This document shows positions 1 to 64,000 of a stretch of DNA of 64,000 bases, one piece after another. The position numbers were made by a program, and so were the translations under genes. This DNA comes from Klebsiella phage KP182. Under the pieces are notes generated by a model. The model was not told the origin of the DNA and ran no database searches. It was given only the letters and a program-made list of their open reading frames with translations. Numbering within the stretch: position 1 is the first letter of the stretch; each line of letters begins with the position of its first letter. The DNA is taken from the sequence record OM337876.1; one strand, 5' to 3'.

Positions 1-76
1 CACCTCCCTTAAATACATCTTTAGCAAATAAGGGATAGCGTCTAGGTCTTGCACATCTTCTAAAAACCCGTCGAGG

Positions 77-643
77 TTAATCTTCAGCCTCATATAAAAA
101 TTCCAGATTAGGTCCATCGCTTGTAGGTTCGCTCTTTTTAGCAGACCCTGGCGCCTTATAAGCAGTGGATTCATACTGCGTCATTTTATCGTAGATGTCC
201 TGAATAAAGGTTTCATCTGCTAACGCAACCATATCATCGTCCCGTGAATCATACACGTTGTGGACAAAATAGCTGTATTTCTTTGCCATTTCTTTGCGTT
301 CTTTTTTGATACGCTGAACGAATGCATTGAAACAAGCTTGGGTTATATACGCATGCGGGTTATCATACTTAGTTTCATCGAAGTTGATTAAGCCTTTAAT
401 TGCGGCTTCAATCCCGTCTGAAATCATTTCTTGCTTCCAAGATTGGGTGTATCCTGAAAAGTTGAAACGCTTACTCAGACCTTCTGCGATCAGCATAATA
501 GCAAGGCCGATCGTATCGTTCTGTTTTACTACTCGAGGACCGCCAGCAGCTTCAGACTCCCGACACTTCTCTTTCCATGAACAGATTGATTTATACAACT
601 CCTTGTTATTTACATAATTACTCATATTGCCTCTTCGCTTCAA
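77..643 (-). CDS. 55: late-transcription sigma factor gp55
   Basis: 188-aa ORF with near-identity to T4 gp55 blocks ([35 protein letters not shown]; [20 protein letters not shown]; LEFLYEA). The true start is probably the internal Met ([10 protein letters not shown]) near 625. Confidence 0.9.
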
Positions 644-691
644 TTAATAATATCTATTATAACAAATTTGGGAAGCGAGAGGATTAAAGCA

Positions 692-937
692 TTACTTAAT
701 CAATTCAGCGCATGCAATTAATTTCATCATGATACGATAAAAATCGTTATATGTGAAATCTGATGGAACTTCAATTACGCATTCAAAATCTTCAAATACA
801 CGTTCCATTCCATAGTCAGCGATACTGTCGGTTTCAGCATACCAGTACGTTCCGTCTTGCGCAAATGTAATTTGGCTATTTTCAAGGCAGAACACACCTT
901 TAATATTTTCATGTGTAAGAGTCAACTGAATTTTCAT
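692..937 (-). CDS. hypothetical early protein (55.x-like position)
   Basis: 81-aa ORF on the transcribed strand, packed against its neighbours. No recognisable motif. Confidence 0.45.
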   Translation of the reverse strand: MKIQLTLTHENIKGVFCLENSQITFAQDGTYWYAETDSIADYGMERVFEDFECVIEVPSDFTYNDFYRIMMKLIACAELIK

Positions 938-1212
938 AGTTCACCCTTCATAATACGATAGCATTGGAACAGCTGTTCCATGATACGTTTGAACTCAACC
1001 AAACTAAGTTCAAACCAATCAGATTCGTCTTCTTCACGCATCATTTCCATGAATGAAGAGTATAAACTTTCATAATGAGTTTCATTTAACATAGAGGCAT
1101 GCGTTTCCCAATACATACCCTCTTCATTGTCAAACCAAACACCCATATAAGAATCTATAGTAAATCCGCCAATGCCTTCTACTACAATCATAATTTGGTT
1201 TACTTTAGCCAT
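934..1212 (-). CDS. hypothetical early protein
   Basis: 92-aa acidic ORF with 4-nt overlap coupling to neighbours. Confidence 0.45.
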   Translation of the reverse strand: MAKVNQIMIVVEGIGGFTIDSYMGVWFDNEEGMYWETHASMLNETHYESLYSSFMEMMREEDESDWFELSLVEFKRIMEQLFQCYRIMKGEL

Positions 1213-1424
1213 GCCTTCACCATGTTAATAGCATCTTCAAATTTAGAGAAAGCATCCACGGATGTGTATTCATTCTCTCCAGAGCGTTCATAAATCCAAA
1301 ACGCATCAAAATCTTCTTCAATGATGAATTCCCCGTTAGGAGTTTCAATCGTGTTTCTGCCATCAGGCGTTTTAGATATGAACCATCCAAGAAAACCAAC
1401 TTCTGCAATCTGTTCTTCAGTCAT
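1200..1424 (-). CDS. hypothetical early protein
   Basis: 74-aa ORF in the same orientation as its neighbours. Confidence 0.4.
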   Translation of the reverse strand: MTEEQIAEVGFLGWFISKTPDGRNTIETPNGEFIIEEDFDAFWIYERSGENEYTSVDAFSKFEDAINMVKAWLK

Positions 1425-1480
1425 TTAAAATTTCCACCAATTGATTATAGTTTAATGCTTTTCCAGAAGAAATCATAACC

Positions 1481-1738
1481 TTACGCATCAAGGTATTCTC
1501 GCAGTTCTTGCTCATTTAAACCTTCTTGCCACATCTCTGACGGAGACGGAAGTTGGCTGTCTAGAGTGGATGAATCAATTGGAAATACTCTGATAATTAC
1601 GCTAGTATCTTCATCCCATTGATTTGCGAGTATCCGTTTAGCCTGACTAATATCAGGCTCAGAATGAGCCCGGATATACTTAATCCTTCTATGCCATACA
1701 CCGGTAGGAATAGATGCGCATACGATATATGAAATCAT
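1481..1738 (-). CDS. hypothetical protein
   Basis: 85-aa ORF whose stop overlaps the next start. Confidence 0.4.
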   Translation of the reverse strand: MISYIVCASIPTGVWHRRIKYIRAHSEPDISQAKRILANQWDEDTSVIIRVFPIDSSTLDSQLPSPSEMWQEGLNEQELREYLDA

Positions 1739-2067
1739 TTCGCCGCCTTAACCGCTTTAACATCGCGGAAGCCTTTCTTACGTTGATTCTTCATCTTACG
1801 AATAGTGCTTTCAGAAATTTCACCGATACCCGGCGTGATTGGTTCTACACCAAAGGCTTTAATACCAAATTCAGACAGAAGATAAGCAACCACTAATTCA
1901 CGGATGCGGGCTTTACCAATTTTTTGGCCTTCTTCCTTCATAGTTCCATGAAGTTCAACTTCCCACTGGTCAAGCAAAGACGGAGTTACACAACGTCCTT
2001 CTTCCAGCATTGCAGATACTTTATCATAAGCAAAAGAGTTCAGTACGTTTTTGATTGCTTGGGACAT
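1735..2067 (-). CDS. hypothetical protein
   Basis: 110-aa ORF with a basic C-terminus. Confidence 0.45.
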   Translation of the reverse strand: MSQAIKNVLNSFAYDKVSAMLEEGRCVTPSLLDQWEVELHGTMKEEGQKIGKARIRELVVAYLLSEFGIKAFGVEPITPGIGEISESTIRKMKNQRKKGFRDVKAVKAAK

Positions 2068-2131
2068 ATTAATTTCCTCAGTAACGATTGTTTTGACAGA
2101 GGAGATTTTAAATCAAATCTCCTGTAGCAAA

Positions 2132-2401
2132 TCAATCTTTGAGAGATTTTAACTCTTCGAGCATATCGTAGTATTCTTTACTAGCAACCGGAGCTACAGT
2201 ACAGTGGTAGCTATTGAATTCATGATATTTCACGAAGCGTTCAAGATGCCACTTAATCAGATTGTTAATTCTGTGAAGCAGAACCCCATCTGAACCGACG
2301 TAGACAACTACTTCAAATTGAAGCCCATCCCAAATTCTGGTACGGACGATATCACCTACAGCAAAAGTTTTCATGCGATGTACCAATGTTCGTTTTGCCA
2401 A
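2132..2401 (-). CDS. hypothetical protein
   Basis: 89-aa ORF downstream of early promoter P1. Confidence 0.4.
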   Translation of the reverse strand: MAKRTLVHRMKTFAVGDIVRTRIWDGLQFEVVVYVGSDGVLLHRINNLIKWHLERFVKYHEFNSYHCTVAPVASKEYYDMLEELKSLKD

Positions 2402-2559
2402 GACTCACCCTTGTACCAGCGAGTCATATCATATCCATTTTCGTCACAGATGACTTTGTTCTTCATCAAGAAGTATTCATCATCAGTAAAATGCACATGC
2501 TTTACTTTACAGCCTTTACTCATAGCTTCTAGAGCTTCTTGCCAATTTAACCAGTTCAT
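2371..2559 (-). CDS. hypothetical protein
   Basis: 62-aa ORF that is the first gene after early promoter P1. Confidence 0.4.
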   Translation of the reverse strand: MNWLNWQEALEAMSKGCKVKHVHFTDDEYFLMKNKVICDENGYDMTRWYKGESWQNEHWYIA

Positions 2560-2605
2560 ATTTTCCTCTCGAGTTAAACGGTATGCTGTTATCCGTTGAT
2601 AGGAC

Positions 2606-2636
2606 TATGGTATCACTCATCAACTAGCTTGTAAAC
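2606..2636 (-). promoter_or_regulatory. T4-type early promoter (-35 GTTTAC, extended -10 TGaTACcAT)
   Basis: Minus-strand reading is TTTCACAAAGTTGTTTAC, 15 nt, TGATACCATA. The same architecture recurs at least nine more times in the window. Confidence 0.7.
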
Positions 2637-2654
2637 AACTTTGTGAAATGAATT

Positions 2655-2690
2655 TAAAATAAAAGAGAGGTCCCATAGGAACCTCTAAAT
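2655..2690 (-). terminator. rho-independent terminator after nrdH-like gene
   Basis: Minus strand has an AGAGGTTCC/GGGACCTCT hairpin followed by CTTTTATTTT. Confidence 0.65.
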
Positions 2691-2744
2691 GAAGGGTATA
2701 GAAATATACAGAAGGTGGTCAAGATGACCTTAGAAAGGAACCGG

Positions 2745-3047
2745 TTAATCTTCTATGATATCTGGGTCATGCCCAGCAGCAATAAGATTGGTTTTGAATG
2801 TTGGAATGTCATACTGCTTAACGTTATCCATAAAAATGACAGGATACCGAATAGCAAGCGATGGATAGCACCCGATGCGTTTAGCAAGTGACTCAATCAA
2901 CGGACGGTCATAAACTGGTTGACCGTCTACCTCATTGATTACGTTATAGAACTCATACGGAAGCTGCAGCTTATCGAGCAAGTCACGAACTGCTTTACAT
3001 CCAGGGCATCTCCAAACTTCTTCAGGGATGCCATAGATTTCTATCAT
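2745..3047 (-). CDS. nrdH: glutaredoxin/NrdH-like redoxin
   Basis: 100-aa ORF with a CPGC redox motif near the N-terminus. Its position between 55 and nrdG matches T4 nrdH. Confidence 0.7.
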   Translation of the reverse strand: MIEIYGIPEEVWRCPGCKAVRDLLDKLQLPYEFYNVINEVDGQPVYDRPLIESLAKRIGCYPSLAIRYPVIFMDNVKQYDIPTFKTNLIAAGHDPDIIED

Positions 3048-3256
3048 TTCATGACCTGTTGGAGTTTAGCAGTCAGAGTGTTAACTCGTTTCTGAAATTC
3101 TTCATTAGATAACTTTTCATCTTTCTTGGTAGGATTAATCCAATCTGCGATGATAATAAGTACAATGAACGGAATTGCTACGAAAGCACCTGCCGTTAAT
3201 GCAACCAAAGCGATAACGTTAGAAATAAATTTACGAATAGCATTAATAAATTTCAT
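3044..3256 (-). CDS. small membrane protein
   Basis: 70-aa ORF with a long hydrophobic stretch (ALVALTAGAFVAIPFIVLIIIA). Confidence 0.45.
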   Translation of the reverse strand: MKFINAIRKFISNVIALVALTAGAFVAIPFIVLIIIADWINPTKKDEKLSNEEFQKRVNTLTAKLQQVMK

Positions 3257-3373
3257 AATTTTCCTTAAATAGTAAAGATGAACGCTGTCATAGCCAGAAA
3301 TTCCGGTCCAAACAGTTCAGTAGCCATGTGGTTCAGGGTAAACATAATTTTGTAAGTCAGCATATCTATTTCC

Positions 3374-3844
3374 TCAATCGTGTGTCCAGGTAGAACCATT
3401 TCTTACCCAGAGTCTTTGGTTGTCAGAACCACGCCAGTTTTTAGTAGTTGGCAGTGATTTCTCATATTTCCCATCAATTATAACATCGATGTGTTGTAGC
3501 AAATCTAAATCTTTGATATCTTCAAACTTATATCCTGTCCACATCCAGATATCTTTCTCCGGAAATCTTGCTTTAACCCAAGAAACTAAATTTGAAATCT
3601 CTTCCCGGTTCTGTGGATAAAGTGGGTCACCACCGGTTAAGGTAAGGCCTTGGATATACGATTTGCTTAAGTGAGATGCAATTTCTTTAACGGTATTCAT
3701 AGTGAATAGCTGTCCGTTACGAGCATTCCACGTACTACGATTATAACACCCTTCACATTTATGCAAACACCCTGTGACAAAAAGAACAGTCCTGCATCCT
3801 GGCCCATTAACAAAATCAGAAGGGTAGATTCTGTCGAAATTCAT
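3374..3844 (-). CDS. nrdG: anaerobic ribonucleotide reductase activating protein (radical SAM)
   Basis: 156-aa ORF with a CLHKCEGCYN CxxxCxxC radical-SAM motif, located next to nrdD. Confidence 0.9.
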   Translation of the reverse strand: MNFDRIYPSDFVNGPGCRTVLFVTGCLHKCEGCYNRSTWNARNGQLFTMNTVKEIASHLSKSYIQGLTLTGGDPLYPQNREEISNLVSWVKARFPEKDIWMWTGYKFEDIKDLDLLQHIDVIIDGKYEKSLPTTKNWRGSDNQRLWVRNGSTWTHD

Positions 3845-4049
3845 TAAACCTTACCTCATTACGTGCTTCTACTTCTGCATCATATTTCCAGGGCTCATCA
3901 GTTTGAATAGCCCCAGCCGATAATCCACTTTCGGGGTCACGGGTTATAGCAATTCCAAGCGGGTGCAGAACCTCTTTGTTGATTTTCCAAATCAATCCCC
4001 ATTCGCTAAGTTGGTTCCAATCAACTTGCTTCATTGGTTTCTCTAACAT
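3816..4049 (-). CDS. hypothetical small protein between nrdG and nrdD
   Basis: 77-aa ORF that overlaps both neighbours by a few codons. Confidence 0.35.
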   Translation of the reverse strand: MLEKPMKQVDWNQLSEWGLIWKINKEVLHPLGIAITRDPESGLSAGAIQTDEPWKYDAEVEARNEVRFNEFRQNLPF

Positions 4050-5859
4050 GTTTTACCCTATGCATAATTTCTTTGTTCTTACCAAGATTGAACCCACGCT
4101 CAGAAGGATTACCAAGATAGCCGCAAGTCCTACGAATTGTATTCATTTTCTTTGGATCAGTTTCACCGCAAATTGAGCATGTGAATCCGTTTTCAGTAGG
4201 TGTCATCTCATGGGTAGAACCACAAGAAAGGCATTTATCTACTGGCATATTAACACCAAAATAATCCAACTTCTCGATAGCATAGTCCCATACCGCTTCA
4301 AGACCTTCAAGGTTGCGCTTCATGTCAGGAAGTTCAACATAAGAAATATGACCACCTTTAGCAATGGAATGATATGGTGCTTCACGGTCAATCTTTTCAA
4401 AAGGTGACAGGTTTTCTTCTACTGACACATGGAAACTATTAGTGTACCAGCCTTTATCAGTTACGCCCTTTACATCTCCAAATTTGGCTTGGTCAATCTT
4501 ACAAAAACGATAGCACAGACTTTCAGCCGGAGTAGAATACAAACTAAAGGCATACCCGGTTTCTTCCGTCCATTTATTAAGTTTAGTGTTGATATACTTC
4601 AGGACGAGTTTACCACTTCCTTTAAAAGTAAGCATATCAAATTCGTGGATGCCAATATATCCTAATGAAATTGAACTACGTCCATTTTTGAATAGCTCAA
4701 GAATTTCATCATCGGGTTTCATACGCACACCAAAAGCACCTTCCTGATAAAGAATAGGAGCAACCGATGCAGTAACACCTTCAAGTGATTTAATTCTAGT
4801 TAAAAGAGCTTCTTTACAAATATCAAGACGTTCATCCAGTAATTTGAATAGTTTATTACTATCATCTGAACATTTATAATTGGCATCTAAAGCTATCCTA
4901 GGGAGGTTCAGTGTTACTACCCCTAGATTATTACGGCCATCAAGAACGGGTTTGCCAGAAGAGTCTCTCCAAGCACCAAGGAAACTTCTACAGCCCATTG
5001 GAGATACAGGAGTTTCTGAACCTGTAATTGCTCTATTATTTCTAGCACTGATGATATCAGGATACATACGCTTAGCTGCGCATTCTAATGCAAGCTGCTT
5101 AATATCATAGTTCGGGTCTTCTTTGCGTAGATTAATGCCTTCTTCTACAAACATCACAAGCTTTGGAAAGATTGGAGTAATTCCATCGCGTCCTAATCCA
5201 CGAATACGATTATCAAGAATAGCTCGTTGAATTAATTTTTCTTCCCATGACGTGCCCATACCAAATGTGATAGTCACAAACGGAGTTTGGCCATTTGAAC
5301 TGAACAAAGTATTCACTTCATATTCATACGCCTGGAAAGCATCAAATACATCTTTTTCTGTTTTTGAAATAGCATAATCTTTTACTAATGCTACCTGATA
5401 TTTGCGAGCATCACGTACGTGTTTAGCGAATGTCTTCTCTACATAAGGAGCCAGAACTAAATCAACATTAGCAAAGGTAGTTCCACCATATTGGTGAGAT
5501 GCTACCTGTGCAGTGATTTGCGCCATAATAGCAGTAGCTACTCCAATACTCTTAGGAGTTTCAATTTGAGCGTTACCAAGTTTAAAGCCATTCTGCAACA
5601 TACCTTTCAAATCTACCAAACAGCAGTTGGTGAAAGGCAAAGCTGGACTGTAGTCCATATCATGAAAATGGATAACACCTTCTTTGTGCGCTTCCATTAC
5701 AGAGAAAGGAATGACCTGATTGGCGATATGTTTAGATACGATACCAGCCATCAGGTCACGTTGGGTAGGAAAAACACGAGAATCTTTGTTAGCATTCTCG
5801 TTTAAGAGGTCCTTGTTGGTTTTATTAATAAGTCCCTGGATTTCTAATTCGATATTCAT
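4021..5859 (-). CDS. nrdD: anaerobic ribonucleoside-triphosphate reductase, intron-less
   Basis: 612-aa ORF with T4 NrdD N-terminal identity (KTNKDLLNENANKDSRVFPTQRDLMAGIVSKHIA) and the C-terminal glycyl-radical motif RRTCGYLG. It is a single uninterrupted ORF. Confidence 0.95.
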   Translation of the reverse strand: MNIELEIQGLINKTNKDLLNENANKDSRVFPTQRDLMAGIVSKHIANQVIPFSVMEAHKEGVIHFHDMDYSPALPFTNCCLVDLKGMLQNGFKLGNAQIETPKSIGVATAIMAQITAQVASHQYGGTTFANVDLVLAPYVEKTFAKHVRDARKYQVALVKDYAISKTEKDVFDAFQAYEYEVNTLFSSNGQTPFVTITFGMGTSWEEKLIQRAILDNRIRGLGRDGITPIFPKLVMFVEEGINLRKEDPNYDIKQLALECAAKRMYPDIISARNNRAITGSETPVSPMGCRSFLGAWRDSSGKPVLDGRNNLGVVTLNLPRIALDANYKCSDDSNKLFKLLDERLDICKEALLTRIKSLEGVTASVAPILYQEGAFGVRMKPDDEILELFKNGRSSISLGYIGIHEFDMLTFKGSGKLVLKYINTKLNKWTEETGYAFSLYSTPAESLCYRFCKIDQAKFGDVKGVTDKGWYTNSFHVSVEENLSPFEKIDREAPYHSIAKGGHISYVELPDMKRNLEGLEAVWDYAIEKLDYFGVNMPVDKCLSCGSTHEMTPTENGFTCSICGETDPKKMNTIRRTCGYLGNPSERGFNLGKNKEIMHRVKHVRETNEAS

Positions 5860-6329
5860 TTTAAACTCTTACGAAGCTGCTTCTTGTATTTTGAAGCAAG
5901 TTGTGATTTTCCATCACTTTCCTCGTATGTAAACCCATGCAATTCCATTTCAGCAATCATCTCAGGCTTACCAAGACGTGAAAAGCGTTTAGCCATATCG
6001 GCAACATATTGCGGGTGAATATTATTGTCTTTACGATTCTGGCGGAGATAGACCAGCAAATTCTCTAACCATTCGAGGTAGTCAATATCTTGACCTTTTA
6101 AACCAGAGCGGTTGAACTTATGCTTCATTTGGCCTTCTGCCGCATTACACAGGTTACAGAGCAAGCCTCTGACCTTTCCTGCATTGTCACCTTCTAACGC
6201 ATGGTCATGGTCGAGGTGGTTCTTTTGAATATCCTCATCTAAAGGACGTTTGCAGCAAGGACATAATCCGTTCTGTGCCTGATATAGTTTTTCTTTTTCT
6301 TCTTTATATAACTTACCGGTTAATAACAT
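5856..6329 (-). CDS. 49: endonuclease VII (Holliday junction resolvase)
   Basis: 157-aa ORF nearly identical to T4 gp49 (MLLTGKLYKEEK...KVRGLLCNLCNAAEGQMKHKFNRSGLKGQ...KKQLRKSLK). Confidence 0.95.
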   Translation of the reverse strand: MLLTGKLYKEEKEKLYQAQNGLCPCCKRPLDEDIQKNHLDHDHALEGDNAGKVRGLLCNLCNAAEGQMKHKFNRSGLKGQDIDYLEWLENLLVYLRQNRKDNNIHPQYVADMAKRFSRLGKPEMIAEMELHGFTYEESDGKSQLASKYKKQLRKSLK

Positions 6330-6365
6330 ACTCTTACCTCAGCGATTAGATAAGAGTATTTATAG

Positions 6366-6698
6366 CTAAATTAACGAGTAACTACTATACATATTTTTAG
6401 ATGATTCTTTAATACAGTATGAGGTGCAGAACGCAAAAATTCCAGTGATATTATCTGCATGATAACTGTAGACTTCGTTGCTATTCGCATCTACAAGTTT
6501 GACGCTTTTCCATGCCATGGCATCGATATCATCTTCATAATAGCCATCTGAAAATTCAATGATATCTCCAACTTTAATTCCATGGTCTTTAAAGACGCTT
6601 TTAATCTGGCGATGCAGCTCAGACAGGTCTAGGAGTTTAACCTTAATTGATTTAGAAATGCAAGTATTAGACATGATGAACTCCAAGACGCTGTTCAA
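6366..6698 (-). CDS. hypothetical protein (49.x/pin region)
   Basis: 110-aa ORF. Confidence 0.4.
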   Translation of the reverse strand: MNSVLEFIMSNTCISKSIKVKLLDLSELHRQIKSVFKDHGIKVGDIIEFSDGYYEDDIDAMAWKSVKLVDANSNEVYSYHADNITGIFAFCTSYCIKESSKNMYSSYSLI

Positions 6699-7119
6699 GG
6701 GCGACGATGTAATCCGCGGCTTTTTGCATTAAAGCATACTCTTCTGAATCACAATTTTCCTGTCCAGCAAAGGCATAAAGAGCTCTGGTAATTGGAACGA
6801 TTGCACCTTGGAAATGGTTAAGTTTAATTTCAGAAATCAGAGGAACATCTTCACCTTGACCAATTTCTTTAATTTGGTGCATCGTATCTTCGCTGTAGAA
6901 ACACCAGAACCAAGATTCGCCGTGTGGAGTTGGGTCGTTAATAGTAATGATTTTGTTTGTCAGCAAATCAATTACAGCAGTAATTCCACACATTTCAAGG
7001 TCATCTTCGTTGGCCACAGAAATGACTTGGAACTTAAATCCCGGAATGAACATAGGAAATTGTTCGCTCAGTTCATCATCATTCTCAATAACTTCAAACT
7101 GCTTACCAATAAGTCCCAT
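6667..7119 (-). CDS. hypothetical protein (pin-like position)
   Basis: 150-aa acidic ORF. Its position corresponds to T4 pin, but the sequence was not recognised. Confidence 0.4.
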   Translation of the reverse strand: MGLIGKQFEVIENDDELSEQFPMFIPGFKFQVISVANEDDLEMCGITAVIDLLTNKIITINDPTPHGESWFWCFYSEDTMHQIKEIGQGEDVPLISEIKLNHFQGAIVPITRALYAFAGQENCDSEEYALMQKAADYIVALEQRLGVHHV

Positions 7120-7239
7120 TCACTTTGTCCTCATAATCAAGCAATTCATTTATAGTGGGTTCAGAGGTATTATAATCCTCTTCAGGAATAGCATCTTCCT
7201 CTGGCTCGACAGTTTCCCAGCGAGCCGCATACCAGGGTT

Positions 7240-7653
7240 TTAGACCTTTGCTACTTTGCATGGTGTTGGTTCAGAATCATGTTCAATACGCCATTCAACT
7301 TCAGTGCGAGTAACCACTTTTTCATGGCGAGAAACGATATCTACTTCAGGAGGACTATAATACCAATCAGTATGATATGAACCTGAACGAGATTCTGATA
7401 CCATGAAATGAACGCCGCGTGCTGGATAATACCAAATTTGAGTGCGGTCTTGATACTTGTGCTCTTGTGTCCAATCTCCATCTTCTACTAAAACAAAGAT
7501 TTCTTCTGCATCATCGTCTGGTGCATTAGGCGGATATTCGAAATCGTAGTTGTCGTCCCAACCACCAGTGACGCCAGCGATATGCTTGATTTCTTTTACT
7601 AATTCAGCGTTAGTCATTTTAGCCTCGCAGTTTTTGTAGGTCTTCATCATCAA
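7240..7653 (-). CDS. hypothetical protein
   Basis: 137-aa ORF. Confidence 0.4.
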   Translation of the reverse strand: MMMKTYKNCEAKMTNAELVKEIKHIAGVTGGWDDNYDFEYPPNAPDDDAEEIFVLVEDGDWTQEHKYQDRTQIWYYPARGVHFMVSESRSGSYHTDWYYSPPEVDIVSRHEKVVTRTEVEWRIEHDSEPTPCKVAKV

Positions 7654-7807
7654 TCCAGCTTTCTAAACCGGATGGAAGCGCACATTCAATTTCCCATAAC
7701 AGTTCTTCAATTGCTTGCAAGCGTTCAAGCTCTTCTGCTGAAATAGTTACCATGCGTGGAGCTTTTAAATCGCCAATATCATAACTCATAGTTCTTCCTC
7801 ATGTTAA

Positions 7808-8053
7808 TCATAATTTAACCATGCACTCGCCGTATTTCCATTTAGACATAACTTTAACTCCATTAGAGTAAGTTACCTCTACCTTTGCTCGATGATTTTT
7901 GATTTGTTTAATCTCACCGGTTTCTAATCCACCATAGCCATAATAAAGGGCTACAATATCACCCTCCCGAAGGAGGGTTCCACGATAATCATGCATTGAA
8001 TTTGAATTTACGGAGTTCATCAAAACCGCCGATATGTGTACCGTCAGGAGCAA
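7808..8053 (-). CDS. hypothetical protein
   Basis: 81-aa ORF overlapping the nrdC stop. Confidence 0.4.
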   Translation of the reverse strand: MLLTVHISAVLMNSVNSNSMHDYRGTLLREGDIVALYYGYGGLETGEIKQIKNHRAKVEVTYSNGVKVMSKWKYGECMVKL

Positions 8054-8258
8054 AAATCTGAGGCATAGTTAATCCAACCTGTGATTCACGACCTAAACGG
8101 CGAAGCAAATCACTGATAACCACTTCATCAAATACGCCTTTTTCTGGCATTACATTGATGAATGCATATTCTTGCTTCTTAACGTCGAGCAGGCGTTTTG
8201 CGTTATCGCAAAATACACACTTATGGATGTTGCTGTCGTAACCAAAAACCGTGAACAT
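7989..8258 (-). CDS. nrdC: thioredoxin (phage T4 NrdC type)
   Basis: 89-aa ORF (MFTVFGYDSNIHKCVFCDNAKRLLDVKKQ...GLTMPQIFAPDGTHIGGFDELR) matching T4 thioredoxin. Confidence 0.9.
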   Translation of the reverse strand: MFTVFGYDSNIHKCVFCDNAKRLLDVKKQEYAFINVMPEKGVFDEVVISDLLRRLGRESQVGLTMPQIFAPDGTHIGGFDELRKFKFNA

Positions 8259-8511
8259 CTTCTTCTATTTCCTTAAATACTTGTGCTTGAACTGTTTTCC
8301 AATCTGGGTGGAGTACTGCTTTAACATAGTTTGTCATACCAAGACGCTTCATTACTTCGCCATCAATAGCTGCTTGAGCAAAATTTCTTCCGCGGGTCAT
8401 AGCTCCTTTTAGATTAGAGTTATCCGCGATTTGTCCAGTCTCATTATAATAAACCGAATACATGAGTAGCATTACTCGTTCAGCTTCTTCCATATAACGT
8501 TTGCGTGCCAT
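8221..8511 (-). CDS. hypothetical protein
   Basis: 96-aa ORF. Confidence 0.4.
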   Translation of the reverse strand: MARKRYMEEAERVMLLMYSVYYNETGQIADNSNLKGAMTRGRNFAQAAIDGEVMKRLGMTNYVKAVLHPDWKTVQAQVFKEIEEDVHGFWLRQQHP

Positions 8512-8662
8512 TATTCCGCCTTAGATTTAGATTCTTCACGTAATGCTGCCAGTGCATCTTTAATAATATCGCCTGGTATAGGTTGAACACTAATTAGTTC
8601 TTTAGAGATGTGCTCAGAAATTGCTTGCCGTGGCACTTTTAGTTTGCTGAAATCAATTTTAT

Positions 8663-9172
8663 TCATTTTGCTTTTACCGGAAAGTGTTCTTCTAGTTTAG
8701 CTGCGATGGCAGCATTGATTTGGTCAGCAAAGTTTTTATTCATTGCTTGGACGATGATTTCCTGAATTCTGTGATTAGCGCTTTCGATTGTCATTTTAAT
8801 ACGGTCTTCTGCTGCTTTAGCTGCATCTTCAATAGTCTGACGAACCATTTCATCAATAGCTTCTTTAGCACTGGCTTGAGCAGCGTTTCGCATCTTCTGA
8901 GACATTTCAGGTTTAGCAGATGTATCATTCCAACCACGCGTATGGAATAATTCATTGAGTTGCTTACGGACTTCTGCTCGTACATCAGGAACATCAATAG
9001 CAGCAATAGCAATTTCGGATTGTACTGCTTGCTTCAGCTTATTCTGGGAATCTTTTAACACCATTTCTTTAACGATGTTATTGATTACTGACTGCTGCAG
9101 TTGAGCACGGGCTGCTGTACCTTCTGGGAATAGCTGGCGTACTGCATAAGTATCTAATTTAATGTCAATCAT
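8663..9172 (-). CDS. hypothetical coiled-coil protein
   Basis: 169-aa ORF that is Ala/Gln/Glu-rich and helical. Confidence 0.4.
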   Translation of the reverse strand: MIDIKLDTYAVRQLFPEGTAARAQLQQSVINNIVKEMVLKDSQNKLKQAVQSEIAIAAIDVPDVRAEVRKQLNELFHTRGWNDTSAKPEMSQKMRNAAQASAKEAIDEMVRQTIEDAAKAAEDRIKMTIESANHRIQEIIVQAMNKNFADQINAAIAAKLEEHFPVKAK

Positions 9173-9504
9173 TTTACCTTTTTCACTCCAGGAATATTAG
9201 AGATAGTTTCAAATACTTTGGCGAAGTCATCTTTATCAACAGTGACTACCATAGTGCGAGTGGTCTGTTTCTTTTTCCAACGTTTAAAGAAAGTTTCAAG
9301 ACTCAAATCATGGGAAGTGAAGGAATCATCATCGGTTTTGTAAACATATCCGCTTTCAATTTTTACTACCGCATCAGGCGAAGGGTCTTCATATTCTTCT
9401 ACTTCAACATCATCAAAGAGTATTAAAGTGTCATCATGATAATAGCCTTCCCAGAAGGCTTCATCGTTATAAAATTCTTTCCAAAGCGCGCCAGTTGTTT
9501 TCAT
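9169..9504 (-). CDS. hypothetical protein
   Basis: 111-aa ORF. Confidence 0.4.
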   Translation of the reverse strand: MKTTGALWKEFYNDEAFWEGYYHDDTLILFDDVEVEEYEDPSPDAVVKIESGYVYKTDDDSFTSHDLSLETFFKRWKKKQTTRTMVVTVDKDDFAKVFETISNIPGVKKVK

Positions 9505-9815
9505 TTAATCACCTTCTTCCAAGCTTCGTGAGCAGCGCATGCTAATACTTCATCATCAGTCAAATTGAACTTGCCTTCATTACGCAGAGCAATCATTTCA
9601 TTGAATTCAGTATCAGTTCTAAGCATCATGTTAAGAACTGTAAAATCCATTGTCGCTCGAAGATATTCTTTAAGCTGCATAGGGTCGATGCCACTTTCGT
9701 ATGCGTCAAGAATCATATCTGCAATGATGTTATCAAAGTTTTTGTCTTTTATGAGGTTATTAGCATACTCGACAAAAAACTTAGTATTAGCACCAGTAAT
9801 AGTTTTAGTAATCAT
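9501..9815 (-). CDS. hypothetical protein
   Basis: 104-aa ORF. Confidence 0.4.
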   Translation of the reverse strand: MITKTITGANTKFFVEYANNLIKDKNFDNIIADMILDAYESGIDPMQLKEYLRATMDFTVLNMMLRTDTEFNEMIALRNEGKFNLTDDEVLACAAHEAWKKVIK

Positions 9816-10072
9816 TTTAATTTTCTCTCAAATTTATGCTTACAAGTCCGACATTTCATTTTCAGAATATCGGTTGTCCAATCGACAAGCTGTACTTGAA
9901 TACTACCACATTTTTCACAAGGCACAACTTGTTTAGCTGCAGCTTCTCGGCGGTCTACCATTTCAAGACAGGCATCCCAGTCAATTTTAAATTCAGGTAC
10001 AGGTGGATACTCAAACTCAATTTCAAGGTCGTTATCATCAACGACCATGTCTTCTTTTAATTGATTTTTCAC
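9812..10072 (-). CDS. zinc-ribbon protein
   Basis: 86-aa ORF with CEKCGS...CRTCKHKF four-Cys spacing. Confidence 0.45.
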   Translation of the reverse strand: MKNQLKEDMVVDDNDLEIEFEYPPVPEFKIDWDACLEMVDRREAAAKQVVPCEKCGSIQVQLVDWTTDILKMKCRTCKHKFERKLK

Positions 10073-11043
10073 AGTAAGCTCCGGGCATACTCGAGAGATT
10101 CATAACGCTCTTTGTATTCGTTAAGCGATTTAACTAAATCTGCCATCATCAATTCATGCTTAGCCAATTCAGCTTCTTTTGTGTCAATAAATCGCTTAAC
10201 CGATTCCATTTCGGCAGTAATACTATTCTTAGCGATTTCAATATGATTTACTGGTGTTAACGGAAGAGGCTTAACAACATTGAGATACATATGTGCTACA
10301 TCTTCATCAATAACTGAGGTGGTGCTCAATGTTTTAGGAAAAATCTTAAATGGGTCCAAATGTACTTCAAGAACAGATGAGTTTTCACCTTGCTGTTTAC
10401 AGCATGATTTTTTAACTACATCCATATGTTCTAATGCAGTACGAACTTGCGCTAAAAGCGCCCGAGCCGGATACTTTCCGCTGGACAAATGGCTATTAAT
10501 ATGAATTCGTACAGTTACATTGTCAAGCTCTTCGGCACGAATAAATGAAACACCCTTAGGATTTCTAGAACTAGTAGAAGATGCCTGGTATTTCACGCGG
10601 TCATCGCCTTTAAGCAAGCAAATTGAACGATTAAGAATACGGCGCAGGTTTGCATTAAATTCAGAACAGAAGATTTGAGCAGCGCTACGGTCATGTCTTT
10701 CTTCAGTTTTAAACACCCCTGCCGCAAAGCTATAACGCTGACCGTAAATTTTAGCATTGCCGATAGCAAACTTTTTGAGCTGTTTCTCTGCTGACATTGC
10801 ACCTAACCAGCGAGAACGACGAATGTTTTCTACAACAAAACTAACATAGTTGGCTTCATGTGCTGCCATGCTATTTAGAACACGACAAGCTACATTACCA
10901 GCAATTGCTACATTATAAGCAGCTGGATTTAAATCATGTAAAGCTGCCAAAACCTTTACGTGCTTCTCACGCTTTGACAGTCCTTTTCTGCTATGTTTAT
11001 CAAATTCACCGGCTACAAACATCTTTAATTCATTCTTATTCAT
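10069..11043 (-). CDS. hypothetical protein, nrdC-tk hypervariable region
   Basis: 324-aa ORF with a C-terminal coiled coil. No motif recognised. Confidence 0.45.
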   Translation of the reverse strand: MNKNELKMFVAGEFDKHSRKGLSKREKHVKVLAALHDLNPAAYNVAIAGNVACRVLNSMAAHEANYVSFVVENIRRSRWLGAMSAEKQLKKFAIGNAKIYGQRYSFAAGVFKTEERHDRSAAQIFCSEFNANLRRILNRSICLLKGDDRVKYQASSTSSRNPKGVSFIRAEELDNVTVRIHINSHLSSGKYPARALLAQVRTALEHMDVVKKSCCKQQGENSSVLEVHLDPFKIFPKTLSTTSVIDEDVAHMYLNVVKPLPLTPVNHIEIAKNSITAEMESVKRFIDTKEAELAKHELMMADLVKSLNEYKERYESLEYARSLL

Positions 11044-11113
11044 TATCTTTTCCTCTATTTTGGACTGGGCTCAAAGAGTATCTCAAAATCTCCCTGAACC
11101 CATTATACAACAA

Positions 11114-11902
11114 TTATTCCTCAAGCATTATAACTTTGCTTGGGCGCTTATAGAAAGCATGAGTTTTATCATCTTTCGCTAATTCAAATGTAGCAGTAAA
11201 CTGTACTTTGCCTCTGTATTCAAACGGAATACTTTTTGGAAGGGAGCCGTAAACCGTAGCTCCATTCTCAAGCACAACCATCATCTTACATTGTACGCCG
11301 TAATAGTCTTCATAAACTTTTACTGACGTTACGGTACCAGAGACAGTCACTCGTCCTTCCGGTGCATCCCCTTTATTCTTATTCAGCTCATTGAATATAT
11401 TATCAAAGACCTCTTTTGAATGTTCCTGGATAGCCTCTAAGATGCTCTTATGAGCTCTAACTTCTGCTATAACAACATCTGTGCCATCTTGCAATTTCCA
11501 CTCTTTATATGGAATGCGTACTTCAAGAGGATAACCATACTCCCGAAGTTCTTTGTACTCTTCTTGAGTTAAGCGGATTTTCCACCAGCCGTGGTCACTG
11601 GTATACTCAGGCTTATCCAGTGAATCCAATTCTGTAACATATGGCAAGTAACTACCTGCGTGATAAGCTTCAACTTCACCTAATTCATTTTCCCAAAGAT
11701 AACCATCAAAGGGAGCATGAGGACGATCGTCTTTGCCCCAAGTAGGAGCTACCACTTTATCAAAGTATTCACGACCGAAGCGGGTCTTCGCCCATCCAGC
11801 ATTCAACTCCTCGGCGCGTTTTTCAACTTTCGCTCGGTGTGCTTGGCGGGCTACACGATTTTCTTCAACAAGTGCAGAGATAATCTCGGTTAAAGTTTTC
11901 AT
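11114..11902 (-). CDS. hypothetical protein
   Basis: ORF called 11114..11932. The start is probably the internal MKTLTEII at 11902, preceded by GGAGAATAAA. The longer version would overlap promoter P2. Confidence 0.45.
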   Translation of the reverse strand: MKTLTEIISALVEENRVARQAHRAKVEKRAEELNAGWAKTRFGREYFDKVVAPTWGKDDRPHAPFDGYLWENELGEVEAYHAGSYLPYVTELDSLDKPEYTSDHGWWKIRLTQEEYKELREYGYPLEVRIPYKEWKLQDGTDVVIAEVRAHKSILEAIQEHSKEVFDNIFNELNKNKGDAPEGRVTVSGTVTSVKVYEDYYGVQCKMMVVLENGATVYGSLPKSIPFEYRGKVQFTATFELAKDDKTHAFYKRPSKVIMLEE

Positions 11903-11930
11903 TTTATTCTCCAGTTTGGTTGACGAGACC

Positions 11931-11960
11931 ATCTTATCAACAGCCTCGCCGAAAGTAAAC
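11931..11960 (-). promoter_or_regulatory. T4-type early promoter
   Basis: GTTTAC (rc 11955-11960), 15 nt, TGATAAGAT. Confidence 0.6.
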
Positions 11961-12226
11961 TACTTTGTGAAAAATTTTCTCCACAGCAGAACCGCCTCTC
12001 TACGAGATACTTCTACCGCTCCTAGAGATACTGCATCTTTACGACGGCAATCACGCAAATCATAGTGTGGAACTCGCTTATCCTGGAACCAAGAACGTTT
12101 CATTCCGATGGCTTCTGCCATAGCGTGTAACTCATCAAGGTTGTCGCTAAACATATGACAGTTCTTTACTTGATGACCTCTCATTTTCCAACCATGATTC
12201 ATCAAGACATCTACGTATACTGTCAT
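11960..12226 (-). CDS. DUF4031-like phage protein
   Basis: 88-aa ORF (MTVYVDVLMNHGWKMRGHQVKNCHMFSD...LHAMAEAIGMKRSWFQ), a conserved phage family. Confidence 0.5.
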   Translation of the reverse strand: MTVYVDVLMNHGWKMRGHQVKNCHMFSDNLDELHAMAEAIGMKRSWFQDKRVPHYDLRDCRRKDAVSLGAVEVSRREAVLLWRKFFTK

Positions 12227-12415
12227 TTCTGATTATCGATGTAGGTTTCAATGATGAACTGTGCTAAACACAGAAGATTATCTTCTGAAGGAGAATCTAC
12301 TAAATTCTCAACCATTTCAGAAATAGTTCCAAAAGCTTCTTCAGTATTGAACATTTCTTGAAGTTCGTTCCAAGTAGGTGCTTTCATTTCAATCTCCTCA
12401 TTAGTTAACGGAAGC

Positions 12416-12446
12416 TATCTTATCATGGCTTTTCTAAGATGTAAAC
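12416..12446 (-). promoter_or_regulatory. T4-type early promoter
   Basis: GTTTAC, 15 nt, TGATAAGATA. It drives a 55-aa ORF at 12223..12387. Confidence 0.6.
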
Positions 12447-12470
12447 AACAAAAGGGCCCGAAGGCCCTTA
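12441..12470 (-). terminator. UUCG-tetraloop terminator
   Basis: Minus strand has GGGCC-TTCG-GGCCC followed by TTTTGTTGTTT. Confidence 0.7.
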
Positions 12471-12755
12471 AAAAGATCGGAAATCACTGTTAAACCACGG
12501 AGACTGGTGCTCTCGCTGCTTAAGCAATTTCAGTTGGTGTTTCCTATTGTCTTCTATAATCATCTTAGAGGCTTTTAGCTCTTCAGCCAATGAGACCTGT
12601 TTACGGTCCATCAAGATGAGGTTCTGGGTCTTCTGGGCAAACGTCTGAATACCTTTGAGACACACAGTAGACTGTATCATCTTTCGCTCGTACTTATTCC
12701 GAGCTTGCGCCAACTGTTCGTTAAAGTAAGCGTGCATCTCAATCAGAGTATTCAT
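12468..12755 (-). CDS. hypothetical protein
   Basis: 95-aa ORF. Confidence 0.4.
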   Translation of the reverse strand: MNTLIEMHAYFNEQLAQARNKYERKMIQSTVCLKGIQTFAQKTQNLILMDRKQVSLAEELKASKMIIEDNRKHQLKLLKQREHQSPWFNSDFRSF

Positions 12756-12955
12756 ACCTTAACTACCTCACGGATAATGTCTTCAACGTTTTGCTCTGGA
12801 AACGCTACGCCATTCGTCTGCCCATGATGAAAAACCGCTTGGTATTCATTTGGAGCGCTTATCAACGTGTAATGAAGTGCATCACCTGGACGGCATTCGC
12901 CATCAATAAAGCGAGAAAAAATAATTTTGTATGTGTTCATATTAGGTCTTTGCAT
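12752..12955 (-). CDS. hypothetical protein
   Basis: 67-aa ORF. Confidence 0.35.
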   Translation of the reverse strand: MQRPNMNTYKIIFSRFIDGECRPGDALHYTLISAPNEYQAVFHHGQTNGVAFPEQNVEDIIREVVKV

Positions 12956-13241
12956 ATTTTACAATTTCTTCACGGTCAGGTTTCCAACTTAAGTCGGACG
13001 CTTTCTTACGAGACCATGCGATATTTTGTTCAGCCCAATGAAGTTTATATGATACATCCTTTTGAGCTTCACGAACGATATTCATAAGATGAAGTCCTAA
13101 ATCCCGTGGATTAGTACAATCATTACGAAATGCTTCATACAATATCATTGTCGCGACGTCTTTGAATCGCTGCTCTACTTCTGGAGAAATATGCTCAGCA
13201 TAATCTTCAAAAGGATATCCAAATTTATCTACTGGTTTCAT
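12942..13241 (-). CDS. hypothetical protein
   Basis: 99-aa ORF. Confidence 0.4.
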   Translation of the reverse strand: MKPVDKFGYPFEDYAEHISPEVEQRFKDVATMILYEAFRNDCTNPRDLGLHLMNIVREAQKDVSYKLHWAEQNIAWSRKKASDLSWKPDREEIVKYAKT

Positions 13242-13585
13242 AGTGAAAGCGCCTTCTTCTCATCAGGAGTTAATTTTGACAAAGCACTTTCACGCAGACG
13301 TACCATACGTGCTTTATATTGTTCAGGACTTTCGGTTTTAATTTCAACCGCAGCAGTCTTAGGAAAAGTCCAGCTTTCACCGTTTTCATTAGTGAAAGTA
13401 ATTAACTCCACAGGATTACGGTTTACTGTGCCGTTAGAGCCATACCAGGACTTCCCAGCGACCGATTCCATAGCAAGGCTGTGGGAATTATAATACCCAA
13501 AAAGAACGCTCTTACGATCGTCTGGAGAGACATAAGCAGCGTACGCAGATTGTTCAGTCATTACATAAGTTTTCATTGTACCCAC
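13238..13585 (-). CDS. hypothetical protein
   Basis: 115-aa ORF. Confidence 0.4.
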   Translation of the reverse strand: MGTMKTYVMTEQSAYAAYVSPDDRKSVLFGYYNSHSLAMESVAGKSWYGSNGTVNRNPVELITFTNENGESWTFPKTAAVEIKTESPEQYKARMVRLRESALSKLTPDEKKALSL

Positions 13586-13761
13586 GCTCCGTTTTCATCA
13601 ATGTAATTAATCCACTCGTTAATAGTCCAGGAAGAGGTATCACCTTTAGGAGTATCAACGATATACATTCCGCCTTTAAACAAAACACGTTTTACATCAT
13701 TAGAAATTAAAGTAGCCATTATATTTTCCTCAGTTAGGGAGGATTTCTCCTCCCGTTTAAA

Positions 13762-14739
13762 TTATTTCAGCATTGTTACTTCAGCAATTGTCCGCCAATT
13801 TTTACGGTCAGTCGCGACGAAATCACCAATATAAAGAGCAGTACGGAGAGATACATTACGCAGACGATTTACGTTATCTTTCATAAATTCCAAAACTTCA
13901 ATAACTTCAGAATTTCTTAACCCACGGTTCTGTAACATAGAAGTGGTCATTATTACATCTTGAACACGAACCATAATCTCTTCATTAGTGTGAACACCAA
14001 GGTCAAGATAAACCGAACGTGATACCAGAGCTTGAAGATGCGGAGCAAGTTTAGAACCGCGCTCTAATTCACGGTCAATATCAACGTTAGTGATAAAGAC
14101 CACAGTACCTTCAAACTCAAACTCATTAGGAATTCCTTTATCTTCCAAGAAAGAAGATGCAGTGCTCCAACATACTTTACGTTTCTCCCCTGAATCCAAA
14201 GCAGCTTTCAGAAGGTTAAGAATGTCCATATCAGAGAATACATCCACATCATCAATAAGCAGAACTGAATTTGCTTCACGTGATTCCCAGAGACGGCAGT
14301 ATAAACCAATTCCTGAGATTTTACCGTTCACTGATTTGTAATCAATAGCGTTAGTATCATGAGCATGTTGTAATGCTTTATCCAAAGAGTAAGTCTTACC
14401 GATACCTGCTGCTCCGGAGATAATCAGAGAACGAATGTTCCCGTGGATTAAACCGTTAGTCATTAATCCCATAACGTTAAAGCGTTTCTTGATACGCTCT
14501 TTCATTTCATCAACGGATTCAACAACTTCAATTTTAGACGCTACACCGTCAACTGTAATATCATCTTTGAATACCCAAACACCACGCTTTTTACCATTAA
14601 GTTCAACAAAGACTTTACCATCACCCTGGCGAGAATCTTCAGCACTTAAGCTATCCGGGAACCACTCACCGAGTAACTCATAAGTACCTGAAATCTCTTT
14701 GCCGAAGTAAATCCCTTTCTTGATGGTGATAGTTGACAT
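13762..14739 (-). CDS. P-loop ATPase (AAA-like)
   Basis: Walker A GAAGIGKT and Walker B LLIDDVD. The real start is MSTITIKK at 14739, preceded by GGAGAATAAA. The called ORF extends to 14799 through the leader. Confidence 0.6.
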   Translation of the reverse strand: MSTITIKKGIYFGKEISGTYELLGEWFPDSLSAEDSRQGDGKVFVELNGKKRGVWVFKDDITVDGVASKIEVVESVDEMKERIKKRFNVMGLMTNGLIHGNIRSLIISGAAGIGKTYSLDKALQHAHDTNAIDYKSVNGKISGIGLYCRLWESREANSVLLIDDVDVFSDMDILNLLKAALDSGEKRKVCWSTASSFLEDKGIPNEFEFEGTVVFITNVDIDRELERGSKLAPHLQALVSRSVYLDLGVHTNEEIMVRVQDVIMTTSMLQNRGLRNSEVIEVLEFMKDNVNRLRNVSLRTALYIGDFVATDRKNWRTIAEVTMLK

Positions 14740-14775
14740 TTTATTCTCCGTTACTCTGTTTTGTTTTGATGGAGC

Positions 14776-14806
14776 TATAGTATCATTATACAGCTCCAAA
14801 GTAAAC
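14776..14806 (-). promoter_or_regulatory. T4-type early promoter plus conserved leader
   Basis: GTTTAC, 15 nt, TGATACTATA. The 45-nt promoter/leader is identical to the one at 31071-31115. Confidence 0.7.
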
Positions 14807-14816
14807 TACTTTTTAA

Positions 14817-15032
14817 TTATTTTTCTAAAATTTCATTGATGTAGTAAGGACGAACCTTTGAACCGAGATAGAAGTCATCCACAAAATCAATCAAGTTGTC
14901 AGTTTCACCACGGATGATAGCAAGCTTAGAGAATGCTTCTCCTACCATCATTGGTTCAAATTCTACACCGTGAGCTTCAGCAGCTTTAAAGGCTTTATCA
15001 ATGTTGTTTACGACGATTTCTAAAGTTTTCAT
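14817..15032 (-). CDS. hypothetical protein
   Basis: Start at MKTLEIVVNN, preceded by GGAGAATAAAATG. Confidence 0.4.
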   Translation of the reverse strand: MKTLEIVVNNIDKAFKAAEAHGVEFEPMMVGEAFSKLAIIRGETDNLIDFVDDFYLGSKVRPYYINEILEK

Positions 15033-15068
15033 TTTATTCTCCATTGTATCTGTTTGGGTGGTACATGT

Positions 15069-15099
15069 CTATAGTATCATCAGCTAACGAGCTTGTATA
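15069..15099 (-). promoter_or_regulatory. T4-type early promoter (-35 variant GTATAC)
   Basis: GTATAC, 15 nt, TGATACTATA. Confidence 0.55.
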
Positions 15100-15118
15100 C
15101 TACTTTATGCATTCTTTT

Positions 15119-15150
15119 GAAACAAAAAGAGGAGCCCGAAGGCTCCTCAG
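15119..15150 (-). terminator. UUCG-tetraloop terminator
   Basis: Minus strand has GAGGAGCC-TTCG-GGCTCCTC followed by TTTTTGTTT. Confidence 0.7.
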
Positions 15151-15390
15151 TTATGCGTGCTTGTTGATAGCGTTTTCTGCGATACGCTTTGGAAGTTTAC
15201 CTGCCCAGAGGAAGAACATGATAATCGCTCCAACAATAAAAGCAGGGAACCAAAAGATGAGATAGAACCAATACTCTCCTACCTTCTCAATAGTTCCGTT
15301 TTTGATTAGATGCTTACAGACAGACCAACCCACGACAAAGTAAATTATTGCAACAACGATTGGCACTACTACGCTCCAAAGTAAAATCAT
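15151..15390 (-). CDS. small membrane protein
   Basis: 79-aa ORF with two hydrophobic segments. Confidence 0.45.
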   Translation of the reverse strand: MILLWSVVVPIVVAIIYFVVGWSVCKHLIKNGTIEKVGEYWFYLIFWFPAFIVGAIIMFFLWAGKLPKRIAENAINKHA

Positions 15391-15608
15391 ATTTCAGCCC
15401 AATAAAGTGAGAACCGGAGCTCTTCTCCGGCCCATGACATAAATTGGTGGATTTGTTTTCGAGTTGGTCGAGCAGAGAATTTAGCATTTTCTCTACGACC
15501 AGTCTCTCTGCAAACTGCTTCCAAATACCACCGTCTACCTTTATGAGGTCTTCCATAATTCAAGAAGACCTTCATTGTATCATTTGTAGTAAGAATTGTG
15601 GTTTTCAA
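15387..15608 (-). CDS. hypothetical protein
   Basis: 73-aa basic ORF. Confidence 0.35.
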   Translation of the reverse strand: MKTTILTTNDTMKVFLNYGRPHKGRRWYLEAVCRETGRRENAKFSARPTRKQIHQFMSWAGEELRFSLYWAEI

Positions 15609-16590
15609 GATAAACCTTCTCGACGAAATCGTCCCAGAACTTCATGTCTACTTTCTTAGGCATTCCGTTCTTTTCAGCAGTATGAGCTAGAATTTCTACT
15701 TCATCTACTACAGACTCGAGAAGCTCCTGTACTTCTTTGAACGGTAACTCACCTGCTTTGACCATCTTGACCATTTTAGCATGGGTCAGAGGGAATTGAA
15801 GGTCACCAGTCATATAGATTTCCTGAAGCTGCAGACCTGCACGAAGAGCATGACTCAGTGCTTTCCAGTCAACGCCTTCGTTAGCTTCTGCCTTACGAGC
15901 ACGTTCACCATATTCAGCATCAAGTTTCTCAAGAGAATACTTCATCTCTTTGATAGTGATAGTCGTCTGGAATTTACGACCCAGAACGTTATAAAACTTC
16001 TGCTCGCCTGATTTGTGGTCAACGAAGGTGGTCCATTCGAGGAATTCACCGAGAGGAAGTTTCTCTGCGATATCCTGTACTTTCCAACGCTCATTGATAC
16101 CCTTCTGCTGAGGACGATCGTCATATTTCCATTCAGGAACATCTCTGATAACATCCAGGACTTTATGCAGGTCAGCTAAACGAGAACCCTTAACACCATA
16201 CTTACCTGCTTGCTTACGGACATATCCAAGATAAGCCTTCATGTCAGTAGTATAAAAACGAGCTCGGTTGTCTTGAATGAATTTCCATACTTCAGGAAGG
16301 TCAGATGCAACTACCAATTCCGGTGGAGTATGCAGCATATCCAACGCGACAGTTTCACCGTCAGCAGCGAGCTTGAAGAAATACTTTAAGCTGAACAGCT
16401 CATGATCAATGTCGTCTTTGGTATTTTTGGTTGCACTGTTATTCGTATTACGGTTAGTATGATTCATCGCTTGACACATCAGAATATCACGCGGATGAGG
16501 AACAAAGATTTCTTTGAAATCCACATCTGATTCAGGAGTTGAAGTACCGTATAGATGCGAACCAAAATAAGATTTTACGATTGTTTTCAT
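15580..16590 (-). CDS. predicted nucleotidyltransferase (minimal Pol-beta-like NTase fold)
   Basis: 336-aa ORF with an N-terminal GSHLYGTSTPESDVD motif, matching the GS-x9-13-DxD nucleotidyltransferase signature. Confidence 0.5.
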   Translation of the reverse strand: MKTIVKSYFGSHLYGTSTPESDVDFKEIFVPHPRDILMCQAMNHTNRNTNNSATKNTKDDIDHELFSLKYFFKLAADGETVALDMLHTPPELVVASDLPEVWKFIQDNRARFYTTDMKAYLGYVRKQAGKYGVKGSRLADLHKVLDVIRDVPEWKYDDRPQQKGINERWKVQDIAEKLPLGEFLEWTTFVDHKSGEQKFYNVLGRKFQTTITIKEMKYSLEKLDAEYGERARKAEANEGVDWKALSHALRAGLQLQEIYMTGDLQFPLTHAKMVKMVKAGELPFKEVQELLESVVDEVEILAHTAEKNGMPKKVDMKFWDDFVEKVYLENHNSYYK

Positions 16591-17009
16591 AAGTAAATAT
16601 GATTCCCTTTAGCGAATTTAACTAATGCATTAGAACGCTTGACGGCTTCTTCTGCTCGAGTTTTATCTGTAGTTCTTTTTGATGTACGGTAAACATTACC
16701 AATTTTTTGACTGGTGTAATAATACACTACCTCATGAGTATGATACTCTTGTCCATCAGGATGCTGCTCACGACAAGTTTCTTCACGTAATGTGGTTTCA
16801 TACATAGGAACTAATGCCCAATCAATTCCTGTGCTAATGATTGCCACCTGGATGTCAAGTCTGTTCCAGCGAAACGCATTGATATATCCTAGGACCCGTG
16901 ATTCCGGGTCCATCATTGCGAATTTAATGTTTTCGGCTGAAGCTAATGGCATCTGTTTCACAATGCTCATACTAAGTTTTTTCTTAGTAGTTACGATTTC
17001 AATTTCCAT
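16587..17009 (-). CDS. hypothetical protein
   Basis: 140-aa ORF. Confidence 0.4.
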   Translation of the reverse strand: MEIEIVTTKKKLSMSIVKQMPLASAENIKFAMMDPESRVLGYINAFRWNRLDIQVAIISTGIDWALVPMYETTLREETCREQHPDGQEYHTHEVVYYYTSQKIGNVYRTSKRTTDKTRAEEAVKRSNALVKFAKGNHIYL

Positions 17010-17212
17010 GACCCGCCCTCATAATGTATGTCTAAATCAATGTTATCTTTGCCGCTGTACTTGCCAGTCAAAGGAATAAATTTAACCGTAACCTTTTCGC
17101 CGTCATCAAAAGTAAATTCGGCAATAGGGTATGTAGAAATTATACCACGTTCGGTTTTAGCACGAAATACGGCCCGAAGGCCGTTCACAATATAAACTTG
17201 ATCATTCTTCAC
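16991..17212 (-). CDS. hypothetical protein
   Basis: 73-aa ORF. Confidence 0.35.
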   Translation of the reverse strand: MKNDQVYIVNGLRAVFRAKTERGIISTYPIAEFTFDDGEKVTVKFIPLTGKYSGKDNIDLDIHYEGGSWKLKS

Positions 17213-17702
17213 TAGTTTTACCTTCTACATAATCAATCATTGGGCAGACTTTCCGCTTACGGGCTTTTAAATACTGGACAAATACCGATGGTTCGGCTTC
17301 TGCAGGAAGACCCGCTTTTACTCGAGCAAGTTTTTTGGTATACTGTTTCTGATTGCGGTAGTGTTTAAATTTTTCTAAACCAAAAATAAATCCAAACGCT
17401 ATAGCTGCAAATAAAAGCACAAATGCTGCTATAACCACTGCGCCAACTGGTACTGCTATAACATTTAACCAAAGCGCAGATAAACTAATACCCATCCAAG
17501 CGAGAATTCCTGTCTCTGCCACAATCGGCCAACCGAACATCCATGCAACAGAACCGATGAATGTGATAATCGCTGAAGAGAATAGAACATGAAGTACTGT
17601 TGTCCAGAAGTATCCACATAGAGTTTTTGGCATTTTCCACATGTTGTCAGATTTAAACCACAGGTTCATTTTGAAATGCCAAGAGTTTTTATTAATATTC
17701 AT
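17202..17702 (-). CDS. membrane protein
   Basis: 166-aa ORF with about four transmembrane segments. Confidence 0.45.
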   Translation of the reverse strand: MNINKNSWHFKMNLWFKSDNMWKMPKTLCGYFWTTVLHVLFSSAIITFIGSVAWMFGWPIVAETGILAWMGISLSALWLNVIAVPVGAVVIAAFVLLFAAIAFGFIFGLEKFKHYRNQKQYTKKLARVKAGLPAEAEPSVFVQYLKARKRKVCPMIDYVEGKTSEE

Positions 17703-17932
17703 TAGTTATCCTGTTTCATAGTTGGAATCATTGCGGTAAGATATTTGACCAGTTCAATAGCGTCGCTTTTATCAATAGCTACACAATCTCCGTCACGTTC
17801 AATTTCGATGATAGTATTATGTTCATACGTGTGGAATACCGTAAGATACAAATCAATAACATGCGGGCTTTCATCTTCAATTACTGCATCGCCTTTACGG
17901 GATTTTCCGTCCCATACTAATTTACTCGCCAT
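17702..17932 (-). CDS. hypothetical protein
   Basis: 76-aa ORF. Confidence 0.35.
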   Translation of the reverse strand: MASKLVWDGKSRKGDAVIEDESPHVIDLYLTVFHTYEHNTIIEIERDGDCVAIDKSDAIELVKYLTAMIPTMKQDN

Positions 17933-18115
17933 CTTTTGCCTCTATCAAGAATTGAATTAATGAATCAATTTGTTTAGTATCAAGATGAATTATATCATTG
18001 CCTTGTTTTAGCACGATACGACTCAACTTTTTAGTGAAATACGAATTCACAACCTTTACATGCACATCGCTGTACGGATTATCTAAATTGGTACTATCAA
18101 GAATACTTTCCATAA

Positions 18116-18382
18116 TTACCTCAATTGTGAATCTTTTGAACCGCGACGATTATAGGCAGAAGTCATTACTGTATCCCACTTTCCTTGACATTCTACACAC
18201 CGTTGACAGCCTTTAACCAACAGACGACGAGCTACTGGGATTTCCTCATCACAATCAACACAGAACTCTTCGGATTCCCGCTGTTCTTGGAGTTGTTTCT
18301 GAAGACGGGCCCATTCAATCCCGTCTGCTATTGTAGCTTCGCGAGTTGCAAATCCGTCATCTGATGGGCCCCATCCATTCAT
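18116..18382 (-). CDS. DksA/TraR-family C4 zinc-finger protein
   Basis: 88-aa ORF with CVDCDEEIPVARRLLVKGCQRCVECQ. Confidence 0.55.
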   Translation of the reverse strand: MNGWGPSDDGFATREATIADGIEWARLQKQLQEQRESEEFCVDCDEEIPVARRLLVKGCQRCVECQGKWDTVMTSAYNRRGSKDSQLR

Positions 18383-18473
18383 TTCAAACTCTCCAGAATC
18401 ATTTGCACCAAATTATATGTAAACATCGGATGCTGGTATTGTACCACAATATAGATGATAAGTAAAACGTTTC

Positions 18474-18962
18474 TCATTCTTCGCCATCATCAAAGTCGTA
18501 GTAATCATAATCACAACTGTCAAGATAAGAATCCATAAATTCTTGTTGACGGCGGAAATCTTCAGAAGGCGTCAGTCTGTCTGCATATGCTTGATCATCT
18601 GGATCGCTGAACTTATTTTCTTGGAGCTCTTTGATGAACTGTTCAGCTTCTTCACGAGTCCAAAAACCACGATTAAGATTATGAACAGAACGCTTTTCAC
18701 CTGGCTTGAATACACCCATATCATGGGCAGACCGTTCAGTTGAATAACTTTCAGTTTTTCCATGATAATTTTCATATTCACAAATCACTTGGAAGAAAGG
18801 AGATTTACGTGAATATACACCACGAAGACCAAGTTCTACATCATATGTGCCTGAAGCAACAATGTAACGCGTTATTTCGCCGGTTTTAGTTTCTGTGCGA
18901 TTAACACCACACACGTGATAAAAGATTTTTCCGGGTTGAAGCTCAGTGGTTAACTTAATCAT
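18474..18962 (-). CDS. hypothetical protein
   Basis: 162-aa ORF with an acidic C-terminus. Confidence 0.4.
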   Translation of the reverse strand: MIKLTTELQPGKIFYHVCGVNRTETKTGEITRYIVASGTYDVELGLRGVYSRKSPFFQVICEYENYHGKTESYSTERSAHDMGVFKPGEKRSVHNLNRGFWTREEAEQFIKELQENKFSDPDDQAYADRLTPSEDFRRQQEFMDSYLDSCDYDYYDFDDGEE

Positions 18963-18993
18963 AATGTTTTTCTCGTTTGGTTGTTGATATGTC

Positions 18994-19023
18994 TATAGTA
19001 TCATGTAATGAAGGGAAGTAAAC
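18994..19023 (-). promoter_or_regulatory. T4-type early promoter
   Basis: GTTTAC, 14 nt, TGATACTATA. Confidence 0.65.
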
Positions 19024-19039
19024 AACTTTTTGAAAAGAA

Positions 19040-19066
19040 AATGCCTCCCGAAGGAGGCGGAGGGTA
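19040..19066 (-). terminator. UUCG-tetraloop terminator
   Basis: Minus strand has CCTCC-TTCG-GGAGG followed by CATTTTCTTTTC. Confidence 0.6.
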
Positions 19067-19453
19067 TTACTGCAATGATAACAAATACTTAGTCTTGTAG
19101 CATAGACCTGTAATGTCATCCAGAACACTTTGGAGGGCGGCAGGAACGGACTTGTAGATACCATCGGCCTTAGCCAGAATGAAGTCTAGCATTTCAATGG
19201 TGTCCTTTGGCAGCTCTTTCTGCGATGGTAAAGCCGGTGTATAACTCTTACCTGAGAATCCTAACCACTGCTCACCAAAAGCATCTATCAAATCTGGAAT
19301 CTCGTTAAAGAAAACTTCATACGCTTTATGTCTGGCATACGATTTGGTATCAAAATGCGCTGAATGAAAATACGCTTGAGACACCATAAGTAAACCGATG
19401 AATTCATCTTGCGGAGTAAGTTTACCGTCCTTTACAAAATCATTGAACTTCAT
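19067..19453 (-). CDS. hypothetical protein
   Basis: 128-aa ORF. Confidence 0.4.
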   Translation of the reverse strand: MKFNDFVKDGKLTPQDEFIGLLMVSQAYFHSAHFDTKSYARHKAYEVFFNEIPDLIDAFGEQWLGFSGKSYTPALPSQKELPKDTIEMLDFILAKADGIYKSVPAALQSVLDDITGLCYKTKYLLSLQ

Positions 19454-19727
19454 TATCGAGTTGTATCCTCATACGGTTAGCGTATTCTTCACCTGCTGAA
19501 CGTCCTAAAGAATCGCAATCTTTAGAACAAGACTCGCTCTTCCATTTACTTTGTATGAAAGAATAGAACTGTTCAGACTCTTGCTTACTAGGCTCCTTAA
19601 ATTTAGCATAAACTTGTAGAGCTCCCTCAACATACGAATTATAATCTGAAATGTCGTCGTGTGATGCAGCTGGGAATGAAATCCCGCAGCCCAACACCAG
19701 GGCTAAGCAAATGTGATTAAAGGCCAT
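19440..19727 (-). CDS. rI: lysis-inhibition regulator RI
   Basis: 95-aa ORF with an N-terminal signal anchor and an SEQFYSFI block matching T4 RI. It lies in the nrdC-tk region as in T4. Confidence 0.7.
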   Translation of the reverse strand: MAFNHICLALVLGCGISFPAASHDDISDYNSYVEGALQVYAKFKEPSKQESEQFYSFIQSKWKSESCSKDCDSLGRSAGEEYANRMRIQLDNEVQ

Positions 19728-19738
19728 ACAGCCTCCTA

Positions 19739-19957
19739 TTATTTTTGTCCAGTATTACGTTTGTGCTGAAGTACAGCCTTAACTTCTTTGAGGTATTTTT
19801 CCAGCTTACGTTTACGGGTATAATCTGCTTTTGAACTATGTTGACGAATTTCTTCCTGAAGGTGCGAAATACCATGCCCAATCTCACGACGAAGTTCGTC
19901 CAGCTGCTCTACAGTAAGATTACGAAGTTGCTTTTCACTTAAATGCTGCATATACAC
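19739..19957 (-). CDS. hypothetical protein
   Basis: 72-aa ORF. Confidence 0.35.
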
Positions 19958-19997
19958 CTCATCAGTTAGTAATAGTATTTATATAAGTATGTGTTAC

Positions 19998-20381
19998 TTA
20001 ATCCCAAAGCCATTCGCAGATGCCTTGCTCAATGGTTCTAGCACCAGCTTCGTCCCAGTTATATTCTTCATCATACTTCAATGCACGCTTAATTTCGGCT
20101 TTATGAAATAAACGCGGAACTGGCATTGCATAGCGCGTCCAGCGCAGAGTTTTCCAGAATCCATCACGCTTTGATTTAGCGGTCAGTTTCTTGGCCTCTA
20201 ACGGTCTTTCCCTGTTTTCAGAAATACGCAATTCTACATATTTCTGTTGAGTTTCTTTATCTTTCTGAGTTTTAACGTATTCGTTATAGCTTTTAATATA
20301 AGCAAATTCGTTATTATTCTGATCGTTCCATTTGGAAGATTTTACTACATGCCAGCCTTTACGGCGAATTGTTCTAGACAT
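19998..20381 (-). CDS. hypothetical protein
   Basis: 127-aa ORF. Confidence 0.4.
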   Translation of the reverse strand: MSRTIRRKGWHVVKSSKWNDQNNNEFAYIKSYNEYVKTQKDKETQQKYVELRISENRERPLEAKKLTAKSKRDGFWKTLRWTRYAMPVPRLFHKAEIKRALKYDEEYNWDEAGARTIEQGICEWLWD

Positions 20382-20665
20382 TATTACCTCGTTAAGTTAA
20401 ATTACCTCAACGATAGTAAAATCCTGATTTGAAAAATTTAATATTCATGAATAGATGACCTTGCATTTACATTTTGGACATTCAGGTTCTTTGGTTTTAA
20501 GACGCTTGGTAGCAGTCTTTGGAGCAGTGTTGTAATCATATACATGAAGACAACGATAGCACATCACATATTTTTTCATATTAAACCAATAACGAAAGCA
20601 ATATTACGTATAGTAAAAACCCAATCACGAGTACTAGTACTATACCACCCGCTATAGCAAATAGG

Positions 20666-20869
20666 CTACTCATGTTTAATATAACACCCATTCGTATTAG
20701 CAATAAAGTCTTTACCCTGTGCCAATACTTTACATTCGGAATTAAGACGATTTTGAAGTTCTTCTCGTCTATCGCTTTGAATAGATGCTGCTACACCCAT
20801 CCAAATGAATAACATACTTAAAACTAGCATCAGGAGAGTATTATACGTTCTTGGCTTCATCATAAGCAC
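20666..20869 (-). CDS. small membrane protein
   Basis: 67-aa ORF with one transmembrane segment. Confidence 0.4.
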   Translation of the reverse strand: MLMMKPRTYNTLLMLVLSMLFIWMGVAASIQSDRREELQNRLNSECKVLAQGKDFIANTNGCYIKHE

Positions 20870-21440
20870 CTACCAGTTCGCACCAGTGTTTACGACAAAG
20901 AGAAACGTATTTGTCTTCACCACCAAGTTCTACTACTTCACCATCGGTAATAGCATTTCCGTTTTCGTCAATACGAGCTACCATTGTAGCCTTACGTCCA
21001 CAGTGGCAAACGCCCTTGAGCTCAACAAGTTTATCGGCTACAGAAAGAAGAGCTTTAGAACCTTCGAATAACTCGCCGCGAAAATCAGTGCGAAGCCCAT
21101 ATGCCATTACTGGAACATCATACAAGTCAACGATTTTACATAGCTGAAGAACATGTTCAGCAGTCAAGAATTGTGCTTCATCTACAAATACACAATGAAT
21201 ATCACGTTGTGTTTGTGCCCACTTGAAAAATTCAAGTATGTCAATAGATTCGTCTACTGTATTAGCTTCATGACGTAGACCAATACGAGAAGTAACTTCC
21301 GTTGCCGAATCCCGAGTATCAATAGCAGGTTTCAGAATGAGAGTTCCCATTCCTCGTTCTTTATAGTTATGAGCTGCTGTAAGAAGGTTAGCTGATTTGC
21401 CTGCATTCATACTCGCGTAGTTGAAATAAAGCTGAGCCAT
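20841..21440 (-). CDS. tk: thymidine kinase
   Basis: 199-aa ORF (MNAGKSANLL P-loop; CxxC...CRKHW zinc site) with high identity to T4 tk. Confidence 0.95.
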   Translation of the reverse strand: MAQLYFNYASMNAGKSANLLTAAHNYKERGMGTLILKPAIDTRDSATEVTSRIGLRHEANTVDESIDILEFFKWAQTQRDIHCVFVDEAQFLTAEHVLQLCKIVDLYDVPVMAYGLRTDFRGELFEGSKALLSVADKLVELKGVCHCGRKATMVARIDENGNAITDGEVVELGGEDKYVSLCRKHWCELVGAYDEAKNV

Positions 21441-21631
21441 TAAAGAGTCTCCATAAAATCAGAAATAGCTTTCTTAGAACGGATGAGTTCATCGTATTCT
21501 TCTGGTAGTCCATTTCCGTAAATGGAACTAATAGCTACTACTTGCTCAGCACCTGCATAATCATCAATCAACTGCCACAGTTTAGTTTTTTGCTCTTTAG
21601 TAATCATCTATTTACCTCTAACAAAACAGAT

Positions 21632-22099
21632 TTAGCATTTAGCCTCTTCATATTCTACCACCGTAATGTCAATATCAGGGGTTGCTAAATTAATAAGTTT
21701 CTCAATTAGTTCCCAATCACCGCCAGCAATACCAGCTCCAATTTTTGGAATGTATAGAGGACGATTATAAACAACACGACCAGAATTTAGCTCATGGAAT
21801 GCATTAAAAATTGCGCCGTAATCAACATTTGGACCTGGCGCATACTGGGTGTATAGATTATAGCAATATGCAGTGCCGTTCTTGTGGGTAGCTCGTGTAT
21901 GAGTTCCAAGCTTAGCTAAATTGTTGTCATAATAACGGTCTTCATCGATGTCAATATTTAAAATCGGCGGATATGCTTTAGCAAGCTGTCCAGCTACACC
22001 GGCACCCATTGTAGTAAAGCAATTACATCCATGAGCAATATCACATTCATTCTTCATGAATAGTTCTACAATATTACCCTTGATATATCCAGTAATCAT
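21632..22099 (-). CDS. macro-domain-like protein (putative ADP-ribose binding/hydrolase)
   Basis: 155-aa ORF with HGCNCFTTMGAGVAGQL and IGAGIAGGDWE blocks resembling macro/Appr-1-p processing folds. Confidence 0.45.
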   Translation of the reverse strand: MITGYIKGNIVELFMKNECDIAHGCNCFTTMGAGVAGQLAKAYPPILNIDIDEDRYYDNNLAKLGTHTRATHKNGTAYCYNLYTQYAPGPNVDYGAIFNAFHELNSGRVVYNRPLYIPKIGAGIAGGDWELIEKLINLATPDIDITVVEYEEAKC

Positions 22100-22107
22100 T
22101 TATTCAC

Positions 22108-22500
22108 CTACGGAATTTTATAAGTTGCATATTCATTAAGATTATTGTATACTCTTAAAAATATAGCATTGTTACAGTTAAGGATAGGGTTTAACACGCC
22201 TTGTTCTTTAGGGTGCATTACTCCGTCAATAGAAACGCCATCGCTCTGCATTCCACATCCACGAGCATTATATTCGACAAGTGGAACTATCACCTGGTCA
22301 TCTTTATCTTGATAATTATAAAATGACATTAGCAATTTTCTGCTGCTAGGAACAAATGCTATTTCAATGTTGTTCTTGAATGGGCCATTGCTTTCTATTT
22401 TAGTACCCTGTGCTGCAAGTACAGTTTCAGGATAGCCTGGGAGCTTTTCCCAGGCATTAACTGAAAATGCGCAGCATAATAAAATAGCCGCTTTTTTCAT
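22108..22500 (-). CDS. secreted/periplasmic protein
   Basis: 130-aa ORF with an N-terminal signal peptide (MKKAAILLCCAFSVNA). Confidence 0.45.
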   Translation of the reverse strand: MKKAAILLCCAFSVNAWEKLPGYPETVLAAQGTKIESNGPFKNNIEIAFVPSSRKLLMSFYNYQDKDDQVIVPLVEYNARGCGMQSDGVSIDGVMHPKEQGVLNPILNCNNAIFLRVYNNLNEYATYKIP

Positions 22501-22817
22501 TTTGACGATAGTCCTGACATATAACGAGCCATTAATTGGTCACGATACATTAAACATATATTTTCGTTAGGAGCATTGACACATAAATCTTTCATGCTCT
22601 TAGCCTTACGATTTATTAGTGTTGTCCACTGGGCCGGGCTACGTGAATCTTTTACTCCATCGCTGAATGCTGAATCTAATTCAAGCGCTAATATATCAAC
22701 GCATTCAGAGTTCGTATTGCAAAATGTTTTAGCGATACGAAGTGAATCTGTCATTGAATTTTCAGCATTAGCAGAGAATGCCAATACCAATCCAAGAAGC
22801 GCGGCGTACTTTACCAT
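22497..22817 (-). CDS. secreted/periplasmic protein
   Basis: 106-aa ORF with a signal peptide (MVKYAALLGLVLAFSANA). Confidence 0.45.
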   Translation of the reverse strand: MVKYAALLGLVLAFSANAENSMTDSLRIAKTFCNTNSECVDILALELDSAFSDGVKDSRSPAQWTTLINRKAKSMKDLCVNAPNENICLMYRDQLMARYMSGLSSK

Positions 22818-23362
22818 TATTCCACCTTTATATGTAGCATTTTATGTTTTTTTAAGAAATTAGCTTTCTCTAGGACATCTGATGCATAAGAGTTTCCTCT
22901 TTTGACATTCCATCCTGCGTTATAACTAGCAAGAGCTTTTCGCATATTGCCGTTATGTATATTTAACCAATATGAAAGCTCAATATATGCCCATTCCGCG
23001 GAATTCTGTCTAGATTTAAGCATTTTTCTTATTTCAGAATCACTAAGGTTTTTGCCCTCTAATTTAGCTCTGGCTTTAACCGTAGGCAAGTAATTTTGAA
23101 ATACCCCATAAGAATGATGCCCCTTTCCTGCTTTTAAATTGGCTCCTGCCGAAGATTCTTTCCATGATATAGCAGCCATTATATATCCTAAGCCGTTATT
23201 ATCATATCGGTTATGCGGAGATTTTTCCTTTCCGGATTTTTGATATTGCTCACCAAAATTATATGCGTAATGCAAGTTGTCAAGTTGAACATTACTGAAA
23301 GTTGGCTCAGACCCAAAGGCCGTTGAACACAAGGCCATTAGACCGATAAGCGCTTTTTTCAT
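22817..23362 (-). CDS. secreted protein with lytic-transglycosylase-like motif
   Basis: 181-aa ORF with a signal peptide. An ES-x-AGANL-x-GKGHHSYGVFQ block resembles the SLT family. Confidence 0.4.
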   Translation of the reverse strand: MKKALIGLMALCSTAFGSEPTFSNVQLDNLHYAYNFGEQYQKSGKEKSPHNRYDNNGLGYIMAAISWKESSAGANLKAGKGHHSYGVFQNYLPTVKARAKLEGKNLSDSEIRKMLKSRQNSAEWAYIELSYWLNIHNGNMRKALASYNAGWNVKRGNSYASDVLEKANFLKKHKMLHIKVE

Positions 23363-23369
23363 GTTTACC

Positions 23370-23828
23370 TCAATTAATGTGTATAACTTTTGTGCTGATT
23401 TTACCTTTCAAACGTTTATCATTAACGAATGCCATACGACACTTTATACTAGGTCCTTTTCCCGGTCTTGGAACATCCATAGTAAACCCTAGCCACAGAT
23501 TTCCATCCGTAATTTCTAACCGCATTGGCTTATACTCGATGTTTTCATCAATGTCTTTTGGGTCAATTGGAAGCCAAGGCATTGCTAAGAATTCATTAAT
23601 TTCTTTAAGATGATTAGGAATTTTGGAAAGAACAGAGAATACATACTCTTCATCAATTTCACGTTGGATAGCACGGTCCAACAAATGATCAGAGTACTTA
23701 GTGAAGAAAGGCTCTTTGCCCTCAGCCTTAGCTCGGGCACGAACTGATAAATTCAAAGAGCGAAAAGCTTCCTCAAACTTACGGCGCAGTTTAGTTCTGC
23801 GAATGAATACTTCTGGGTTAGTTGACAT
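23370..23828 (-). CDS. regB: RegB endoribonuclease
   Basis: 152-aa ORF matching T4 RegB (EVFIRR.KLRR.FE...HLLDRAIQREIDE.YVF...EITDGNLWLGFT). A GGAG Shine-Dalgarno sits upstream. Confidence 0.9.
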   Translation of the reverse strand: MSTNPEVFIRRTKLRRKFEEAFRSLNLSVRARAKAEGKEPFFTKYSDHLLDRAIQREIDEEYVFSVLSKIPNHLKEINEFLAMPWLPIDPKDIDENIEYKPMRLEITDGNLWLGFTMDVPRPGKGPSIKCRMAFVNDKRLKGKISTKVIHIN

Positions 23829-23854
23829 AGTTCATTCTCCTTTGTTTGTAGGGC

Positions 23855-23885
23855 CATAGTATCATGGCCCGTAAGGAAAGTAAAC
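23855..23885 (-). promoter_or_regulatory. T4-type early promoter with -10 inside a 7-bp perfect palindrome
   Basis: GTTTAC, 15 nt, TGATACTATG. The flanking GGGCCAT/ATGGCCC inverted repeat is at 23851-23870. Confidence 0.6.
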
Positions 23886-23891
23886 TACTTT

Positions 23892-24173
23892 TTAATATTT
23901 TTCTTCTGGCTGAAACACTGAACGACACGCCCACATAGAAGCTTCCTTCAAGTGTTGAATCGCGTTGCGAATTTGAGTAATACGCTCATGTGCTAAATCA
24001 AATTCTTTGTCGCTCATTGTGCTAACATCTAAATTCATGTATTTTTCAACATGCTCTTCTTCCAATGCTTTAAAAATTAATCCAAGACGAATTTCCGCGT
24101 CTTTGATAGCATTTACTTTACCAATCTTTTCATCGGTATGTGGCTTATATCCTTTGATATCTTCAATTGCCAT
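23892..24173 (-). CDS. hypothetical 93-aa protein (vs.x position; candidate Acb2/Vs.4-like)
   Basis: Size and position (between regB and ipIII in the vs region) are compatible with T4 Vs.4. No sequence comparison was possible. Confidence 0.3.
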   Translation of the reverse strand: MAIEDIKGYKPHTDEKIGKVNAIKDAEIRLGLIFKALEEEHVEKYMNLDVSTMSDKEFDLAHERITQIRNAIQHLKEASMWACRSVFQPEEKY

Positions 24174-24535
24174 TATAGTGCCTCTGTGAAAGTACGGGCG
24201 ATAACGTCGCGCTGCTGTTCTGGTGTCAGGGAGTTAAAGCGCACCGCGTAGCCGGAAACACGAATGGTAAGCTGCGGGTATTTTTCCGGATGCTCAACCG
24301 CGTCCAGCAGAGTTTCGCGACGCAGCACGTTAACGTTCAGGTGCTGACCGCCTTCAATTTTTACCGTTGGCTGGTATTCAATTTCTACTTCACGAGCCTT
24401 GTAGCCATAAAAAGTTTCAGCATCCGTAATAGTATCTTCTTTAAGAACTTTTGAAACGATTACTCGTGCGTCATCACCATCTTCGATGTAAATGGTGCCT
24501 TTAAGTTCACCTTCAAGAATTTGATATGCTTTCAT
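24173..24535 (-). CDS. grcA-like: autonomous glycyl radical cofactor (GrcA/YfiD-like)
   Basis: The C-terminal 60 aa are essentially identical to E. coli GrcA ([57 protein letters not shown]). Confidence 0.9.
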
Positions 24536-24543
24536 ATTTCCTC

Positions 24544-24888
24544 TTAATTAGATTCTTTATTCCAACCGTGCATATATGCAGTAACTACACTCATTTTATT
24601 CCATTCGTCTGAATGAAACTTCGCAGCTGCTTCTAGATAAGTTATTTTATCTTCGTGATAAGTAACTTCTTCATCAGTTTCTTTATCGTATTCCACAATT
24701 TCAATAGGCTCGTCAACTCCATATCCGCGAGTGCCTATATACGTTGTGGCTTCTTCCCACTGTTTGGTTGTTTCATTCCAAGTTCCATTCTGGTGAGCTT
24801 CATAAAAATCTTGCTCACCAGAATTACTGAACCATTCACAGAAGCTCTCGACTAGGTGTGGAGGACACCTTATAACAATTTCAGCCAT
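24544..24888 (-). CDS. hypothetical protein
   Basis: 114-aa acidic, Trp-rich ORF. Confidence 0.4.
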
Positions 24889-25181
24889 TGCATTGTTTTC
24901 TCTTGAATGCGTTGGTCATATGTGATTAAGCTTGAACTAATCACGCCTTTGAGCTTGCCAGATATAAACTCAATTCTAAAATTAGGATAGCGATTCATCC
25001 ACTTCGTGTTAGGAGCATTAGAAATGAATTCTGCGCCTTTGAACGGACCAGACAGAAACTTGTAGCGCTTGTACTCAAGCAGGTTGCCAGCCGTAACCAT
25101 TGTTATTAATTGCTTCATATCGGCAAATCCTGTATTTTCCATTACTGTAATCATATCAACAATTTCTGTCTGTGTCATCAT
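24870..25181 (-). CDS. hypothetical protein
   Basis: 103-aa ORF. Confidence 0.4.
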   Translation of the reverse strand: MMTQTEIVDMITVMENTGFADMKQLITMVTAGNLLEYKRYKFLSGPFKGAEFISNAPNTKWMNRYPNFRIEFISGKLKGVISSSLITYDQRIQEKTMQWLKLL

Positions 25182-25711
25182 TGCATTCCTATCACGAAAA
25201 ATAAAGGTAAGGTATCATTAGGCATAGACCATCTGATAGCTTCCTGGTACATATCATAGAACTTCATCATATCGGGAACTTTCATTGGTTCTTCAATGAT
25301 AATTAATGCTCTTCCAAACTTTCTTCCTCTAAACTTATAAGAGGAATCATTGGATAGAAATTCCCTGATTGTCATCGGAACAATTGATTTAGCTATCTCG
25401 TTAGCCGGTAATTTATTAATTAAATGCGATGAATTATATTCTCGTAGAATACCTTCCATCAGTTCAGATGATTGTGTGTATCGAGTAGATAAGATTATAA
25501 CCGAACCATCTTCAAGCAACCAATCTGTAGCAAATTGGCATAAGGCTGTGGTCTTTCCGGTTTGTCTTCCACCGTCTAGACGAAGGGTACCGTACTCTCG
25601 CATAAGGCAAGACGGTTCATAAAAACTGTAGTTGGGATTATTCAATCGTCTGTCTGCAGCGTCTCTGAAAGCATGCATCAGGGTCAAATAAATGGGAGTT
25701 AAGTGTTTCAT
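25178..25711 (-). CDS. small P-loop NTPase
   Basis: 177-aa ORF with Walker A GGRQTGKTT and Walker-B-like LIIIEEP. Confidence 0.5.
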   Translation of the reverse strand: MKHLTPIYLTLMHAFRDAADRRLNNPNYSFYEPSCLMREYGTLRLDGGRQTGKTTALCQFATDWLLEDGSVIILSTRYTQSSELMEGILREYNSSHLINKLPANEIAKSIVPMTIREFLSNDSSYKFRGRKFGRALIIIEEPMKVPDMMKFYDMYQEAIRWSMPNDTLPLFFVIGMQ

Positions 25712-25889
25712 TTTAGATTCCAGTTAAAGGGGCCATTCCTTGGCACATGTTTAATCCATCGACACACTATGTAAACCCCTTACCGCACTTGGGCTCGACC
25801 TTATTACAGGTAGGAAAAGCTACTTCACTCAGAGGACTCGACGTTCATGAGGAGAGGTCGTGTTCAGCTTTATTAGGAATTAGTTTGAA

Positions 25890-26459
25890 TTAACGGGCTG
25901 CATTAGCAACGGCGTAAGCGTACTGAACATTAGCGTCTTTAAACGTACCTTTAGAGGTATCTAAATCTGCCTTAAATCCGCCTTTAGTCATAATCTCGGC
26001 GAATTCTTTACGGAAGGCCATGGCGTCAAGATTTTTCCATGTTGATTTGTGCTTGGCAAATTCACGACCAGCGAAGTTGACAGCCTTAGCCAATTTATTA
26101 TCAATAACCCATTTACCAGCTTTAGGCACAAACACCGGGCCTTTCTGCTTAGAGAATAGTTTTAAATTCCAGCGCCGAAGGTCTCCATCAGCTTTAACAA
26201 AATCTGGGTCCAAGTTACTAGCAACAACATCTTGAATATGGCCAAATTTAAGTCCATCAACTTCAATATTTAGGTCGTTACGCCAGCGAAGTCCTTCCCA
26301 GGCGAAGGCTTTAAAGTCTGAAGCCTTTGTAGCTAAATACCGCTCAATAGGAGCTGTTTTAGGGTCAAAGCCGTTTCCTCGGTAGGTCCACTCATCTTTA
26401 TTAATGCCATTGACCTTTCCTGCATAAGCTTCAGTAATAAATTCTTTATATGTTTTCAT
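25890..26459 (-). CDS. ipIII: internal protein (IPIII/IPII-like) with capsid targeting sequence
   Basis: 189-aa ORF whose N-terminus MKTYKEFITEA matches the T4 internal-protein capsid-targeting leader. It lies adjacent to e as in T4. Confidence 0.75.
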   Translation of the reverse strand: MKTYKEFITEAYAGKVNGINKDEWTYRGNGFDPKTAPIERYLATKASDFKAFAWEGLRWRNDLNIEVDGLKFGHIQDVVASNLDPDFVKADGDLRRWNLKLFSKQKGPVFVPKAGKWVIDNKLAKAVNFAGREFAKHKSTWKNLDAMAFRKEFAEIMTKGGFKADLDTSKGTFKDANVQYAYAVANAAR

Positions 26460-26510
26460 TTTATATCCTTTAAGTTAATACGTGTCATAGTAGCCTCCAT
26501 TTAATAAGGC

Positions 26511-26541
26511 TACTATACCACATTACCGTCTCAATGTAAAC
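26511..26541 (-). promoter_or_regulatory. T4-type early promoter
   Basis: GTTTAC, 15 nt, TGGTATAGT. The -10 overlaps an 8-bp inverted repeat (TAGTAGCC...GGCTACTA, 26486-26513). Confidence 0.55.
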
Positions 26542-27020
26542 TACTTAATTGATTTAGCGTAACGAATAGCGCCGCGATCGTTTACGAACGCAATTTTACC
26601 ATTACGCATGTACATTGTAACAGTACGCTGGTAACCGTTAGAAGTTTTGCCAGACTGATAACCTACTAATGCAAAGTTATCTTCACCAGGTTTGTTCTGC
26701 TTAGACTTAATACGCTCATGACCATGCGCCATTAAGGTGCGTGCATCGCCAGATGCTACTGCTTTGCGAGAAGACTCATCTTCAATAGAAGAGGTGAAAT
26801 CATCAAATGAATCAAACTTGGCATGGCTCTTATTGTATAACTTGCCGTCTACTACGTAGTTATATCCAACAACGTCCATTTCAATTTCTGTACCATCTTC
26901 TAGCGTGGCGGTCATCTTCTGACCTTTTTTAAATTTCAGAAGATTGCTTCCAACAGATTCAGTCATTACGCCAACTGTTGCTAAACGGGATTCATTTAAA
27001 AATTCTTGATAGGTTTTCAT
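26541..27020 (-). CDS. ipII: internal protein paralog with capsid targeting sequence
   Basis: 159-aa ORF with an MKTYQEFLNES N-terminus. Confidence 0.7.
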   Translation of the reverse strand: MKTYQEFLNESRLATVGVMTESVGSNLLKFKKGQKMTATLEDGTEIEMDVVGYNYVVDGKLYNKSHAKFDSFDDFTSSIEDESSRKAVASGDARTLMAHGHERIKSKQNKPGEDNFALVGYQSGKTSNGYQRTVTMYMRNGKIAFVNDRGAIRYAKSIK

Positions 27021-27515
27021 TTATTTTCCTTGATAAGCAGACCAAGTTCCGGTCCGCATTGTTTCAATTACACGACGAGCACGATTAGGCGTCTGACGAT
27101 ACCAACGTGAATTTGCCAGTTCTTTGGCAGCAGCATCCCATTTTTTAGCAGCTAAGAGCTTCATGGAAGCAGGGAATCCAGCGACACCACCTACACCCAT
27201 TTGGAATACCATGTTAATTAGAGCTGCTCTACGAACATCATCTAATATATTATATACCGGGCTTAATGTAGCATTAGCTACAATGCCCTTAATTGCTTTT
27301 TCAACATCCTTTGCAAAAATTACTTCTGCCTCGGCCTGAGTAATTTGACCACCAGTAGAACGACCTACCAGTTTGTCCAGATTAGAAATAGCCAAAGATT
27401 TTGACGGGTCTTTAGTCAGTAAGTGACCAATACCGATAGTCCAATACCCTTCGCTATCTTTATAAATTTTGCTGTCGTATCCTTCATCAATACGCAACAT
27501 GCCAAAAATATCCAT
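27021..27515 (-). CDS. e: lysozyme (endolysin)
   Basis: 164-aa ORF highly similar to T4 lysozyme (MLRIDEG...[17 protein letters not shown]; [12 protein letters not shown]; NRA.RVI.T.RTGTW.AY). Confidence 0.97.
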
Positions 27516-27521
27516 AAGGAC

Positions 27522-27541
27522 CTCCTATTAATTTATAGGAG
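27522..27541 (-). promoter_or_regulatory. SD-sequestering hairpin with embedded late promoter (TATAAATT) for e
   Basis: Minus strand reads ACTCCTATAAATTAATAGGAGG. The 7-bp stem pairs the AGGAGG Shine-Dalgarno, and TATAAATT lies in the loop/stem. This is the classic T4 e arrangement. Confidence 0.7.
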
Positions 27542-27544
27542 TAT

Positions 27545-27853
27545 TTATTTGGCCCTGCACTTGGCTATGAATAATTCAAGGCTGCACTTCTCGTATGGTG
27601 TCCATTTATCTTTCCACCACACATAATCTCTTCTATCGTCCTCTGGAATTTCATTAAATCCGGGATACAGCTTTTCTGCTATGTAATATGTTGATTTTGT
27701 ATACTCGCCGTCACCGAAGACGTATCGTGATTTCAATAGTATACGCGACATTTTATCTCTAGGATGAAATATGCTAACCCATTTTCCATCGTGAATAAAT
27801 CGTAGCTCATGCTTATAAATGTGTGGAATGCCTAATTCAACGGCTTCTTCCAT
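27545..27853 (-). CDS. hypothetical protein
   Basis: 102-aa ORF between nudE and e. Confidence 0.4.
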   Translation of the reverse strand: MEEAVELGIPHIYKHELRFIHDGKWVSIFHPRDKMSRILLKSRYVFGDGEYTKSTYYIAEKLYPGFNEIPEDDRRDYVWWKDKWTPYEKCSLELFIAKCRAK

Positions 27854-27860
27854 AATAACC

Positions 27861-28322
27861 TCACTGAGCTGTGCTATACATTTGTGTCATGATTTTGTAT
27901 AAACTTGGACCCATTACATATTTCCACTGGCTTGGTTTAATTAAAGCAAATGCATCGATTTCAGGAAAATTAATTCCATTTTCATCTTTATGGTAAGCTG
28001 TACAACGGCAATTTCTAAACATTTCTGGGCTCACAGGGAGCATATATCCAAACAGATGGATATCCTTATTGCTGGCATAATCATGTCGTCCAAGGTCATA
28101 TAAGAGGTCTTGGTCAAACTCGGTAAATCCAGTCTCTTCCTTGCATTCGCGAATAGCAGCTTCTTTTGGTGTTTCACCAGTCTCAACATGTCCTTTTGGA
28201 ATATCCCATCTAGAGCCTCTACCTTGGACATAGGTATTTGTCATACGACCCATGAAAAGCCGTTTGTCATCGGTAAAGAATAAAATTCCTGCACTGAGCT
28301 CTTTCATTGGCATTCGTTCCAA
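27861..28322 (-). CDS. nudE: Nudix hydrolase
   Basis: 153-aa ORF with the Nudix box GHVETGETPKEAAIRECKEETGF. Confidence 0.85.
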   Translation of the reverse strand: MERMPMKELSAGILFFTDDKRLFMGRMTNTYVQGRGSRWDIPKGHVETGETPKEAAIRECKEETGFTEFDQDLLYDLGRHDYASNKDIHLFGYMLPVSPEMFRNCRCTAYHKDENGINFPEIDAFALIKPSQWKYVMGPSLYKIMTQMYSTAQ

Positions 28323-28540
28323 CTTTCTTCAAGAATATCTTCCATGGCAGTATAGACCATAGACTCTAGTACACCATCACAGTTATATGAACCTTCTACC
28401 GAGAAATCACAGATAGGTCCATTAATTCCCAGTAGTTCTTCTTTAAGGTCAATCTCAATAACACTTAGTGATTCATTATCACTATAACACAGAAGGCGTG
28501 TATCACCATTTTCAAATTTTACATGCACTGCAACAGCCAT
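28304..28540 (-). CDS. hypothetical protein
   Basis: 78-aa ORF. Confidence 0.35.
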   Translation of the reverse strand: MAVAVHVKFENGDTRLLCYSDNESLSVIEIDLKEELLGINGPICDFSVEGSYNCDGVLESMVYTAMEDILEESWNECQ

Positions 28541-28866
28541 TATTTCATCTCCTTAATCCAGGATAAAGTTTCACTACGAGAGTCATCTTTAGATTTTTCT
28601 TTCTTTACTTTGGGCTTATCGAATACACCCCTCTGCCGCTGGGAAACGAATTGCAACCACCGGGCAAGTATTGCAAACCAAGTTCCAACACCTGACATCC
28701 AGCCTATGTAATATAACGCATCGCCAAATACTGGAGAAAAGAAGTAGAACCCCCAGAATGTTCCAAATCCAACAAAGGCTGATAATGAAAACCAAATAAG
28801 CAGAAATAGGAAAAAATACCCAGGCTCATCACATTTAATCATTCCACGGTAACAAGTCTTAATCAT
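28540..28866 (-). CDS. small membrane protein
   Basis: 108-aa ORF with two or three transmembrane segments. Confidence 0.45.
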   Translation of the reverse strand: MIKTCYRGMIKCDEPGYFFLFLLIWFSLSAFVGFGTFWGFYFFSPVFGDALYYIGWMSGVGTWFAILARWLQFVSQRQRGVFDKPKVKKEKSKDDSRSETLSWIKEMK

Positions 28867-29159
28867 TTGCGGCAGCTCCTAATCCAGGCATTGAAGTCTT
28901 CTTTTTCTTTCCACTTCTTGTATTTCATTCGGTAAACTAAAAATGTGCAGCAATTAATCAACGCGATAATCAGCGTCCACATAAGACTAAATATGAATAC
29001 GCCTAAAAATAAAAGCATAATCATAAACTCTGAGACGTTCAATCCAAAGAATGTCCCTCCAACAATTACGAAAGCACAATATAAAAGCCATGTCACAATT
29101 CCAAAACCTGGCGCGAGCCCGTCTTGGTTCCAAAATCCATCAGGTTTGCATTCATTCAT
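28863..29159 (-). CDS. small membrane protein
   Basis: 98-aa ORF with transmembrane segments. Confidence 0.45.
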   Translation of the reverse strand: MNECKPDGFWNQDGLAPGFGIVTWLLYCAFVIVGGTFFGLNVSEFMIMLLFLGVFIFSLMWTLIIALINCCTFLVYRMKYKKWKEKEDFNAWIRSCRK

Positions 29160-29515
29160 TTTCTTCTCACCTCTTTAACAAACTCAAGCGACTTTTTGCG
29201 ATTCCATTCAAGGGTTAAATTCTTGCATTGCTCTTTCCATTCGGCCTTTCGTTCATAATTATGCTTAACATACTTTACCCAACGAAATAGCTCAATTAAT
29301 CCCATGATGAGCAAACTAGTTCCCCACCATGCAAGCAGAATTCCGAATAACACTGCCGGTGTAATATCAGTTAACTGCATGATACCAATCGCGGTAAAGG
29401 TACACATTGCGCCGACAGTTGCACCAATACCAGGAACAAGGGCATAATCAATCTGATCAAATTTATAGACATAATTATAAACGGGAGGTTCACTTGGCAG
29501 ATATAAGTTACTCAT
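29156..29515 (-). CDS. small membrane protein
   Basis: 119-aa ORF with transmembrane segments. Confidence 0.45.
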   Translation of the reverse strand: MSNLYLPSEPPVYNYVYKFDQIDYALVPGIGATVGAMCTFTAIGIMQLTDITPAVLFGILLAWWGTSLLIMGLIELFRWVKYVKHNYERKAEWKEQCKNLTLEWNRKKSLEFVKEVRRK

Positions 29516-30114
29516 TTCTGCACCCTCTCACGGCAGTATTTGATAAATTCATCAATGATTAATTGTTTGCCTACCATGTTGTTAGAGTCAAACATACTCA
29601 TAACCTTTGATGGCAATTCATTAATGCAGTAATTTAAATAATTGCTATAATCATCCTGAGATGTCACATATTTAACTAGGTTAATGCCAAGACGATAGCT
29701 ATTTTTATTATGAATAATCTCAATAACTACTGTGTACGTTGTTGAACTAGAGGTAGAATATTCATCGGCATTAGTACGGGCTGATTTTAAATTTGATGGA
29801 GAATCGTTAAAAGAGTAGATTCCGTACCGAAGTGCAAAAATATCCACAAGCTTAACTCCGTCGGAAATAGACGAAATGCTAGAAATTAAGTTTTTCAGCT
29901 TGGAATAATCTTTAAGAACGATAGCCCGCGGCAAAACTGTAGTGTTATACCCATTATAACGAGTTTTCCAATTCTCAGGCCGAGTATCAATATAAGCAAA
30001 TTTCTCAAGAATATCAGTGATTTCTTTTGGAAATCCTGCTGCAATTAATTCTTTAATTTGAGGTGTTGCCATTGGAATATCTCCAGCACATTCGTATAAC
30101 ATTTTATTATCCAA
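29512..30114 (-). CDS. hypothetical protein
   Basis: 200-aa ORF. Confidence 0.4.
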   Translation of the reverse strand: MDNKMLYECAGDIPMATPQIKELIAAGFPKEITDILEKFAYIDTRPENWKTRYNGYNTTVLPRAIVLKDYSKLKNLISSISSISDGVKLVDIFALRYGIYSFNDSPSNLKSARTNADEYSTSSSTTYTVVIEIIHNKNSYRLGINLVKYVTSQDDYSNYLNYCINELPSKVMSMFDSNNMVGKQLIIDEFIKYCRERVQK

Positions 30115-30138
30115 ATAGGGGCCCGAAGGCCCCGGTAG
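30115..30138 (-). terminator. UUCG-tetraloop hairpin
   Basis: Minus strand has GGGGCC-TTCG-GGCCCC followed by TATTTGG. Confidence 0.5.
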
Positions 30139-30139
30139 A

Positions 30140-30733
30140 TTATTTCAGAGAGTTCAGATATTCCTGAACATCAGCAGAAGTGGTTTCGATACCAGGCTGA
30201 CTGCCATTGAAGGTTTCAACTTTCATCATGATATCTTGGACATCAACCTTAGCGAGTTCAGCGATTTCAATCACGTCATCAGCAGAGGTAATACCCAGAG
30301 CAGAAGCATTGCGAGTTTCACGGATGTATTCAAGTTTAACTGCAAGGTCCAAGCGCTGCTCGTCAAGCTTAACTACCGTCTGCTCAATTTGGGCACGCAT
30401 TTCTTTATATTCACCAGCTTTCTCACGCAGAGCAGTTGCGGTACGGCGATACAGAAGACCAAGCTTAGCCAGAGTTTCAACCGGAGCACCTTCTGCAAGA
30501 AGACGACGAATTTCACGCTCTTTGGAGGCACCAGCCTGGTCTTTTTCGTCAGCGAGTTTCAACAGACGTTTTTCTTCATTTACTGATTTAACATGCGTTG
30601 TACGCAGTTTAGTGATTTCATCAATAATACGGTTTGCTGCCATCGTATACTGGTCTTCAATAGAGGTATTCTGTGCAACAAAGGTACCAAATTTAGAACG
30701 GATGAATTCAACAAGTTTTTTCAGAATAGACAT
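30140..30733 (-). CDS. PspA/IM30-like coiled-coil protein
   Basis: 197-aa ORF with an N-terminal amphipathic helix followed by a long coiled coil. Its size and layout resemble PspA/Vipp1. Confidence 0.35.
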
Positions 30734-30779
30734 TTTATTTCCTCAGTAGGTGGGAGTTCATTATAACTCCCCAAAATTA

Positions 30780-31070
30780 TTAGCAGTTAATTACTGCTTC
30801 AATTCGTTTGGTTAAAGCACTAGCAGTTTTTGCGAATTTAATTTGAACAGTTTCGGTAGGAGCTTCTTCATGGTAAACTCGAACGTAGTACTCTTCAACA
30901 GCAGGCCAATCTTTACGAACATGCTTAATCAAATCTTTAAGTTCACGAGTTTCTGCTACATTGAACACTGCGTGTTCATGTTCACCTTTAATCCAAATCG
31001 CGCGATAACGATCAGGAGTACCATATTGATTATAACCACGTTCAATTTGGATAAAGTTGAATTTAGACAT
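30780..31070 (-). CDS. hypothetical protein
   Basis: Start at MSKFNFIQ (31070), preceded by the conserved leader GGAGAATAAAATG. Confidence 0.4.
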   Translation of the reverse strand: MSKFNFIQIERGYNQYGTPDRYRAIWIKGEHEHAVFNVAETRELKDLIKHVRKDWPAVEEYYVRVYHEEAPTETVQIKFAKTASALTKRIEAVINC

Positions 31071-31106
31071 TTTATTCTCCGTTACTCTGTTTTGTTTTGA
31101 TGGAGC

Positions 31107-31138
31107 TATAGTAACCGAGTTGACTGGCGTTGTAAACA
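31107..31138 (-). promoter_or_regulatory. T4-type early promoter plus duplicated leader
   Basis: GTTTAC, 16 nt, GGTTACTATA. The leader is identical over about 45 nt to the one at 14740-14784. Confidence 0.6.
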
Positions 31139-31544
31139 ACTTTGTGCACAAATTTTCAAATAATTTTAGGGAATTTGGAAGGACTTTCTGGAGGGTAGAA
31201 TGGATTTATACAGCTTGGGATATAGAAATGCCCAGACGACCTCTAGAAGGTATCTGGGCTATAATTGCGGTATTATCGTATACTAAAAAGCCCCGTCCGA
31301 AGACAGGGCTCTGAGAATCGACAGCATCACCTACTGGCAGATGACCTGCGAAATTCATTTCTTTGGACTCGGAGGCATCAGTCTCATCCAAAGAAATATA
31401 GCGTCAGGAGGTTATGCTTGCGACAGTGAACAACCGACTAGCGGCAATGGACGAACCATTCTCTTCTATCTGACGACTCAACGAGGGCATACGCAAGTTT
31501 CCCTTCGAATTTGGTGCCGATTGGACACAGATACGTTAGTGTTA

Positions 31545-32036
31545 TTAATTATTAACATGCTTGTTAATAAATCTTCTAGCTTGAGTGTGGCTAACGTTTA
31601 AAGCTTCTGCAAATTTTCCAAGTGCTCCATTCCTTGAAAAATCTATAGAGTTGTATATTTTTATTCTTTCTTCAATCGTATCAGGTTTTAGTTTGTTCGC
31701 ATTGTTTTTTGATATTAATTTAATAGATTCGGCAGAATGATGTTTTCCTAAAAATCCCGTATGACATTTACCAAATTTTGGGTTTTTACCATTTAACCTA
31801 GCATCACGTGTATTTTGATTGTTAGTAGCACAATAGATATTATCTAGTGAATAAGGACCTATATCTCCTTTGCGGCACATGCAATATTCAGTGCCTTTAC
31901 GCCCACGCAAATGATATTTACCAGTAGCTTTCCACCATTCAATCCACTGTTCAAATGTTAACTCCCAGCTTATGCCACGACGAATAGCAGCATGCCTTTG
32001 CGAATTATATTTTCCAAAATCTATATCGTTTCTCAT
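31545..32036 (-). CDS. free-standing homing endonuclease-like protein (HNH-type N-domain plus NUMOD3)
   Basis: 163-aa ORF with a GKHHSAESIKLIS NUMOD3 motif and a C-terminal HTH-like VSHTQARRFIN. It is a paralog of the ORF at 36986..37465 and abuts tRNA-Arg. Confidence 0.55.
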   Translation of the reverse strand: MRNDIDFGKYNSQRHAAIRRGISWELTFEQWIEWWKATGKYHLRGRKGTEYCMCRKGDIGPYSLDNIYCATNNQNTRDARLNGKNPKFGKCHTGFLGKHHSAESIKLISKNNANKLKPDTIEERIKIYNSIDFSRNGALGKFAEALNVSHTQARRFINKHVNN

Positions 32037-32055
32037 AATTTTATTCTCATAAATT

Positions 32056-32131
32056 TGGTACCCCCACCAGGACTCGAACCCGGACTACCGACCTTAGAAC
32101 GATCGTGTGCTATCCATTACACTATAAGGGC
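32056..32131 (-). tRNA. tRNA-Arg (anticodon UCU)
   Basis: Cloverleaf with a perfect D arm, T arm GGTTCGAGTCC, anticodon loop GTTCTAA and an encoded CCA. The acceptor stem needs three G-U pairs. Confidence 0.6.
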
Positions 32132-32133
32132 TT

Positions 32134-32220
32134 TGGTGCGTCGAACGAGACTCGAACTCGTACGGGTTTAATCCCGGGAGATTTTAAGTCTCCTTTGTCT
32201 ACCAATTCCAACATCGACGC
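32134..32220 (-). tRNA. tRNA-Leu (anticodon UAA), class II
   Basis: GCGTCGA/TCGACGC acceptor, D arm TTGGAATTGGTAGACAA, anticodon loop CTTAAAA, long variable arm and CCA. Confidence 0.85.
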
Positions 32221-32226
32221 AAATAT

Positions 32227-32354
32227 TTGTTCAGGCAGGACTCGAACCTGCACGACTGATTCCGTCAGCGATTTACCACCGTCGCCAGCATATGATGCAA
32301 TATGCGAGCTCAAAAGGTGTCCGTCACCATGTCTACCGATTTCAACACTGAACA
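32227..32354 (-). ncRNA. 128-nt tRNA-like stable RNA (candidate T4 species-2/rnaD-like)
   Basis: A perfect 7-bp acceptor pairing TGTTCAG...CTGAACA spans 128 nt. It has a Leu-like D arm at the 5-prime end, a canonical T arm GCAGGTTCGAGTCCTGC at the 3-prime end and an internal GCATAT/ATATGC hairpin. There is no canonical anticodon arm. Confidence 0.45.
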
Positions 32355-32365
32355 AGATAATTATA

Positions 32366-32842
32366 TTACCGATTATTTATAGCATTTCTTAAACGATAAA
32401 GTTGATTACAGAATTCGCGTTCAGTCAAAATCGTTTCAGAAATTTTATTTTTACCCATACTGTGAGTGAGCGTAGCATTCCTGGTAGCAGCCAAAGCTTT
32501 TCTGAATCCTTCATTTTTACTAAGTGCATCGTATGCTCCTGTCAGTAAATTCTGATACGCTTCTGAAGCACGATGGATTGGCACGCCTTTCCAATAAAGT
32601 GTTTGAGTTGGCCACCACCGTTTCTTTTTACCTTTGAACTTAGCCGATTTACCAACTAATGTACATACATGTGCTTGCATTTCAGGCGAAGAAAATTTGA
32701 GGGACTGCAAGAATCCCTCCATTGAGGCACATTCTACGCCATCATAGATAAATTTATGAGGAGCAAAGTTGCTCAAAGCACATGATGGATATGAACTACC
32801 TGAACCGATATCCATTACTTTTCCTTCACGTATTTCAACCAA
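32366..32842 (-). CDS. NADAR-domain protein (YbiA-like; putative ADP-ribosyl-nucleic-acid hydrolase)
   Basis: 158-aa ORF with GSGSSYPSCALSNFAPHKFIYDGVECASMEGFLQSLKF, matching the NADAR/DUF1768 core (SNF..F..DG.....SEH.FQ..KF). Confidence 0.6.
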   Translation of the reverse strand: MVEIREGKVMDIGSGSSYPSCALSNFAPHKFIYDGVECASMEGFLQSLKFSSPEMQAHVCTLVGKSAKFKGKKKRWWPTQTLYWKGVPIHRASEAYQNLLTGAYDALSKNEGFRKALAATRNATLTHSMGKNKISETILTEREFCNQLYRLRNAINNR

Positions 32843-33369
32843 TCAACTTTTAATGGACTTTCTTTTTGTTTATACGTAATTCCAACATGGAATGCAACCG
32901 GAGCGTCAGGAATACGAATTTCTTCTTTGATGTCAAAGATTTCTACTTTCTCAAATACTCGCATGAAATCATAATCATATTCAATTGGATTACCCAACCA
33001 AGCCTGAATAGCATACATAACTTCATTTGAACAAGAATAGTGGTTATCTAAATAAGCATCAAACTCTTCGTCTGAACAATCATATGCAGGAACATCAACG
33101 CCAAAGAATTTCTTGGAAAATTCAGGAGTTACATACTTTTGTTCAGTGTGAAGCTTTTCAAGAATTGCTTCATGGTTGTAATCATTATTTCCAAGGTATT
33201 CACCACGCCGACCATTAGAAGAGAACCATTCAAGAACATGAATTACTTGATTAATCTCTTCTTTTTCTAAGCCATAAACCATTTGGGTAGAATACCGATC
33301 AGCATCGTTTTCCCAAGTGGTAATTGCCATTGCTAAGCCTTTAGGAATAACTTGTCCAAATTTAATATG
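32815..33369 (-). CDS. hypothetical protein
   Basis: The called ORF extends to 33426 and would overlap the tRNA. The internal start MHIKFGQ at 33369 avoids this. Confidence 0.4.
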   Translation of the reverse strand, partial: HIKFGQVIPKGLAMAITTWENDADRYSTQMVYGLEKEEINQVIHVLEWFSSNGRRGEYLGNNDYNHEAILEKLHTEQKYVTPEFSKKFFGVDVPAYDCSDEEFDAYLDNHYSCSNEVMYAIQAWLGNPIEYDYDFMRVFEKVEIFDIKEEIRIPDAPVAFHVGITYKQKESPLKVDWLKYVKEK

Positions 33370-33395
33370 CATTTCAATTTCCTCTGTTGATAATT

Positions 33396-33472
33396 TGGTG
33401 ACCCTGGCAAAGACTCGAACATGCAACCAATCCCTTATGAGGGGAACGCTCTACCAATTGAGCTACAGGGCC
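33396..33472 (-). tRNA. tRNA-Met/Ile2 (anticodon CAU)
   Basis: GGCCCTG/CAGGGTC acceptor, perfect D arm GCTCAATTGGTAGAGC, anticodon loop CTCATAA and CCA. The T stem has one extra or mismatched nucleotide. Confidence 0.65.
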
Positions 33473-33496
33473 TTTATAGAAATCTTACGACTTTTA

Positions 33497-33525
33497 TAAA
33501 AGCCCTCCGAAGAGGGCGCCTTGTC
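33497..33525 (-). terminator. UUCG-tetraloop terminator
   Basis: Minus strand has GCCCTC-TTCG-GAGGGC followed by TTTTATAAAAG. Confidence 0.65.
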
Positions 33526-33550
33526 GGGCTTATCCACCTGCTAGGCAGAA

Positions 33551-33775
33551 TTACTCACACATAAAATCAGCTACTTCCCAGAAGTCATTTTCAACTGCTA
33601 CTTTAACCACCGGAGAAATTTCAGACGTTTTAATAGAAACAATTACATCACCTGTGACAGTTTCTACCAGACCAACAATTTTCTCGCTACGAGCAACAAA
33701 TTTGCTCACCGGATGAAATTTACCGGTAGCAGCGAACATAGCTTCTTGGTCAACAATCAGTGCGATACGTTTCAT
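33551..33775 (-). CDS. hypothetical protein
   Basis: 74-aa ORF. Confidence 0.4.
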   Translation of the reverse strand: MKRIALIVDQEAMFAATGKFHPVSKFVARSEKIVGLVETVTGDVIVSIKTSEISPVVKVAVENDFWEVADFMCE

Positions 33776-33830
33776 TCTTTTTCCTTGTTTGTTTGGTATG
33801 AATTAATTATATCTGTTTATTTTTGTAGCA

Positions 33831-34064
33831 TTAAATATCAAAGATGGTTCCGTTATCCCACATCGTAGCGAACATAGGAGAAACCTTAACGAATGATTTG
33901 CTTCGCATTGCAACGTAGTCGTTATCTACTTTAGCCAATCCTGAAGCAATATCAGTAATACGGCCACACTTCATAGAACCGCGACCACCTTTATTGTATG
34001 TGCGTTCTCCGTAGAAAACGATATCACCAACTTGTACGTCTCGACCTTTAGAATCTTTCATCAT
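33831..34064 (-). CDS. hypothetical protein
   Basis: 77-aa ORF. Confidence 0.4.
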   Translation of the reverse strand: MMKDSKGRDVQVGDIVFYGERTYNKGGRGSMKCGRITDIASGLAKVDNDYVAMRSKSFVKVSPMFATMWDNGTIFDI

Positions 34065-34413
34065 ATTTCGCCTGATAAATTCGTTTAAAATCAGTAATTA
34101 GCTCTTCTACATTTGAAGCATTAGTAAACGGAATAACTTGACGCAGTTTACTTACTTTACAGCCAGAATGATAAGCAATAACTTCTTGAATATCACGCTC
34201 ACTGAAGTACTCATATTTGATTAATGCTTCGTATCTGCATTTAATCCAGACCCACATACCTTTGCGTTCATCAAAAGTATATGCAAAATCAGCATGAAGC
34301 ATTAAATCACGTTCAGATTTACATAATCCTAAAGCAAAATTAGTTGGACGATTCCATTGTAATTTCACCGTAATAGCATTTACGTCATTTGATACACCAA
34401 TAAAAATATTCAT
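34048..34413 (-). CDS. hypothetical protein
   Basis: 121-aa ORF. Confidence 0.4.
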   Translation of the reverse strand: MNIFIGVSNDVNAITVKLQWNRPTNFALGLCKSERDLMLHADFAYTFDERKGMWVWIKCRYEALIKYEYFSERDIQEVIAYHSGCKVSKLRQVIPFTNASNVEELITDFKRIYQAKYDERF

Positions 34414-34562
34414 TCTATTTCCTTCGCTTGTTTTTGGCCTTCTTGTCGTGCACGAGAACGTCCTGCTTTATGCAGTGATTCGTAATATGCTCGACGTCTA
34501 TCAATGTTTTCTGTACGATATGCTTTCCCGAAATGGGATGTTTTGAAGCCGTAATATTTCAT
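34410..34562 (-). CDS. hypothetical small protein
   Basis: The called ORF extends to 34619 into the tRNA-like RNA. The internal start MKYYGF (about 34562) avoids the overlap. Confidence 0.3.
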   Translation of the reverse strand: MKYYGFKTSHFGKAYRTENIDRRRAYYESLHKAGRSRARQEGQKQAKEIE

Positions 34563-34587
34563 AATATAATTCTCAATGGCAAGTGAT

Positions 34588-34731
34588 TGGACGGTATGCC
34601 CGGTCTCGAACCGAGTCACATTGACTTTGCAGAATCCATGTGTTTAATATATCACCCATACTCGATAGCATATCTGAACGAGACTGCAATCCCGCTACTC
34701 AGCTTACACCATCTTGTATTGTGTCATACCG
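34588..34731 (-). ncRNA. 144-nt tRNA-like stable RNA (candidate T4 species-1/rnaC-like)
   Basis: A 7-bp acceptor pairing CGGTATG...CATACCG-T-CCA (encoded CCA) spans 144 nt. It has a T arm CTCGGTTCGAGACCGGG, a D-like arm ACAC..GTGT and an internal 6-bp TTGCAG/CTGCAA stem enclosing about 55 nt. Confidence 0.45.
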
Positions 34732-34737
34732 TTAATT

Positions 34738-34814
34738 TGGTCTCCATAGAATGACTCGAACATTCGACCTTTCCATCCCAAATGGAACGCTCTACCAGAC
34801 TGAGCTATACGGAG
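34738..34814 (-). tRNA. tRNA-Pro (anticodon UGG)
   Basis: CTCCGTA acceptor, D arm GCTCAGTCTGGTAGAGC, anticodon loop TTTGGGA, T arm GAATGTTCGAGTCATTC and CCA. Confidence 0.85.
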
Positions 34815-34819
34815 TAATT

Positions 34820-34894
34820 TGGAGCATCCAAGGAGAATCGAACTCCTATCTTCTGGGTGGAAGCCAGACATAATATCCGCTATACGATGGATGC
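34820..34894 (-). tRNA. tRNA-Gly (anticodon UCC)
   Basis: GCATCCA/TGGATGC acceptor, anticodon stem TCTGG/CCAGA with loop CTTCCAC, T arm AGGAGTTCGATTCTCCT and CCA. Confidence 0.85.
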
Positions 34895-34899
34895 AAATT

Positions 34900-34975
34900 T
34901 GGCAGGCCCTGAAGGAATCGAACCCTCATCACTGGGTTTGGAGCCCAGCATAATAGCCGTTATACTAAGAACCTG
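34900..34975 (-). tRNA. tRNA-Trp (anticodon CCA)
   Basis: Anticodon stem CTGGG/CCCAG with loop CTCCAAA and T loop TTCGATT. The acceptor needs two G-U pairs and carries one extra nucleotide. Confidence 0.6.
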
Positions 34976-34980
34976 TTATT

Positions 34981-35056
34981 TGGTGGGAGTAACTGGACTC
35001 GAACCAGTCACCGCTCGATTATCGGTCGAGAGCTCTACCAAATGAGCTATACTCCC
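34981..35056 (-). tRNA. tRNA-Ile (anticodon GAU)
   Basis: GGGAGTA/TACTCCC acceptor, perfect D and T arms, anticodon loop CCGATAA and CCA. Confidence 0.85.
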
Positions 35057-35122
35057 ATGGAAAGCTAATCATCTAATTGTTGATGTACCACTGCTATGGG
35101 CAGCGTTTAACTTTCATAAATT

Positions 35123-35207
35123 TGGCGGAGAGTAAAGGAGTTGAACCCTCACCGTTTCCGATGGCCCGGATTTCAAGTCCGGTTTGCTACCACTAGCGCT
35201 ACTCTCC
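35123..35207 (-). tRNA. tRNA-Ser (anticodon UGA), class II
   Basis: GGAGAGT/ACTCTCC acceptor, anticodon stem CCGGA/TCCGG with loop CTTGAAA, long variable arm and CCA. Confidence 0.8.
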
Positions 35208-35303
35208 ATTAATTGGTGAAGGAAGTGCCATATAGACACAATTCGCTTAGCGACAGCCACAGCATTTTGCGGGCCGTGTATTTTTCCACCATTCCTTCAT
35301 TGT

Positions 35304-35379
35304 TGGGGTGACCGATGGGAGTTGAACCCATGACTACGAGAATCACAATCTCGAGTTCTACCAACTGAACTACGGCCAC
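35304..35379 (-). tRNA. tRNA-His (anticodon GUG)
   Basis: GTGGCCG acceptor, D arm GTTCAGTTGGTAGAAC, anticodon stem CGAGA/TCTCG with loop TTGTGAT, T arm ATGGGTTCAACTCCCAT and CCA. Confidence 0.85.
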
Positions 35380-35475
35380 ATCAATATTCACTCCATCCAT
35401 CATGAGGACTTCATACGAAATTAAGAGAAGAATGATCAGTTCAACCCCTGTAGACGCGTTGAATGAATATTAATT

Positions 35476-35550
35476 TGGCTGGACTATCTGGATTCGAACC
35501 AGAGATACCGGAGTCAAAGGCCGGTGACTTAACCGCTTGTCTATAGTCCA
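35476..35550 (-). tRNA. tRNA-Gln (anticodon UUG)
   Basis: TGGACTA/TAGTCCA acceptor, anticodon loop CTTTGAC (T4 Gln-like), T arm TCTGGTTCGAATCCAGA and CCA. Confidence 0.75.
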
Positions 35551-35551
35551 A

Positions 35552-36220
35552 TTATTTATTTACTAATTTTCTTCCTTTATACCATCCTTCTGGTATAGGG
35601 GAATCTTTTGAAATCTTTTTAGCTTCTATTCCATTATTAATCCACATTGTGCCAAATTGTGAATTTTTTGAACCGGATTGAGCTAGTTTCAGTTTATCAG
35701 AAATTTTTCGTTTAGTTTCAGAAGAGTGTGTTTTACCTAAAAACGGATTTCCATTTTTAGCTATATTAGCTTTAACTGCGTCTGCAATGCGAGAACGTGC
35801 ATCTGGTGTAATTCCAGATTTAACCTTATCCGAAAAATTCAGTTTAAATTTAGAATCATTTCTAATTTTATTACTGGTTGAATTTCCTCCAAGTATTCCT
35901 CTTGCTTTCATTTTTGACGGAGTCCAATATGTTGAGTTAACATAGTCAAATCCACCTTCACCACCAAGTTTTAAATTATATACGTTTCCTAATAAAAATT
36001 CTGGTGTAACTATTTCAGATTCCTTTAAATACATCTCCTCAGATGATTCACAATAATGAATAACTTCCTTGGTAAAGTTCTCAATTCCGTATTTTAGAAT
36101 TGCCTTTTTAATTAATACACCTGAACCCATGTAGCCATCATTGATGTCATCAGTTTTATGGGCTCCAACATAATATTTGCCATTTACATTATTGGTTATT
36201 TTATAAATCAAATAGTACAT
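35552..36220 (-). CDS. segB-like: GIY-YIG homing endonuclease (SegB-like, within tRNA cluster)
   Basis: 222-aa ORF with an N-terminal YLIYKITNNVNGKYYVGAHKT GIY-YIG motif. A seg-family endonuclease sits in the same place in the T4 tRNA cluster. Confidence 0.75.
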   Translation of the reverse strand: MYYLIYKITNNVNGKYYVGAHKTDDINDGYMGSGVLIKKAILKYGIENFTKEVIHYCESSEEMYLKESEIVTPEFLLGNVYNLKLGGEGGFDYVNSTYWTPSKMKARGILGGNSTSNKIRNDSKFKLNFSDKVKSGITPDARSRIADAVKANIAKNGNPFLGKTHSSETKRKISDKLKLAQSGSKNSQFGTMWINNGIEAKKISKDSPIPEGWYKGRKLVNK

Positions 36221-36284
36221 AAATTATTCTCCATACCAACTACGTGATAATTATATCACATGGTACGGATAAAGTAAACAAAAG

Positions 36285-36357
36285 AGGCGGAGGCAGGACT
36301 CGAACCTGCGCGTGTCGGGATATGAGCCCAACATTCTACCAACTGAAGTTACTCCGC
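36285..36357 (-). tRNA. tRNA-Met (anticodon CAU), second copy
   Basis: Anticodon stem TTGGG/CCCGA with loop CTCATAT and T arm GCAGGTTCGAGTCCTGC. The acceptor/D pairing is imperfect and no CCA is encoded. Confidence 0.55.
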
Positions 36358-36366
36358 ATTTATCCG

Positions 36367-36506
36367 GGTTCTTGAAGTACTAACAAGTAGCTTGATGTAG
36401 AACACGCTAAAGATATAATCTTCCGAATATAGAGCTTATCCCGTGGGAACAAACAGCTTCGTCCTCGGCATTATCTTATAGGACTCAAACTCATCTTCAA
36501 GAACTG
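36367..36506. ncRNA. structured element closed by 10-bp long-range inverted repeat
   Basis: GTTCTTGAAG (36367-36376) pairs with CTTCAAGAAC (36497-36506) about 120 nt apart. There is no ORF and no tRNA fold. The element lies between tRNA-Met and tRNA-Asp. Confidence 0.35.
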
Positions 36507-36519
36507 CCACGTTCTTATT

Positions 36520-36596
36520 TGGCGGACCTAGCGAGGATCGAACTCGCGCTCTCTCCCGTGACAGGGGAGTATTTTATCCAACTAAACTATAGGTCC
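36520..36596 (-). tRNA. tRNA-Asp (anticodon GUC)
   Basis: GGACCTA/TAGGTCC acceptor, anticodon stem CTCCC/GGGAG with loop CTGTCAC, T arm GCGAGTTCGATCCTCGC and CCA. Confidence 0.85.
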
Positions 36597-36601
36597 ATAA
36601 T

Positions 36602-36718
36602 TCGCTTTCAGAGATACTCTGGCACGATGCCGAAGCAAAGGGGAACAGGACTCTCATCACCTTGGTACCAGATGAATCTTGTTTAGCACTCTGTTCTAAG
36701 ATGTATCCCTGAAAGCGA
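36602..36718. ncRNA. structured element closed by 11-bp long-range inverted repeat
   Basis: TTCGCTTTCAG (36602-36612) pairs with CTGAAAGCGAA (36708-36718) about 95 nt apart. The region is non-coding and lies between tRNA-Asp and tRNA-Asn. Confidence 0.35.
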
Positions 36719-36827
36719 ACTTTCAACGCCGTAAGAAATTATAAGTACGTAGTTATCGTTGAGGGAACTCGTAAACAGGGAATTCTATGCCGACGATTTA
36801 TCAGAACGTCTTCTGACTTCTATATTT

Positions 36828-36911
36828 GGCGGGCCGTGCAGGTATCGAACCTGCCTAGTCATTTCTGACACGGATTAACAGTCCGTCGCTTACCCTCTCA
36901 GCCAACGACCC
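36828..36911 (-). tRNA. tRNA-Asn (anticodon GUU) with class-II-like long variable arm
   Basis: Anticodon stem ACGGA/TCCGT with loop CTGTTAA, a 15-nt variable hairpin GTCAGAAATGACTAG, T arm GCAGGTTCGATACCTGC and CCA. A possible G at -1 is present. Confidence 0.6.
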
Positions 36912-36917
36912 CGAATT

Positions 36918-36995
36918 TGGTAGAACGTGAGGGATTTGAACCCATCGACATCTCGATTAAAAGTCGAGTGCTCTAACCAGATGAGCTAACGTTCT
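36918..36995 (-). tRNA. tRNA-Lys (anticodon UUU)
   Basis: AGAACGT/ACGTTCT acceptor, perfect D arm GCTCATCTGGTTAGAGC, anticodon stem CTCGA/TCGAG with loop CTTTTAA and CCA. The T stem is weak. The 5-prime 10 nt overlap the homing-endonuclease stop. Confidence 0.7.
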
Positions 36996-37465
36996 ATATA
37001 ACTATTTATAAATCTTCGTGCTTGGGTATGCGTAACATTTATGGCTTTAGCATATCTGTTAAGAGCTCCCCATTTTGTCATGTCCATTGAATTATATACT
37101 TCAATTCGTGAAGCAACTTCAGTGTCTGTCAGTTTTGAAGCGCTATTTTCTGAAATCTTTTTACGAGATTCTTCAGTATGATGTTTTCCTTTAAAATTAT
37201 CACACTTGCCGCCATAAGGTTTTACTCCATTTTTAACAGCATCTCGTACATTATCAGCATTTGTAGCACAAAATACATTTGTTGGAGAATAAGGACCTTT
37301 GTCACCTATTCTGCACATGCAGTATTCATGACCTTTACGTCCACGCTCAGATAATTTTCCGGTAGATTTCCACCATTCAATCCAAGTATCATACGTAAAT
37401 TCCCAAGGAATTCCACGATACAATGCATTATATCTTTGTTGTTCGTATTTAATTTTCATAAACAC
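36986..37465 (-). CDS. free-standing homing endonuclease-like protein (paralog of 31545..32036)
   Basis: 159-aa ORF sharing WEFTYDTWIEWWK, EYCMCR.GD.GPYS, GKHHTEESRKKIS (NUMOD3) and VTHTQARRFIN blocks with its paralog. It is flanked by tRNA-Lys and tRNA-Tyr. Confidence 0.55.
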   Translation of the reverse strand: MFMKIKYEQQRYNALYRGIPWEFTYDTWIEWWKSTGKLSERGRKGHEYCMCRIGDKGPYSPTNVFCATNADNVRDAVKNGVKPYGGKCDNFKGKHHTEESRKKISENSASKLTDTEVASRIEVYNSMDMTKWGALNRYAKAINVTHTQARRFINSYIER

Positions 37466-37473
37466 TCTAAATT

Positions 37474-37560
37474 TGGTGGGGAGTGATGGAGTCGAACCAC
37501 CCGAGCCTTTTGAGCAACAGATTTACAGTCTGTCCCGCTACCCCTACGGTCTAACGCCCC
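37474..37560 (-). tRNA. tRNA-Tyr (anticodon GUA), class II
   Basis: Anticodon stem ACAGA/TCTGT with loop CTGTAAA, long variable arm, T arm GGTGGTTCGACTCCATC and CCA. The acceptor has one mismatch. Confidence 0.7.
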
Positions 37561-37642
37561 AATGGATATTTTTATTTATACTGCCCTGAAATTAATCAGA
37601 GCAGTTGATAGATTAATAATAACAAAGAAAACCTAAAGCATA

Positions 37643-37993
37643 TTACACAATCGGTGAGCTCTTTGATTTAACCAGGAATACACTATGTGGTGAATCCATA
37701 TGAGATAGCAATACCCGGTGCTCAGGAATTGGACTTGTATGGAACGGAACCACACGATAACCTTTAGGCGTAAATCCTAGCAAAATACCAACGCTTGCTG
37801 CAGAAAGTGACCCGCCGCAATAGTATGATACCAAATCACCAGGCTGGATTTCATTGTCAAGAGAATCAGTTTTGACATGCTTAGGCGTAACTAAATCATT
37901 AGGAATTGGAACGCCTTGTGCATCATGGTATTCATGGGCAAGAAGCTTATAATTCTCTTGATAGAAAGTATTAAATGCAGCTCTGATATTCAT
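37643..37993 (-). CDS. hypothetical protein
   Basis: The likely start is MNIRAAF. No capsid-targeting leader is present, so it is not obviously ipI. Confidence 0.4.
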   Translation of the reverse strand: MNIRAAFNTFYQENYKLLAHEYHDAQGVPIPNDLVTPKHVKTDSLDNEIQPGDLVSYYCGGSLSAASVGILLGFTPKGYRVVPFHTSPIPEHRVLLSHMDSPHSVFLVKSKSSPIV

Positions 37994-38009
37994 CACAATT
38001 TCCTCACAA

Positions 38010-38195
38010 TTAATCTTTGTATGCTTCAGTTGAACCTTTAGCAACAGTCTCAAACCGAGAGTTCAGTATCTCAAAATAGTCCTGATACGTTCCCTGGAGG
38101 GCTTCATAGCATTCTTCTACTGTAGAGTAGACACCTCTGATTTGGTCAGAGCCAGGAGCAGGATAATAATTAGACCAAGTTAAAAGTGCATACAT
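38010..38195 (-). CDS. hypothetical protein
   Basis: 61-aa ORF. Confidence 0.35.
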   Translation of the reverse strand: MYALLTWSNYYPAPGSDQIRGVYSTVEECYEALQGTYQDYFEILNSRFETVAKGSTEAYKD

Positions 38196-38209
38196 TACTT
38201 ACGTTTCCA

Positions 38210-38383
38210 GCTGTAGTGAGCCAAAATAAGAAGCACTGCAACGGCAAGTAGTGATGAATGCAATGCTGCCAGTAGTGCACCTAGTCCTACACCCAAAGTA
38301 ACATAATCATACTTAGTTACTTCTTCACGGTTTAAATCATAGTTTTTGATGAACCACTGCTTAATCTTTTTCATGCGCTATTT
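38210..38383 (-). CDS. small membrane protein (below ORF-track cutoff)
   Basis: 57-aa ORF MKKIKQWFIKNYDL...LLILAHYSWKRK with a hydrophobic C-terminal half. Confidence 0.35.
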
Positions 38384-38565
38384 TATCCATTATGAAAGAA
38401 ATGATACCCATTAGAAATGCAACACTTAACACTGATACTGTTTCAGGAAGAGACATAAAGGCTGCACCGATAATGCCAAAACCTAACGCTCCCATGCAGA
38501 TAGTTGATGCAACATTTCTAATTAATTCACAACGTTTCATTTTATTCTCCTCAAGTTGATAGGGT

Positions 38566-38596
38566 TATAGTATCACTACTACAACCCGTTGTAAAC
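38566..38596 (-). promoter_or_regulatory. T4-type early promoter
   Basis: TTTCACAAAGTTGTTTAC, 15 nt, TGATACTATA. This is the best consensus match in the window. Confidence 0.7.
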
Positions 38597-38615
38597 AACT
38601 TTGTGAAATAAATTT

Positions 38616-39300
<685 letters not shown>

Positions 39301-39304
<4 letters not shown>

Positions 39305-40038
39305 TTTTGAATTCCTAATATAGTGTTGATTTTTGAATAAAGCTCTTCTAGAGAACCGTCGTTAGTTATTACGATATCGCCTTCGCGAATCGGAAGTCCA
39401 CGCTCTGTGACGTGAGTATCTTTTTTAGAACCTTCTTGCTCAGGACGAACTACATGAATAACTGTAGCACCCATCGCCCTGGCTACATCAAGTTCATGGT
39501 CTTGACGAGTATCTGGTACAATGAAATAATCATAATCACCAAAAGTATCAGCCATAACCAAAGTAAATCGTTTTACCCAATACATGCGATCGAGCTTATC
39601 ACAGACAATGTCAGTCCCAAGGGTCTGCATGAGACGACGAATTGACCATGGCTCAACAGGTTTATTTATTACAACTTTACGGATGACTTCCATCGTATCA
39701 CCGTCAAGTATTTTACGTTTGTTATCATAAACCACGCCAGGTAAAGGCAAATCATGATGAACATATTCAATCGCGTTCGCCATGATACGAATCACGTCTT
39801 TAGTAGACAGATTTAAATCCTGCTCACGATCGTAATCAATGCCCTCAATCATAGACCGAGTGATGCGAGGAAACTCACGAGACGTATCACGATACCACTC
39901 AATAAGCATAGCATCAGCTAGTGCATCTTTAATTGGACCCGCTAACTGATGCTTTGTTGCATTGTAGTTATCCATAATGTAGTCAGCAGTTGTATCTTTG
40001 CCACTGCGTTTTTTACCAATCAAAAATAAAAGCTTCAA
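39301..40038 (-). CDS. 1: deoxynucleoside monophosphate kinase
   Basis: 245-aa ORF with high identity to T4 gp1 (KRSGKDTTAD; QLAGPIKDALA; YFIVPDTRQDHE.D.ARAMGATVIHVVRP; ITNDGSLEEL.SKI). Confidence 0.95.
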
Positions 40039-40042
40039 ATTA

Positions 40043-40645
40043 TTACCTCATAGAAGGATGCATTCCCATGACCTTTTGCTGATACTGAGATTCACGAGTA
40101 TCATTGACAGAAGGTCTACCAGTAATTATTATACCATCTTTTTCAACTTCAATGTATTTGTACTGCAAAGTTGCTACACATACCATTGCTGGGTCGGATT
40201 CTTCGGTTAAAGAATACTCAATTTCAGATAAATCACTCACCCAACCTCCGATGTAGCGGACAGTTAATACTATATCATGTTTATCGTTATCAAGCACATG
40301 CATTAAAACTGCGCCAGGAAATCCTTCACCGCCATTATTCCATCCAGACTTTCCTCGGTCAATGTAATTCTGACAGCTTAACATCCATTTGTACATCTGT
40401 ACCCATGAATCAAGGTTTTCGTCTACTAAAAATCTAACAGGAACAGCGTCAAATTCAAAGGTAGACCCAGGCAATTTAGCACGATGCATGCCTTGTGGAG
40501 AACCCACAGTATCAGTAGCAGGAATATGAACTCCGGGAACTACCGCCGTTTGAAGATTAGCCTTAAAGGCCTGAGTGAGGCCCCCATCGGGGACCTCTAG
40601 TATAAAGTTAGTTGTGTTAGTTTGATTAAACAAGCCAGTAGACAT
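40043..40645 (-). CDS. 3: tail tube terminator/completion protein gp3
   Basis: The start is [22 protein letters not shown] (T4 gp3-like). The called ORF is extended upstream through the gene-2 overlap. Confidence 0.8.
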   Translation of the reverse strand: MSTGLFNQTNTTNFILEVPDGGLTQAFKANLQTAVVPGVHIPATDTVGSPQGMHRAKLPGSTFEFDAVPVRFLVDENLDSWVQMYKWMLSCQNYIDRGKSGWNNGGEGFPGAVLMHVLDNDKHDIVLTVRYIGGWVSDLSEIEYSLTEESDPAMVCVATLQYKYIEVEKDGIIITGRPSVNDTRESQYQQKVMGMHPSMR

Positions 40646-41484
40646 TATGATTTCCATACAGAAGTAGCAGAGTAGCGTTTGCCTTTCGACATGAACTGCT
40701 GCAGTGGTAACATGACTACATTCGCCCAATCAGCCGGTTTTATCTCAATTAAAGCACCCTTTATATTACCAGGAATATATGCTTTAATCATTTTGTCAGC
40801 GCCAGCAAATCCTTTAACCTGGCTCCAGTTTATCTTTAATCTGGTCTTATTAGATATCACTGGCGTATTAGCATACTGTTTCAGAAGTTCTTCTAAAAAC
40901 TGCTGACGAGCCTTTGGCGGAATGTAGTGAAGGTTTAACCCATACATCAATGTGGTTGTACCTTGCTTTCCAAGACCAAGATAAACTATCAAAGGAAATT
41001 TATCCCAGAATGGAAGAGTGTCTTTGTGCTTAGCGTCATACATGTAAGCATATAGCTTTCCAGGTTGAGGCTTGGTTACAGAATGACCACGTATATTTTT
41101 CTTTATAGTTTCTGCAAACCATTTAGCAGATTTATTGTTTACTGCTGCGCCTTCATTACGAATTTTATCTTTGATAGAGCTTCGAAATGAATTTACCATC
41201 ACAAGAGCACGCTCTTGTTTGGTCATTTTGTTAGCAGGTTTTTTCTCAATTTCTGCTACTTTAATTGCCGTTTTAATTCTTGATGCATGACGAGCCATAG
41301 CTTTACTGAACGTAGCAGGATTTATTCCTTTACTTTCAGCAAATGATTTTGATGTCATGCCTTTTTTACGAGCAGCAGAGTATTCAACTCCTAATGCTAC
41401 CCATTGATTTTCACTACGGGATTTAGCTTTAGGCGATTCTGCAGCTTCAGTGATAAATTCAAATATAGCCATCAGCCTTTCCAT
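40645..41484 (-). CDS. 2: DNA end protector protein gp2
   Basis: 279-aa ORF in the T4 1-3-2-4 gene order. Confidence 0.8.
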
Positions 41485-41828
41485 CCTAATTTTTTAAGTG
41501 AATCTTCAGTAATTAACCTAAATTCTATACCCATTTTACTGGCAGTAGCTTGAGCTGCTTTCCACTTATCAACGTTTACAGACCATGTGTAAACTTCATC
41601 AATGTACCGTTTCTTTGCTGAAGTTGTTAGCTTTGTGGGTTTAGCTGGTGGCCGGGTTTCTTTCTTCGGCTTAACTTCAAAAAAGAACTGTTGACCATTA
41701 GAAAATTTAGCCCAGAAATCCATGAAATACCGGCGTTTCTTTCCATCAGCATTACTAAAGTATGGAATGACTACCTCCTCCGAATTCCATTGAACTACAT
41801 CAGGATGGTTATCTAACCATCTCATCAT
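41472..41828 (-). CDS. 4: head completion protein gp4 (main ORF; N-terminus in another frame)
   Basis: 118-aa ORF aligning to T4 gp4 residues ~30-150. The conserved N-terminal 29 aa (MAYSGKFLPTNLAKYKGDPRKITYRSTWE) are encoded at 41836..41922 in the +1 frame. Confidence 0.7.
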
Positions 41829-41911
41829 GAAACTGCTCCCAAGTAGATCGGTACGTGATCTTACGAGGGTCCCCCTTATATTTTGCTAAGTTAGTTGGTA
41901 AAAATTTTCCG

Positions 41912-42607
41912 CTATAAGCCATTTTTGTATACCTTGCAATTAGTTCCGTGCCATCTCTTGAAATTTGCTGAATCCACTTCTTTAGAACAATGAGGACACG
42001 TCAATTTTGGTGCATTTTTGCGCTTTTCAGATAATTTGTTTCTGACTGATTGGGTAATTCCTGCCTTTATTTTATCGGCATGACCTGTCCAATCACGATT
42101 TTTCTGTGAAATACTGATATTATGCTTCCATTCATCAGTTATTTCACGTTTAGACAGATTTTCTCTATGTTTAGACGTAAAAATCCGTCCTTTTAAACTT
42201 TTAGATAAGTTTTCTTTATGCTCATCAGTAAATGAAACCCCAAGACGTTTTCCTTTTAAAGAATTTGATATATTTTTCTTGGTTGTATCTGACCGTTTCA
42301 TTCCAGTATGCAATTTAGCAGAAGCTATTACTGCTTTTCTTCTAATCCAACCAAATTGTTTATTCGTTTTATTGCATGAACCCATTAAAATCTTAAGAGC
42401 TAAAGCTAGTTTAATCTCGTCTGGATAAATTTTTACCAGTAGTTGATGCGCAACAAAATGTTCTTCTGCTGTTAAATCAACCAAGTTTTCCATTTCATCC
42501 GTTCCGCCCATGCATCGAGGAACAATGTGATGACGTTCTTTGTATCCAGAAAGAGTTCTTGATTTTCCTCTTTGTATCAAATCATCATAAATTTTCTTAT
42601 AGTTCAT
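41912..42607 (-). CDS. HNH homing endonuclease (NUMOD3 repeats), inserted between genes 4 and 53
   Basis: 231-aa ORF with ERHHIVPRCMGGTDEMENLVDLTAEEHFVAHQ and repeated NISNSLKGKR/NLSKSLKGR motifs. T4 has no gene here. Confidence 0.75.
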   Translation of the reverse strand: MNYKKIYDDLIQRGKSRTLSGYKERHHIVPRCMGGTDEMENLVDLTAEEHFVAHQLLVKIYPDEIKLALALKILMGSCNKTNKQFGWIRRKAVIASAKLHTGMKRSDTTKKNISNSLKGKRLGVSFTDEHKENLSKSLKGRIFTSKHRENLSKREITDEWKHNISISQKNRDWTGHADKIKAGITQSVRNKLSEKRKNAPKLTCPHCSKEVDSANFKRWHGTNCKVYKNGL

Positions 42608-42674
42608 AGCAGTATCCTCTCAATTATATTTATTGCTATTTTATACTATAAAATCTTTGGAGTAAACAGGTATT

Positions 42675-42682
42675 TATAAATA
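42675..42682 (+). promoter_or_regulatory. T4 late promoter TATAAATA for gene 53
   Basis: Exact TATAAATA about 33 nt upstream of the gp53 ATG. Confidence 0.7.
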
Positions 42683-42714
42683 AATTATATTTAATATTTA
42701 TAAGAGGATAAACT

Positions 42715-43353
42715 ATGCTCTTCTCATTTTTTAGTCCGATAGATTATTCTGCAAAGACCGTAAAAGGTGCTAAGGCAAAAGCTATCCCAACCGCTGATAT
42801 ATTTCGCAACTACCGCAAATATTTTGACACTGTAGCAGAAAACTATCTTTTACAAACATATTACATAAGTGGAGCTCCTAGACCAGAAGAATTAGCACAT
42901 ATTCTTTATGGAAATAGTCAGCTGTACTGGATTCTTTTAATGTGTAATAATGTATATGACCCATTCAGAGATTGGATTAAAACCCAAGATGCATGCTATC
43001 AATTTGCGCAGCAAAAATATGCAGATGTAGGTGGAGACCAAATACTCTATCACGTGGATGCGTATGGCAATCGCTATTACAATCTCGAGCAATATCCTGA
43101 AAATTCAGGTGTTTGGTATGATAAAGGGGACTTTAATCATCAGTATCCTCAATATACTGGTGCTTTGGCTGGTGTTGACATTTATGAAGATTCTATTATA
43201 GAAAATGAAAAACTGCGCCAAATAAACATTATCAATCCTAGTGATATTGAGGCATTTCTTTCTGATATTATACGAGAAATGGAAAAAGCACCTGACAGCG
43301 AATACGAATCAGGCCGATACAAATCCCAGACTACCATCGGAGAAGTTTTATGA
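42715..43353 (+). CDS. 53: baseplate wedge protein gp53
   Basis: 212-aa ORF (MLFSFFSPIDYSAKTV...ADIFRNYRKYF) with high identity to T4 gp53. Confidence 0.9.
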   Translation: MLFSFFSPIDYSAKTVKGAKAKAIPTADIFRNYRKYFDTVAENYLLQTYYISGAPRPEELAHILYGNSQLYWILLMCNNVYDPFRDWIKTQDACYQFAQQKYADVGGDQILYHVDAYGNRYYNLEQYPENSGVWYDKGDFNHQYPQYTGALAGVDIYEDSIIENEKLRQINIINPSDIEAFLSDIIREMEKAPDSEYESGRYKSQTTIGEVL

Positions 43354-45080
43354 TTGAAATGAACGATTCATTAAAATGGTTTACTGGTGTTGTTGAAGAC
43401 AGACAAGACCCGTTAAAGCAAGGAAGAGTGCGAGTACGCGTTTACGGGCTTCATCCGTTTGAAAAGGTGCAAGGAGCTATAACCGGTCTTCCTACCGAAG
43501 ACCTTCCCTGGATGTCAGTGATTCAGCCTACAAACTCAGCTGGAATTTCCGGAGTTGGCTCGTCTATAACTGGAATGGTGGAAGGAACATCTGTATTTGG
43601 ATTATGGCTTGATGAATTCAAAACAGCAGGATTAGTAATAGGAACATATTCTGCGCACAGAAAAACTAAGCCAAACTACACGGAAGGTTTTTCTGACCCC
43701 ACAGGTCAATATCCTAGACAGGTTGGGTCAGATACTAACCCATTAGTTCAAGGCGATGAAACTGGGTATAGTGCTATACCAAACATCATCCAAGATAGAA
43801 ACTTGGATATTGGCATTAATCCTGACGATGCTGACCTAAGCGATATTCCCGAAGACCCAAATCCTGCAATTACAATAACAGATATGCTTAATAGGGATGA
43901 AGGTCTTAGATTGAAAGTCTATTGGGATACGGAAGGATATCCTACTGTAGGTATTGGACACCTTATCATGGCACAAAAAGTACGTGATATGTCTGTCATT
44001 AATAAAACTTTATCTAATCAGGTTGGTCGTACTGTTACAGGAAATCCTGGTATCATTACAATGGACGAAGCTGTCGCGTTATTTAAACAAGACCGCGATA
44101 AAATGCTTTCTGATATTAAAACGAATTCACGTGTAGGACCGGTATATGCTAAAGTCAACAAATCAAGGCAAATGGCTTTAGAAAATATGAGTTTTCAAAT
44201 GGGCGTAGGTGGATTAGCAAAATTTGGTAAAATGCTTGATGCCATGCTCATTGGTGATTGGAAAACAGCCTATACTGAAGCAAGAAACTCTGTTTGGTTT
44301 AATCAGACAAAAGGTCGTGCTTCTCGTGTTTCCATGATTATTCTAACGGGTAATATGGAATCATATGGAGTTCCTGCTCCAAAGCCTGAAGGAAAAACAC
44401 TGTCTGCGGCTTACGTAGAACCGAAGTCTGGTGGTAATCCTGAAGACCCGTGGACTCCAGAAGATTCAAGAATTCTTTTTAAAGAGCCCGAATCTTCATA
44501 TAACGGTCAATATCCATATGTACATACGATGGAAACAGAATCAGGCCATATCCAAGAATTTGATGATACACCTGGCTATGAACGCTATCGTATTGTTCAT
44601 CCAACCGGTTCATATGAAGAAGTTGCTCCTGATGGACGTCGTACCAGAAAAACTGTAGCCGATTTATATGACATGACTCAGGGCGATGGAAATATTTTAA
44701 TCTCTGGGGATAAGAAGGTTAACGTTGGAGGGAACGAGACCTATTATAACATGTATAATCGTCGACAGCAAATTGATGGCGATAACACGCTTTATGTACG
44801 TGGAAATGAAACTAAAACGATTGAAGGTGATGGTACTATTTTTGTCAAGGGTAACATTAAGATAGTCGTTGAAGGAAATGCTGATATACAAGTCAATGGT
44901 GATGCCACTACTAAAGTAGATGGCAACCACGACGTGACCGTCGGTGGTAATTTAACTTGGCAAGTAGCAGGTACTGTGAATTGGAATGTTGGTGGGGCTT
45001 GGACTGAAACAATGGCTTCTATGAGCTCAATCGCCCAAGGTCAATACACTGTTGATGGTTCACGAATTGATGTAGGTTAA
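43350..45080 (+). CDS. 5: baseplate hub and tail lysozyme gp5
   Basis: 576-aa ORF with N-terminal OB domain (RVRVRVYGLHPFEKVQGAI), a lysozyme domain (YWDTEGYPTVGIGHLI) and a C-terminal beta-helix with VxGNxx repeats. Confidence 0.95.
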   Translation: MIEMNDSLKWFTGVVEDRQDPLKQGRVRVRVYGLHPFEKVQGAITGLPTEDLPWMSVIQPTNSAGISGVGSSITGMVEGTSVFGLWLDEFKTAGLVIGTYSAHRKTKPNYTEGFSDPTGQYPRQVGSDTNPLVQGDETGYSAIPNIIQDRNLDIGINPDDADLSDIPEDPNPAITITDMLNRDEGLRLKVYWDTEGYPTVGIGHLIMAQKVRDMSVINKTLSNQVGRTVTGNPGIITMDEAVALFKQDRDKMLSDIKTNSRVGPVYAKVNKSRQMALENMSFQMGVGGLAKFGKMLDAMLIGDWKTAYTEARNSVWFNQTKGRASRVSMIILTGNMESYGVPAPKPEGKTLSAAYVEPKSGGNPEDPWTPEDSRILFKEPESSYNGQYPYVHTMETESGHIQEFDDTPGYERYRIVHPTGSYEEVAPDGRRTRKTVADLYDMTQGDGNILISGDKKVNVGGNETYYNMYNRRQQIDGDNTLYVRGNETKTIEGDGTIFVKGNIKIVVEGNADIQVNGDATTKVDGNHDVTVGGNLTWQVAGTVNWNVGGAWTETMASMSSIAQGQYTVDGSRIDVG

Positions 45081-45082
45081 TC

Positions 45083-45586
45083 ATGGCTGATATACTTCCT
45101 ATTAATACAACGTTACGTGAAGTAATAGAAGGTGAATATGTTGAGCAGTACTTTACTGCTCAATTATCTACTAACGAAACATTAAAATCAATAAATATTA
45201 TCGACTATCAACCAGTATCTGATATCTCTGTGTCTGAAACTCATTATAAAGGTAATTATAACTCGGTTTTTACTTTTGGAAACGATGTGCTTAAATACCG
45301 TGAAGGTGATGAGCTAAAGTCCGCTTCAGCGTGGGAGGATTTACCTAATCCCAAAACTGCTGATTTGTATCTATGGAAAGCCCCCAGAACACTAGAGAAG
45401 ACATTTACCTATACAGTTGAGATAATATATACAGTGACAGAAGAATCGTCTGGAGGTTCATCCGGAGGTTCTAGCGCTCCAATCATAACAGAACATAAAA
45501 AGCAAAAGATTTACTCTCAAACCGTTAAAGGCAACTGGAGTAGATGGGGCGACCAACTTCGTGCTTATGTATATGCGGGGAACTAA
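45083..45586 (+). CDS. 5.1: gp5.1-like protein
   Basis: 167-aa ORF at the position between genes 5 and 5.4. Confidence 0.6.
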   Translation: MADILPINTTLREVIEGEYVEQYFTAQLSTNETLKSINIIDYQPVSDISVSETHYKGNYNSVFTFGNDVLKYREGDELKSASAWEDLPNPKTADLYLWKAPRTLEKTFTYTVEIIYTVTEESSGGSSGGSSAPIITEHKKQKIYSQTVKGNWSRWGDQLRAYVYAGN

Positions 45587-45880
45587 ATGGCTGGACTATC
45601 ATTTAATAAATGCTTAACTGCCGGGCATAGTGCGTATCCTCCGACAGAAGTAAATGCTACACAAAGTAAAGTATTCACTGGTGGAATAGCGGTATTAGTT
45701 GATGGCGACTCAATTACCCCACACACCAAGACGGTTGACCCTCATGATACGCATGGAGGAGTTGTTCAACCTCGCACATCCAAGGTATTTGTAACAGGCA
45801 AAAAAGCTGTTCAAATGGCCGATCCAATTTCTTGTGGCGACACTGTCGCGCAATCAAGCTCAAAGGTATTCATACACTAA
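45587..45880 (+). CDS. 5.4: PAAR-repeat spike tip protein gp5.4
   Basis: 97-aa ORF that caps the gp5 needle in T4. Confidence 0.75.
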
Positions 45881-47838
45881 TGGCTATTAAAGAACCTTTA
45901 AATTATCAGTTAACGCGTACTGCAAACGCTATCCCAGACGCATTTACTGGAGCAACATTCGATGAAATTAAAAATCAGCTTATTAACTGGCTTAGCGGAC
46001 AAAAAGAGTTTCAGGACTTTGATTTTGCTGGTTCGCGTTTAAACGTGCTATTAGACTTATTAGCATATAACACTCTTTACATACAGCAATTTAGTAATAC
46101 TGCTTTATACGAAAGCTTTATTGGAACAGCTAACTTGAGAAGTTCCGTTGTTCAAGCAGCTCAGCAAAACGGGTATTTGCCAAGTTCCAAATCAGCGGCT
46201 ACTGCGTCTATTATGCTTGAGGTAACTCACATGAACCCGAGCAGCACGCTGAGAGTTGTAATTCCACGAGGAACTAAATTTTTAGCATACTCAAAATCCG
46301 ATAAAGCCAACCCATATAACTTCGTTGTTACTGAAAACGTTGTGGCTATTCGTGATAATGACCAAAAATATTGGCCTATTGTCAATTTGGCACAGGGACG
46401 TATTATTCGTACTCAGTTGTCATATGACCCGAAGAAACCTATTGTTATTCGCGACCAATCAATTGACCGCAAGCAGGTTAAGCTGTGGGTGGATGGCGCT
46501 GAATGGACTAACTGGACAGACCGATCAATGGTTCATGCTTCGTCTATTTCAACGATTTATTATATGCGTGAAACCGTCGATGGAAATACAGAATTCTTCT
46601 TTGGTGAAGGTGTGGCAGAAGCATCTGTGGCAGGAGGAGTTCTTGAAAGCAACTTCATTGGTGGATTAAAACCCACTAAAGGCGCGCAAGTCGTTATTGA
46701 ATATATTCGTACTGACGGTGAAGCTGCTAACGGCGCGACTGAATTTAGTTATGCGGATACTCTGCAATATATCGTAGTAAATAGAATCATTGAAAACTGG
46801 TCAGATTCTCCTGATTATGTTGGCGCTGATGGCGGTGGTGAACCTGAAGACATCGAGCGTATTCGTGAGCTCGCCCAGATTAAGCGCGAATCTCAAATGC
46901 GTTGCGTGTCTAAAACTGACTATGAATCATTCGTTAGTTCACGCTTTGGTTCTATCGTACAAGCAGTACAATGCTTTACTGATCAGGACAAACCCGGATA
47001 TGCATTTATCGCAATTAAACCAAAATCTGGGTTGCAGTTAACTGCGGTTCAACGAGAAGACATTCAGGATTATCTAAAACCTTTCTGTCTTGCTCCGATT
47101 ACTCCTTCGGTAATGAGCCCAGATTACTTATTCATTCGTCATAATATTAAAGCTTCTTATGCATTGAATAAGTTGCAAGAATCAGAGCAGTGGTTACAGT
47201 CAAAAATTATAGACTCGATTAATAGATATTACGTTGATGAAGTTGAAATGTTCAACAAAAATTTCAGTAAATCTAAGTTGTTGACTTACATTGATGACAC
47301 TGACCACTCAATCATCGGTTCTTCTGTGGATATTCAGATGGTTCGTGAAATTGTCAACTATTTCACTCTTCCTAGCGCAGGTATTAAATACTATAATACT
47401 ATTACTCCGCGGACGTTACGTTCTGGTGATTTGGTCTTTACTGTTACCCCAACTGCTGAACCGTATTCAGTTAATATCGTTGGAACTGACCCAGATAAAA
47501 ATGGCAAAGGAAATATGGTTATTGGACCATTTAAGCCAGGTGACATTAAAGAGAATACTCATATCCAGCCATATACTGAAAACGATTTTGATAGAACTAC
47601 CGTCGGCGAAAGAACTCGCTGGTATAAAATCGGTGAAGTAGATTATTACGGCGATAACATTTACTGGAGCCTTGGAGCTATTGGAGCCGATCCTCTTCAG
47701 TTTGAAGACCAAAGTATTGAGCTTTATTCTACTCCTACTCAGGATATCGTCTTCGCCCGCGATGGAACACTTATCGTATTTGAGAATGACCTTCGTCCTC
47801 AATACACAACTATTAAATTGGAGCCTATTACAGCTTAA
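45880..47838 (+). CDS. 6: baseplate wedge protein gp6
   Basis: Starts at [11 protein letters not shown] (TAATG overlap with 5.4). About 652 aa against T4 gp6 at 660 aa. Confidence 0.9.
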   Translation: MAIKEPLNYQLTRTANAIPDAFTGATFDEIKNQLINWLSGQKEFQDFDFAGSRLNVLLDLLAYNTLYIQQFSNTALYESFIGTANLRSSVVQAAQQNGYLPSSKSAATASIMLEVTHMNPSSTLRVVIPRGTKFLAYSKSDKANPYNFVVTENVVAIRDNDQKYWPIVNLAQGRIIRTQLSYDPKKPIVIRDQSIDRKQVKLWVDGAEWTNWTDRSMVHASSISTIYYMRETVDGNTEFFFGEGVAEASVAGGVLESNFIGGLKPTKGAQVVIEYIRTDGEAANGATEFSYADTLQYIVVNRIIENWSDSPDYVGADGGGEPEDIERIRELAQIKRESQMRCVSKTDYESFVSSRFGSIVQAVQCFTDQDKPGYAFIAIKPKSGLQLTAVQREDIQDYLKPFCLAPITPSVMSPDYLFIRHNIKASYALNKLQESEQWLQSKIIDSINRYYVDEVEMFNKNFSKSKLLTYIDDTDHSIIGSSVDIQMVREIVNYFTLPSAGIKYYNTITPRTLRSGDLVFTVTPTAEPYSVNIVGTDPDKNGKGNMVIGPFKPGDIKENTHIQPYTENDFDRTTVGERTRWYKIGEVDYYGDNIYWSLGAIGADPLQFEDQSIELYSTPTQDIVFARDGTLIVFENDLRPQYTTIKLEPITA

Positions 47839-48539
47839 TGAAGTATAATGAAATTTATGATAGTTTAATTAAAAGAGGCCTCGAAAGAGGCCTTAATAAA
47901 AAGAAGCTTGATTATCATACAGAAAAACACCACATTATTCCTAAGTGTATGGGAGGAGTTAATAATAATTCTAACTATGTATTGCTAACTCCCAGAGAAC
48001 ATTTTGTAGCTCATCAATTGTTAGTAAAAATATATAAAGATACTAAGTATTTCTATAAGTTAGTTAGAGCTCTCAACGCGATGTCAATGTTTAATGATAA
48101 ATATTCTAGACCCAACGCTAAAGAATATGAATGGGTACGAACTTTATGTTATAATGCTAATAAATTGACTAATGCAGGAAGAAAGCATAAACCTGAAACT
48201 CTGCGTCTGTTCTCGGAGCAACGTACAGGTGCTAATAACCCAATGTATGGAAGAAAGGGCGAATTGTCTCCATCATTTGGTAAAAAGAGGAGTAAAGAAT
48301 CTAATGATAAGATATGGTTAAATCGAAACAGAAATATTAGTCAGAAAGCAAAATATAATATTTCAAAGGGGAAACGAACATCTCCTATATGGAAAGAACC
48401 TATGTATAATGAATTGTTCAATTTATACGTAAGTAATCCGGTAGGAGGATGCGCGTTTAGAACTAAAGCCATGTCTTTAGGATATCCTAATACTTCATAT
48501 CACAGACTAGTACAAGAATTTAAGGAAATTACTCAATGA
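47838..48539 (+). CDS. HNH homing endonuclease inserted between genes 6 and 7
   Basis: 233-aa ORF with TEKHHIIPKCMGG...LLTPREHFVAHQ and GRK/NUMOD3-like motifs. It is a paralog of the ORFs at 41912..42607 and 61029..61616, with start and stop both overlapping its neighbours (TAATG, ATGA). Confidence 0.75.
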   Translation: MKYNEIYDSLIKRGLERGLNKKKLDYHTEKHHIIPKCMGGVNNNSNYVLLTPREHFVAHQLLVKIYKDTKYFYKLVRALNAMSMFNDKYSRPNAKEYEWVRTLCYNANKLTNAGRKHKPETLRLFSEQRTGANNPMYGRKGELSPSFGKKRSKESNDKIWLNRNRNISQKAKYNISKGKRTSPIWKEPMYNELFNLYVSNPVGGCAFRTKAMSLGYPNTSYHRLVQEFKEITQ

Positions 48540-51500
48540 CAATTGCACCGTTCGTCACCAGCTTACGAATTCATAAGCTATCTGCGAATCAGGTCAATAT
48601 TCGTTGGGATGACGTTGGTGCAAACTTCTACTATTTTGTAGAACTGGCCGAAACTCGAAATCAAGCGGGGGAAATCATCCCCGCTGATAATTTGAGTTGG
48701 TCTTCACTGGGTTATACCGCGGATAATGATTGGTTCGAGCAAAATCGTATTGAACCGCTTACCTATTATAAAATGCGTGTTCAAACTACGTCAGCAGGAT
48801 TTGAACCGTCTGAATGGGTTGAAACAGAAGAGTTCCAAACTTTTGAAGAAAACGCGTACACGTTTGAGCATATGCAAGAATTCAGTTTAGTGAAAGAATT
48901 CATTAAGCAGAAGTTTTCTTTAAATAACATGTCGTATGTTAACTTCAACACATCTGCCATGATGGCATCTTTGATGACTGAGTCTTTTCAATTTAGTCCT
49001 GAATATTCTCATTTGTCAGCTATTGAAAACTTCGTAGTAGGTGAATCTGGATATCATGAAATTCAGGGACCTATTGAAGCAGTCTGTGTTGATAAAAATA
49101 GAACCATGCTAGGAGAAATAGACGGAATTTTGTATCTGTTTGAAAGATTCCAACATATGGTTAAAGTATCAAACGATAAAGGACAGAACTGGCAATATGT
49201 TCAGTTATTTAATGACCGTGTAGGAAACCCTGTTTCACGGGTAGTCATTTATCAATCAAGTACCACATCGTATGTTTTAGGATATGATAAAATCTTTTAC
49301 GGAAGAAAATCATCTGACGTACGCTGGTCATCAAATGAGGTTAAATTTAGCGATAACGAAGTCACGTTCGCTAAATTGGGAGACCAGTTAAAATTGGGAT
49401 TTGAAGTAGAGTTATTTGGTACATATGCATCACTACCTGCTGATGTTACCAAATATGCAGAAGCTTTTACATGTAATGATGACCACTTATACGTAGTTGC
49501 AAAAGATACAGTACGCAGAGTTAAATTAAAAGATGCTCCAATAGATACTGACCCTTTAAGCCCTACATTTGGTGAAAAGGTGTTCGAAAAAGAAGCATCT
49601 CATATAACAGGCAATCCTAAATCTGTATGCTTTAAAATGGATTCCGTTGGAGGCAAAATCTTTGCCCTTATTACAGGGGAAGTTAAAACCTTAGGATTAG
49701 ACCCAACAGACCCAAGGAACGTTGTTGATTCTGCAACTAAAGGCGTCTATGTTTATCAAGAAGGCACAAATACATGGAAACGTGTATTCGGTAATACAGA
49801 TGAAGAAAAACGTCGTATAGAGCATTTATTGACATCTATGTCAACTGACGGAAAGGAAATATTCTTTTCATCAGCTAATTTCAAAACAATAGAGTACGCT
49901 CAGGATACTGAACTTGAAGCAAAATACCCAGAACTAATTTCTAGCGCAGTAAAAAACGTTAATCCAATTCAGTATCACTCTGATAAGCATTATCATATGA
50001 TGAGTTTCAGGGCAGATGAATTTTCTGGTTGGGAAACATTTGTTCCTGGTCCTATGAGGTTTTATGCTGAACCTTGGTTTGTATGGATGGCTCGCGAGGG
50101 TAACAGATGTTGGATAAGTACAGCTGACCACGCAGTAGTCATTTATAATGATATTTTTTATCAGAAAAGAATAGACACGGCGGCACAAGGAACTACTGAA
50201 CGTGTTCTTTCGGAAGTGTGGGATAAAGGTGACGCAACGTTTTATTGCCCTCCAGTTTCATTTAATGGATTTTTGCAGTATGCTTCTGGCATCATGTTTC
50301 ACGAACCAGACGGAAAACTGATAGGCTATTACGCATTTGATTATCGTGTTCGTGACCAGGTAACGCTTAACTGGAAACCAACTGATGTAATGTTTAAAGC
50401 GTTTCTGCAGAACCAAACACGGGAAGAAGACTGGACACCTGAACATACTCCAGGCTTACGTGACCCGGATTTACGTCCGTATCTTACTAAAATGATGCCG
50501 GATAGCTACTTATTACAAGATAGTAATTTTGAGCACTTTTGTAAGTACTATCTCCAATTCCTTTCGGATGGAAATGGAACGCATTACAACAGTCTCGTTA
50601 ATCTTGTTAAGAACAAATATCCTCGCGAAGAAAATGCATGGGAATATCTGTGGTCAGAAGTTTATAAACGCAACATTTATCTGAGTAAAGACGCTCGTGA
50701 CGCTGTCGTCCGTTTCTTTGAAGCACGCAAGAATGATTTCTATGCTACCAAAGGAATTGAAGACTCATACAAGTTCTTGTTTAAACTTCTTTATAATGAA
50801 GATGTTGAAATTGATATCGAGTCAAAGAATACGACCGAATATGACATTATTGTAGAGAGTACAAATATTTCTGACGATTTGGTTGGTCGTACGATTTATA
50901 CTGCTTCTGGTCGTAGTAATGTGACTTATATCGAGAGAGAATATCAGGACGGTCGTCTGTTGTGGCGTATTACTATTCACAACTTATCAGGACGATTTAT
51001 TGAAGGACAAGAAATTAAATCGGAACGTACTGACTTCGAAGGTGTCATAATTCAAGGTGTCCGTGGAAAGGATATGTTGAGTAATAACATTGATTATATA
51101 AACCGCAGCCGTTCTTACTATGTTATGAAAATTAAGTCTCAGCTTCCTACTTCTCGGTTCCGCGATGATGTACTGAGATTTGTTCATCCTGTAGGTTTCG
51201 GTTTCATTGGTATAACATTGCTGACAATGTTTATCAATAGCGGTTTAAACATGAAGCATGTTGAGACTATCATAAATAAACTCAAGAACTATAAATGGGA
51301 TGCAGGACTGCCATCAGTTTATCCTGATAGAGTTGCTATTATCGCTTCAGATGATACAATAGAAAGAGACCCAATAACTAATGAGCCTAGGTATTCTTCA
51401 CGTGCTCAAGCTGGTGAACCTTTCCCGTTACCTGCTAACTATAATCAAGAAAATAACAATAGTGTTATCGCTGGACAAAACCCTGGACAACGACGTAAGC

Positions 51501-51634
51501 CGTTGAGCCCTACATTTGACCAATCAGCAGTAACGTTTGCTAATTATCGCGATTTAGTTAACCAACGTCTTAAAGACGATGCAGGTAATCCTCGCGATCC
51601 TGAAAATCCGACACAGGTAAAAATTGATGAGTAA
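48536..51634 (+). CDS. 7: baseplate wedge protein gp7
   Basis: 1032-aa ORF, the same length as T4 gp7, in the collinear position. Confidence 0.9.
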   Translation: MTIAPFVTSLRIHKLSANQVNIRWDDVGANFYYFVELAETRNQAGEIIPADNLSWSSLGYTADNDWFEQNRIEPLTYYKMRVQTTSAGFEPSEWVETEEFQTFEENAYTFEHMQEFSLVKEFIKQKFSLNNMSYVNFNTSAMMASLMTESFQFSPEYSHLSAIENFVVGESGYHEIQGPIEAVCVDKNRTMLGEIDGILYLFERFQHMVKVSNDKGQNWQYVQLFNDRVGNPVSRVVIYQSSTTSYVLGYDKIFYGRKSSDVRWSSNEVKFSDNEVTFAKLGDQLKLGFEVELFGTYASLPADVTKYAEAFTCNDDHLYVVAKDTVRRVKLKDAPIDTDPLSPTFGEKVFEKEASHITGNPKSVCFKMDSVGGKIFALITGEVKTLGLDPTDPRNVVDSATKGVYVYQEGTNTWKRVFGNTDEEKRRIEHLLTSMSTDGKEIFFSSANFKTIEYAQDTELEAKYPELISSAVKNVNPIQYHSDKHYHMMSFRADEFSGWETFVPGPMRFYAEPWFVWMAREGNRCWISTADHAVVIYNDIFYQKRIDTAAQGTTERVLSEVWDKGDATFYCPPVSFNGFLQYASGIMFHEPDGKLIGYYAFDYRVRDQVTLNWKPTDVMFKAFLQNQTREEDWTPEHTPGLRDPDLRPYLTKMMPDSYLLQDSNFEHFCKYYLQFLSDGNGTHYNSLVNLVKNKYPREENAWEYLWSEVYKRNIYLSKDARDAVVRFFEARKNDFYATKGIEDSYKFLFKLLYNEDVEIDIESKNTTEYDIIVESTNISDDLVGRTIYTASGRSNVTYIEREYQDGRLLWRITIHNLSGRFIEGQEIKSERTDFEGVIIQGVRGKDMLSNNIDYINRSRSYYVMKIKSQLPTSRFRDDVLRFVHPVGFGFIGITLLTMFINSGLNMKHVETIINKLKNYKWDAGLPSVYPDRVAIIASDDTIERDPITNEPRYSSRAQAGEPFPLPANYNQENNNSVIAGQNPGQRRKPLSPTFDQSAVTFANYRDLVNQRLKDDAGNPRDPENPTQVKIDE

Positions 51635-52652
51635 TTCAACAAGAGCAAGTTCAACGCGTAGCACGATTTATCGTGCTATCATTACATCTAAGTTCAGAAC
51701 TGAAAAGATGTACACATTTTATAAATCGATTGGTCCGGGAACGGACCAAAACACACTGTATGTTTCATTTGGCAAAAGCACTCCATGGTCAGATAATGAA
51801 TCTGAACCTGGATTTGCACCTCCATATCCCGCTGATAATGGAGATGGGGTAGTTGATGTTTGGACAAATATGATGGGTGCGGTCAAAATTGAATCATCTA
51901 TGCTTGATTGTGTTGTTCCAAGAAGAGACTGGGGTGATACTAGATATCCTAACCCGCGTACATTTTTGATTGGCGACATTGTTGTTGCTAACTCTGCGCC
52001 ATATAACAGAACTGACGCTGGATTTGGGTGGATGGTATATAGATGTATTGATGTTCCAAAAGACGGAATGTGTTCAATTGGAAATCTTACAAGCAAAGAT
52101 GAATGTATTAAGCTTGGAGGTAAATGGACACCATCAGCTATTTCAGGTTCAGCTCCTCGTGGTCGTGGTGATGCAAATGGTACTGTCGATTTAGGTGATG
52201 GATATCTTTGGGAATATCTATATGAAATTCCAGCTGATGTATCAATCAACAGATGCACAAATGAATATATTGTAGTTCCTTGGCCAGAAGAGATTCAAGA
52301 ATCTCCGGCTCGTTGGGGATTTCAAAACAACTTAACATGGCAGCAAAATGACTTTAATTTAATTTATCGCATGAAGTGCAATACGATTAGATTTAAAGCA
52401 TATCTTGACGCAATTTATTTCCCAGAATTTAGTCTTCCAGGAAATACTGGGTTTAGACAGCTGTCAATTATAACTAATCCGCTTGAAGTTAAGCCAATGC
52501 CAAATTCTCCTAACGTTAAGGCTGAAAAAGGCTGGTATAGTGCTTCTGGTCTTGAAAGACAGTCAGGTGAAATGATTTACATGGAAAATCGGCAACCTAT
52601 TATTCGTTCAATGGACCAAACGGAAGAATTAAACTTAATTTTCGAGTTTTAA
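51624..52652 (+). CDS. 8: baseplate wedge protein gp8
   Basis: 342-aa ORF in the collinear position. Confidence 0.85.
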   Translation: MMSNSTRASSTRSTIYRAIITSKFRTEKMYTFYKSIGPGTDQNTLYVSFGKSTPWSDNESEPGFAPPYPADNGDGVVDVWTNMMGAVKIESSMLDCVVPRRDWGDTRYPNPRTFLIGDIVVANSAPYNRTDAGFGWMVYRCIDVPKDGMCSIGNLTSKDECIKLGGKWTPSAISGSAPRGRGDANGTVDLGDGYLWEYLYEIPADVSINRCTNEYIVVPWPEEIQESPARWGFQNNLTWQQNDFNLIYRMKCNTIRFKAYLDAIYFPEFSLPGNTGFRQLSIITNPLEVKPMPNSPNVKAEKGWYSASGLERQSGEMIYMENRQPIIRSMDQTEELNLIFEF

Positions 52653-52682
52653 TTATGGGGAGCCGAAGGCTCCCCATTTTTA
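52653..52682 (+). terminator. hairpin terminator after gene 8
   Basis: GGGGAGCC-GAAG-GCTCCCC followed by ATTTTTAT. Confidence 0.6.
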
Positions 52683-52690
52683 TATAAATA
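52683..52690 (+). promoter_or_regulatory. T4 late promoter TATAAATA for gene 9
   Basis: Exact TATAAATA about 29 nt upstream of the gp9 ATG. Confidence 0.7.
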
Positions 52691-52718
52691 GGACTATACT
52701 TTGATATGAGGTTAACCT

Positions 52719-53630
52719 ATGTATACAGATAAAGGTAAAAAAATAATTGACGTCGGTGAGATTGGTAACGCTTCTACCGGCGACATTCTGTACGATGGTG
52801 GTGTGAAAATTAATGATAACTTCGACGCCATTTACAACGCCTTCGCCGACCAACGATTATTTGCAGCTGGCGGCGGAGCATTGAACCAAAAAATTCATGC
52901 AACAAGCTATTATCAAAAGATAAAATTTGGTGATGCTAACTCTGCAGGGACAGTTCCAATGGGGTCATGCATAGATGCTGATTGTTCAGAAGGTGCAGTT
53001 CAAATACGTCTTTCAAAAGGTAAAGCGGGAGAAGCTGTATTCGTTGTAAATAGTAATGGCTCAGCATCAAAAGCTAGATCCATAAAAATAACAACAAACG
53101 GCGAAGGTGTAGCAGATGCATTTAAAGACGGATCGCGAGAATTGATTATCAACACACCAAGATGTAGAATTGAGCTATGGTGCATTGAAGTCAAAGCTAA
53201 CGGTGCTGCAGTTTGGGATTATTCAATTTCAAGTATGTTTGGCAGCACATATTCGCCGTTAGAAGCTACATATAATTTAACGAGTTCTCCTATTAATATT
53301 CGACTTGGATATAATGATGATTACTCTACTGTTAAATTGCTATTAAGCTTCAGCGCAAATCCAGGTGGTCAAACCATCAAAAGGCAATCATCTGAAGTTA
53401 TGCTTATGATTGACCCGACTATTACTTCGTCAGCACCAAACGGAAGAGTATTTGATACTGAATATGCAGTGTTAAGAAGCGGTGAATCATCTGAAAACGA
53501 AAAGATGTATTCCATTTCATACTCTATTAATGCACAAAAAGATTTAATATGCACAGCTTCAACATCTTATGGAAACGCACGTTTGGCAGTTAAAGTTATT
53601 GCTACACAGACCGTAGGGGTATCTCAATAA
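52719..53630 (+). CDS. 9: baseplate wedge/long-tail-fiber socket protein gp9
   Basis: 303-aa ORF in the collinear position. Confidence 0.85.
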   Translation: MYTDKGKKIIDVGEIGNASTGDILYDGGVKINDNFDAIYNAFADQRLFAAGGGALNQKIHATSYYQKIKFGDANSAGTVPMGSCIDADCSEGAVQIRLSKGKAGEAVFVVNSNGSASKARSIKITTNGEGVADAFKDGSRELIINTPRCRIELWCIEVKANGAAVWDYSISSMFGSTYSPLEATYNLTSSPINIRLGYNDDYSTVKLLLSFSANPGGQTIKRQSSEVMLMIDPTITSSAPNGRVFDTEYAVLRSGESSENEKMYSISYSINAQKDLICTASTSYGNARLAVKVIATQTVGVSQ

Positions 53631-55453
53631 TGAAACAAAATTTGATAGTAGGCCAATCAGTAGATGACGGGTCTGGTGATTACCTCCGTAAAGGTGGTCT
53701 TAAAATTAATAACAACTTTGATGATTTATATTCAGAGTTAGGGGATGGATCAGTTCCATTTGCTGCAGGTGCATGGAAAACTTTTAAAGCTAGCCCTACT
53801 GGAACTACTTTAAATGCTAAGTTTGGTCAGGCTTTTGCTATTAACACACAAGCAGCAAGAGTTAATGTTCAGCTTCCAAAGGGAACAGCTAATGACTATA
53901 ACAAAGTTATTAAACTTCGTGATGTTTGGTCAACCTGGCGATTAAGCCCAATCACAGTTATTCCAGCTCAAGGCGATACATTAAAAGGTTCAGCTTCTCC
54001 TAAAATTTTCAACACTAACTTCCAAGATTTGGAATTAGTTTATTGCGCACCTGGCCGCTGGGAATACATTGAAAATAAAACAGTAGACAAGCTAACTAAT
54101 GGCAACTTAAGTACTGTAGCGAAAAAATCAATTATTGCTACCGCCGGACAGACTGACTTTCTTAACATTTTTGATGGCGTAGATTATAACGAAGACTCAC
54201 TTAACGTATATCGTCGTGGTAATATTTTATATTACGGTGAAACCAGCGTTATGGATAAAGCCAATGCTGATTACGGTTCTCCTGGAACGGTAGCGGGTCA
54301 ATTGGTAGAATTAAACGGTAAAGACATTCGTTTAAAAGTTCCGTGTGTTGAAGGCGAAGTAATAACATTCGAAACCTTCTTAGATGGAATTGGTGTATAT
54401 CGTTCTTCATACAACAAGTTAGCTATCCAGATACGAGATTCAGCCCAGACTACATCCCAGACGATTCCTGGGTCAATTATAGTAGATAACCTTGCTACTC
54501 TCCGCAGAATCACTCTGGATGACATGGGTGTACTTCCAGGCGTAGGGGTAAATCCTAACTCGCTTGAAATTTCATTGAACGGAAAGGAATTACTCGAAGC
54601 TGGAACTGCTGGTCTTCCTTTATTTTATTGCGAAGGCGCAGAAGGCGGATATGCAGAAGACTGTATAAACAACGGTGGTCAATGGGTAAATTCTAACCAA
54701 GATTACAGACTGGAATTTGACTCGACTGGTATTAACGTAGAAGCTATTATTTTTGGTGAAGCGTTCGAGGATAAAGACCTTCTTACTGTTCGTTGGTTCA
54801 ACAACAACATCGGTACTACTATGAATATCGATGATATCATGGCAGAAACTGATCATGTGTATATGAATGCGGAGCAATTAGTAACTCTAAAAAATCGCAT
54901 TGAATACACTAACTATGATGAACCGAATCAGAAAAATATGCGTCCTGTCGCTGATGATGTTATGATTAAAGTCAATAACATTGCAGCATTCTTTGACGTA
55001 ATTTATCCGATTGGTACTATCTACGAAAACGCCCATAACCATGCAAACCCTGCCGATTACATGGGATTTGGTGTATGGAAGCTTTACTCTCAGGGTCGTG
55101 TTACTGCGGGTTGGAATAATGATTCATCTGACCCTTATTTTGCGCGTAACAATAATAACCTAAACGAAAACGGGCAACCATCGTTAACAGCAGGTGGAAC
55201 AGTTGGTGATTTGACATTTACATTAGGAAAAGAACACATTCCTGAGTTAATGTCAAGGGACAAAGTTCTAATTTCAGACCCTGAACATGGCAGCGTAGTT
55301 ATTGGCGGATGTCAATTAGACCCAGACGCGCAGGGACCAGGTTATTCTAAATACCGTGAAGACACTGTTGCAGTAAACAATGGTGTAGTTCCAAATGACA
55401 TCACTAAAATTCAGCCAACAATCACCGTTTATCGTTGGATTAGGGTAGGTTAA
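53630..55453 (+). CDS. 10: baseplate wedge protein gp10
   Basis: 607-aa ORF against T4 gp10 at 602 aa. Confidence 0.85.
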   Translation: MKQNLIVGQSVDDGSGDYLRKGGLKINNNFDDLYSELGDGSVPFAAGAWKTFKASPTGTTLNAKFGQAFAINTQAARVNVQLPKGTANDYNKVIKLRDVWSTWRLSPITVIPAQGDTLKGSASPKIFNTNFQDLELVYCAPGRWEYIENKTVDKLTNGNLSTVAKKSIIATAGQTDFLNIFDGVDYNEDSLNVYRRGNILYYGETSVMDKANADYGSPGTVAGQLVELNGKDIRLKVPCVEGEVITFETFLDGIGVYRSSYNKLAIQIRDSAQTTSQTIPGSIIVDNLATLRRITLDDMGVLPGVGVNPNSLEISLNGKELLEAGTAGLPLFYCEGAEGGYAEDCINNGGQWVNSNQDYRLEFDSTGINVEAIIFGEAFEDKDLLTVRWFNNNIGTTMNIDDIMAETDHVYMNAEQLVTLKNRIEYTNYDEPNQKNMRPVADDVMIKVNNIAAFFDVIYPIGTIYENAHNHANPADYMGFGVWKLYSQGRVTAGWNNDSSDPYFARNNNNLNENGQPSLTAGGTVGDLTFTLGKEHIPELMSRDKVLISDPEHGSVVIGGCQLDPDAQGPGYSKYREDTVAVNNGVVPNDITKIQPTITVYRWIRVG

Positions 55454-55454
55454 A

Positions 55455-56126
55455 ATGACTATTGAAACTAAAACTCGTGAAGGAGCTAAAGTTAATTCAA
55501 AATTAACTGCTTTTTCAGAATATCGTGTAGACCCGCAGAATATCGCTGTGGGAAATAAGGCTCCTATAGGGAGCCTAACCTTTGAACAAATGGATTTAGG
55601 TGTTTGGTATCCAAACGCAGAAGCTGCTATTAATGATTTAATGTCATTACAGTCAGCTGAAATTGGAACTATTATTTGCAATGACACTGGAATATCTCCA
55701 CAGCCAGCACAGCAAATTACTCGTGCTACTTTTTCAGGCGTAGTTTCGTTAGAACCTAAAGAAGACGGTTCTGTTGGTGACCCAGTAATAATTCACATTC
55801 TCGGATTGCCGATTAGAATTGCGAATGGTGATGACTTTGCTGCAGTAGCTACCAGGTGGTATGATAAGGTAAAAGAATTAGAAGCAGTTGGAAAAGTGGT
55901 TCAACAAGTTACTCAATCACCTGCAACTCCTCAGTATGTTGATATTATTCATCTGGATTATCAGAACCATAATTTTGAAACATATAAAAAATATGGTTTA
56001 ACTGTTGAGTTTACTGTTACTTCACCCGCTAAAGCGGGTTATGGACAATGGGACGCTATTGGTAACGAAACTAAAACCTTCGGTGCAAACACATTTACAT
56101 TCCACTATTTTAGAAGGATGGGATAA
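55455..56126 (+). CDS. 11: baseplate wedge protein gp11
   Basis: 223-aa ORF against T4 gp11 at 219 aa. Confidence 0.85.
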   Translation: MTIETKTREGAKVNSKLTAFSEYRVDPQNIAVGNKAPIGSLTFEQMDLGVWYPNAEAAINDLMSLQSAEIGTIICNDTGISPQPAQQITRATFSGVVSLEPKEDGSVGDPVIIHILGLPIRIANGDDFAAVATRWYDKVKELEAVGKVVQQVTQSPATPQYVDIIHLDYQNHNFETYKKYGLTVEFTVTSPAKAGYGQWDAIGNETKTFGANTFTFHYFRRMG

Positions 56127-57466
56127 TGGCCCAGAATAACTATAATCACTACAGTGATTTGGCCAAATATACGATATTTGACCCAGCAAATACGCAATGG
56201 CCAGTTGCTACAAAAGACGTCCAATCAGCGCTAGCGTTGATTGGAAGCTGGGCAAGAACTGACACTGGATTACCTGCAGCATCTCCAACCGTAGCAGGTA
56301 TAATTCGTACAGCTACACAGGCCGAAGTTGAAGCTGGAACTGTAGGTAATGCTGCTGTTACCCCAGCTACATTAAAATCCACAATTACTCGGCCTGAAGC
56401 AACTACCGCAATTCTTGGCTTAACCCGATACGCAACTAATACCGAAGCCGCAGCATTAACCGCAGCAAACAGAACTATTACAGCTGCTGCTCTTGGTCAT
56501 GTGTTTAAAACTGTAAAAGCCCAAGAAAACGTAGATGGAACTGTTAGGTTAACGACTGCAGCTCAAGCTCAAGCAGGAACTGATGAAACCACTGCAGTAA
56601 CTCCTAAGCGTGTTGTAGAAATGATTGGAAAGTTCAGCGTTAATCCTCCTACTTATACTTCTGCAACAGAAAGCAACTTGGGATTAGTTCGTGTCGCAAC
56701 TCAAGCCCAGGTAGCAGCAGGTGTTGTTCATGATGGATACGCAGTAACTCCAAAAACATTCATGGCGTCAAAAGCGTCTGACAGCGTATTTGGTATAGTA
56801 AAATTTGCTAAAGACTCAGATGTTACTACAGCAACAGCTAATAACCTGGCAGTTACTCCAAAAAGTTTGCAAGCGTTAAAATCAACCAAGGATAAATATG
56901 GATTAACCCGATTATCAGGTTCTCCAACATCAGATGCTTCACTTGCTGCAGCTGCGACTGATGCTGTTTTTAAAACCCGCAAAATAAACGGAAAAACTCT
57001 TGATAATGACATAACAATTACCAATAACGATATCAATTGCTATACACGCCCTGAGTCGGATGGAAGATATATGCCAGCTGGAACGCGTGTCGGTAATATT
57101 ACTTGGGTAGAAGGTGGAACTTATATTCCTGCTGGAAACTGGTTTGGGTGTAATTCTCCATATGAAGCCACTTCTAGATTGGCGCTGACTCTCACAATAA
57201 AATTCCAACGTAATAACGATGGCTATGACAATAGAATTTGGAGATTTAGAATAACTGTCAACGGGGAAAATAGAGGAGAACATACACTCAATATAGAGAA
57301 TACCAAGGGTGGTAGAAATGGTCATTCGTGGAGATTTGAAGGATATGCTACAGGCTCATATATTGTAAATGATGTTCCTCCTAATGCCAGAGTTCAAATT
57401 GAGCCATTTGAAAATATCCGTGGCGATAATTATTCAGCGTCATTAACGTTTTGCACCAACCGATAG
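56126..57466 (+). CDS. 12: short tail fiber protein gp12
   Basis: 446-aa ORF with repeated AVTPK/A-x-T-x-A motifs typical of gp12. It is shorter than T4 gp12 (527 aa). Confidence 0.85.
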   Translation: MAQNNYNHYSDLAKYTIFDPANTQWPVATKDVQSALALIGSWARTDTGLPAASPTVAGIIRTATQAEVEAGTVGNAAVTPATLKSTITRPEATTAILGLTRYATNTEAAALTAANRTITAAALGHVFKTVKAQENVDGTVRLTTAAQAQAGTDETTAVTPKRVVEMIGKFSVNPPTYTSATESNLGLVRVATQAQVAAGVVHDGYAVTPKTFMASKASDSVFGIVKFAKDSDVTTATANNLAVTPKSLQALKSTKDKYGLTRLSGSPTSDASLAAAATDAVFKTRKINGKTLDNDITITNNDINCYTRPESDGRYMPAGTRVGNITWVEGGTYIPAGNWFGCNSPYEATSRLALTLTIKFQRNNDGYDNRIWRFRITVNGENRGEHTLNIENTKGGRNGHSWRFEGYATGSYIVNDVPPNARVQIEPFENIRGDNYSASLTFCTNR

Positions 57467-57474
57467 GGAATTAT

Positions 57475-59241
57475 ATGACAAAATTAGTAGACTCGCTTCC
57501 GTTTGTTGACGGAATTCCGGAAGATTTTCAACAGAGAATTAACTGGATAAAAAATACAGAGCCTCTTAATGGGGCTTCAACCCGCTATGGAAATGATGGA
57601 GAACTGAATAGAGCCTCTGTGCAGATTCAGAAAAATGTGGTTCAAGTTCACAATGATTTGAGTAATGTTGGAACTGTTGTAGAAACTATTCAGGTGGATG
57701 TAGACCAAATCAAAAAGTCATTAGAAATCACAGGTTCTTCTGACGCTATTGAGCAGGTTTATATCAATAAAAAGAATATTGAAAAACATGATGGGCAAAT
57801 TCTTAAATTAGAAGAAGACACCACAAAGATTAGAACTGACCTCGATTTTCTTGAAGAGGATGTAGGTGTTTATGATTCTAGTAAAGATGACTATTACAGA
57901 ACTGTTCGCGATAATATAGTTTGGGTTAAACGGGAAATTGGGGCATATCCTGGCCAAGACATTAACGGACAGCCTAAGCAAGACGCTCCAGGTTCTGGTA
58001 TGAAATATCGAATCATCAATAACGCGTCAGCTATAGTAAAACATGATGAGCGTATTCAAGCGCTAGAGGACGCATATAATGATTCGGATGTTGGTTCATT
58101 GACTATTGAAGTAAATGACCTGCGTAAAGAAGTTGGTCCTAAATCCGGAGCCACTTCAGCTTCAATTTATGCAAGGCTCGTGAATAACGCTGATGCTATT
58201 TCCGCAGCTAACAATGAAATCTTTGCTATTAACCAAGCCATTGATTTTACCAATCCAGTAAAAATTGGAGCTCGCACTACTAGATTAGAAAACGATTATC
58301 GTATAGTTGACGCAACACTTAACTCTGCGCAGACCGGATTAGTTCCTCGTGTCAATAATATTGATGCTCGTTTAGGGTCTTCTGATAAGCCTGATACTAT
58401 TGAAGGAAAAATTAGTTCTCTTTCAACTGACCAAAGATACATTTCTGATGTCGTAGGTCAGGATACTTCATCAGGGCTTCAGGGCCAAGTAGCATGGATA
58501 AACCAACAGGTTGGTATTGTTCCTAGCGAGCAGCCGATTCCTCCTGGGTCAATTTTAGCGAGAATGACCAATGTTGAAGGTATGCAAAACTCTCAGCAGT
58601 CTGCTATTCAGGACATTCAAGTAGAACTTGGTAATAACAGTGAAGGCCTAAAGGGTTCTGTATTTACATTGCAGACTCAAATGAACGGTGATTTTTCATC
58701 AGAAAATCCGGTTCAGCGGGATGGTGTGTATGCTACTGTAGTAGAATTACAGGATAAATTTGTTACTGCAGTTACTGACGTAGAACAAGATGGAGCATAC
58801 CTCCGTAAACGGGGCGAATGGTTTAAAAAGCCTTCATCAATAGGTGAATTCAGTAAAGAAGATTTCACTGTTAATTTAAGTTCTGACGCATTGGTAAATC
58901 CTAACTCATTGGTCGCTGCTTCATTCAATGCTGGCATTCGTATTGTCGATGATATTATTGTCGATGACGATGGTGTATTTTGCGTAGAAACTGATACAGT
59001 TATCGAAGCTTCTGATTCAGATAAAGCCGTCCAAATTGTTATTCTCGTCAATAACATTGAGGTGTTTACTTATAGCCTAGGTGTTAAAGCAGTAACCGGC
59101 GAGCAACTGTTGAAAACCAAGAAACTTATTGAGTTTTCGTCTGGCGATGCAATCAAAATTGTGTATAGAGCTGCTTCAGAAGAATCAAAAGTTCCTGTTA
59201 GTATTAAATCATTGGATATTACTATTCATCCAGCAGTATAA
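57475..59241 (+). CDS. wac: fibritin (whisker antigen control) with C-terminal extension
   Basis: N-terminal DSLPFVDGIPE, RDNIVWVKREIGAYPGQDINGQP, SDVGSLTIEVNDLRKEVGPK and a foldon-like GAYLRKRGEWF, followed by about 110 extra residues. It starts at MTKLVDS. Confidence 0.85.
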   Translation: MTKLVDSLPFVDGIPEDFQQRINWIKNTEPLNGASTRYGNDGELNRASVQIQKNVVQVHNDLSNVGTVVETIQVDVDQIKKSLEITGSSDAIEQVYINKKNIEKHDGQILKLEEDTTKIRTDLDFLEEDVGVYDSSKDDYYRTVRDNIVWVKREIGAYPGQDINGQPKQDAPGSGMKYRIINNASAIVKHDERIQALEDAYNDSDVGSLTIEVNDLRKEVGPKSGATSASIYARLVNNADAISAANNEIFAINQAIDFTNPVKIGARTTRLENDYRIVDATLNSAQTGLVPRVNNIDARLGSSDKPDTIEGKISSLSTDQRYISDVVGQDTSSGLQGQVAWINQQVGIVPSEQPIPPGSILARMTNVEGMQNSQQSAIQDIQVELGNNSEGLKGSVFTLQTQMNGDFSSENPVQRDGVYATVVELQDKFVTAVTDVEQDGAYLRKRGEWFKKPSSIGEFSKEDFTVNLSSDALVNPNSLVAASFNAGIRIVDDIIVDDDGVFCVETDTVIEASDSDKAVQIVILVNNIEVFTYSLGVKAVTGEQLLKTKKLIEFSSGDAIKIVYRAASEESKVPVSIKSLDITIHPAV

Positions 59242-59243
59242 TG

Positions 59244-59268
59244 AAAGGGACCTTCGGGTCCCTTTTTC
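59244..59268 (+). terminator. UUCG-tetraloop terminator after wac
   Basis: GGGACC-TTCG-GGTCCC followed by TTTTT. Confidence 0.7.
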
Positions 59269-59269
59269 G

Positions 59270-59277
59270 TATAAATA
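59270..59277 (+). promoter_or_regulatory. T4 late promoter TATAAATA for gene 13
   Basis: Exact TATAAATA about 21 nt upstream of the gp13 ATG. Confidence 0.7.
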
Positions 59278-59297
59278 GAATATAAAGAGGAGCTTAT

Positions 59298-60239
59298 ATG
59301 TCATACAACACATACAACCCAAAAACGCTTAAAGACGCTATACTTCGACGTCTAGGAGCGCCGGTAATTAATGTCGAAGTAACTGAAGACCAAATTTATG
59401 ATTGTATTCAACGAGCATTAGAGTTGTATGGTGAATACCACTTTAACGGATTGAATAAAGGTTATCAAGTTTTTTATATTGGAAAAGACGAAGCTGACAA
59501 CGCAAGATTTTTAAACGGCGTGTTTGATTTGCGCGGCCGTAATGTATTTGCTGTCACCCAAATCGTTAGAACAAATGTAGGTTCATTAACTTCAATGGAT
59601 GGTAATGCTACCTATCCGTGGTTTACTGACTTTTTAATGGGAATGGCCGGAATTAATGGCGGAATGGGGTCAAGCTGTAATAAAAGTTATGGGCCAAATG
59701 CATTTGGTGCTGACCTTGGCTATTTTACTCAATTGATGACTTACTGGTCGATGATGCAAGATTTGCTTGCTCCTCTCCCGGATTATTGGTATAACTCTGA
59801 TAATGAAATGCTTAAAGTAATGGGCAACTTCATGAAGGGTGACATCATTGTCTGTGAATGCTGGACCAAATCATTTATGAATACAGATGTGATGGTAGGC
59901 AATACGGCAGGATACGGATTTGCCGGTCCGCAAACAGATGATAATTGGGGATTAGGAGATAGATACCAAAATCCTAGCCTTCGTAATAATGGTCAATATG
60001 CTGGTGAAGGTAATACAAATAGAGAAGGCGCATATAATAATCGTTGGGTAAAAGATTATGCTACAGCATTAACCAAAAAGCTGTGGGGTGAAATTCTTTT
60101 TAAACATCAGGGTCTGCAATTGGCCGGTGGAGTTACAGTTGATGGTCAAACACTTAAAGTAGAGGCCCAAGAAGAAATCGAGAGGCTCCGAGAGGAACTT
60201 GATTTACTTGACCCGGGTTGTCCTATTCTGTTGGGGTAA
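59298..60239 (+). CDS. 13: neck protein gp13
   Basis: 313-aa ORF ([43 protein letters not shown]) matching T4 gp13. Confidence 0.9.
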
Positions 60240-60242
60240 AAG

Positions 60243-61019
60243 ATGACTACATTTAATTCTAGGCTCTTCGCTAAACTCGAAGATTATCGAGGATATAATA
60301 AAACTAATGAGACTGAAATTCTCAATCCTTATGTGAATTTTTACAATCATAGAAATAGTCAAACGTTAGCAGATGCTTTATCGGCTGAGGCTATTCAAAT
60401 GAGAGGAATTGAGTTTTATTTCCTTCCTCGTGAATATAACAATCCTGATTTGCTTTTTGGAGAAGACCCATCAAGTAAATTCACCAAAGCTTGGAAATTT
60501 GCTGCTTATTTAGATTCATTTGAAGGATATTCTGGCGATAACACATTCTTTAGTAAATTTGGTATGATGGTTAATGATGAAGTCAATTTGACTATTAATC
60601 CCAACCTATTCAAGCATCAAACTAATAATTCTGAACCAAAAGCCGGTGACCTAATTTATTTTCCTATGGATAACTCATTATTCGAAATTAACTGGGTTCA
60701 GCCATACGATCCATTTTATCAGTTAGGTCAAAATGTTCAACGCAAGATTACTGCACAAAAATACATTTATTCTGGTGAGCAGCTTCAGCCAGAATTGCAA
60801 CGTAATGAAGGCATTAATATTCCTGAATTTTCTGAGCTTGATTTAGAACCAATCAAAAATATAGATGCTCTTGCTGATATTTCTGATGTGCAGTACGCAG
60901 AAAGCGACGCAATCAATAAAGAAGCTGCTGAATACGTTCATCCGTATTATGTTAATAACGGAAGAGGACTTGAGTCTCCTCCTAAAGCAGATTCGTTTGA
61001 TGACGGATTTTTCGAATAA
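60243..61019 (+). CDS. 14: neck protein gp14
   Basis: 258-aa ORF against T4 gp14 at 256 aa. Confidence 0.85.
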
Positions 61020-61028
61020 ATAATCTAT

Positions 61029-61616
61029 ATGATATATGATAAAGTAGGAATATGGCTTGGTGATTTAGCGGATGAATATCTGTCGGTGGTCACCAAGCCA
61101 CCTAAGACTAAATACACCGAAAAGCATCATATTCTTCCTAAATCACTATTTCCTGAATATGAAACAGTTCCAGAGAATATTGTTTCTCTTGATATTTTAG
61201 ATCATTTAAATGCTCATGAAATACTAGCGAAAACAAAAGACCCTAAAATGATTATGGCTTTTTGGATTATGTTTAGTAGTTCAAAACGTAGGAAATTAGA
61301 TTTATCTAATGATGAATTGAAGATAAAATATGAAAAAGCTCGCATAGAAATGAAGCGAGTTAAATCCGAATGGGGAAAATCTAGAGTAGGTAAATTAAAT
61401 CCATTCTTTGGCAAACACCATGGAGAATATGCAAAAAGACGTGCTAGTGAAACCCATAAAGGAAAGAAACTTAGCAAAGAGCATGCCAAGTCATTTGGTC
61501 AAGCTCAAAAAGGTGTTCCAAAAAGAAAAGTGGAATGCCCTCACTGCCATCAAATGATTCCTTATAATTTAATTAATAGATGGCATAATGATAACTGTAA
61601 ATTTAAAGAAGATTAA
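61029..61616 (+). CDS. HNH homing endonuclease inserted between genes 14 and 15
   Basis: 195-aa ORF with TEKHHILPKSLF, HLNAHE and a NUMOD3-like GKHHGEYAKRRASETHKGKKLSKEH, plus a C-terminal Zn ribbon CPHCHQ...C. Confidence 0.75.
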   Translation: MIYDKVGIWLGDLADEYLSVVTKPPKTKYTEKHHILPKSLFPEYETVPENIVSLDILDHLNAHEILAKTKDPKMIMAFWIMFSSSKRRKLDLSNDELKIKYEKARIEMKRVKSEWGKSRVGKLNPFFGKHHGEYAKRRASETHKGKKLSKEHAKSFGQAQKGVPKRKVECPHCHQMIPYNLINRWHNDNCKFKED

Positions 61617-61628
61617 TGGGGGTGGTTT

Positions 61629-62449
61629 ATTTTTGGACATTGGTATAATTCGTCCTTACGCCGATACATTGTATTGCTTGGAGATTTATTTTCTCATGTA
61701 CAAATTGCTCGTTGGCGTGAAGACACTGGACTAAAATATATTAAAGTACCTATCACTTATGCTTCAAAGGAAAAGTTCCTTTCTCAGCTTGGAAAATGGA
61801 CTGCTATTCAGTCTACCGAGAATAAAGCAAAAATAGAAACTGTTTTGCCAAGAATGAATTTGCACTTGGTTGATATGCAATACAACGCGATGTATAAAAC
61901 ATCACAACTAAATAGAACCAAGTCATATAAAACTCCTTCAAAAATTACATCTCAATATAATCCTACTCCTATTAAGATGATTTTTGAATTAGGAATTTAT
62001 ACACGCAATCAAGATGATATGTATCAAATCATCGAGCAAATCGTTCCTTATTTTCAGCCTCACTTCAATACGACCATAACTGAGCTTTACGACAAAGACA
62101 CAAGTTTTAATCGTGATGTTAGAATTGTATTACAGTCATTTTCTCAGGATGAAGCTGTTGATGGAGACAATATCACTCGTCGTAGATTAGAATGGTCATT
62201 AATGTTTGAAGTCAATGGCTGGCTGTATCCGCCTGTAGCTGAAATTGACGGCGAAATTAGAACCATTTATTTAGATTTCTTCGCTAACAGCAAAGAGCTA
62301 ACTCCAGAAGGAAACTTTGAATCAGTAGATAGCGAAGTTACTCCACGAGATGTTCAGCAAGAAGACTGGGATGGCTCTAGTAAACAAACTTATTCTCACG
62401 ATATTCCTATTCCGGTAAATCCGGAGGCTCCTGGACCGAGAGGTGAAAA

Positions 62450-62453
<4 letters not shown>
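61629..62453 (+). CDS. 15: tail sheath stabilizer/completion protein gp15 (non-canonical start)
   Basis: The conserved N-terminus [13 protein letters not shown] (T4 MFGYFYNSSFRRY) is in frame but starts at ATT 61629, behind SD GGGGGTGG. The first canonical-like start is TTG 61674. Confidence 0.8.

Positions 62454-64000
<1,547 letters not shown>

Follow-up and report, generated by a model that had tools for sequence, protein, structure and literature searches.

A tRNA-Leu-related and probably non-decoding 128-nt RNA gene in the tRNA clusters of T4-like phages

The tRNA cluster of bacteriophage T4 has been known for fifty years as a source of stable tRNA-like RNAs of unknown function, and a 128-nt stretch in the tRNA cluster of Klebsiella phage KP182 (OM337876.1) raises the question of what kind of RNA, if any, is encoded there. 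A first-pass annotation of the 64,000-nt stretch of DNA analyzed here (i.e., the window) had described an RNA that is not a normal tRNA and yet forms a tRNA-like gene within a tRNA cluster, and this description was supported. The gene is real, its fold is under selection, it is kin to tRNA-Leu(UAA), and its anticodon is neither usable nor consistent. We consider it probable that the element is a non-decoding, tRNA-Leu-derived RNA gene, namely, a natural "tRNA scaffold" in which a conserved rod replaces the anticodon loop.

The tRNA frame and the rod

The element occupies positions 32227 to 32354 of the window on the minus strand (window coordinate = 32355 - element position p), and the sequence features listed for it are all present when the sequence is reverse-complemented. 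It scored 116 bits (E = 2e-30) with the covariance model, and its boundaries are common to 24 distinct homologs. We assigned the RNA to the minus strand (32354→32227) because all 15 tRNA genes in the window lie on that strand and because many of the conserved pairs are G.U, which would read as C.A on the opposite strand. On the transcribed strand, the element sits 5' (upstream) of tRNA-Leu(UAA) (32134 to 32220, minus strand; ARAGORN; Rfam tRNA, 52.4 bits), not directly after it as had been stated, and the two genes are separated by 6 nt (AUAUUU).

The 7-bp acceptor stem is formed by UGUUCAG (p1-7; 32348 to 32354) and CUGAACA (p121-127; 32228 to 32234), which pair perfectly as previously noted; 95% of the cells are paired in the alignment. 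The complementarity is kept in related phages, with compensatory double changes between lineages in 6 of the 7 pairs (e.g., GUACCA/UGGUAC in Cronus and AUUUGU/ACAAAU in ZX14). The textbook T arm (GCAGG-UUCGAGU-CCUGC; p104-120; 32235 to 32251) directly abuts the 3' strand of the acceptor; 100% of its cells are paired, double changes occur in 3 of the 5 pairs, and GGUUC.A..CC is invariant. The tRNA-Leu-like D arm recognized earlier (UGUUGAAAUCGGUAGACA) is present on the minus strand (p10-26; 32329 to 32345) and consists of a 3-bp stem (UUG/CAU) and a tRNA-Leu-type loop, AAAUCGGUAGA, with G18 and G19. The D stem of the KP182 element carries one U.U mismatch, and the pair equivalent to 10:25 is G-C in 10 sequences, A-U in 6, and G.U in 1. 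A14, A15, G18, G19, and A21 are invariant in the D arm, and the elbow set (i.e., U8, A14, G18, G19, A21, U54, U55, and C56) is invariant in 23 sequences. A long variable arm (p89-103; 32252 to 32266) consists of GAC [GGAAUCA] GUC followed by G and U103. Its G-C pair is nearly invariant, its second pair is A-U in 11 sequences and C-G in 11, and U103, the equivalent of position 48, is invariant. The base at the discriminator position is A (p128; 32227), and no CCA is encoded at the 3' end. Only 7 of the 23 family members have A as the discriminator; the others have U or C, and the base differs even between close relatives (A in the window versus U in VMC03; A in BovUrsus versus U in EI).

The anticodon arm had been described as absent. 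The 7-nt anticodon loop is indeed missing, but a covarying 5-bp helix occupies the position of the anticodon stem (27-31/84-88), where GGUGA (p27-31; 32324 to 32328) forms a long-range helix with UCGCU (p84-88; 32267 to 32271). In the alignment, 95.6% of its cells are paired, double changes occur in 3 of the 4 modelled pairs, and part of the helix was found independently by RNAalifold. Instead of a 7-nt loop, this stem encloses about 52 nt arranged as internal loop 1, a 4-bp helix, internal loop 2, and an apical hairpin with the GCAUAU/AUAUGC stem.

Internal loop 1 consists of CGGA on the 5' side (p32-35; 32320 to 32323), in which A35 is invariant, and GUAAA on the 3' side (p79-83; 32272 to 32276), in which G79, A81, and A82 are invariant. 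The 3' side varies among GUAAA, GUAAC, GGAAA, GGAAG, and GAAAC within the family, and its G-N-A-A pattern suggests a GNRA-like motif. The inner helix (Pb) pairs CACC (p36-39; 32316 to 32319) with GGUG (p75-78; 32277 to 32280), as predicted by both RNAalifold and alignment pairing. All four Pb pairs covary (CACC/GGUG, CUCU/AGAG, GCUU/AGGC, CCUC/GAGG, and GGUA/UGCC), with 100% of the cells paired. Internal loop 2 has a U-rich bulge followed by GA on the 5' side (UUUUGA; p40-45; 32310 to 32315; G44 and A45 invariant) and GAC on the 3' side (p72-74; 32281 to 32283; A73 invariant). Together with the opposing G72-A73, it would fit the kink-turn pattern (i.e., helix, 3- to 4-nt bulge, and tandem G.A); we label it only "kink-turn-like," since sequence cannot separate a loop-E from a kink-turn motif. 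The second G.A position is A.U in the EcS1/F48 lineages, and the Ursula loop is arranged differently. The apical hairpin (Pc; p46-71; 32284 to 32309), GCU-C-GCAUAU [UGCAUC] AUAUGC-U-GGC, includes the hairpin reported earlier and was obtained when each of the 23 sequences was folded separately, and its stem differs among lineages (GCGUAU/AUACGC, GCUGG/CCAGC, CCAGG/CCUGG, GCCGG/CCGGC, CCCGA/UCGGG, CUCGG/CCGAG, and UGCCAUGU/ACAUGGUA). Across the family, the invariant loop bases are A35, G44, A45, A73, G79, A81, A82, and U103.

Conservation, covariation, and kinship with tRNA-Leu

We identified 24 distinct versions of the element (123 to 130 nt) with identical boundaries, distributed over at least 8 T4-like phage genera. 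They occur in Jiaoda-, Karam-, Kagamiyama-, Winkler-, Roskilde-, Kanagawa-, and Marfavirus and in Citrobacter phage Ursula, always within tRNA clusters. Since the same boundaries recur in hundreds of phage records, the element is not a chance pattern.

In the unfitted MAFFT alignment, the full model paired 88.7% of the cells (29.7 to 45.8% with slid partners), and double changes were found in 24 of the 31 pairs (5 to 9 in slid controls). On four of five measures, the observed value was not reached by any of 500 shuffles. Phylogenetic relatedness among the 23 sequences makes these shuffle statistics overstate independence, and the slid-partner control is the fairer one. The structure-guided alignment gave similar values (89.3% paired; double changes in 25 of the 31 pairs), and RNAalifold independently recovered the acceptor, the D stem, part of the anticodon stem, the inner helix, the variable arm, and the T stem. 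Folding of the single sequence, a check that had been suggested at the outset, was not informative alone (z = -0.37), and the support for the fold is comparative. The single-sequence minimum free energy (MFE) structure favors local hairpins that are not conserved beyond the Jiaodavirus and Karamvirus lineages; in the lineage of the window, the long-range helices face competition from the hairpins GGUG-ACGGA-CACC and GCGA...UCGC. In most members, the comparative fold lies 1 to 9 kcal/mol above the nearest-neighbor MFE.

Searches of Rfam at the gathering threshold and at E<=10 matched no family except the neighboring tRNAs. The top non-family matches of the covariance model built from the element were phage tRNA-Leu(UAA) genes (41.5 to 58.5 bits, including 58.5 bits for the tRNA-Leu of the window and 53.1 bits for that of T4), while other tRNAs scored <= 31 bits. 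The element shares with tRNA-Leu(UAA) the acceptor/T-arm geometry, a 3-bp D stem with an AAUYGGUAGA loop, A15-U48, and the long variable arm; in addition, some apical loops (UUUAAGC and CUUAAGC) resemble the Leu anticodon loop CUUAAAA, although this is a weak hint only. In contrast to tRNA-Leu(UAA), which encodes its CCA, the element has no encoded CCA, is approximately 42 nt longer, lacks the 7-nt anticodon loop, begins with a U1-A72 pair, and has a variable discriminator. The element had alternatively been interpreted as a tRNA disrupted by an insertion. The covariance model bears out descent from a tRNA-Leu-type gene with extra sequence in the anticodon region, but the notion of a broken gene fails, as the architecture of the insert is conserved as well and its pairs covary. 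With respect to canonical tRNAs, the acceptor/T-stem stack and the D arm with the elbow bases are all present, while a U33-containing 7-nt anticodon loop, a consistent identity, and a conserved discriminator are absent.

Proposed maturation and competing explanations

On the basis of this anatomy and by analogy with known RNAs, the element most likely exploits the tRNA-processing machinery of the cell to become a stable non-decoding RNA. It would be cotranscribed with the tRNA cluster, RNase P would cut at its 5' end, and its 3' end would be freed by the RNase P cut at the next tRNA and then trimmed, after which a host enzyme would add CCA. The maturation machinery would read the retained class II parts, that is, the 7-bp acceptor stacked on the 5-bp T stem, the elbow bases G18, G19, U54, U55, and C56, the A15-U48 pair, and the long variable arm, and the tRNA frame would confer stability. 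The active part would be the rod, most likely as a surface to which a protein or RNA partner binds, and the element would accordingly act through tRNA mimicry plus a specific appended module and not through decoding. Engineered RNAs of the same design are precisely processed and stable in Escherichia coli (PMC3753655). Additionally, RNase P releases T4 tRNAs from multimeric precursors, some of these tRNAs require CCA addition by the host, and many tRNA-like RNAs that are not tRNAs are also RNase P substrates (PMC11143913). The arrangements in Ursula, where the element lies 3 nt after tRNA-Gln-CCA, and in ZX14, where it lies 9 nt after rnaC, resemble the T4 dimeric precursors.

The genomic context bears on another explanation, in which the element is only a processing signal (i.e., a tRNA-like "punctuation mark" for RNase P between an upstream mRNA and the tRNA block) and the excised RNA has no function. 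In five genera, the element directly follows a protein gene (gp30.3 or a small open reading frame [ORF]) and precedes the tRNAs, with neither a terminator nor a sigma-70 promoter predicted between that gene and the tRNAs. Such a role has a precedent in plant mitochondrial t-elements, which are tRNA-like and shape mRNA ends (PMC1920247). However, no such ORF precedes the element in Cronus, FBB1, ZX14, PEi26, and Ursula, where a tRNA or rnaC precedes it or the element stands alone. Moreover, RNase P would need no more than the next tRNA or a minimal acceptor/T-arm hairpin, and selection on the rod helices, the invariant loop bases, the D arm, and the variable arm would be left unexplained. We therefore regard this explanation as unlikely. 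The absence of gp30.3 at this position in five lineages also led us to reject a functional link to that gene. A dedicated late promoter was likewise rejected: only Jiaodavirus carries TATAAATA at 19 nt upstream of the element, and the window shows no enrichment of this motif (10 occurrences versus 6.3 expected). The similarity of the window to PKO111-type phages ends exactly after the discriminator base, and the downstream gene order is Leu-Arg in the window and Arg-Leu-Thr in those phages; this module boundary falls at a recombination junction.

A second possibility, to which we assign a very low probability, is that the element is an aminoacylatable tRNA mimic that is charged by leucyl-tRNA synthetase (LeuRS) and used off the ribosome or against translation or stringent signaling. 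LeuRS ignores the anticodon; A14, A15-U48, and the placement of G18/G19 matter for the E. coli enzyme, and the A73 discriminator is the major Leu identity element. The invariance of A14, A15-U48, and G18/G19 in the family and the A discriminator of KP182 are consistent with such charging, but the scarcity of A at this position among the members, its shifts between close relatives, and the lack of an encoded CCA argue against it.

We give just as little credence to a tRNA with a small intron, in which the rod of ~45 to 50 nt would be excised and the halves joined (e.g., by a nuclease and phage Pnk/Rnl). In favor of an intron, the insert is located within the anticodon stem, the inner helix has exactly the length (4 bp) found in the archaeal bulge-helix-bulge motif, and the 3' side of loop 1 (GUAAA/GGAAA) resembles positions 34 to 38 of Tyr or Ser tRNAs. 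The gene is also labelled in GenBank as a tRNA-Val pseudogene, Phe, Ser, Thr, or OTHER. The tRNA searches, including the intron-aware mode proposed in the first-pass annotation, gave divergent results. In standard mode, ARAGORN called 0 of 23 sequences, and there was no Rfam tRNA match at E<=10; in intron-aware mode with a relaxed threshold, ARAGORN called 23 of 23, but the calls comprised 7 amino acids and 9 anticodons among orthologs. For example, F48 and L015, which are one base apart, were called Pro(cgg) and Thr(agt). The "intron" positions vary (33 to 37), as do the lengths (33 to 56 nt), and the would-be U33 is not U in any member when the loop 1 residues are joined. Furthermore, the loop bases and helices of the rod are conserved and covarying, which is expected if the rod is a functional domain but not if it is a spacer to be excised. 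Specific intron and ribozyme types were rejected as well. On its two sides, the 4-bp helix has 4x5 and 6x3 (or 9x6) internal loops and not the opposite-strand 3-nt bulges of a bulge-helix-bulge intron; the insert (about 45 to 52 nt) falls far short of a group I intron, whose core takes roughly 200 nt or more, and there was no Rfam intron match; and CUGA-type strings, which might indicate a hammerhead, are not conserved.

The suggestion that the element is an ortholog or diverged homolog of the T4 species 1 or species 2 RNA (rnaC/rnaD) proved highly improbable. In its favor are the similar location, in a T4-type tRNA cluster beside tRNA-Arg, and the similar size (128 nt versus 139 and 119 nt); in rnaC, too, a long hairpin is framed by an acceptor-like stem and a canonical T arm. 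However, the covariance model of the element gave only 14 bits (E = 0.13) for rnaC and no match for rnaD, and BLAST and nhmmer searches with rnaC and rnaD as queries did not match the element. No BLAST, nhmmer, or covariance model match to rnaD was found in any element-bearing locus. The alignment of the element with T4 rnaC, rnaD, and tRNA-Leu was confined to the D and T arms; rnaC shares the T arm only and, unlike the element, has no D arm, and rnaD aligned at chance level. Orthology with rnaC is refuted by searches that find the true rnaC elsewhere in element-bearing genomes. In the window, it lies at 34731 to 34592 (minus strand), and rnaC orthologs coexist with the element in ZX14 (L030, 347 to 485; 86%; 9 nt upstream of the element), EcS1, Kc304, a Karamvirus contig, and Virsaitis27 as well. 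Because both RNAs coexist in the same genomes, they represent separate families.

Finally, it is scarcely credible that the element is a decaying tRNA-Leu pseudogene with a junk insertion, unselected and kept by linkage: the pseudogene label in one record, the D-stem mismatch of KP182, the unconserved discriminator, and a single-sequence fold no better than shuffles would be compatible with decay, but this is contradicted by compensatory changes that span at least 8 genera and affect every helix, the two within the insert included, by unpaired invariant bases, by a length held at 123 to 130 nt, and by the retention of the element in hundreds of genomes while neighboring genes were shuffled.

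Related tRNA-like systems and the wider class

Our preferred reading of the element as a natural tRNA scaffold refers to a working class and not to a curated family; its hallmarks, a full tRNA frame under selection and a structured insert closed by the anticodon stem, are both present. A close parallel is the engineered tRNA scaffold of Ponchon and Dardel (PMC3753655), in which the acceptor, T, and D arms are kept and a hairpin is inserted in place of the anticodon stem-loop. The engineered RNA uses host tRNA processing and escapes polyadenylation-triggered decay (PMC3753655). While that scaffold is man-made and carries arbitrary cargo, the cargo of the element is natural, conserved, and covarying, and its frame is of the class II tRNA-Leu type.

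The bacterial Y RNA YrlA is a tRNA-like partner of Ro/Rsr. As in the element, a tRNA-like elbow built from T and D arms is combined in this noncoding RNA with a long helix instead of an anticodon arm, a helix that binds protein in YrlA. However, YrlA is circularly permuted, with its termini within the long helix and a loop closing its acceptor. No Rfam match of YrlA to the element was obtained, and no Ro gene is linked at the locus. (YrlA is mentioned in PMC7824862.) The tRNA-like domain of tmRNA also uses an acceptor and a T arm for tRNA-type processing in a non-tRNA. The Rfam tmRNA model matched only a 17-nt T-arm fragment of the element (7.7 bits versus a threshold of 47), and ARAGORN detected no tmRNA. 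In contrast to tmRNA, the element has U3-A70 instead of G3.U70 and contains neither an mRNA-like region nor pseudoknots. The murine gammaherpesvirus 68 (MHV68) TMERs and plant mitochondrial t-elements are viral and organellar examples of tRNA-like modules through which tRNA-processing enzymes are brought in to produce or delimit other RNAs. In both, the tRNA-like unit stands in tandem beside the cargo, whereas the cargo of the element lies inside the anticodon stem.

Within T4-type clusters, a counterpart is T4 species 1 RNA (rnaC), a stable ~139-nt RNA from the tRNA cluster whose function is unknown (PMC3014915 and PMC9697503). Both are non-tRNAs in the same type of cluster in which an acceptor-like stem and a T arm frame a long hairpin, and rnaC is probably matured by the same route; most rnaC acceptors, in contrast to that of the element, carry two U.U mismatches. 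A description of the element was not found in the literature open to search, and it is absent from Rfam. It is a second, independent family of tRNA-like and putatively stable RNA in T4-type clusters, with a much clearer anatomy than the earlier ones.

More tentatively, phages may widely use the tRNA-Leu frame as a natural expression and stabilization scaffold for diverse RNA cargoes, with the Straboviridae element as one member. We consider this generalization possible but, on present evidence, somewhat doubtful. In IMG/VR contigs unrelated to T4-like phages, we found dozens of 116- to 174-nt genes, sometimes several in tandem, with a near-constant frame (often AGUCAGG...UGGCGGAAUUGGUAGACGC...ACAGGUUCGAAUCCUGUCCUGACU) and wholly different interiors. 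A loose D-loop...T-loop pattern yielded mostly chance matches, which were filtered with the covariance model; a strict pattern (acceptor plus D arm) yielded only 10 loci, mostly from the same isolates. A BLAST search of an AGUCAGG-type RNA against cultured phages gave only generic tRNA-Leu D-arm matches, and the AGUCAGG class is therefore not tied to known phages. T4 rnaC may be a more degenerate case of the same scaffold strategy.

The element is broadly conserved in Klebsiella, Enterobacter, Serratia, and Erwinia phages that are therapeutic candidates. Its recognition explains a recurrent annotation error, in which the same gene has been recorded as a tRNA-Val pseudogene or as Phe, Ser, Thr, or OTHER, has been overlain by a spurious ORF, or has been left out, and the covariance model supplied here makes it a candidate Rfam family. 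It also makes the old question about the RNAs of T4-type clusters testable, as the rod can be mutated or swapped with the frame intact and the RNA can be used as bait for partners. If the wider class is true, a layer of phage noncoding RNAs would be hidden as "abnormal tRNAs" and "pseudogenes," left unannotated, or covered by spurious ORFs, and, if the IMG/VR class is real, phages would have possessed the "tRNA scaffold" trick long before RNA engineers.

Position and annotation of the element

The window's 15 tRNA genes all lie on the minus strand, and the reverse complement of 32227 to 32354 therefore gives the RNA sequence of the element, a 128-nt tRNA-Leu-shaped RNA gene (i.e., position p of the RNA is window nucleotide 32355 - p). 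The RNA runs UGUUCAG UG UUGAAAUCGGUAGACAU GGUGA CGGA CACC UUUUGA GCUCGCAUAUUGCAUCAUAUGCUGGC GAC GGUG GUAAA UCGCU GACGGAAUCAGUCGU GCAGGUUCGAGUCCUGC CUGAACA A. All of the sequence features listed for this segment by the first-pass annotation were found on the reverse complement; its placement of the element after tRNA-Leu has to be inverted, as the element precedes tRNA-Leu(UAA) (32220..32134, minus strand) on the RNA strand. tRNA-Arg(UCU) (32131..32056, minus strand) is also downstream, and a gp30.3-family gene (Pfam Phage_30_3; E = 6e-56) has its stop codon 11 nt upstream of the element.

The element received no ARAGORN call and no match to the Rfam tRNA model, and an Rfam search returned zero matching families even at an E value of ≤10. 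Database records label it a tRNA-Val pseudogene, tRNA-Phe, tRNA-Ser, tRNA-Thr, or tRNA-OTHER ("abnormal tRNA"), place a hypothetical ORF over it, or leave it blank. A mechanically listed minus-strand ORF of 77 aa (window 32122-32355) overlaps the element and tRNA-Leu, and several GenBank records have spurious ORFs called over the same gene (compared locus L026:566-670; "hypothetical protein" features of phages Roth and 15882); such ORFs should not be counted as genes. The T4 late-promoter octamer TATAAATA occurs on the minus strand at 32374-32381 (19 nt upstream of the element), 37003-37010 (7 nt upstream of tRNA-Lys), and 37573-37580 (12 nt upstream of tRNA-Tyr). It is not enriched in the window (10 observed versus 6.3 expected), and conservation of the copy upstream of the element is limited to Jiaodavirus.

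Comparative structure and kinship with tRNA-Leu

The element is a selected RNA fold in which an intact tRNA frame (i.e., acceptor, D, T, and variable arms) is joined to a conserved rod, with no anticodon. Its single-sequence fold was no better than those of shuffles (z = -0.37), and the whole structural case thus rests on comparison. Given 23 sequences in a plain MAFFT alignment and no structural input, RNAalifold recovered six features: the acceptor stem, the D stem, a 4-bp inner helix, the variable-arm stem, the T stem, and, where an anticodon stem would be, two pairs of a long-range helix. The full model comprises the acceptor (positions 1-7/121-127), the D stem, an anticodon-stem equivalent (27-31/84-88) enclosing the rod (loop 1, inner helix Pb at 36-39/75-78, loop 2, and an apical hairpin), the variable arm, and the T arm. 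The earlier description of an RNA with no anticodon arm thus holds for the anticodon but not for the stem.

In the unfitted MAFFT alignment, 88.7% of the cells were paired, compared with 29.7 to 45.8% in slid-partner controls and 89.3% in an alignment guided by R1, a covariance model built for the element's family. Double changes were present in 24 of the 31 pairs (5 to 9 in the controls; 25 in the R1-guided alignment), and on four of five measures none of 500 shuffles of the unfitted alignment did as well as the real data. In the R1-guided alignment, the anticodon-stem helix was 95.6% paired, while Pb was 100% paired and covaried at 4/4 pairs. Because the apical hairpin is shifted by one column between lineages, it was checked per sequence; it formed in 23/23, with many different stem sequences. 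The many G.U pairs among the conserved ones fix the RNA strand. For F48 and Ursula, the comparative fold is also the minimum free energy (MFE) fold; in other members it lies within 0.8 to 8.6 kcal/mol of the MFE.

The element contains three copies of GACGG (window 32267-32328: GUGACGGAC, GCGACGGUG, CUGACGGAA), so that two alternative local hairpins are possible, in competition with the conserved long-range helices. These hairpins, confined to the Jiaodavirus lineage and not kept elsewhere, may be coincidental or may act as a conformational switch. The first D-stem pair (D arm, 32329-32345) is a U.U mismatch in the window, KpV477, and KPV15, G.U in Lion_ER11, A-U in VMC03, C.A in Karamvirus, and G-C in most other lineages; mismatches are tolerated at this position.

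Invariant bases include those of the tRNA elbow and core (U8, A14, A15, G18, G19, A21, G53, U54, U55, C56, A58, C61, and the U at position 48) and, within the rod, A35, G44, A45, A73, G79, A81, and A82. In this phage, the two strands of loop 2 with its flanks are CACC-UUUU-GA-GCU and GGC-GA-C-GGUG, an order of helix, U-rich bulge, tandem G.A pairs, and helix that would correspond to a kink-turn; in other lineages, the bulge is retained, as is the first of the G.A pairs. The 3' side of loop 1 includes G-N-A-A in every member. These motifs suggest that the rod may be rigid and bent, not a floppy spacer.

Outside the family, R1 scored highest on tRNA-Leu(UAA) genes of the phages themselves (neighboring gene, 58.5 bits; T4 gene, 53.1; others, 41.5 to 50), with all remaining tRNAs at ≤31 bits. 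Thus, the frame is that of a class-II, Leu-type tRNA. Apical loops vary among lineages (6 nt in the window): UUUAAGC and CUUAAGC, found in some, are similar to CUUAAAA, the anticodon loop of tRNA-Leu, and UUGGUAC of the F48 type is like a 7-nt anticodon loop. As a weak hint from sequence, the insert may have originated by elongation of the anticodon stem rather than by filling of the loop.

Distribution among phages and viral contigs

The window belongs to a Klebsiella Jiaodavirus with 99% identity to KpV477 in the element region. BLAST searches with the window version and two diverged versions gave 196, 136, and 179 phage records that carry the element (overlapping sets). We extracted 24 distinct sequences (123 to 130 nt) from Jiaoda-, Karam-, Kagamiyama-, Winkler-, Roskilde-, Kanagawa-, and Marfavirus and from Citrobacter phage Ursula, in which the element is invariably within a tRNA cluster and its ends are the acceptor-stem ends. 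In PKO111-type phages, similarity to the window ends right after the element's discriminator base, and the downstream gene order differs; in Ursula, the element follows tRNA-Gln-CCA after a 3-nt gap, and in ZX14 it follows a homolog of rnaC (T4 species 1 RNA) after a 9-nt gap. The element thus behaves as a discrete gene-sized module.

Compared with loci L002, L003, and L005, the downstream block (31545-32220) is mosaic: the order is Leu-Arg-163-aa ORF (no Pfam match) in the window and KpV477, Leu-different 218-aa ORF-Arg in Lion_ER11, and Arg-Leu-Thr in PKO111 and VMC03. The tRNA-Leu alleles also differ (window D arm, UGUUGGAAUUGGUAGACA; PKO111 type, UGGUGGAACUGGUAUACA). This mosaicism suggests possible cassette exchange of the homing-endonuclease type, with junctions at gene ends. 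In Kanagawavirus (L030:347-623, Enterobacter phage ZX14; L031, Edwardsiella phage PEi26), the rnaC homolog and the element, with the 9-nt spacer, lie upstream of an e.7-like gene with no tRNA after them, the same neighborhood as that of the T4 rnaD-rnaC pair (rnaD, species 2 RNA).

A loose IMG/VR search (Leu-type D loop and T loop, 72 to 100 nt apart), filtered with R1, yielded about 35 full-length matches of 116 to 174 nt on unrelated viral contigs (loci L033-L111; e.g., L059:11773-11911, L071:5738-5862, and L037:4060-4191). In these matches, a perfect 7-bp acceptor stem, a Leu-type D arm, and a canonical T arm surround wholly different, lineage-specific interiors of 70 to 110 nt, and in many of them a long-range stem at the anticodon-stem position encloses 27 to 82 nt. 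Thirteen share a near-identical frame (AGUCAGG...CCUGACU) with unalignable interiors, and one 1.1-kb locus carries three framed RNAs in tandem (L058:10-148, 397-512, and 589-707). The interior stem of three GGUGGUA-type copies shows a compensatory change (GAUAG/CUAUC versus GAUGG/CCAUC). Standard ARAGORN called zero of these RNAs, Rfam gave no dedicated family and marginal generic-tRNA matches for a few, and none was found in cultured phages.

Candidate identities and proposed role

T4 tRNAs are cut from multimeric precursors by RNase P, some requiring host CCA addition, and RNase P also takes many tRNA-like non-tRNAs (PMC11143913). Since its acceptor/T-arm minihelix and elbow are intact, the element would be excised from the cluster transcript as the neighboring tRNAs are. 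Engineered scaffold RNAs of the same design, with the acceptor, T, and D arms retained and a hairpin inserted in place of the anticodon stem-loop, are precisely processed and modified in E. coli and escape polyadenylation-dependent decay (PMC3753655). On the basis of this analogy and T4 precursor processing, the element is most likely a natural tRNA scaffold whose bent rod would be the cargo binding a putative partner. A bare "punctuation" mark in the transcript would leave the selection on the rod unexplained. Conservation as a LeuRS substrate is unlikely, since the discriminator is A in only 7/23 members.

Homology to T4 rnaC/rnaD, proposed by the first-pass annotation, was not borne out: R1 gives rnaC 14 bits (E = 0.13) and rnaD no match. 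The roles of both are still given as unknown (PMC3014915, PMC9697503, PMC12685909). An rnaC query finds genuine orthologues elsewhere in the same genomes (ZX14, EcS1, Kc304, a Karamvirus contig, Virsaitis27, and this window). The window orthologue (34731..34592, minus strand; 140 nt) directly follows tRNA-Pro and forms an acceptor stem of its own, which covaries. It has the T arm and the GCUGAGUAGCG...GUUCAGAUAUG core in common with T4 rnaC and seemingly lacks annotation in KpV477-type records. Its acceptor is a perfect 7 bp (CGGUAUG/CAUACCG), whereas that of T4 rnaC and most homologs has two U.U mismatches (CGNUUCG/CGUUYCG).

A decoding tRNA is rejected, with 0/23 standard ARAGORN calls and U33 supplied by no lineage. 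An intron-containing tRNA is rejected as well: the intron mode of ARAGORN spreads the members over seven identities (Ala, Thr, Phe, Leu, Pro, Ser, or Ile) and nine anticodons, even assigning different identities to two sequences one base apart. The loops flanking the 4-bp helix are of the wrong type for a bulge-helix-bulge intron, and a group I intron would need a longer insert. A decaying pseudogene is ruled out on two counts, covariation within the insert and invariance of loop bases.

The element has no family in Rfam, and no describing paper was found in the searchable literature, an absence of evidence within that scope only. Stable tRNA-like RNAs from T4-type tRNA clusters have been known as a kind since the 1970s. 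The element is a separate family whose architecture is different from, and better defined than, those of the known ones.

Follow-up and report, generated by a model that had tools for sequence, protein, structure and literature searches.

Beside the tRNA-Pro gene of Klebsiella phage KP182 lies a 144-nt element that has the ends of a tRNA and a middle of another kind, and the question raised by this locus is what sort of gene, if any, it represents. An earlier reading made from the letters alone (the sequence-only reading) had taken it for a stable, non-tRNA RNA compatible in size with species 1 RNA, the product of rnaC, in phage T4. The element was analysed here within the window, which means the whole stretch of 64,000 nt (64 kb) from record OM337876.1, and all coordinates refer to that window.

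Locus and strand

Phage KP182 belonged to the genus Jiaodavirus (KPV15/JD18 group), and a 501-nt query spanning the element and its surroundings matched such phages at 98.6-99.6% among the best 40 records listed; KPV15 itself is classified under Tevenvirinae and Jiaodavirus. ARAGORN called 15 tRNA genes within 32056-37560, 14 of which were also called by Rfam, and all of them were located on the minus strand, so the element is to be read on that strand from 34731 to 34588. RNA position p then corresponds to window coordinate 34732-p. A gene 1 homolog was found at 39301-40038 (minus strand), and synteny with T4 was kept, with the rnaC-like RNA placed in the tRNA cluster, on the tRNA strand and downstream of gene 1/57A/57B. 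The element had been said to lie immediately 5' of tRNA-Pro. It does adjoin this gene, but "5'" is true in plus-strand coordinates only, and in the sense of the RNA it lies 3' of tRNA-Pro, that is, downstream. The features of the locus are as follows.

34738..34814, minus strand: tRNA-Pro(UGG), upstream neighbour, transcribed in the same direction (ARAGORN, Rfam)
34732..34737, minus strand: 6-nt spacer AAUUAA from the CCA of tRNA-Pro to the 5' end of the RNA (direct reading, ARAGORN)
34588..34731, minus strand: rnaC-like (T4 species 1-like) tRNA-like RNA, 144 nt including the encoded CCA (covariance models)
34725..34731, minus strand: acceptor stem, 5' strand CGGUAUG, RNA 1-7 (direct reading)
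34651..34724, minus strand: long bulged arm at the D-arm position with helices 2, 3 and 4, RNA 8-81 (RNAalifold, pair counts)
34684..34689, minus strand: loop 1, UUGCAG, apical loop of the long arm and 5' partner of the kissing helix, RNA 43-48
34655..34655, minus strand: invariant unpaired G (RNA G77, second G of "GG"), candidate partner of the T-loop C
34643..34650, minus strand: A/U-rich single-stranded linker, RNA 82-89 (no pairing in the consensus fold)
34617..34642, minus strand: hairpin 2 at the anticodon-arm position, 10-bp stem and 6-nt loop, RNA 90-115
34627..34632, minus strand: loop 2, CUGCAA, 3' partner of the kissing helix, RNA 100-105
34599..34615, minus strand: T arm CUCGG-UUCGAGA-CCGGG, RNA 117-133
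34592..34598, minus strand: acceptor stem, 3' strand CAUACCG, RNA 134-140 (direct reading)
34588..34591, minus strand: discriminator U (34591) and encoded CCA (34590-34588), RNA 141-144 (direct reading)
34410..34562, minus strand: ORF of 50 aa read from the ATG that is probably its true start (the 153-nt form is the one annotated in KPV15)

The terminal features that had been noticed in the letters were confirmed on the minus strand, namely a perfect 7-bp acceptor stem (CGGTATG/CATACCG), the discriminator T with its encoded CCA (U at 34591, CCA at 34590-34588) and the T arm CTCGG-TTCGAGA-CCGGG (34615-34599), which stood directly 5' of the acceptor 3' strand in the fashion of a tRNA. Folded as a single sequence, the RNA reached a minimum free energy of -48.9 kcal/mol (z = -3.8), a value far from chance that no shuffle out of 200 equalled. 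None of the 60 Jiaodavirus records among the matches listed carried an RNA feature under the match. Taken as a whole, 34588-34731 on the minus strand is a real RNA gene and a previously unannotated member of a functionally orphan family.

Homology to T4 rnaC

The species 1 RNA of T4 was sequenced in the 1970s, and in the older literature its precursor is processed by RNase P. Its gene, rnaC, occupies 70908-71046 of NC_000866, where it is annotated as misc_RNA, "small, stable RNA; species 1 RNA". Northern blotting has confirmed RNAC of T4 as a late transcript (PMC9697503); it is abundant late in infection, and reviews and recent omics papers explicitly give its function as unknown (PMC3014915, PMC9697503, PMC12685909).

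BLASTN with the KP182 element returned Jiaodavirus only (137 records, at least 95% identity), so BLAST was unable to link it to T4. BLASTN with T4 rnaC returned Tequatrovirus, Enterobacter phages, EcS1, a Yersinia phage and part of Salmonella phage Melville. Rfam had no family for either the element or T4 rnaC, both at the gathering threshold and in scans at E<=10, and the T4 gene gave a 17.5-bit tRNA-Sec-like match and nothing else. Homologs were collected by motif scans of IMG/VR and from phage-collection loci located by their gene 1 (dNMP kinase), and covariance models were built from them. The only match of model R1 in the window was 34588-34731 on the minus strand (118 bits), and R2 gave 124 bits at the same place. 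Since R1 and R2 both include Jiaodavirus sequences, a third model, R3, was built as an independent test from 19 homologs of non-Jiaodavirus genera only. R3 matched once in 64 kb, again at 34588-34731 on the minus strand, with 85.5 bits and an E value of 6.8e-18, and the match was full length (model positions 1-141 of 141).

The structural alignment to T4 rnaC gave 55% identity, with the blocks GUAAGCYGAGUAGCG and CGUUCRGAUAUG and the T loop in common. The comparison with rnaC by covariance model, which the sequence-only reading had proposed, was thus run, and within the window the rnaC models matched this element alone; the likeness to species 1 RNA, at first one of size, extended to alignment, covariance models and genomic position. 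Judged by sequence and position, the 144-nt RNA is a homolog of T4 rnaC and very probably its Jiaodavirus ortholog, a stable, non-decoding, tRNA-shaped RNA of the tRNA cluster.

The element at 32227 and rnaD

A second element at 32227 had been paired with this one, with rnaC and rnaD of T4 as the suggested counterparts. It extended over about 32355-32227 on the minus strand and had a tRNA-like acceptor stem, a class-II-like D arm and a T arm. As an rnaC paralog it was rejected, being unmatched by R1, R2 and R3, and its fold was not unusual (z = -0.64). It was conserved within Jiaodavirus, and Enterobacter phages retained it at about 83%; in phage SmallBear_ER8 its tRNA-like ends were nearly identical (one substitution) around an unrelated centre of about 70 nt. 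The only Rfam tmRNA match was a fragment at 32235-32251, with 7.7 bits.

In T4 and RB69, rnaD (species 2 RNA) immediately precedes rnaC, an arrangement that is typical of those phages without defining the family and that is absent here. No homolog of T4 rnaD was found in the window by blastn-short at E<=1, and the Melville and Marfavirus homologs had no adjacent rnaD match. With neither an rnaC-model match at 32227 nor an rnaD homolog in the window, the reading of the two elements as an rnaC/rnaD pair fails, and the proposed comparison with rnaD found no sequence in the window to compare. The 32227 element is a different tRNA-like element.

Distribution

Matches to the family were obtained in Tequatrovirus, Mosigvirus, Enterobacter phages (Karamvirus-like), Kanagawavirus, Moonvirus, a Tegunavirus-like lineage, Gelderlandvirus, Marfavirus and Jiaodavirus. 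Members without annotation came to light with R1 in RB69, in Klebsiella phage MY02 (Marfavirus) and in Melville, where the RNA is flanked by tRNA-Trp and tRNA-Gly. Kanagawavirus (PEi26, Kosakonia phage 305) and Moonvirus (NM4.3) were added when the Melville and Marfavirus versions served as BLASTN queries. Leaders akin to the AAUUAA spacer (AAUUAU or AAUAAU) were present ahead of the homologs of T4, Melville and one IMG/VR type (L032).

Within 10 kb on either side of gene 1, no match was found in one genome each of Dhakavirus, Slopekvirus, Krischvirus, Hadassahvirus (Acinetobacter) and Biquartavirus (Aeromonas), nor in two genomes of Gaprivervirus. Permissive pattern scans of IMG/VR returned mostly tRNAs or noise among the matches listed, and those passing a covariance-model or loop-complementarity filter were Marfavirus-type copies only. 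One metagenome scan yielded GC-rich chance matches and three known types.

The family was conserved over about nine genera at 44-60% identity.

Consensus fold and covariation

The consensus fold was a four-way junction composed of the acceptor stem, a long bulged arm with three helices, a 10-bp hairpin and the T arm. MAFFT followed by RNAalifold on 14 sequences gave compensatory changes at 24 of 46 pairs. In the main alignment of 27 sequences from about nine Tevenvirinae genera (a set of 24 sequences was similar), standard pairs filled 93.5% of the cells, against 36-44% when the 3' partners were slid by one to three columns; two-sided changes were observed at 38 of 53 pairs, and the covariation score was equalled by none of 500 shuffles. 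The alignments used for these pair counts were fitted to the model structure and carry a mild bias for it, while the independent MAFFT/RNAalifold result agrees.

The individual helices contributed as follows. Compensatory change was present at 14 of 16 pairs in helix 3 of the long arm, at 5 of 6 in helix 4 and at all ten in the stem of hairpin 2; the acceptor stem covaried across lineages at 4 of 7 pairs, and the T arm was 100% paired with covariation at 2 of 5. A D-like arm formed by ACAC and GTGT had also been proposed. Both words are present, but as an arm (ACAC/GUGU) it was rejected as not conserved, with 62.6% pairing versus 52-55% for partners slid toward the 5' side, and its 3' half is already engaged in a strongly supported competing helix.

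The same alignments bear on whether the region is coding. A protein reading would take it as the N-terminal extension of ORF 34410..34619 or as small plus-strand ORFs annotated as hypothetical. Mechanically called ORFs do overlap the RNA, and in several Jiaodavirus records it is covered by "hypothetical protein" CDSs. However, the lineages differ by indels of 1-2 nt and by substitutions that preserve base pairs instead of codons, which is incompatible with conserved coding. The GTG start of ORF 34410..34619 falls inside the T arm, while the ATG at 34562-34560, located 25 nt after the CCA and preceded by GAGA, would open a 50-aa product of its own (without a Pfam match), and in KPV15 and Ra_O-2 the downstream CDS begins past the RNA, in KPV15 at this downstream ATG. 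The suspicion that the ORF had been over-extended into the RNA was thus borne out, and coding of the RNA region is extremely improbable.

The kissing loop

Loop 1 and loop 2 were fully complementary in all 27 sequences, in four covarying versions.

UUGACG/CGUCAA: T4, RB69 and the T4-like types from IMG/VR (L003, L011, L032); Kanagawavirus (EcS1, PEi26, Kosakonia 305), Moonvirus and Gelderlandvirus
UUGCAG/CUGCAA: Jiaodavirus
UUGAUG/CAUCAA: Tegunavirus-like
UUGGCG/CGCCAA: Marfavirus

The loop-loop helix was 100% paired, and each of its two central pairs occurred in three Watson-Crick types. Both flanking hairpin stems covary as well (5 of 6 and 10 of 10 pairs), so that all three helices must coexist, the mark of a loop-loop (kissing) interaction. 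TTGCAG and CTGCAA had been noticed as a 6-bp stem enclosing about 55 nt: they are indeed exact complements, but they join two apical loops instead of closing an ordinary stem. Covariation identifies UUGCAG/CUGCAA as a 6-bp kissing helix, and the pattern fits an intramolecular kiss or an intermolecular loop-loop dimer alike. If formed within one molecule, the helix would require the long arm to fold back, since both loops emanate from the same junction.

No anticodon arm is present, as the sequence-only reading had noted. The loop at that position has 6 nt and pairs with loop 1, and a loop so short and fully sequestered argues against decoding. Loop 2 was considered as a Cys anticodon (GCA with U73) and rejected, both for its 6 nt that always pair with loop 1 and for its variation between lineages (GUC, AUC and GCC contexts). 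In the literature searched on rnaC, neither a kissing loop nor a function was described beyond "function unknown".

With this helix in hand, the possibility can be weighed that the locus is a pseudo-tRNA without a function of its own, left by a tRNA gene that took up an insertion and decayed. The tRNA-like ends and a tRNA cluster rich in homing endonuclease genes would suit such a relic. It is nevertheless strongly disfavoured, for a relic would not be expected to persist in about nine genera at 44-60% identity with compensatory change at 38 of 53 pairs and a covarying tertiary helix, or to be kept in RB69, which has the RNA together with two tRNAs only.

Acceptor end, elbow and charging

Tandem U-U mismatches at acceptor pairs 4 and 5 were found in 21 of the 27 sequences, and the fully paired stem was a property of the Tegunavirus-like and Jiaodavirus versions. 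The tail was U-CCA in Jiaodavirus and Marfavirus (two Klebsiella-phage lineages), U-ACA in most homologs (the T4 type) and U-UCA in the Tegunavirus-like lineage. Mismatches and ACA tails in most homologs suggest that a perfect stem and CCA may be non-essential to the function of the family. Among nine lineage representatives, the discriminator U and the terminal C and A were invariant, and so were the T-loop C (position C56 of tRNA), one G of the unpaired GG adjacent to the junction and three unpaired A residues, two in the linker and one between hairpin 2 and the T arm. The invariant G (G77) and the T-loop C could form a tRNA-like G19:C56 elbow pair. One type, L011, has CG in place of GG together with an aberrant T loop, UGCAUGC, a single case that fits this idea.

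The view of the element as a non-tRNA with tRNA-like ends held, with no ARAGORN call and no RF00005 match even at E<=10. ARAGORN called no tmRNA, and Rfam gave no tmRNA match on 34588-34731. The canonical tRNA traits present are the 7-bp acceptor stem, discriminator, CCA, 5-bp T stem and UUCRANN loop; those absent are a 7-nt anticodon loop and a conserved D arm.

Such an end might be charged by a host synthetase, so that the RNA would be employed apart from ordinary decoding, perhaps as an amino-acid donor or in a rescue like that by tmRNA. The perfect acceptor stem, discriminator U, encoded CCA and canonical T loop speak for this, as does the invariance of the discriminator U and terminal CA across lineages. 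Yet pair 3 is G-C or A-U and no G3:U70 is present, the tails of most homologs are ACA or UCA and their stems contain U-U mismatches, and neither a tag ORF nor a tmRNA call was obtained. We know of no E. coli identity set matching C1:G72 with U73, and this was also counted against charging, which on these grounds is very unlikely.

Proposed function

The rnaC-like RNA would be co-transcribed with the tRNAs, since it starts 6 nt past tRNA-Pro and no promoter-like or terminator-like site was observed between them. By analogy with T4 and from the shape of the RNA, RNase P would cut the 5' end as in a tRNA, and exonucleases would trim the 3' end to the encoded CCA. The kissing helix occupies the loop at the anticodon position and would preclude decoding, and the invariant unpaired G with the T-loop C may rebuild a tRNA-like elbow, so that acceptor end, T arm and elbow would be presented on a rigid, non-decoding body. 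We tentatively suggest that such an RNA may be a mimic, decoy or titrator, outside translation, for a protein whose recognition site is the 3' end or elbow of tRNA; candidate targets would include enzymes of processing or repair and host defence factors directed at tRNA.

A bolder form, in which the whole rnaC family is an anti-defence or hijacking tRNA mimic that sequesters or redirects a host factor for the tRNA end or elbow (e.g. a tRNA-targeting immune nuclease, a nucleotidyltransferase toxin, RNase P or the CCA-adding enzyme), seems unlikely as matters stand. If it were true, the perfect stem or encoded CCA of the Klebsiella-phage lineages (Jiaodavirus, Marfavirus) would mirror host-specific tuning.

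The element could instead serve in cis as processing punctuation, with a fold that recruits RNase P and 3' processing, separates or stabilises the tRNA precursor and the downstream mRNA, and leaves the excised RNA as a by-product. An ORF does start about 25 nt past the CCA with no terminator between, here and in Marfavirus, and the next terminator-like hairpin on the minus strand is only at 33517-33502. The context varies, however: in T4 and RB69 a hairpin and then a long gap follow, and in Melville the RNA lies between tRNA-Trp and tRNA-Gly. Punctuation would have no need for a conserved, covarying 70-nt arm and a kissing loop, and RNAC of T4 accumulates as a stable late RNA (PMC9697503). A purely cis-acting role is accordingly improbable.

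Under the mimic reading or any other, the rnaC family now extends, unannotated, to Klebsiella phages of phage-therapy use and about nine Tevenvirinae genera. What is new is an architecture supported by covariation, with a 6-bp loop-loop helix that masks the anticodon-equivalent loop and was absent from the literature searched. The annotation can be corrected, given the spurious "hypothetical protein" CDSs over the RNA and the fact that no Rfam family catches rnaC. The Jiaodavirus version, with its perfect acceptor stem and encoded CCA, is the cleanest natural variant for tests of RNase P cleavage, the CCA end, charging and protein binding, and together with the kissing-loop architecture such a paired, CCA-ended variant makes the question of rnaC function more tractable.

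Comparison with known systems

T4 rnaC and the Jiaodavirus RNA share their length class (140 nt in T4, 144 nt here), four-way junction, T loop, loop scheme UUGNNG/CNNCAA, discriminator U and location in a tRNA cluster. They differ in the acceptor stem (tandem U-U mismatches in T4, fully Watson-Crick in Jiaodavirus), the tail (ACA versus encoded CCA), the kissing pair (UUGACG/CGUCAA versus UUGCAG/CUGCAA), the upstream neighbour (rnaD versus tRNA-Pro) and the downstream side, where T4 rnaC is followed by a hairpin and the Jiaodavirus RNA by an ORF after 25 nt.

YrlA (RF02553), which also occurs in some phages, is likewise a non-coding RNA with a tRNA-like module and an extra structured domain. 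Its model did not match the element and gave one weak match at 34789-34850, in the tRNA-Pro/tRNA-Gly region; we know of no Ro/Rsr partner in T4-like phages.

For the loops, the nearest parallels are HIV TAR-TAR* and ColE1 RNA I-RNA II, in which hairpin loops (6-7 nt there, 6 nt here) are paired along their whole length, which shows that a loop-loop helix paired throughout is sterically possible. They form between molecules or were engineered, whereas both rnaC-like loops reside in one 144-nt RNA.

For the ends, tmRNA and viral tRNA-like structures such as the TYMV 3' TLS offer the same principle, in that a tRNA is imitated by an acceptor stem, T arm and CCA although anticodon function is missing or replaced; RNase P, the CCA-adding enzyme and, in some cases, synthetases act on them. 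The rnaC-like RNA differs from them in having no Rfam tmRNA or TLS match, mRNA-like tag, G3:U70 or pseudoknotted acceptor stem, and, unlike tmRNA or TLS, its body would be made of two arms locked together by their kissing loops.

Distribution and annotation of rnaC homologs

Clear rnaC homologs were identified in the "empty" gaps of the tRNA regions of three annotated reference genomes; none of the three was annotated as an RNA (L111, L112 and L117 are handles of sequences holding rnaC homologs):

RB69 (NC_004928), about 74157-74296, minus strand, corresponding to L112 14316-14455: rnaC homolog
Salmonella phage Melville, L111 14088-14227: rnaC homolog
Klebsiella phage MY02, L117 14150-14291: rnaC homolog

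In RB69, which possessed only two tRNA genes, an rnaD homolog was also kept just upstream of the rnaC homolog. In GenBank records of Jiaodavirus (e.g., OR354875 gp150, OK631811 and PQ569693), "hypothetical protein" CDSs were placed over or into the rnaC homolog. These were either the ORF that follows the RNA, extended to a GTG start, or, in PQ569693, a 99-nt CDS placed inside it (24978-25076), and they are probably annotation artefacts.

Sequence variation in the rnaC family

Tandem U-U mismatches were present at acceptor pairs 4 and 5 in 21 of the 27 sequences of the structural alignment A6 (columns 4-5 with 144-145), which came from several genera, and Watson-Crick pairs were observed at both positions only in Jiaodavirus and a Tegunavirus-like lineage. 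The conserved U-U mismatch could be a recognition feature. One lineage, represented by two IMG/VR contigs of 148-175 kb, carried an aberrant T loop:

L011 5958-6098: rnaC homolog with aberrant T loop
L047 4201-4341: rnaC homolog with aberrant T loop

Here the T loop was UGCAUGC in place of UUCGAAU, and CG replaced the conserved unpaired GG beside the junction. The two changes, seen in this single lineage, could be compensatory within an elbow-type contact between G and the T loop.

Other features of the tRNA cluster

A second tRNA-like element was found directly 5' of tRNA-Leu(UAA) in the RNA sense:

32227-32355, minus strand: second tRNA-like element

Its acceptor stem was UGUUCAG/CUGAACA, its D arm class-II-like and its T arm GCAGG-UUCGAGU-CCUGC; the element lacked an encoded CCA and was rejected as a homolog of either rnaC or rnaD. 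It was conserved in Jiaodavirus, and at ~83% in Enterobacter phages. The SmallBear_ER8 version, annotated as a "tRNA-OTHER pseudogene", differed from that of the window by one substitution in the tRNA-like ends, while the central ~70 nt were unrelated; as compared in sequence, the two resemble a constant tRNA frame with an exchangeable core.

Four small ORFs followed the rnaC homolog as a block that ended in a strong terminator-like hairpin, just ahead of an isolated tRNA-Met (33396-33472):

33502-33517, minus strand: GCCCUC-UUCG-GAGGGC, then UUUU

Three likely homing-endonuclease ORFs were scattered through the cluster:

35552-36220, minus strand: likely homing-endonuclease ORF
36986-37465, minus strand: likely homing-endonuclease ORF
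31545-32036, minus strand: likely homing-endonuclease ORF

One was of the SegE/GIY-YIG type with NUMOD3, and another had NUMOD3 only; the third, which had no match in Pfam, seems on visual comparison to be a paralog of the NUMOD3-only ORF. These ORFs probably explain the difference in tRNA order between the phage studied here and KPV15, an annotated Jiaodavirus phage.

Follow-up and report, generated by a model that had tools for sequence, protein, structure and literature searches.

Two conserved structured elements in the tRNA island of Klebsiella phage KP182, probable genes for unannotated non-coding RNAs beside a homologue of T4 rnaD

The tRNA cluster of bacteriophage T4 has been known since the 1970s to encode RNA C and RNA D (species 1 and species 2), the function of which has been a puzzle for about 50 years. 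In the T4 annotation the corresponding genes, rnaC (139 nt) and rnaD (119 nt), lie on the tRNA strand of the cluster. Both products are late RNAs seen by Northern blot, and in reviews and omics studies of recent date their function is still given as unknown (PMC3014915, PMC9697503). Rfam contains no family for rnaC or rnaD, so the absence of an Rfam match is uninformative for RNAs of the T4 type. The literature search on the processing of T4 species 1 and 2 and on Jiaodavirus transcriptomes returned nothing usable.

The window analysed here, a stretch of 64,000 nt from Klebsiella phage KP182 (OM337876.1), represents a KpV477/JD18-like Jiaodavirus with 99.6% identity to Klebsiella phage KpV477. 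It harbors 15 tRNAs identified by ARAGORN, every one on the minus strand, which is the reading direction of the tRNA island. Most adjacent tRNAs of the island are separated by a few nt (e.g. 2-6 nt); two much longer gaps, hereafter elements 1 and 2, belong to a candidate unit with the order tRNA-Lys, tRNA-Asn, rnaD-like RNA, element 2, tRNA-Asp, element 1 and tRNA-Met (Table 1). The only ORFs neighbouring the elements are those of Seg-like endonucleases. The original prediction had described both stretches as free of tRNAs and ORFs and closed by inverted repeats, which proved correct. In element 1, GTTCTTGAAG (36368-36377) and CTTCAAGAAC (36495-36504), 117 nt apart, are the arms of a perfect 10/10 inverted repeat, and in element 2, TTCGCTTTCAG (36601-36611) and CTGAAAGCGAA (36709-36719) form a perfect 11-mer inverted repeat, which extends to 17 nt with 94% complementarity (36601-36617 with 36703-36719). 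Both stretches contain no credible ORF, only trivial TTG/GTG-start ORFs of at most 55 aa, and over 36359-36519 and 36597-36826 no tRNA was detected by ARAGORN or by the Rfam tRNA covariance model at E ≤ 10. The predicted features thus exist, at positions that had been displaced by 1-4 nt (e.g. a palindrome at 36801-36816, not 36804-36820); the minus strand as RNA strand, the T4 precedent of rnaC and rnaD and the similar build of other gaps had been left out of account.

Table 1. Features of the tRNA island discussed in the text (positions in the window)
Feature	Position	Strand	Remarks
rnaC homologue	~34588-34735		
Seg-like GIY-YIG/NUMOD3 gene	35552-36220		inserted in tRNA island
tRNA-Met(CAU)	36284-36358	-	adjoins element 1 on its 3' side; ARAGORN, Rfam
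Element 1	36359-36519	-	entire tRNA-Asp/tRNA-Met gap; structured RNA ~36359-36513, ~150 nt
Element 1, P1 3' arm	36368-36377	-	followed by tail CCGGA, 36363-36367
Element 1, side hairpin P2a	36461-36484	-	stem 36480-36484 with 36461-36465
Element 1, P1 5' arm	36495-36504	-	RNA GUUCUUGAAG, pairs with 36368-36377 (CUUCAAGAAC)
Element 1, leader GGCA	36505-36508	-	pseudoknot with loop UGCC, 36467-36470
tRNA-Asp(GUC)	36520-36596	-	between elements 2 and 1; ARAGORN, Rfam tRNA 65.5 bits
Element 2	36597-36721	-	~120-125 nt, four helices, between rnaD homologue and tRNA-Asp
Element 2, closing helix 3' arm	36601-36617	-	pairs with 36703-36719
Element 2, closing helix 5' arm	36703-36719	-	perfect 11-mer is the helix core
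Predicted homologue of T4 rnaD (species 2 RNA)	36722-36826	-	immediately 3' of tRNA-Asn
tRNA-Asn(GUU)	36827-36911	-	adjoins rnaD homologue on its 5' side; ARAGORN, Rfam
Seg-like GIY-YIG/NUMOD3 gene	36986-37465		inserted in tRNA island
Late-promoter consensus TATAAATA	37003-37010	-	8 nt upstream of tRNA-Lys; exact match on RNA strand

The closest link to the T4 cluster is provided by the RNA at 36722-36826, which on the minus strand begins 1 nt past the tRNA-Asn CCA, while T4 rnaD begins 1-2 nt past tRNA-Arg. Both therefore occupy a common position on the tRNA strand, directly after a tRNA of the cluster, and both consist of a 5' hairpin followed by (A/G)UCGUCGG, UUCCCUG and a 3' ACGGCG, the pairing partner of the preceding CGUCG. 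The palindrome TCAGAACGTCTTCTGA at 36801-36816, which had been noticed as a separate feature, is real, although it has to be read as the 5' hairpin of this RNA (UCAGAA-GACG-UUCUGA). The direct similarity between T4 and the window is weak, since the best window match of a T4-type rnaD profile from which the window had been left out (36818-36748, minus strand) had an E value of 0.062, and the homology hence leans on intermediates. A window-type profile matched the copies of Moon, CF1 and UViG (UViG14) with E values of 1.7e-6 to 9e-5, and a Moon-type profile built without T4 matched the annotated T4 rnaD (L001 2662-2550) with an E value of 4.7e-8. Judged by these profile matches, the RNA is a transitively assigned homologue of T4 rnaD, with Moon, CF1 and UViG as intermediates. 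Of the modules of the locus it has the lowest conservation (70% identity to JD18, with indels), and the closing stem alone was recovered in its consensus structure. The window homologue is followed by element 2, whereas T4 rnaD is followed by rnaC; elements 1 and 2 themselves are distinct from rnaD.

With 140 nt between its repeat ends, element 1 comes close in length to the 139 nt of T4 rnaC, and both elements share with this gene the appearance of a ~140-nt RNA of the cluster whose termini pair and which is encoded on the tRNA strand. The identification of element 1 with rnaC was nevertheless rejected, because Karamvirus and the window have separate rnaC homologues. A profile based on the T4, Karamvirus and MY02 copies of rnaC matched the window at 34631-34586 (E 5.9e-4); it gave no match to element 2, and its match near element 1 was non-significant (E 2.1, 36363-36294) and consisted mostly of tRNA-Met sequence. 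Searches by blastn with T4 rnaD plus rnaC likewise indicated that the Karamvirus rnaC locus differs from elements 1 and 2, and in Karamvirus and MY02 rnaC coexists with both of them. The window rnaC homologue has a tRNA-like top half, in which a 7-bp acceptor-type stem adjoins a GGUUCGA-type T arm. A 3' CCA is found in the window and MY02 copies, whereas T4 rnaC has this top half without the CCA. No rnaC-type tRNA-like top half, no T arm and no CCA occur in the covariation-supported structures of elements 1 and 2, which show neither sequence nor model similarity to T4 rnaC.

The inverted repeats on their own are weak evidence of function, because perfect 10-mer inverted repeats at 60-160 nt spacing are not rare by chance (14 in the window vs 9.9 ± 5.1 in shuffled sequences), and the 11-mer of element 2, the sole one in the window, compares with 2.9 ± 2.4 in shuffles. 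Stronger evidence came from the fit to the gaps, the minus-strand folding and the covariation of stems across related phages. Each inverted repeat spans exactly one inter-tRNA gap. Folding of the minus strand exceeded that of shuffled sequences (z = -5.65 for element 2 and -2.44 for element 1) and surpassed plus-strand folding (-47.4 vs -41.8 and -37.1 vs -28.5 kcal/mol). This better folding, together with many G-U pairs, showed that the minus strand is the RNA strand of both elements. They have minus-strand tRNAs on both sides and no convincing promoter or terminator of their own. No sigma-70-like site was found on the minus strand within element 1 or 2. In element 1, a plus-strand promoter-like match (36392-36419) was weak and of background frequency, as was a minus-strand terminator-like match (36454-36434; three G-C pairs, poor T tail), which overlies the P3/variable-hairpin region.

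Element 1 was analysed in an alignment (A1) of 19 distinct homologues from eight genera. The covariance model R2 matched 36359-36513 in the window with 181.8 bits, and sequences outside the model-building set scored 74-126 bits. In this alignment 97.6% of cells were paired and 15 pairs had undergone compensatory change. The score of 0.365, compared with 0.166 for shuffled and at most 0.081 for slid alignments, and the finding that the observed values were reached by none of the 500 shuffles while slid controls collapsed, have to be read with the interrelatedness of the aligned sequences, for which shuffle statistics overstate independence and slid controls and pair counts are safer. The 10-bp helix P1 is 99.5% paired in the 19 sequences, with compensatory changes in six of its ten pairs (e.g. 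GUUCAGAGAG/CUCUCUGAAC and GUCUAAAGAG/CUCUUUAGAC), and in the tail behind it CGGA and the first C are both invariant. The pseudoknot between leader and loop is 100% paired in the 19 sequences, EcS1 and PM2 having switched G-C to A-U on both sides, and the 5-bp stem of P2a has compensatory change in four pairs. About 50 columns, many of them unpaired, are invariant across the eight genera. In the interior, the alignment fits two competing sets of pairings, GAUG/CAUC versus AUGAGU/ACUUGU plus UGU/ACA.

Element 1 was found in 206 phage records and occurs in eight genera of enterobacterial T4-like phages (Jiaoda-, Karam-, Moon-, Winkler-, Kagamiyama-, Kanagawa-, Mosuguk- and Marfavirus), with no model match in T4. 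Its core 21-mer had 0 matches among 185,579 bacterial and archaeal genomes, which therefore offer no evidence of a host origin. The adjacency of element 1 to the downstream tRNA-Met is common to all phages compared, PEi20 excepted, and by sequence inspection this tRNA has initiator-like features (anticodon stem GGG/CCC, U1xC72 mismatch, no encoded CCA).

Element 2 was matched over 36597-36721 by the covariance model R1 (73.2 bits, E 1.9e-13). Its alignment (A3, 14 sequences) supports 45 pairs in four helices, 28 of them covarying, with 95.8% paired and a score of 0.44 vs 0.168 in shuffled and at most 0.10 in slid alignments; shuffle statistics call for the same reservation here as in element 1. 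G-U pairs are frequent; that between columns 2 and 142, for instance, occurs in 14 of the 14 sequences. Helix P1 covaries between the window (UUCGCUUUC/GAAAGCGAA), metagenome contig L029 (UUCAUUUUC/GAAAAUGAA), VPA32 (UUUACUUUC/GAAAGUAAA) and CC31 (UUAUCUUUC/GAAAGAUAA). Helix P2 of the window type, which MAFFT misaligns against the Karamvirus type, is GAACAG/CUGUUC by inspection. Identity of at least 99% was recorded in 131 of the 136 matching phage records, nearly all from Klebsiella phages. Direct blastn with element 2 found nothing outside Jiaodavirus; more distant relatives came to light in at least five other genera via synteny and a Karamvirus query, with no model match in T4, Moon or CF1. 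Scans of IMG/VR and metagenomes added few loci, of which L029 was the useful one, carrying both element 2 subtypes in tandem, with compensatory changes in its window-type copy relative to the window. At the junction of the rnaD-like RNA and element 2 a conserved hairpin competes with the closing stem, so that the 5' end of element 2 can pair in alternative ways that exclude each other.

Both elements are thus conserved across genera, and the comparative pattern shows helices kept by compensatory substitutions, in line with the folding and covariation analysis proposed in the original prediction; of its suggestion of additional structured stable RNAs, the structural part was thereby borne out. 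The same observations bear on whether the elements could be decayed tRNA genes whose stems are acceptor-stem remains, an explanation that had been put forward together with GGACTC fragments taken for degraded T arms. The location in a tRNA array and termini that pair like an acceptor stem would fit it, and a genuinely tRNA-like build is seen in T4 rnaC and its window homologue (acceptor stem, T arm and, in the window copy, CCA). The GGACTC fragments are present (36481 and 36648), and as RNA (GAGUCC) resemble half a T arm. In element 1, however, the fragment belongs to the conserved P2a loop AUAAGAUAAUGCCG and is a strand of a covarying hairpin, and in element 2 it adjoins helix P2. PM2 shows a T-arm-like hairpin in the GAGUCC region of element 1 (GGAG-UUCGAAU-CUCC), which is not kept elsewhere, e.g. 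in Moon and CC31. The failure of both the tRNA model at E ≤ 10 and ARAGORN, the non-cloverleaf helices (a closing stem of 10-16 bp, a pseudoknot, four helices in element 2), and the compensatory changes and near-identity in more than 130 records, not expected of pseudogenes, make a tRNA relic extremely improbable.

As in tRNAs (RF00005) and YrlA (RF02553), the 5' and 3' ends of the elements are paired within a tRNA array, where the same nucleases would release them; cloverleaf and model match are absent. YrlA matches in related loci lay on real tRNAs, far below threshold, no Ro/Rsr gene was noted beside the elements, and a Y-RNA-like nature of the elements was rejected for lack of a model match. 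Retron msr-msd RNAs, which are structured, about 100-150 nt long and closed by terminal inverted repeats of ~10 nt (a1/a2-like), are a further object to which the elements can be likened; this candidate was rejected as well, the neighbours being tRNAs and Seg-like endonucleases with no reverse transcriptase.

The island is a mosaic when compared with JD18, the identity between the two being 100% in element 2, 98% in element 1, 81% in tRNA-Asp and 70% in the rnaD-like RNA. This mosaicism, the two Seg-like genes inserted in the island and the short direct GAAAG repeats that flank element 2, readable as a target-site duplication, could speak for a role at the DNA level, as recognition sites or insertion scars of homing endonucleases (remnants of which had been predicted here), recombination hot spots or cruciforms. 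Yet in JD18 both Seg-like genes are missing at these sites, where the flanking tRNAs lie side by side, and identity in the elements still amounts to 98-100%. Covariation links the upstream GAAAG copy to the stem with which it can pair, as expected of RNA pairing and not of a duplication scar, and the internal hairpins and the pseudoknot covary too. Tolerance of G-U pairs in the helices (A-C on the opposite strand) and the better folding of minus-strand RNA place selection on one RNA strand and not on duplex DNA, and we regard a DNA-level function as scarcely credible.

Rfam searches at the gathering threshold and at E ≤ 10 identified no real family over either element; the sole match, MIR173 (24 bits vs a threshold of 70 bits), was a chance match. 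No ribozyme or riboswitch was thus matched even at E ≤ 10, which argues against a new catalytic or ligand-sensing RNA, such as a self-cleaving ribozyme assisting in cleavage of the tRNA precursor or a riboswitch-like sensor in front of the initiator-like tRNA. This proposal would draw on the compact multi-helix folds with many invariant unpaired nucleotides, the pseudoknot-type pairing of element 1 and its almost constant place directly 5' of the same tRNA-Met, and the mutually exclusive pairings at the 5' end of element 2; since host tRNA nucleases would already account for the release of the RNAs, it appears very unlikely.

A more substantial alternative is that the elements are cis-acting spacers, which do no more than insulate the tRNAs from misfolding and offer short single-stranded AU-rich linkers to RNase P and RNase E, and which have no function of their own once excised. 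Every other non-tRNA, non-ORF gap examined (35057-35122, 35208-35303 and 35380-35475) also folds with an end-to-end closing stem, suggesting a generic architecture; AU-rich linkers (CCA-AAUA and AUAAA/AUUAU) flank both elements; and the junction hairpin that competes with the closing stem of element 2 would suit a role in folding or processing. Presence is patchy, element 2 being missing in T4, Moon and CF1 and element 1 in T4, and a conserved, structured spacer acting only in cis would leave the same comparative signal. A spacer would, however, require structure and not sequence, whereas identity of at least 99% holds for element 2 in 131 of 136 records, against 81% for tRNA-Asp and 70% for the rnaD-like RNA in the comparison with JD18, and the invariant columns of element 1 include many unpaired ones. 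Most tRNAs of the island lie only a few nt apart and hence need no such spacers. We consider the spacer explanation unlikely, and this sequence conservation (at least 99% identity in element 2, ~50 invariant positions in element 1) points to a trans partner, protein or RNA, over a mere spacer.

Elements 1 and 2 are thus probably genes for two distinct conserved structured non-coding RNAs inside a polycistronic tRNA unit. In our best reading they are previously unannotated and represent new families of the kind of T4 species 1 and 2, whose co-transcription and release we infer. Transcription together with the tRNAs might start from a candidate promoter, the late-promoter consensus TATAAATA at 37003-37010, which would serve the unit from tRNA-Lys to tRNA-Met; exact matches to the T4 consensus number 10 in the window vs 6.3 expected. 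The 3' end of each element RNA would arise when RNase P cuts the downstream tRNA at its 5' end, and the 5' end from the action of RNase E, or from 3' trimming, within the AU-rich linker past the upstream CCA (CCA-AAUA...). The end-to-end closing helix may then shield both termini, yielding a stable small RNA comparable to T4 species 1 and 2. The enzymes proposed for these steps are taken from the general biology of tRNA processing in E. coli and T4, in part from the T4 literature of the 1970s-80s.

If so, phages related to T4 carry further independent, strongly conserved, covariation-supported RNA families of the rnaC/rnaD kind. With their defined helices and invariant loops, a pseudoknot and a clear gene order (rnaD-like RNA before element 2, element 1 before the initiator-like tRNA-Met), they offer comparative leverage and concrete mutational targets for T4-type RNAs. 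The alignments may serve as seeds for new RNA families, and many GenBank records contain mis-annotated 'hypothetical protein' CDSs over these RNAs. Phage tRNA clusters are being linked to escape from host defences that cleave tRNAs, so that RNAs conserved within such clusters are plausible counter-defence candidates. A wider and rather improbable interpretation is that the island holds at least seven modular, recombining RNAs (rnaC, rnaD, elements 1 and 2 and the three stem-closed gaps), among which elements 1 and 2 would be trans-acting effectors. They could be decoys or sponges for tRNA-targeting defence nucleases or for tRNA-modifying or -processing enzymes; alternatively, element 2, with its conserved junction hairpin, could act as a switch of co-transcriptional processing or represent a self-processing RNA of a new class. 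Either outcome, if the interpretation is true, would open the 50-year-old puzzle of T4 species 1 and 2 to functional study.

The 470-nt region shows 99.6% identity to Klebsiella phage vB_KpnM_KpV477; for many JD18-like phages (genus Jiaodavirus, subfamily Tevenvirinae) the figure is 88-97%. ARAGORN placed 15 tRNA genes at 32056-37560, 14 of which were confirmed by Rfam, and since all of them lie on the minus strand, elements 1 and 2, the inter-tRNA stretches closed by inverted repeats, were read on that strand. By sequence comparison, the locus appears to comprise three RNA genes (element 1, element 2 and an rnaD-like RNA) rather than two relics and a palindrome. The tRNA-Met(CAU) gene at its end looks initiator-like: inspection revealed three G-C pairs (GGG/CCC) at the bottom of the anticodon stem, a U x C mismatch at 1:72 and no encoded CCA; another tRNA(CAU) is located at 33396-33472. 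None of the fetched records annotates these elements as RNA, and in many genomes GenBank "hypothetical protein" CDSs, likely mis-annotations, run across them (PP723048, PQ537376 and others, as well as CPT_Marfa_147 of Marfa, L031 775-1008, and one in Biddle_MM4, L032).

Features of the tRNA island in and around the three RNA modules
Feature	Coordinates	Strand	Remarks
tRNA-Lys		minus	start of the segment in RNA order
tRNA-Asn	36911-36827	minus	after tRNA-Lys
rnaD-like RNA	36826-36722	minus	105 nt, after tRNA-Asn
Junction hairpin	36705-36727	minus	rnaD-like RNA/element 2
Element 2	36721-36597	minus	after rnaD-like RNA
tRNA-Asp	36596-36520	minus	between elements 2 and 1
Element 1	36519-36359	minus	between tRNA-Asp and tRNA-Met(CAU)
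Element 1 side hairpin	36480-36484 with 36461-36465	minus	four covarying pairs; conserved loop AUAAGUAAAUGCCG
Element 1 pseudoknot	36505-36508 with 36467-36470	minus	leader GGCA with UGCC of side-hairpin loop
tRNA-Met(CAU)	36358-36284	minus	after element 1
Seg-like ORFs	35552-36220; 36986-37465	minus	GIY-YIG SegE-type and/or NUMOD3; inserted between tRNA genes
His-Gln gap	35380-35475	minus	closing stem; fold z -2.1
Ser-His gap	35208-35303	minus	closing stem; fold z -3.1
Ile-Ser gap	35057-35122	minus	closing stem; fold z -4.2
rnaC homologue	~34588-34735	minus	directly after tRNA-Pro; tRNA-like fold
Late-promoter consensus	37003-37010	minus	exact TATAAATA, 8 nt upstream of tRNA-Lys
Late-promoter consensus	37573-37580	minus	exact TATAAATA, 13 nt upstream of tRNA-Tyr

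The inverted repeats were confirmed. In element 1, GTTCTTGAAG (36368-36377) and CTTCAAGAAC (36495-36504) are perfectly complementary; in element 2, TTCGCTTTCAG (36601-36611) pairs with CTGAAAGCGAA (36709-36719), and the repeat can be extended to 17 nt with 94% complementarity. All features of the original prediction were present, but with coordinates 1-4 nt off, and both stretches are indeed free of tRNAs and of any credible ORF. Perfect 10-mer inverted repeats spaced by 60-160 nt are not rare (14 in the window versus 9.9 +/- 5.1 in shuffles), and the repeats alone are little proof. The minus-strand RNAs of both elements are more stable than shuffled sequences (element 2, -47.4 kcal/mol, z -5.65; element 1, -37.1 kcal/mol, z -2.44), and the plus-strand RNAs fold less well (-41.8 and -28.5 kcal/mol, respectively). 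The helices of element 2 contain numerous G-U pairs, which would become A-C on the opposite strand, identifying minus as the RNA strand; selection acts on one strand specifically.

Element 1 was found by blastn in 206 phage records, and loci were fetched from eight genera (Jiaoda-, Karam-, Moon-, Winkler-, Kagamiyama-, Kanagawa-, Mosuguk- and Marfavirus). It lies on the tRNA strand in all of them, with the same tRNA-Met(CAU) directly 3' in all fetched phages except PEi20. The 19 distinct sequences align well, and their closing stem P1, the repeat first noticed, is 99.5% paired with two-sided changes in 6 of its 10 pairs (variants GUUCUUGAAG/CUUCAAGAAC, GUUCAGAGAG/CUCUCUGAAC, GUCCAGAGAG/CUCUCUGGAC and GUCUAAAGAG/CUCUUUAGAC). 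A third helix closes a hairpin of variable length (~5 to 60 nt), and the conserved leader GGCA forms a pseudoknot in which EcS1 and PM2 have changed both strands, replacing G-C by A-U. Over the whole alignment, pairing holds in 97.6% of cells and compensatory change affects 15 pairs; the covariation score is 0.365 versus 0.166 in shuffled alignments (0/500 reach the observed value) and at most 0.081 with partners slid; part of the interior fits two alternative pairings that this alignment does not separate. The derived covariance model found one copy per genome, scoring 74-126 bits outside the model-building set, and no match in the T4 tRNA region; the conserved 21-mer core had no match in 185,579 bacterial and archaeal genomes.

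Of the 136 phage records that match element 2, nearly all of Klebsiella phages, 131 do so with at least 99% identity. Diverged copies occupy the syntenic place in Karamvirus (tRNA-Asn, rnaD-like, element 2, tRNA-Asp), and others were found in Marfa-, Mosuguk-, Kagamiyama- and Winklervirus. A metagenome contig (ERZ1026850 NODE-20, L029 2897-3280, plus strand) carries two copies in tandem, first the Karamvirus type and then the window type, with element 1 and tRNA-Met after them; relative to the window, its window-type copy shows compensatory changes (UUCGCUUUC/GAAAGCGAA to UUCAUUUUC/GAAAAUGAA, and GGCA/UGCC to UGCA/UGCA). The RNAalifold consensus of 14 sequences has four helices with 45 pairs, of which 28 show compensatory change; pairing reaches 95.8%, and the score of 0.44 compares with 0.168 when shuffled (0/500) and at most 0.10 when slid. 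The resulting model has a single match in the window (36597-36721, 73 bits) and none in the tRNA regions retrieved from T4, Moon, CF1, X20, PEi20 and CIP9. For both elements, closing stems and folds are conserved in relatives. At the upstream junction, the terminal UGAAAG of the rnaD-like RNA can pair with CUUUCA, the 5' strand of the element 2 closing stem, which in the window yields a hairpin with a UUCG tetraloop. In 9 of 10 lineages there is an equivalent local hairpin (-6.5 to -10.5 kcal/mol), which varies in step with the closing stem and is mutually exclusive with P1; it may serve as a folding or processing switch.

The predicted short palindrome exists (16 nt), but it lies at 36801-36816 and is not free-standing, being part of the rnaD-like RNA. 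This RNA has in common with T4 rnaD a 5' hairpin with a GACG-type loop, (A/G)UCGUCGG, UUCCCUG, (G)UCCCUCA..GAAAC/GAUAAC and a 3' ACGGCG pairing back to CGUCG, blocks also shared with clearer intermediates in Moon, CF1, CIP9, PM2 and MY02. A chain of profile matches identifies it as an rnaD homologue: a T4-type profile built without the window has its best match in the 64 kb here, on the correct strand (if only with E 0.062), the reciprocal window-type profile matches Moon, CF1 and UViG copies (E 1.7e-6 to 9e-5), and a Moon-type profile excluding T4 matches the annotated T4 rnaD (E 4.7e-8). PM2 contains two rnaD-like copies, one preceding element 2 and one preceding element 1.

The T4 annotation lists two "small, stable RNAs" within the tRNA cluster, encoded on the same strand as the tRNAs and directly after tRNA-Arg: first rnaD (species 2, 119 nt), next rnaC (species 1, 139 nt). 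Their roles were unknown in a 2010 review (PMC3014915), and their functions were still so described in a 2022 omics study, where Northern blots identified them as late RNAs (PMC9697503), and in a 2025 paper (PMC12685909). Rfam matched no family in elements 1 and 2; it has none for T4 rnaC or rnaD either (no match even at E<=1), so that this absence is not evidence against RNAs of the T4 kind. The elements are not rnaC itself, since true rnaC homologues of Karamviruses sit elsewhere, between tRNA-Trp and tRNA-Gly, in genomes that also contain elements 1 and 2. The rnaC profile had no significant match to either element and hit the window at 34631-34586 (E 5.9e-4), in a homologue with a T arm (CUCGG-UUCGAGA-CCGGG), a 3' U-CCA and an acceptor-type stem (CGGUAUG/CAUACCG) of seven perfect pairs; in the copies of T4 and Karamvirus this stem contains two U-U mismatches. 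Readings as a known ribozyme, riboswitch, Y-RNA-like RNA or retron are likewise rejected, as no match was obtained and the neighbouring genes include no reverse transcriptase. The suggestion of tRNA relics fails, because tRNA models found nothing at E<=10 and the covarying helices do not make up a cloverleaf. Both neighbouring ORFs encode Seg-like GIY-YIG/NUMOD3 proteins, but remnants of homing-endonuclease sites (scars or DNA palindromes) are rejected by strand-specific selection and by JD18, which keeps the elements without either ORF at these sites, the flanking tRNAs being adjacent there. The original observation therefore holds, and the first interpretation put on it, additional structured stable RNAs, is essentially right as to conserved, covarying folds, stability and accumulation being predictions.

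The tabulated Ile-Ser, Ser-His and His-Gln gaps also have end-to-end closing stems; the last is a conserved family whose stem covaries in Karam-, Winkler-, Kagamiyama- and Mosugukvirus. In Karamvirus, an extra element of ~110 nt closed by AGAGUG...CACUCU (L003 935-1043, minus strand; equivalents in L006 and L023) precedes this spacer in the Gln-His gap (RNA order). Module-by-module comparison of 36284-36911 with JD18, Metamorpho and VPA32 suggests a mosaic island with frequent recombination between modules: identity to JD18 is 100% for element 2, 98% for element 1, 81% for tRNA-Asp and 70%, with indels, for the rnaD-like RNA, the least conserved of the three modules; identity to Karamvirus VPA32 is 96% for element 1 and 63% for element 2.

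No convincing promoter or terminator belongs to either element itself; element 1 contains two weak consensus matches, which are at background frequency. The candidate late promoters before tRNA-Lys and tRNA-Tyr, consensus matches only, would fit T4 RNA C and D as late RNAs (PMC9697503). Short AU-rich linkers separate the elements from the flanking tRNAs (5' CCA-AAUA; 3' AUAAA or AUUAU). By analogy with established tRNA maturation in E. coli and T4, each element would be released by RNase P cutting at the tRNA downstream of it together with RNase E or an exonuclease acting after the upstream CCA, and the released RNA would be shielded by its end-to-end stem. The main rival reading, structured spacers with a purely cis role, has to account for constraint at the sequence level, namely the near-identity of both elements to JD18 beside a more diverged tRNA-Asp and the ~50 invariant columns of element 1, which argues for a partner acting in trans. 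Elements 1 and 2 appear to be two new, unannotated structured-RNA families of the T4 "species 1/2" kind, and together with the rnaD homologue they belong to a larger set of stem-closed modules in the tRNA island.
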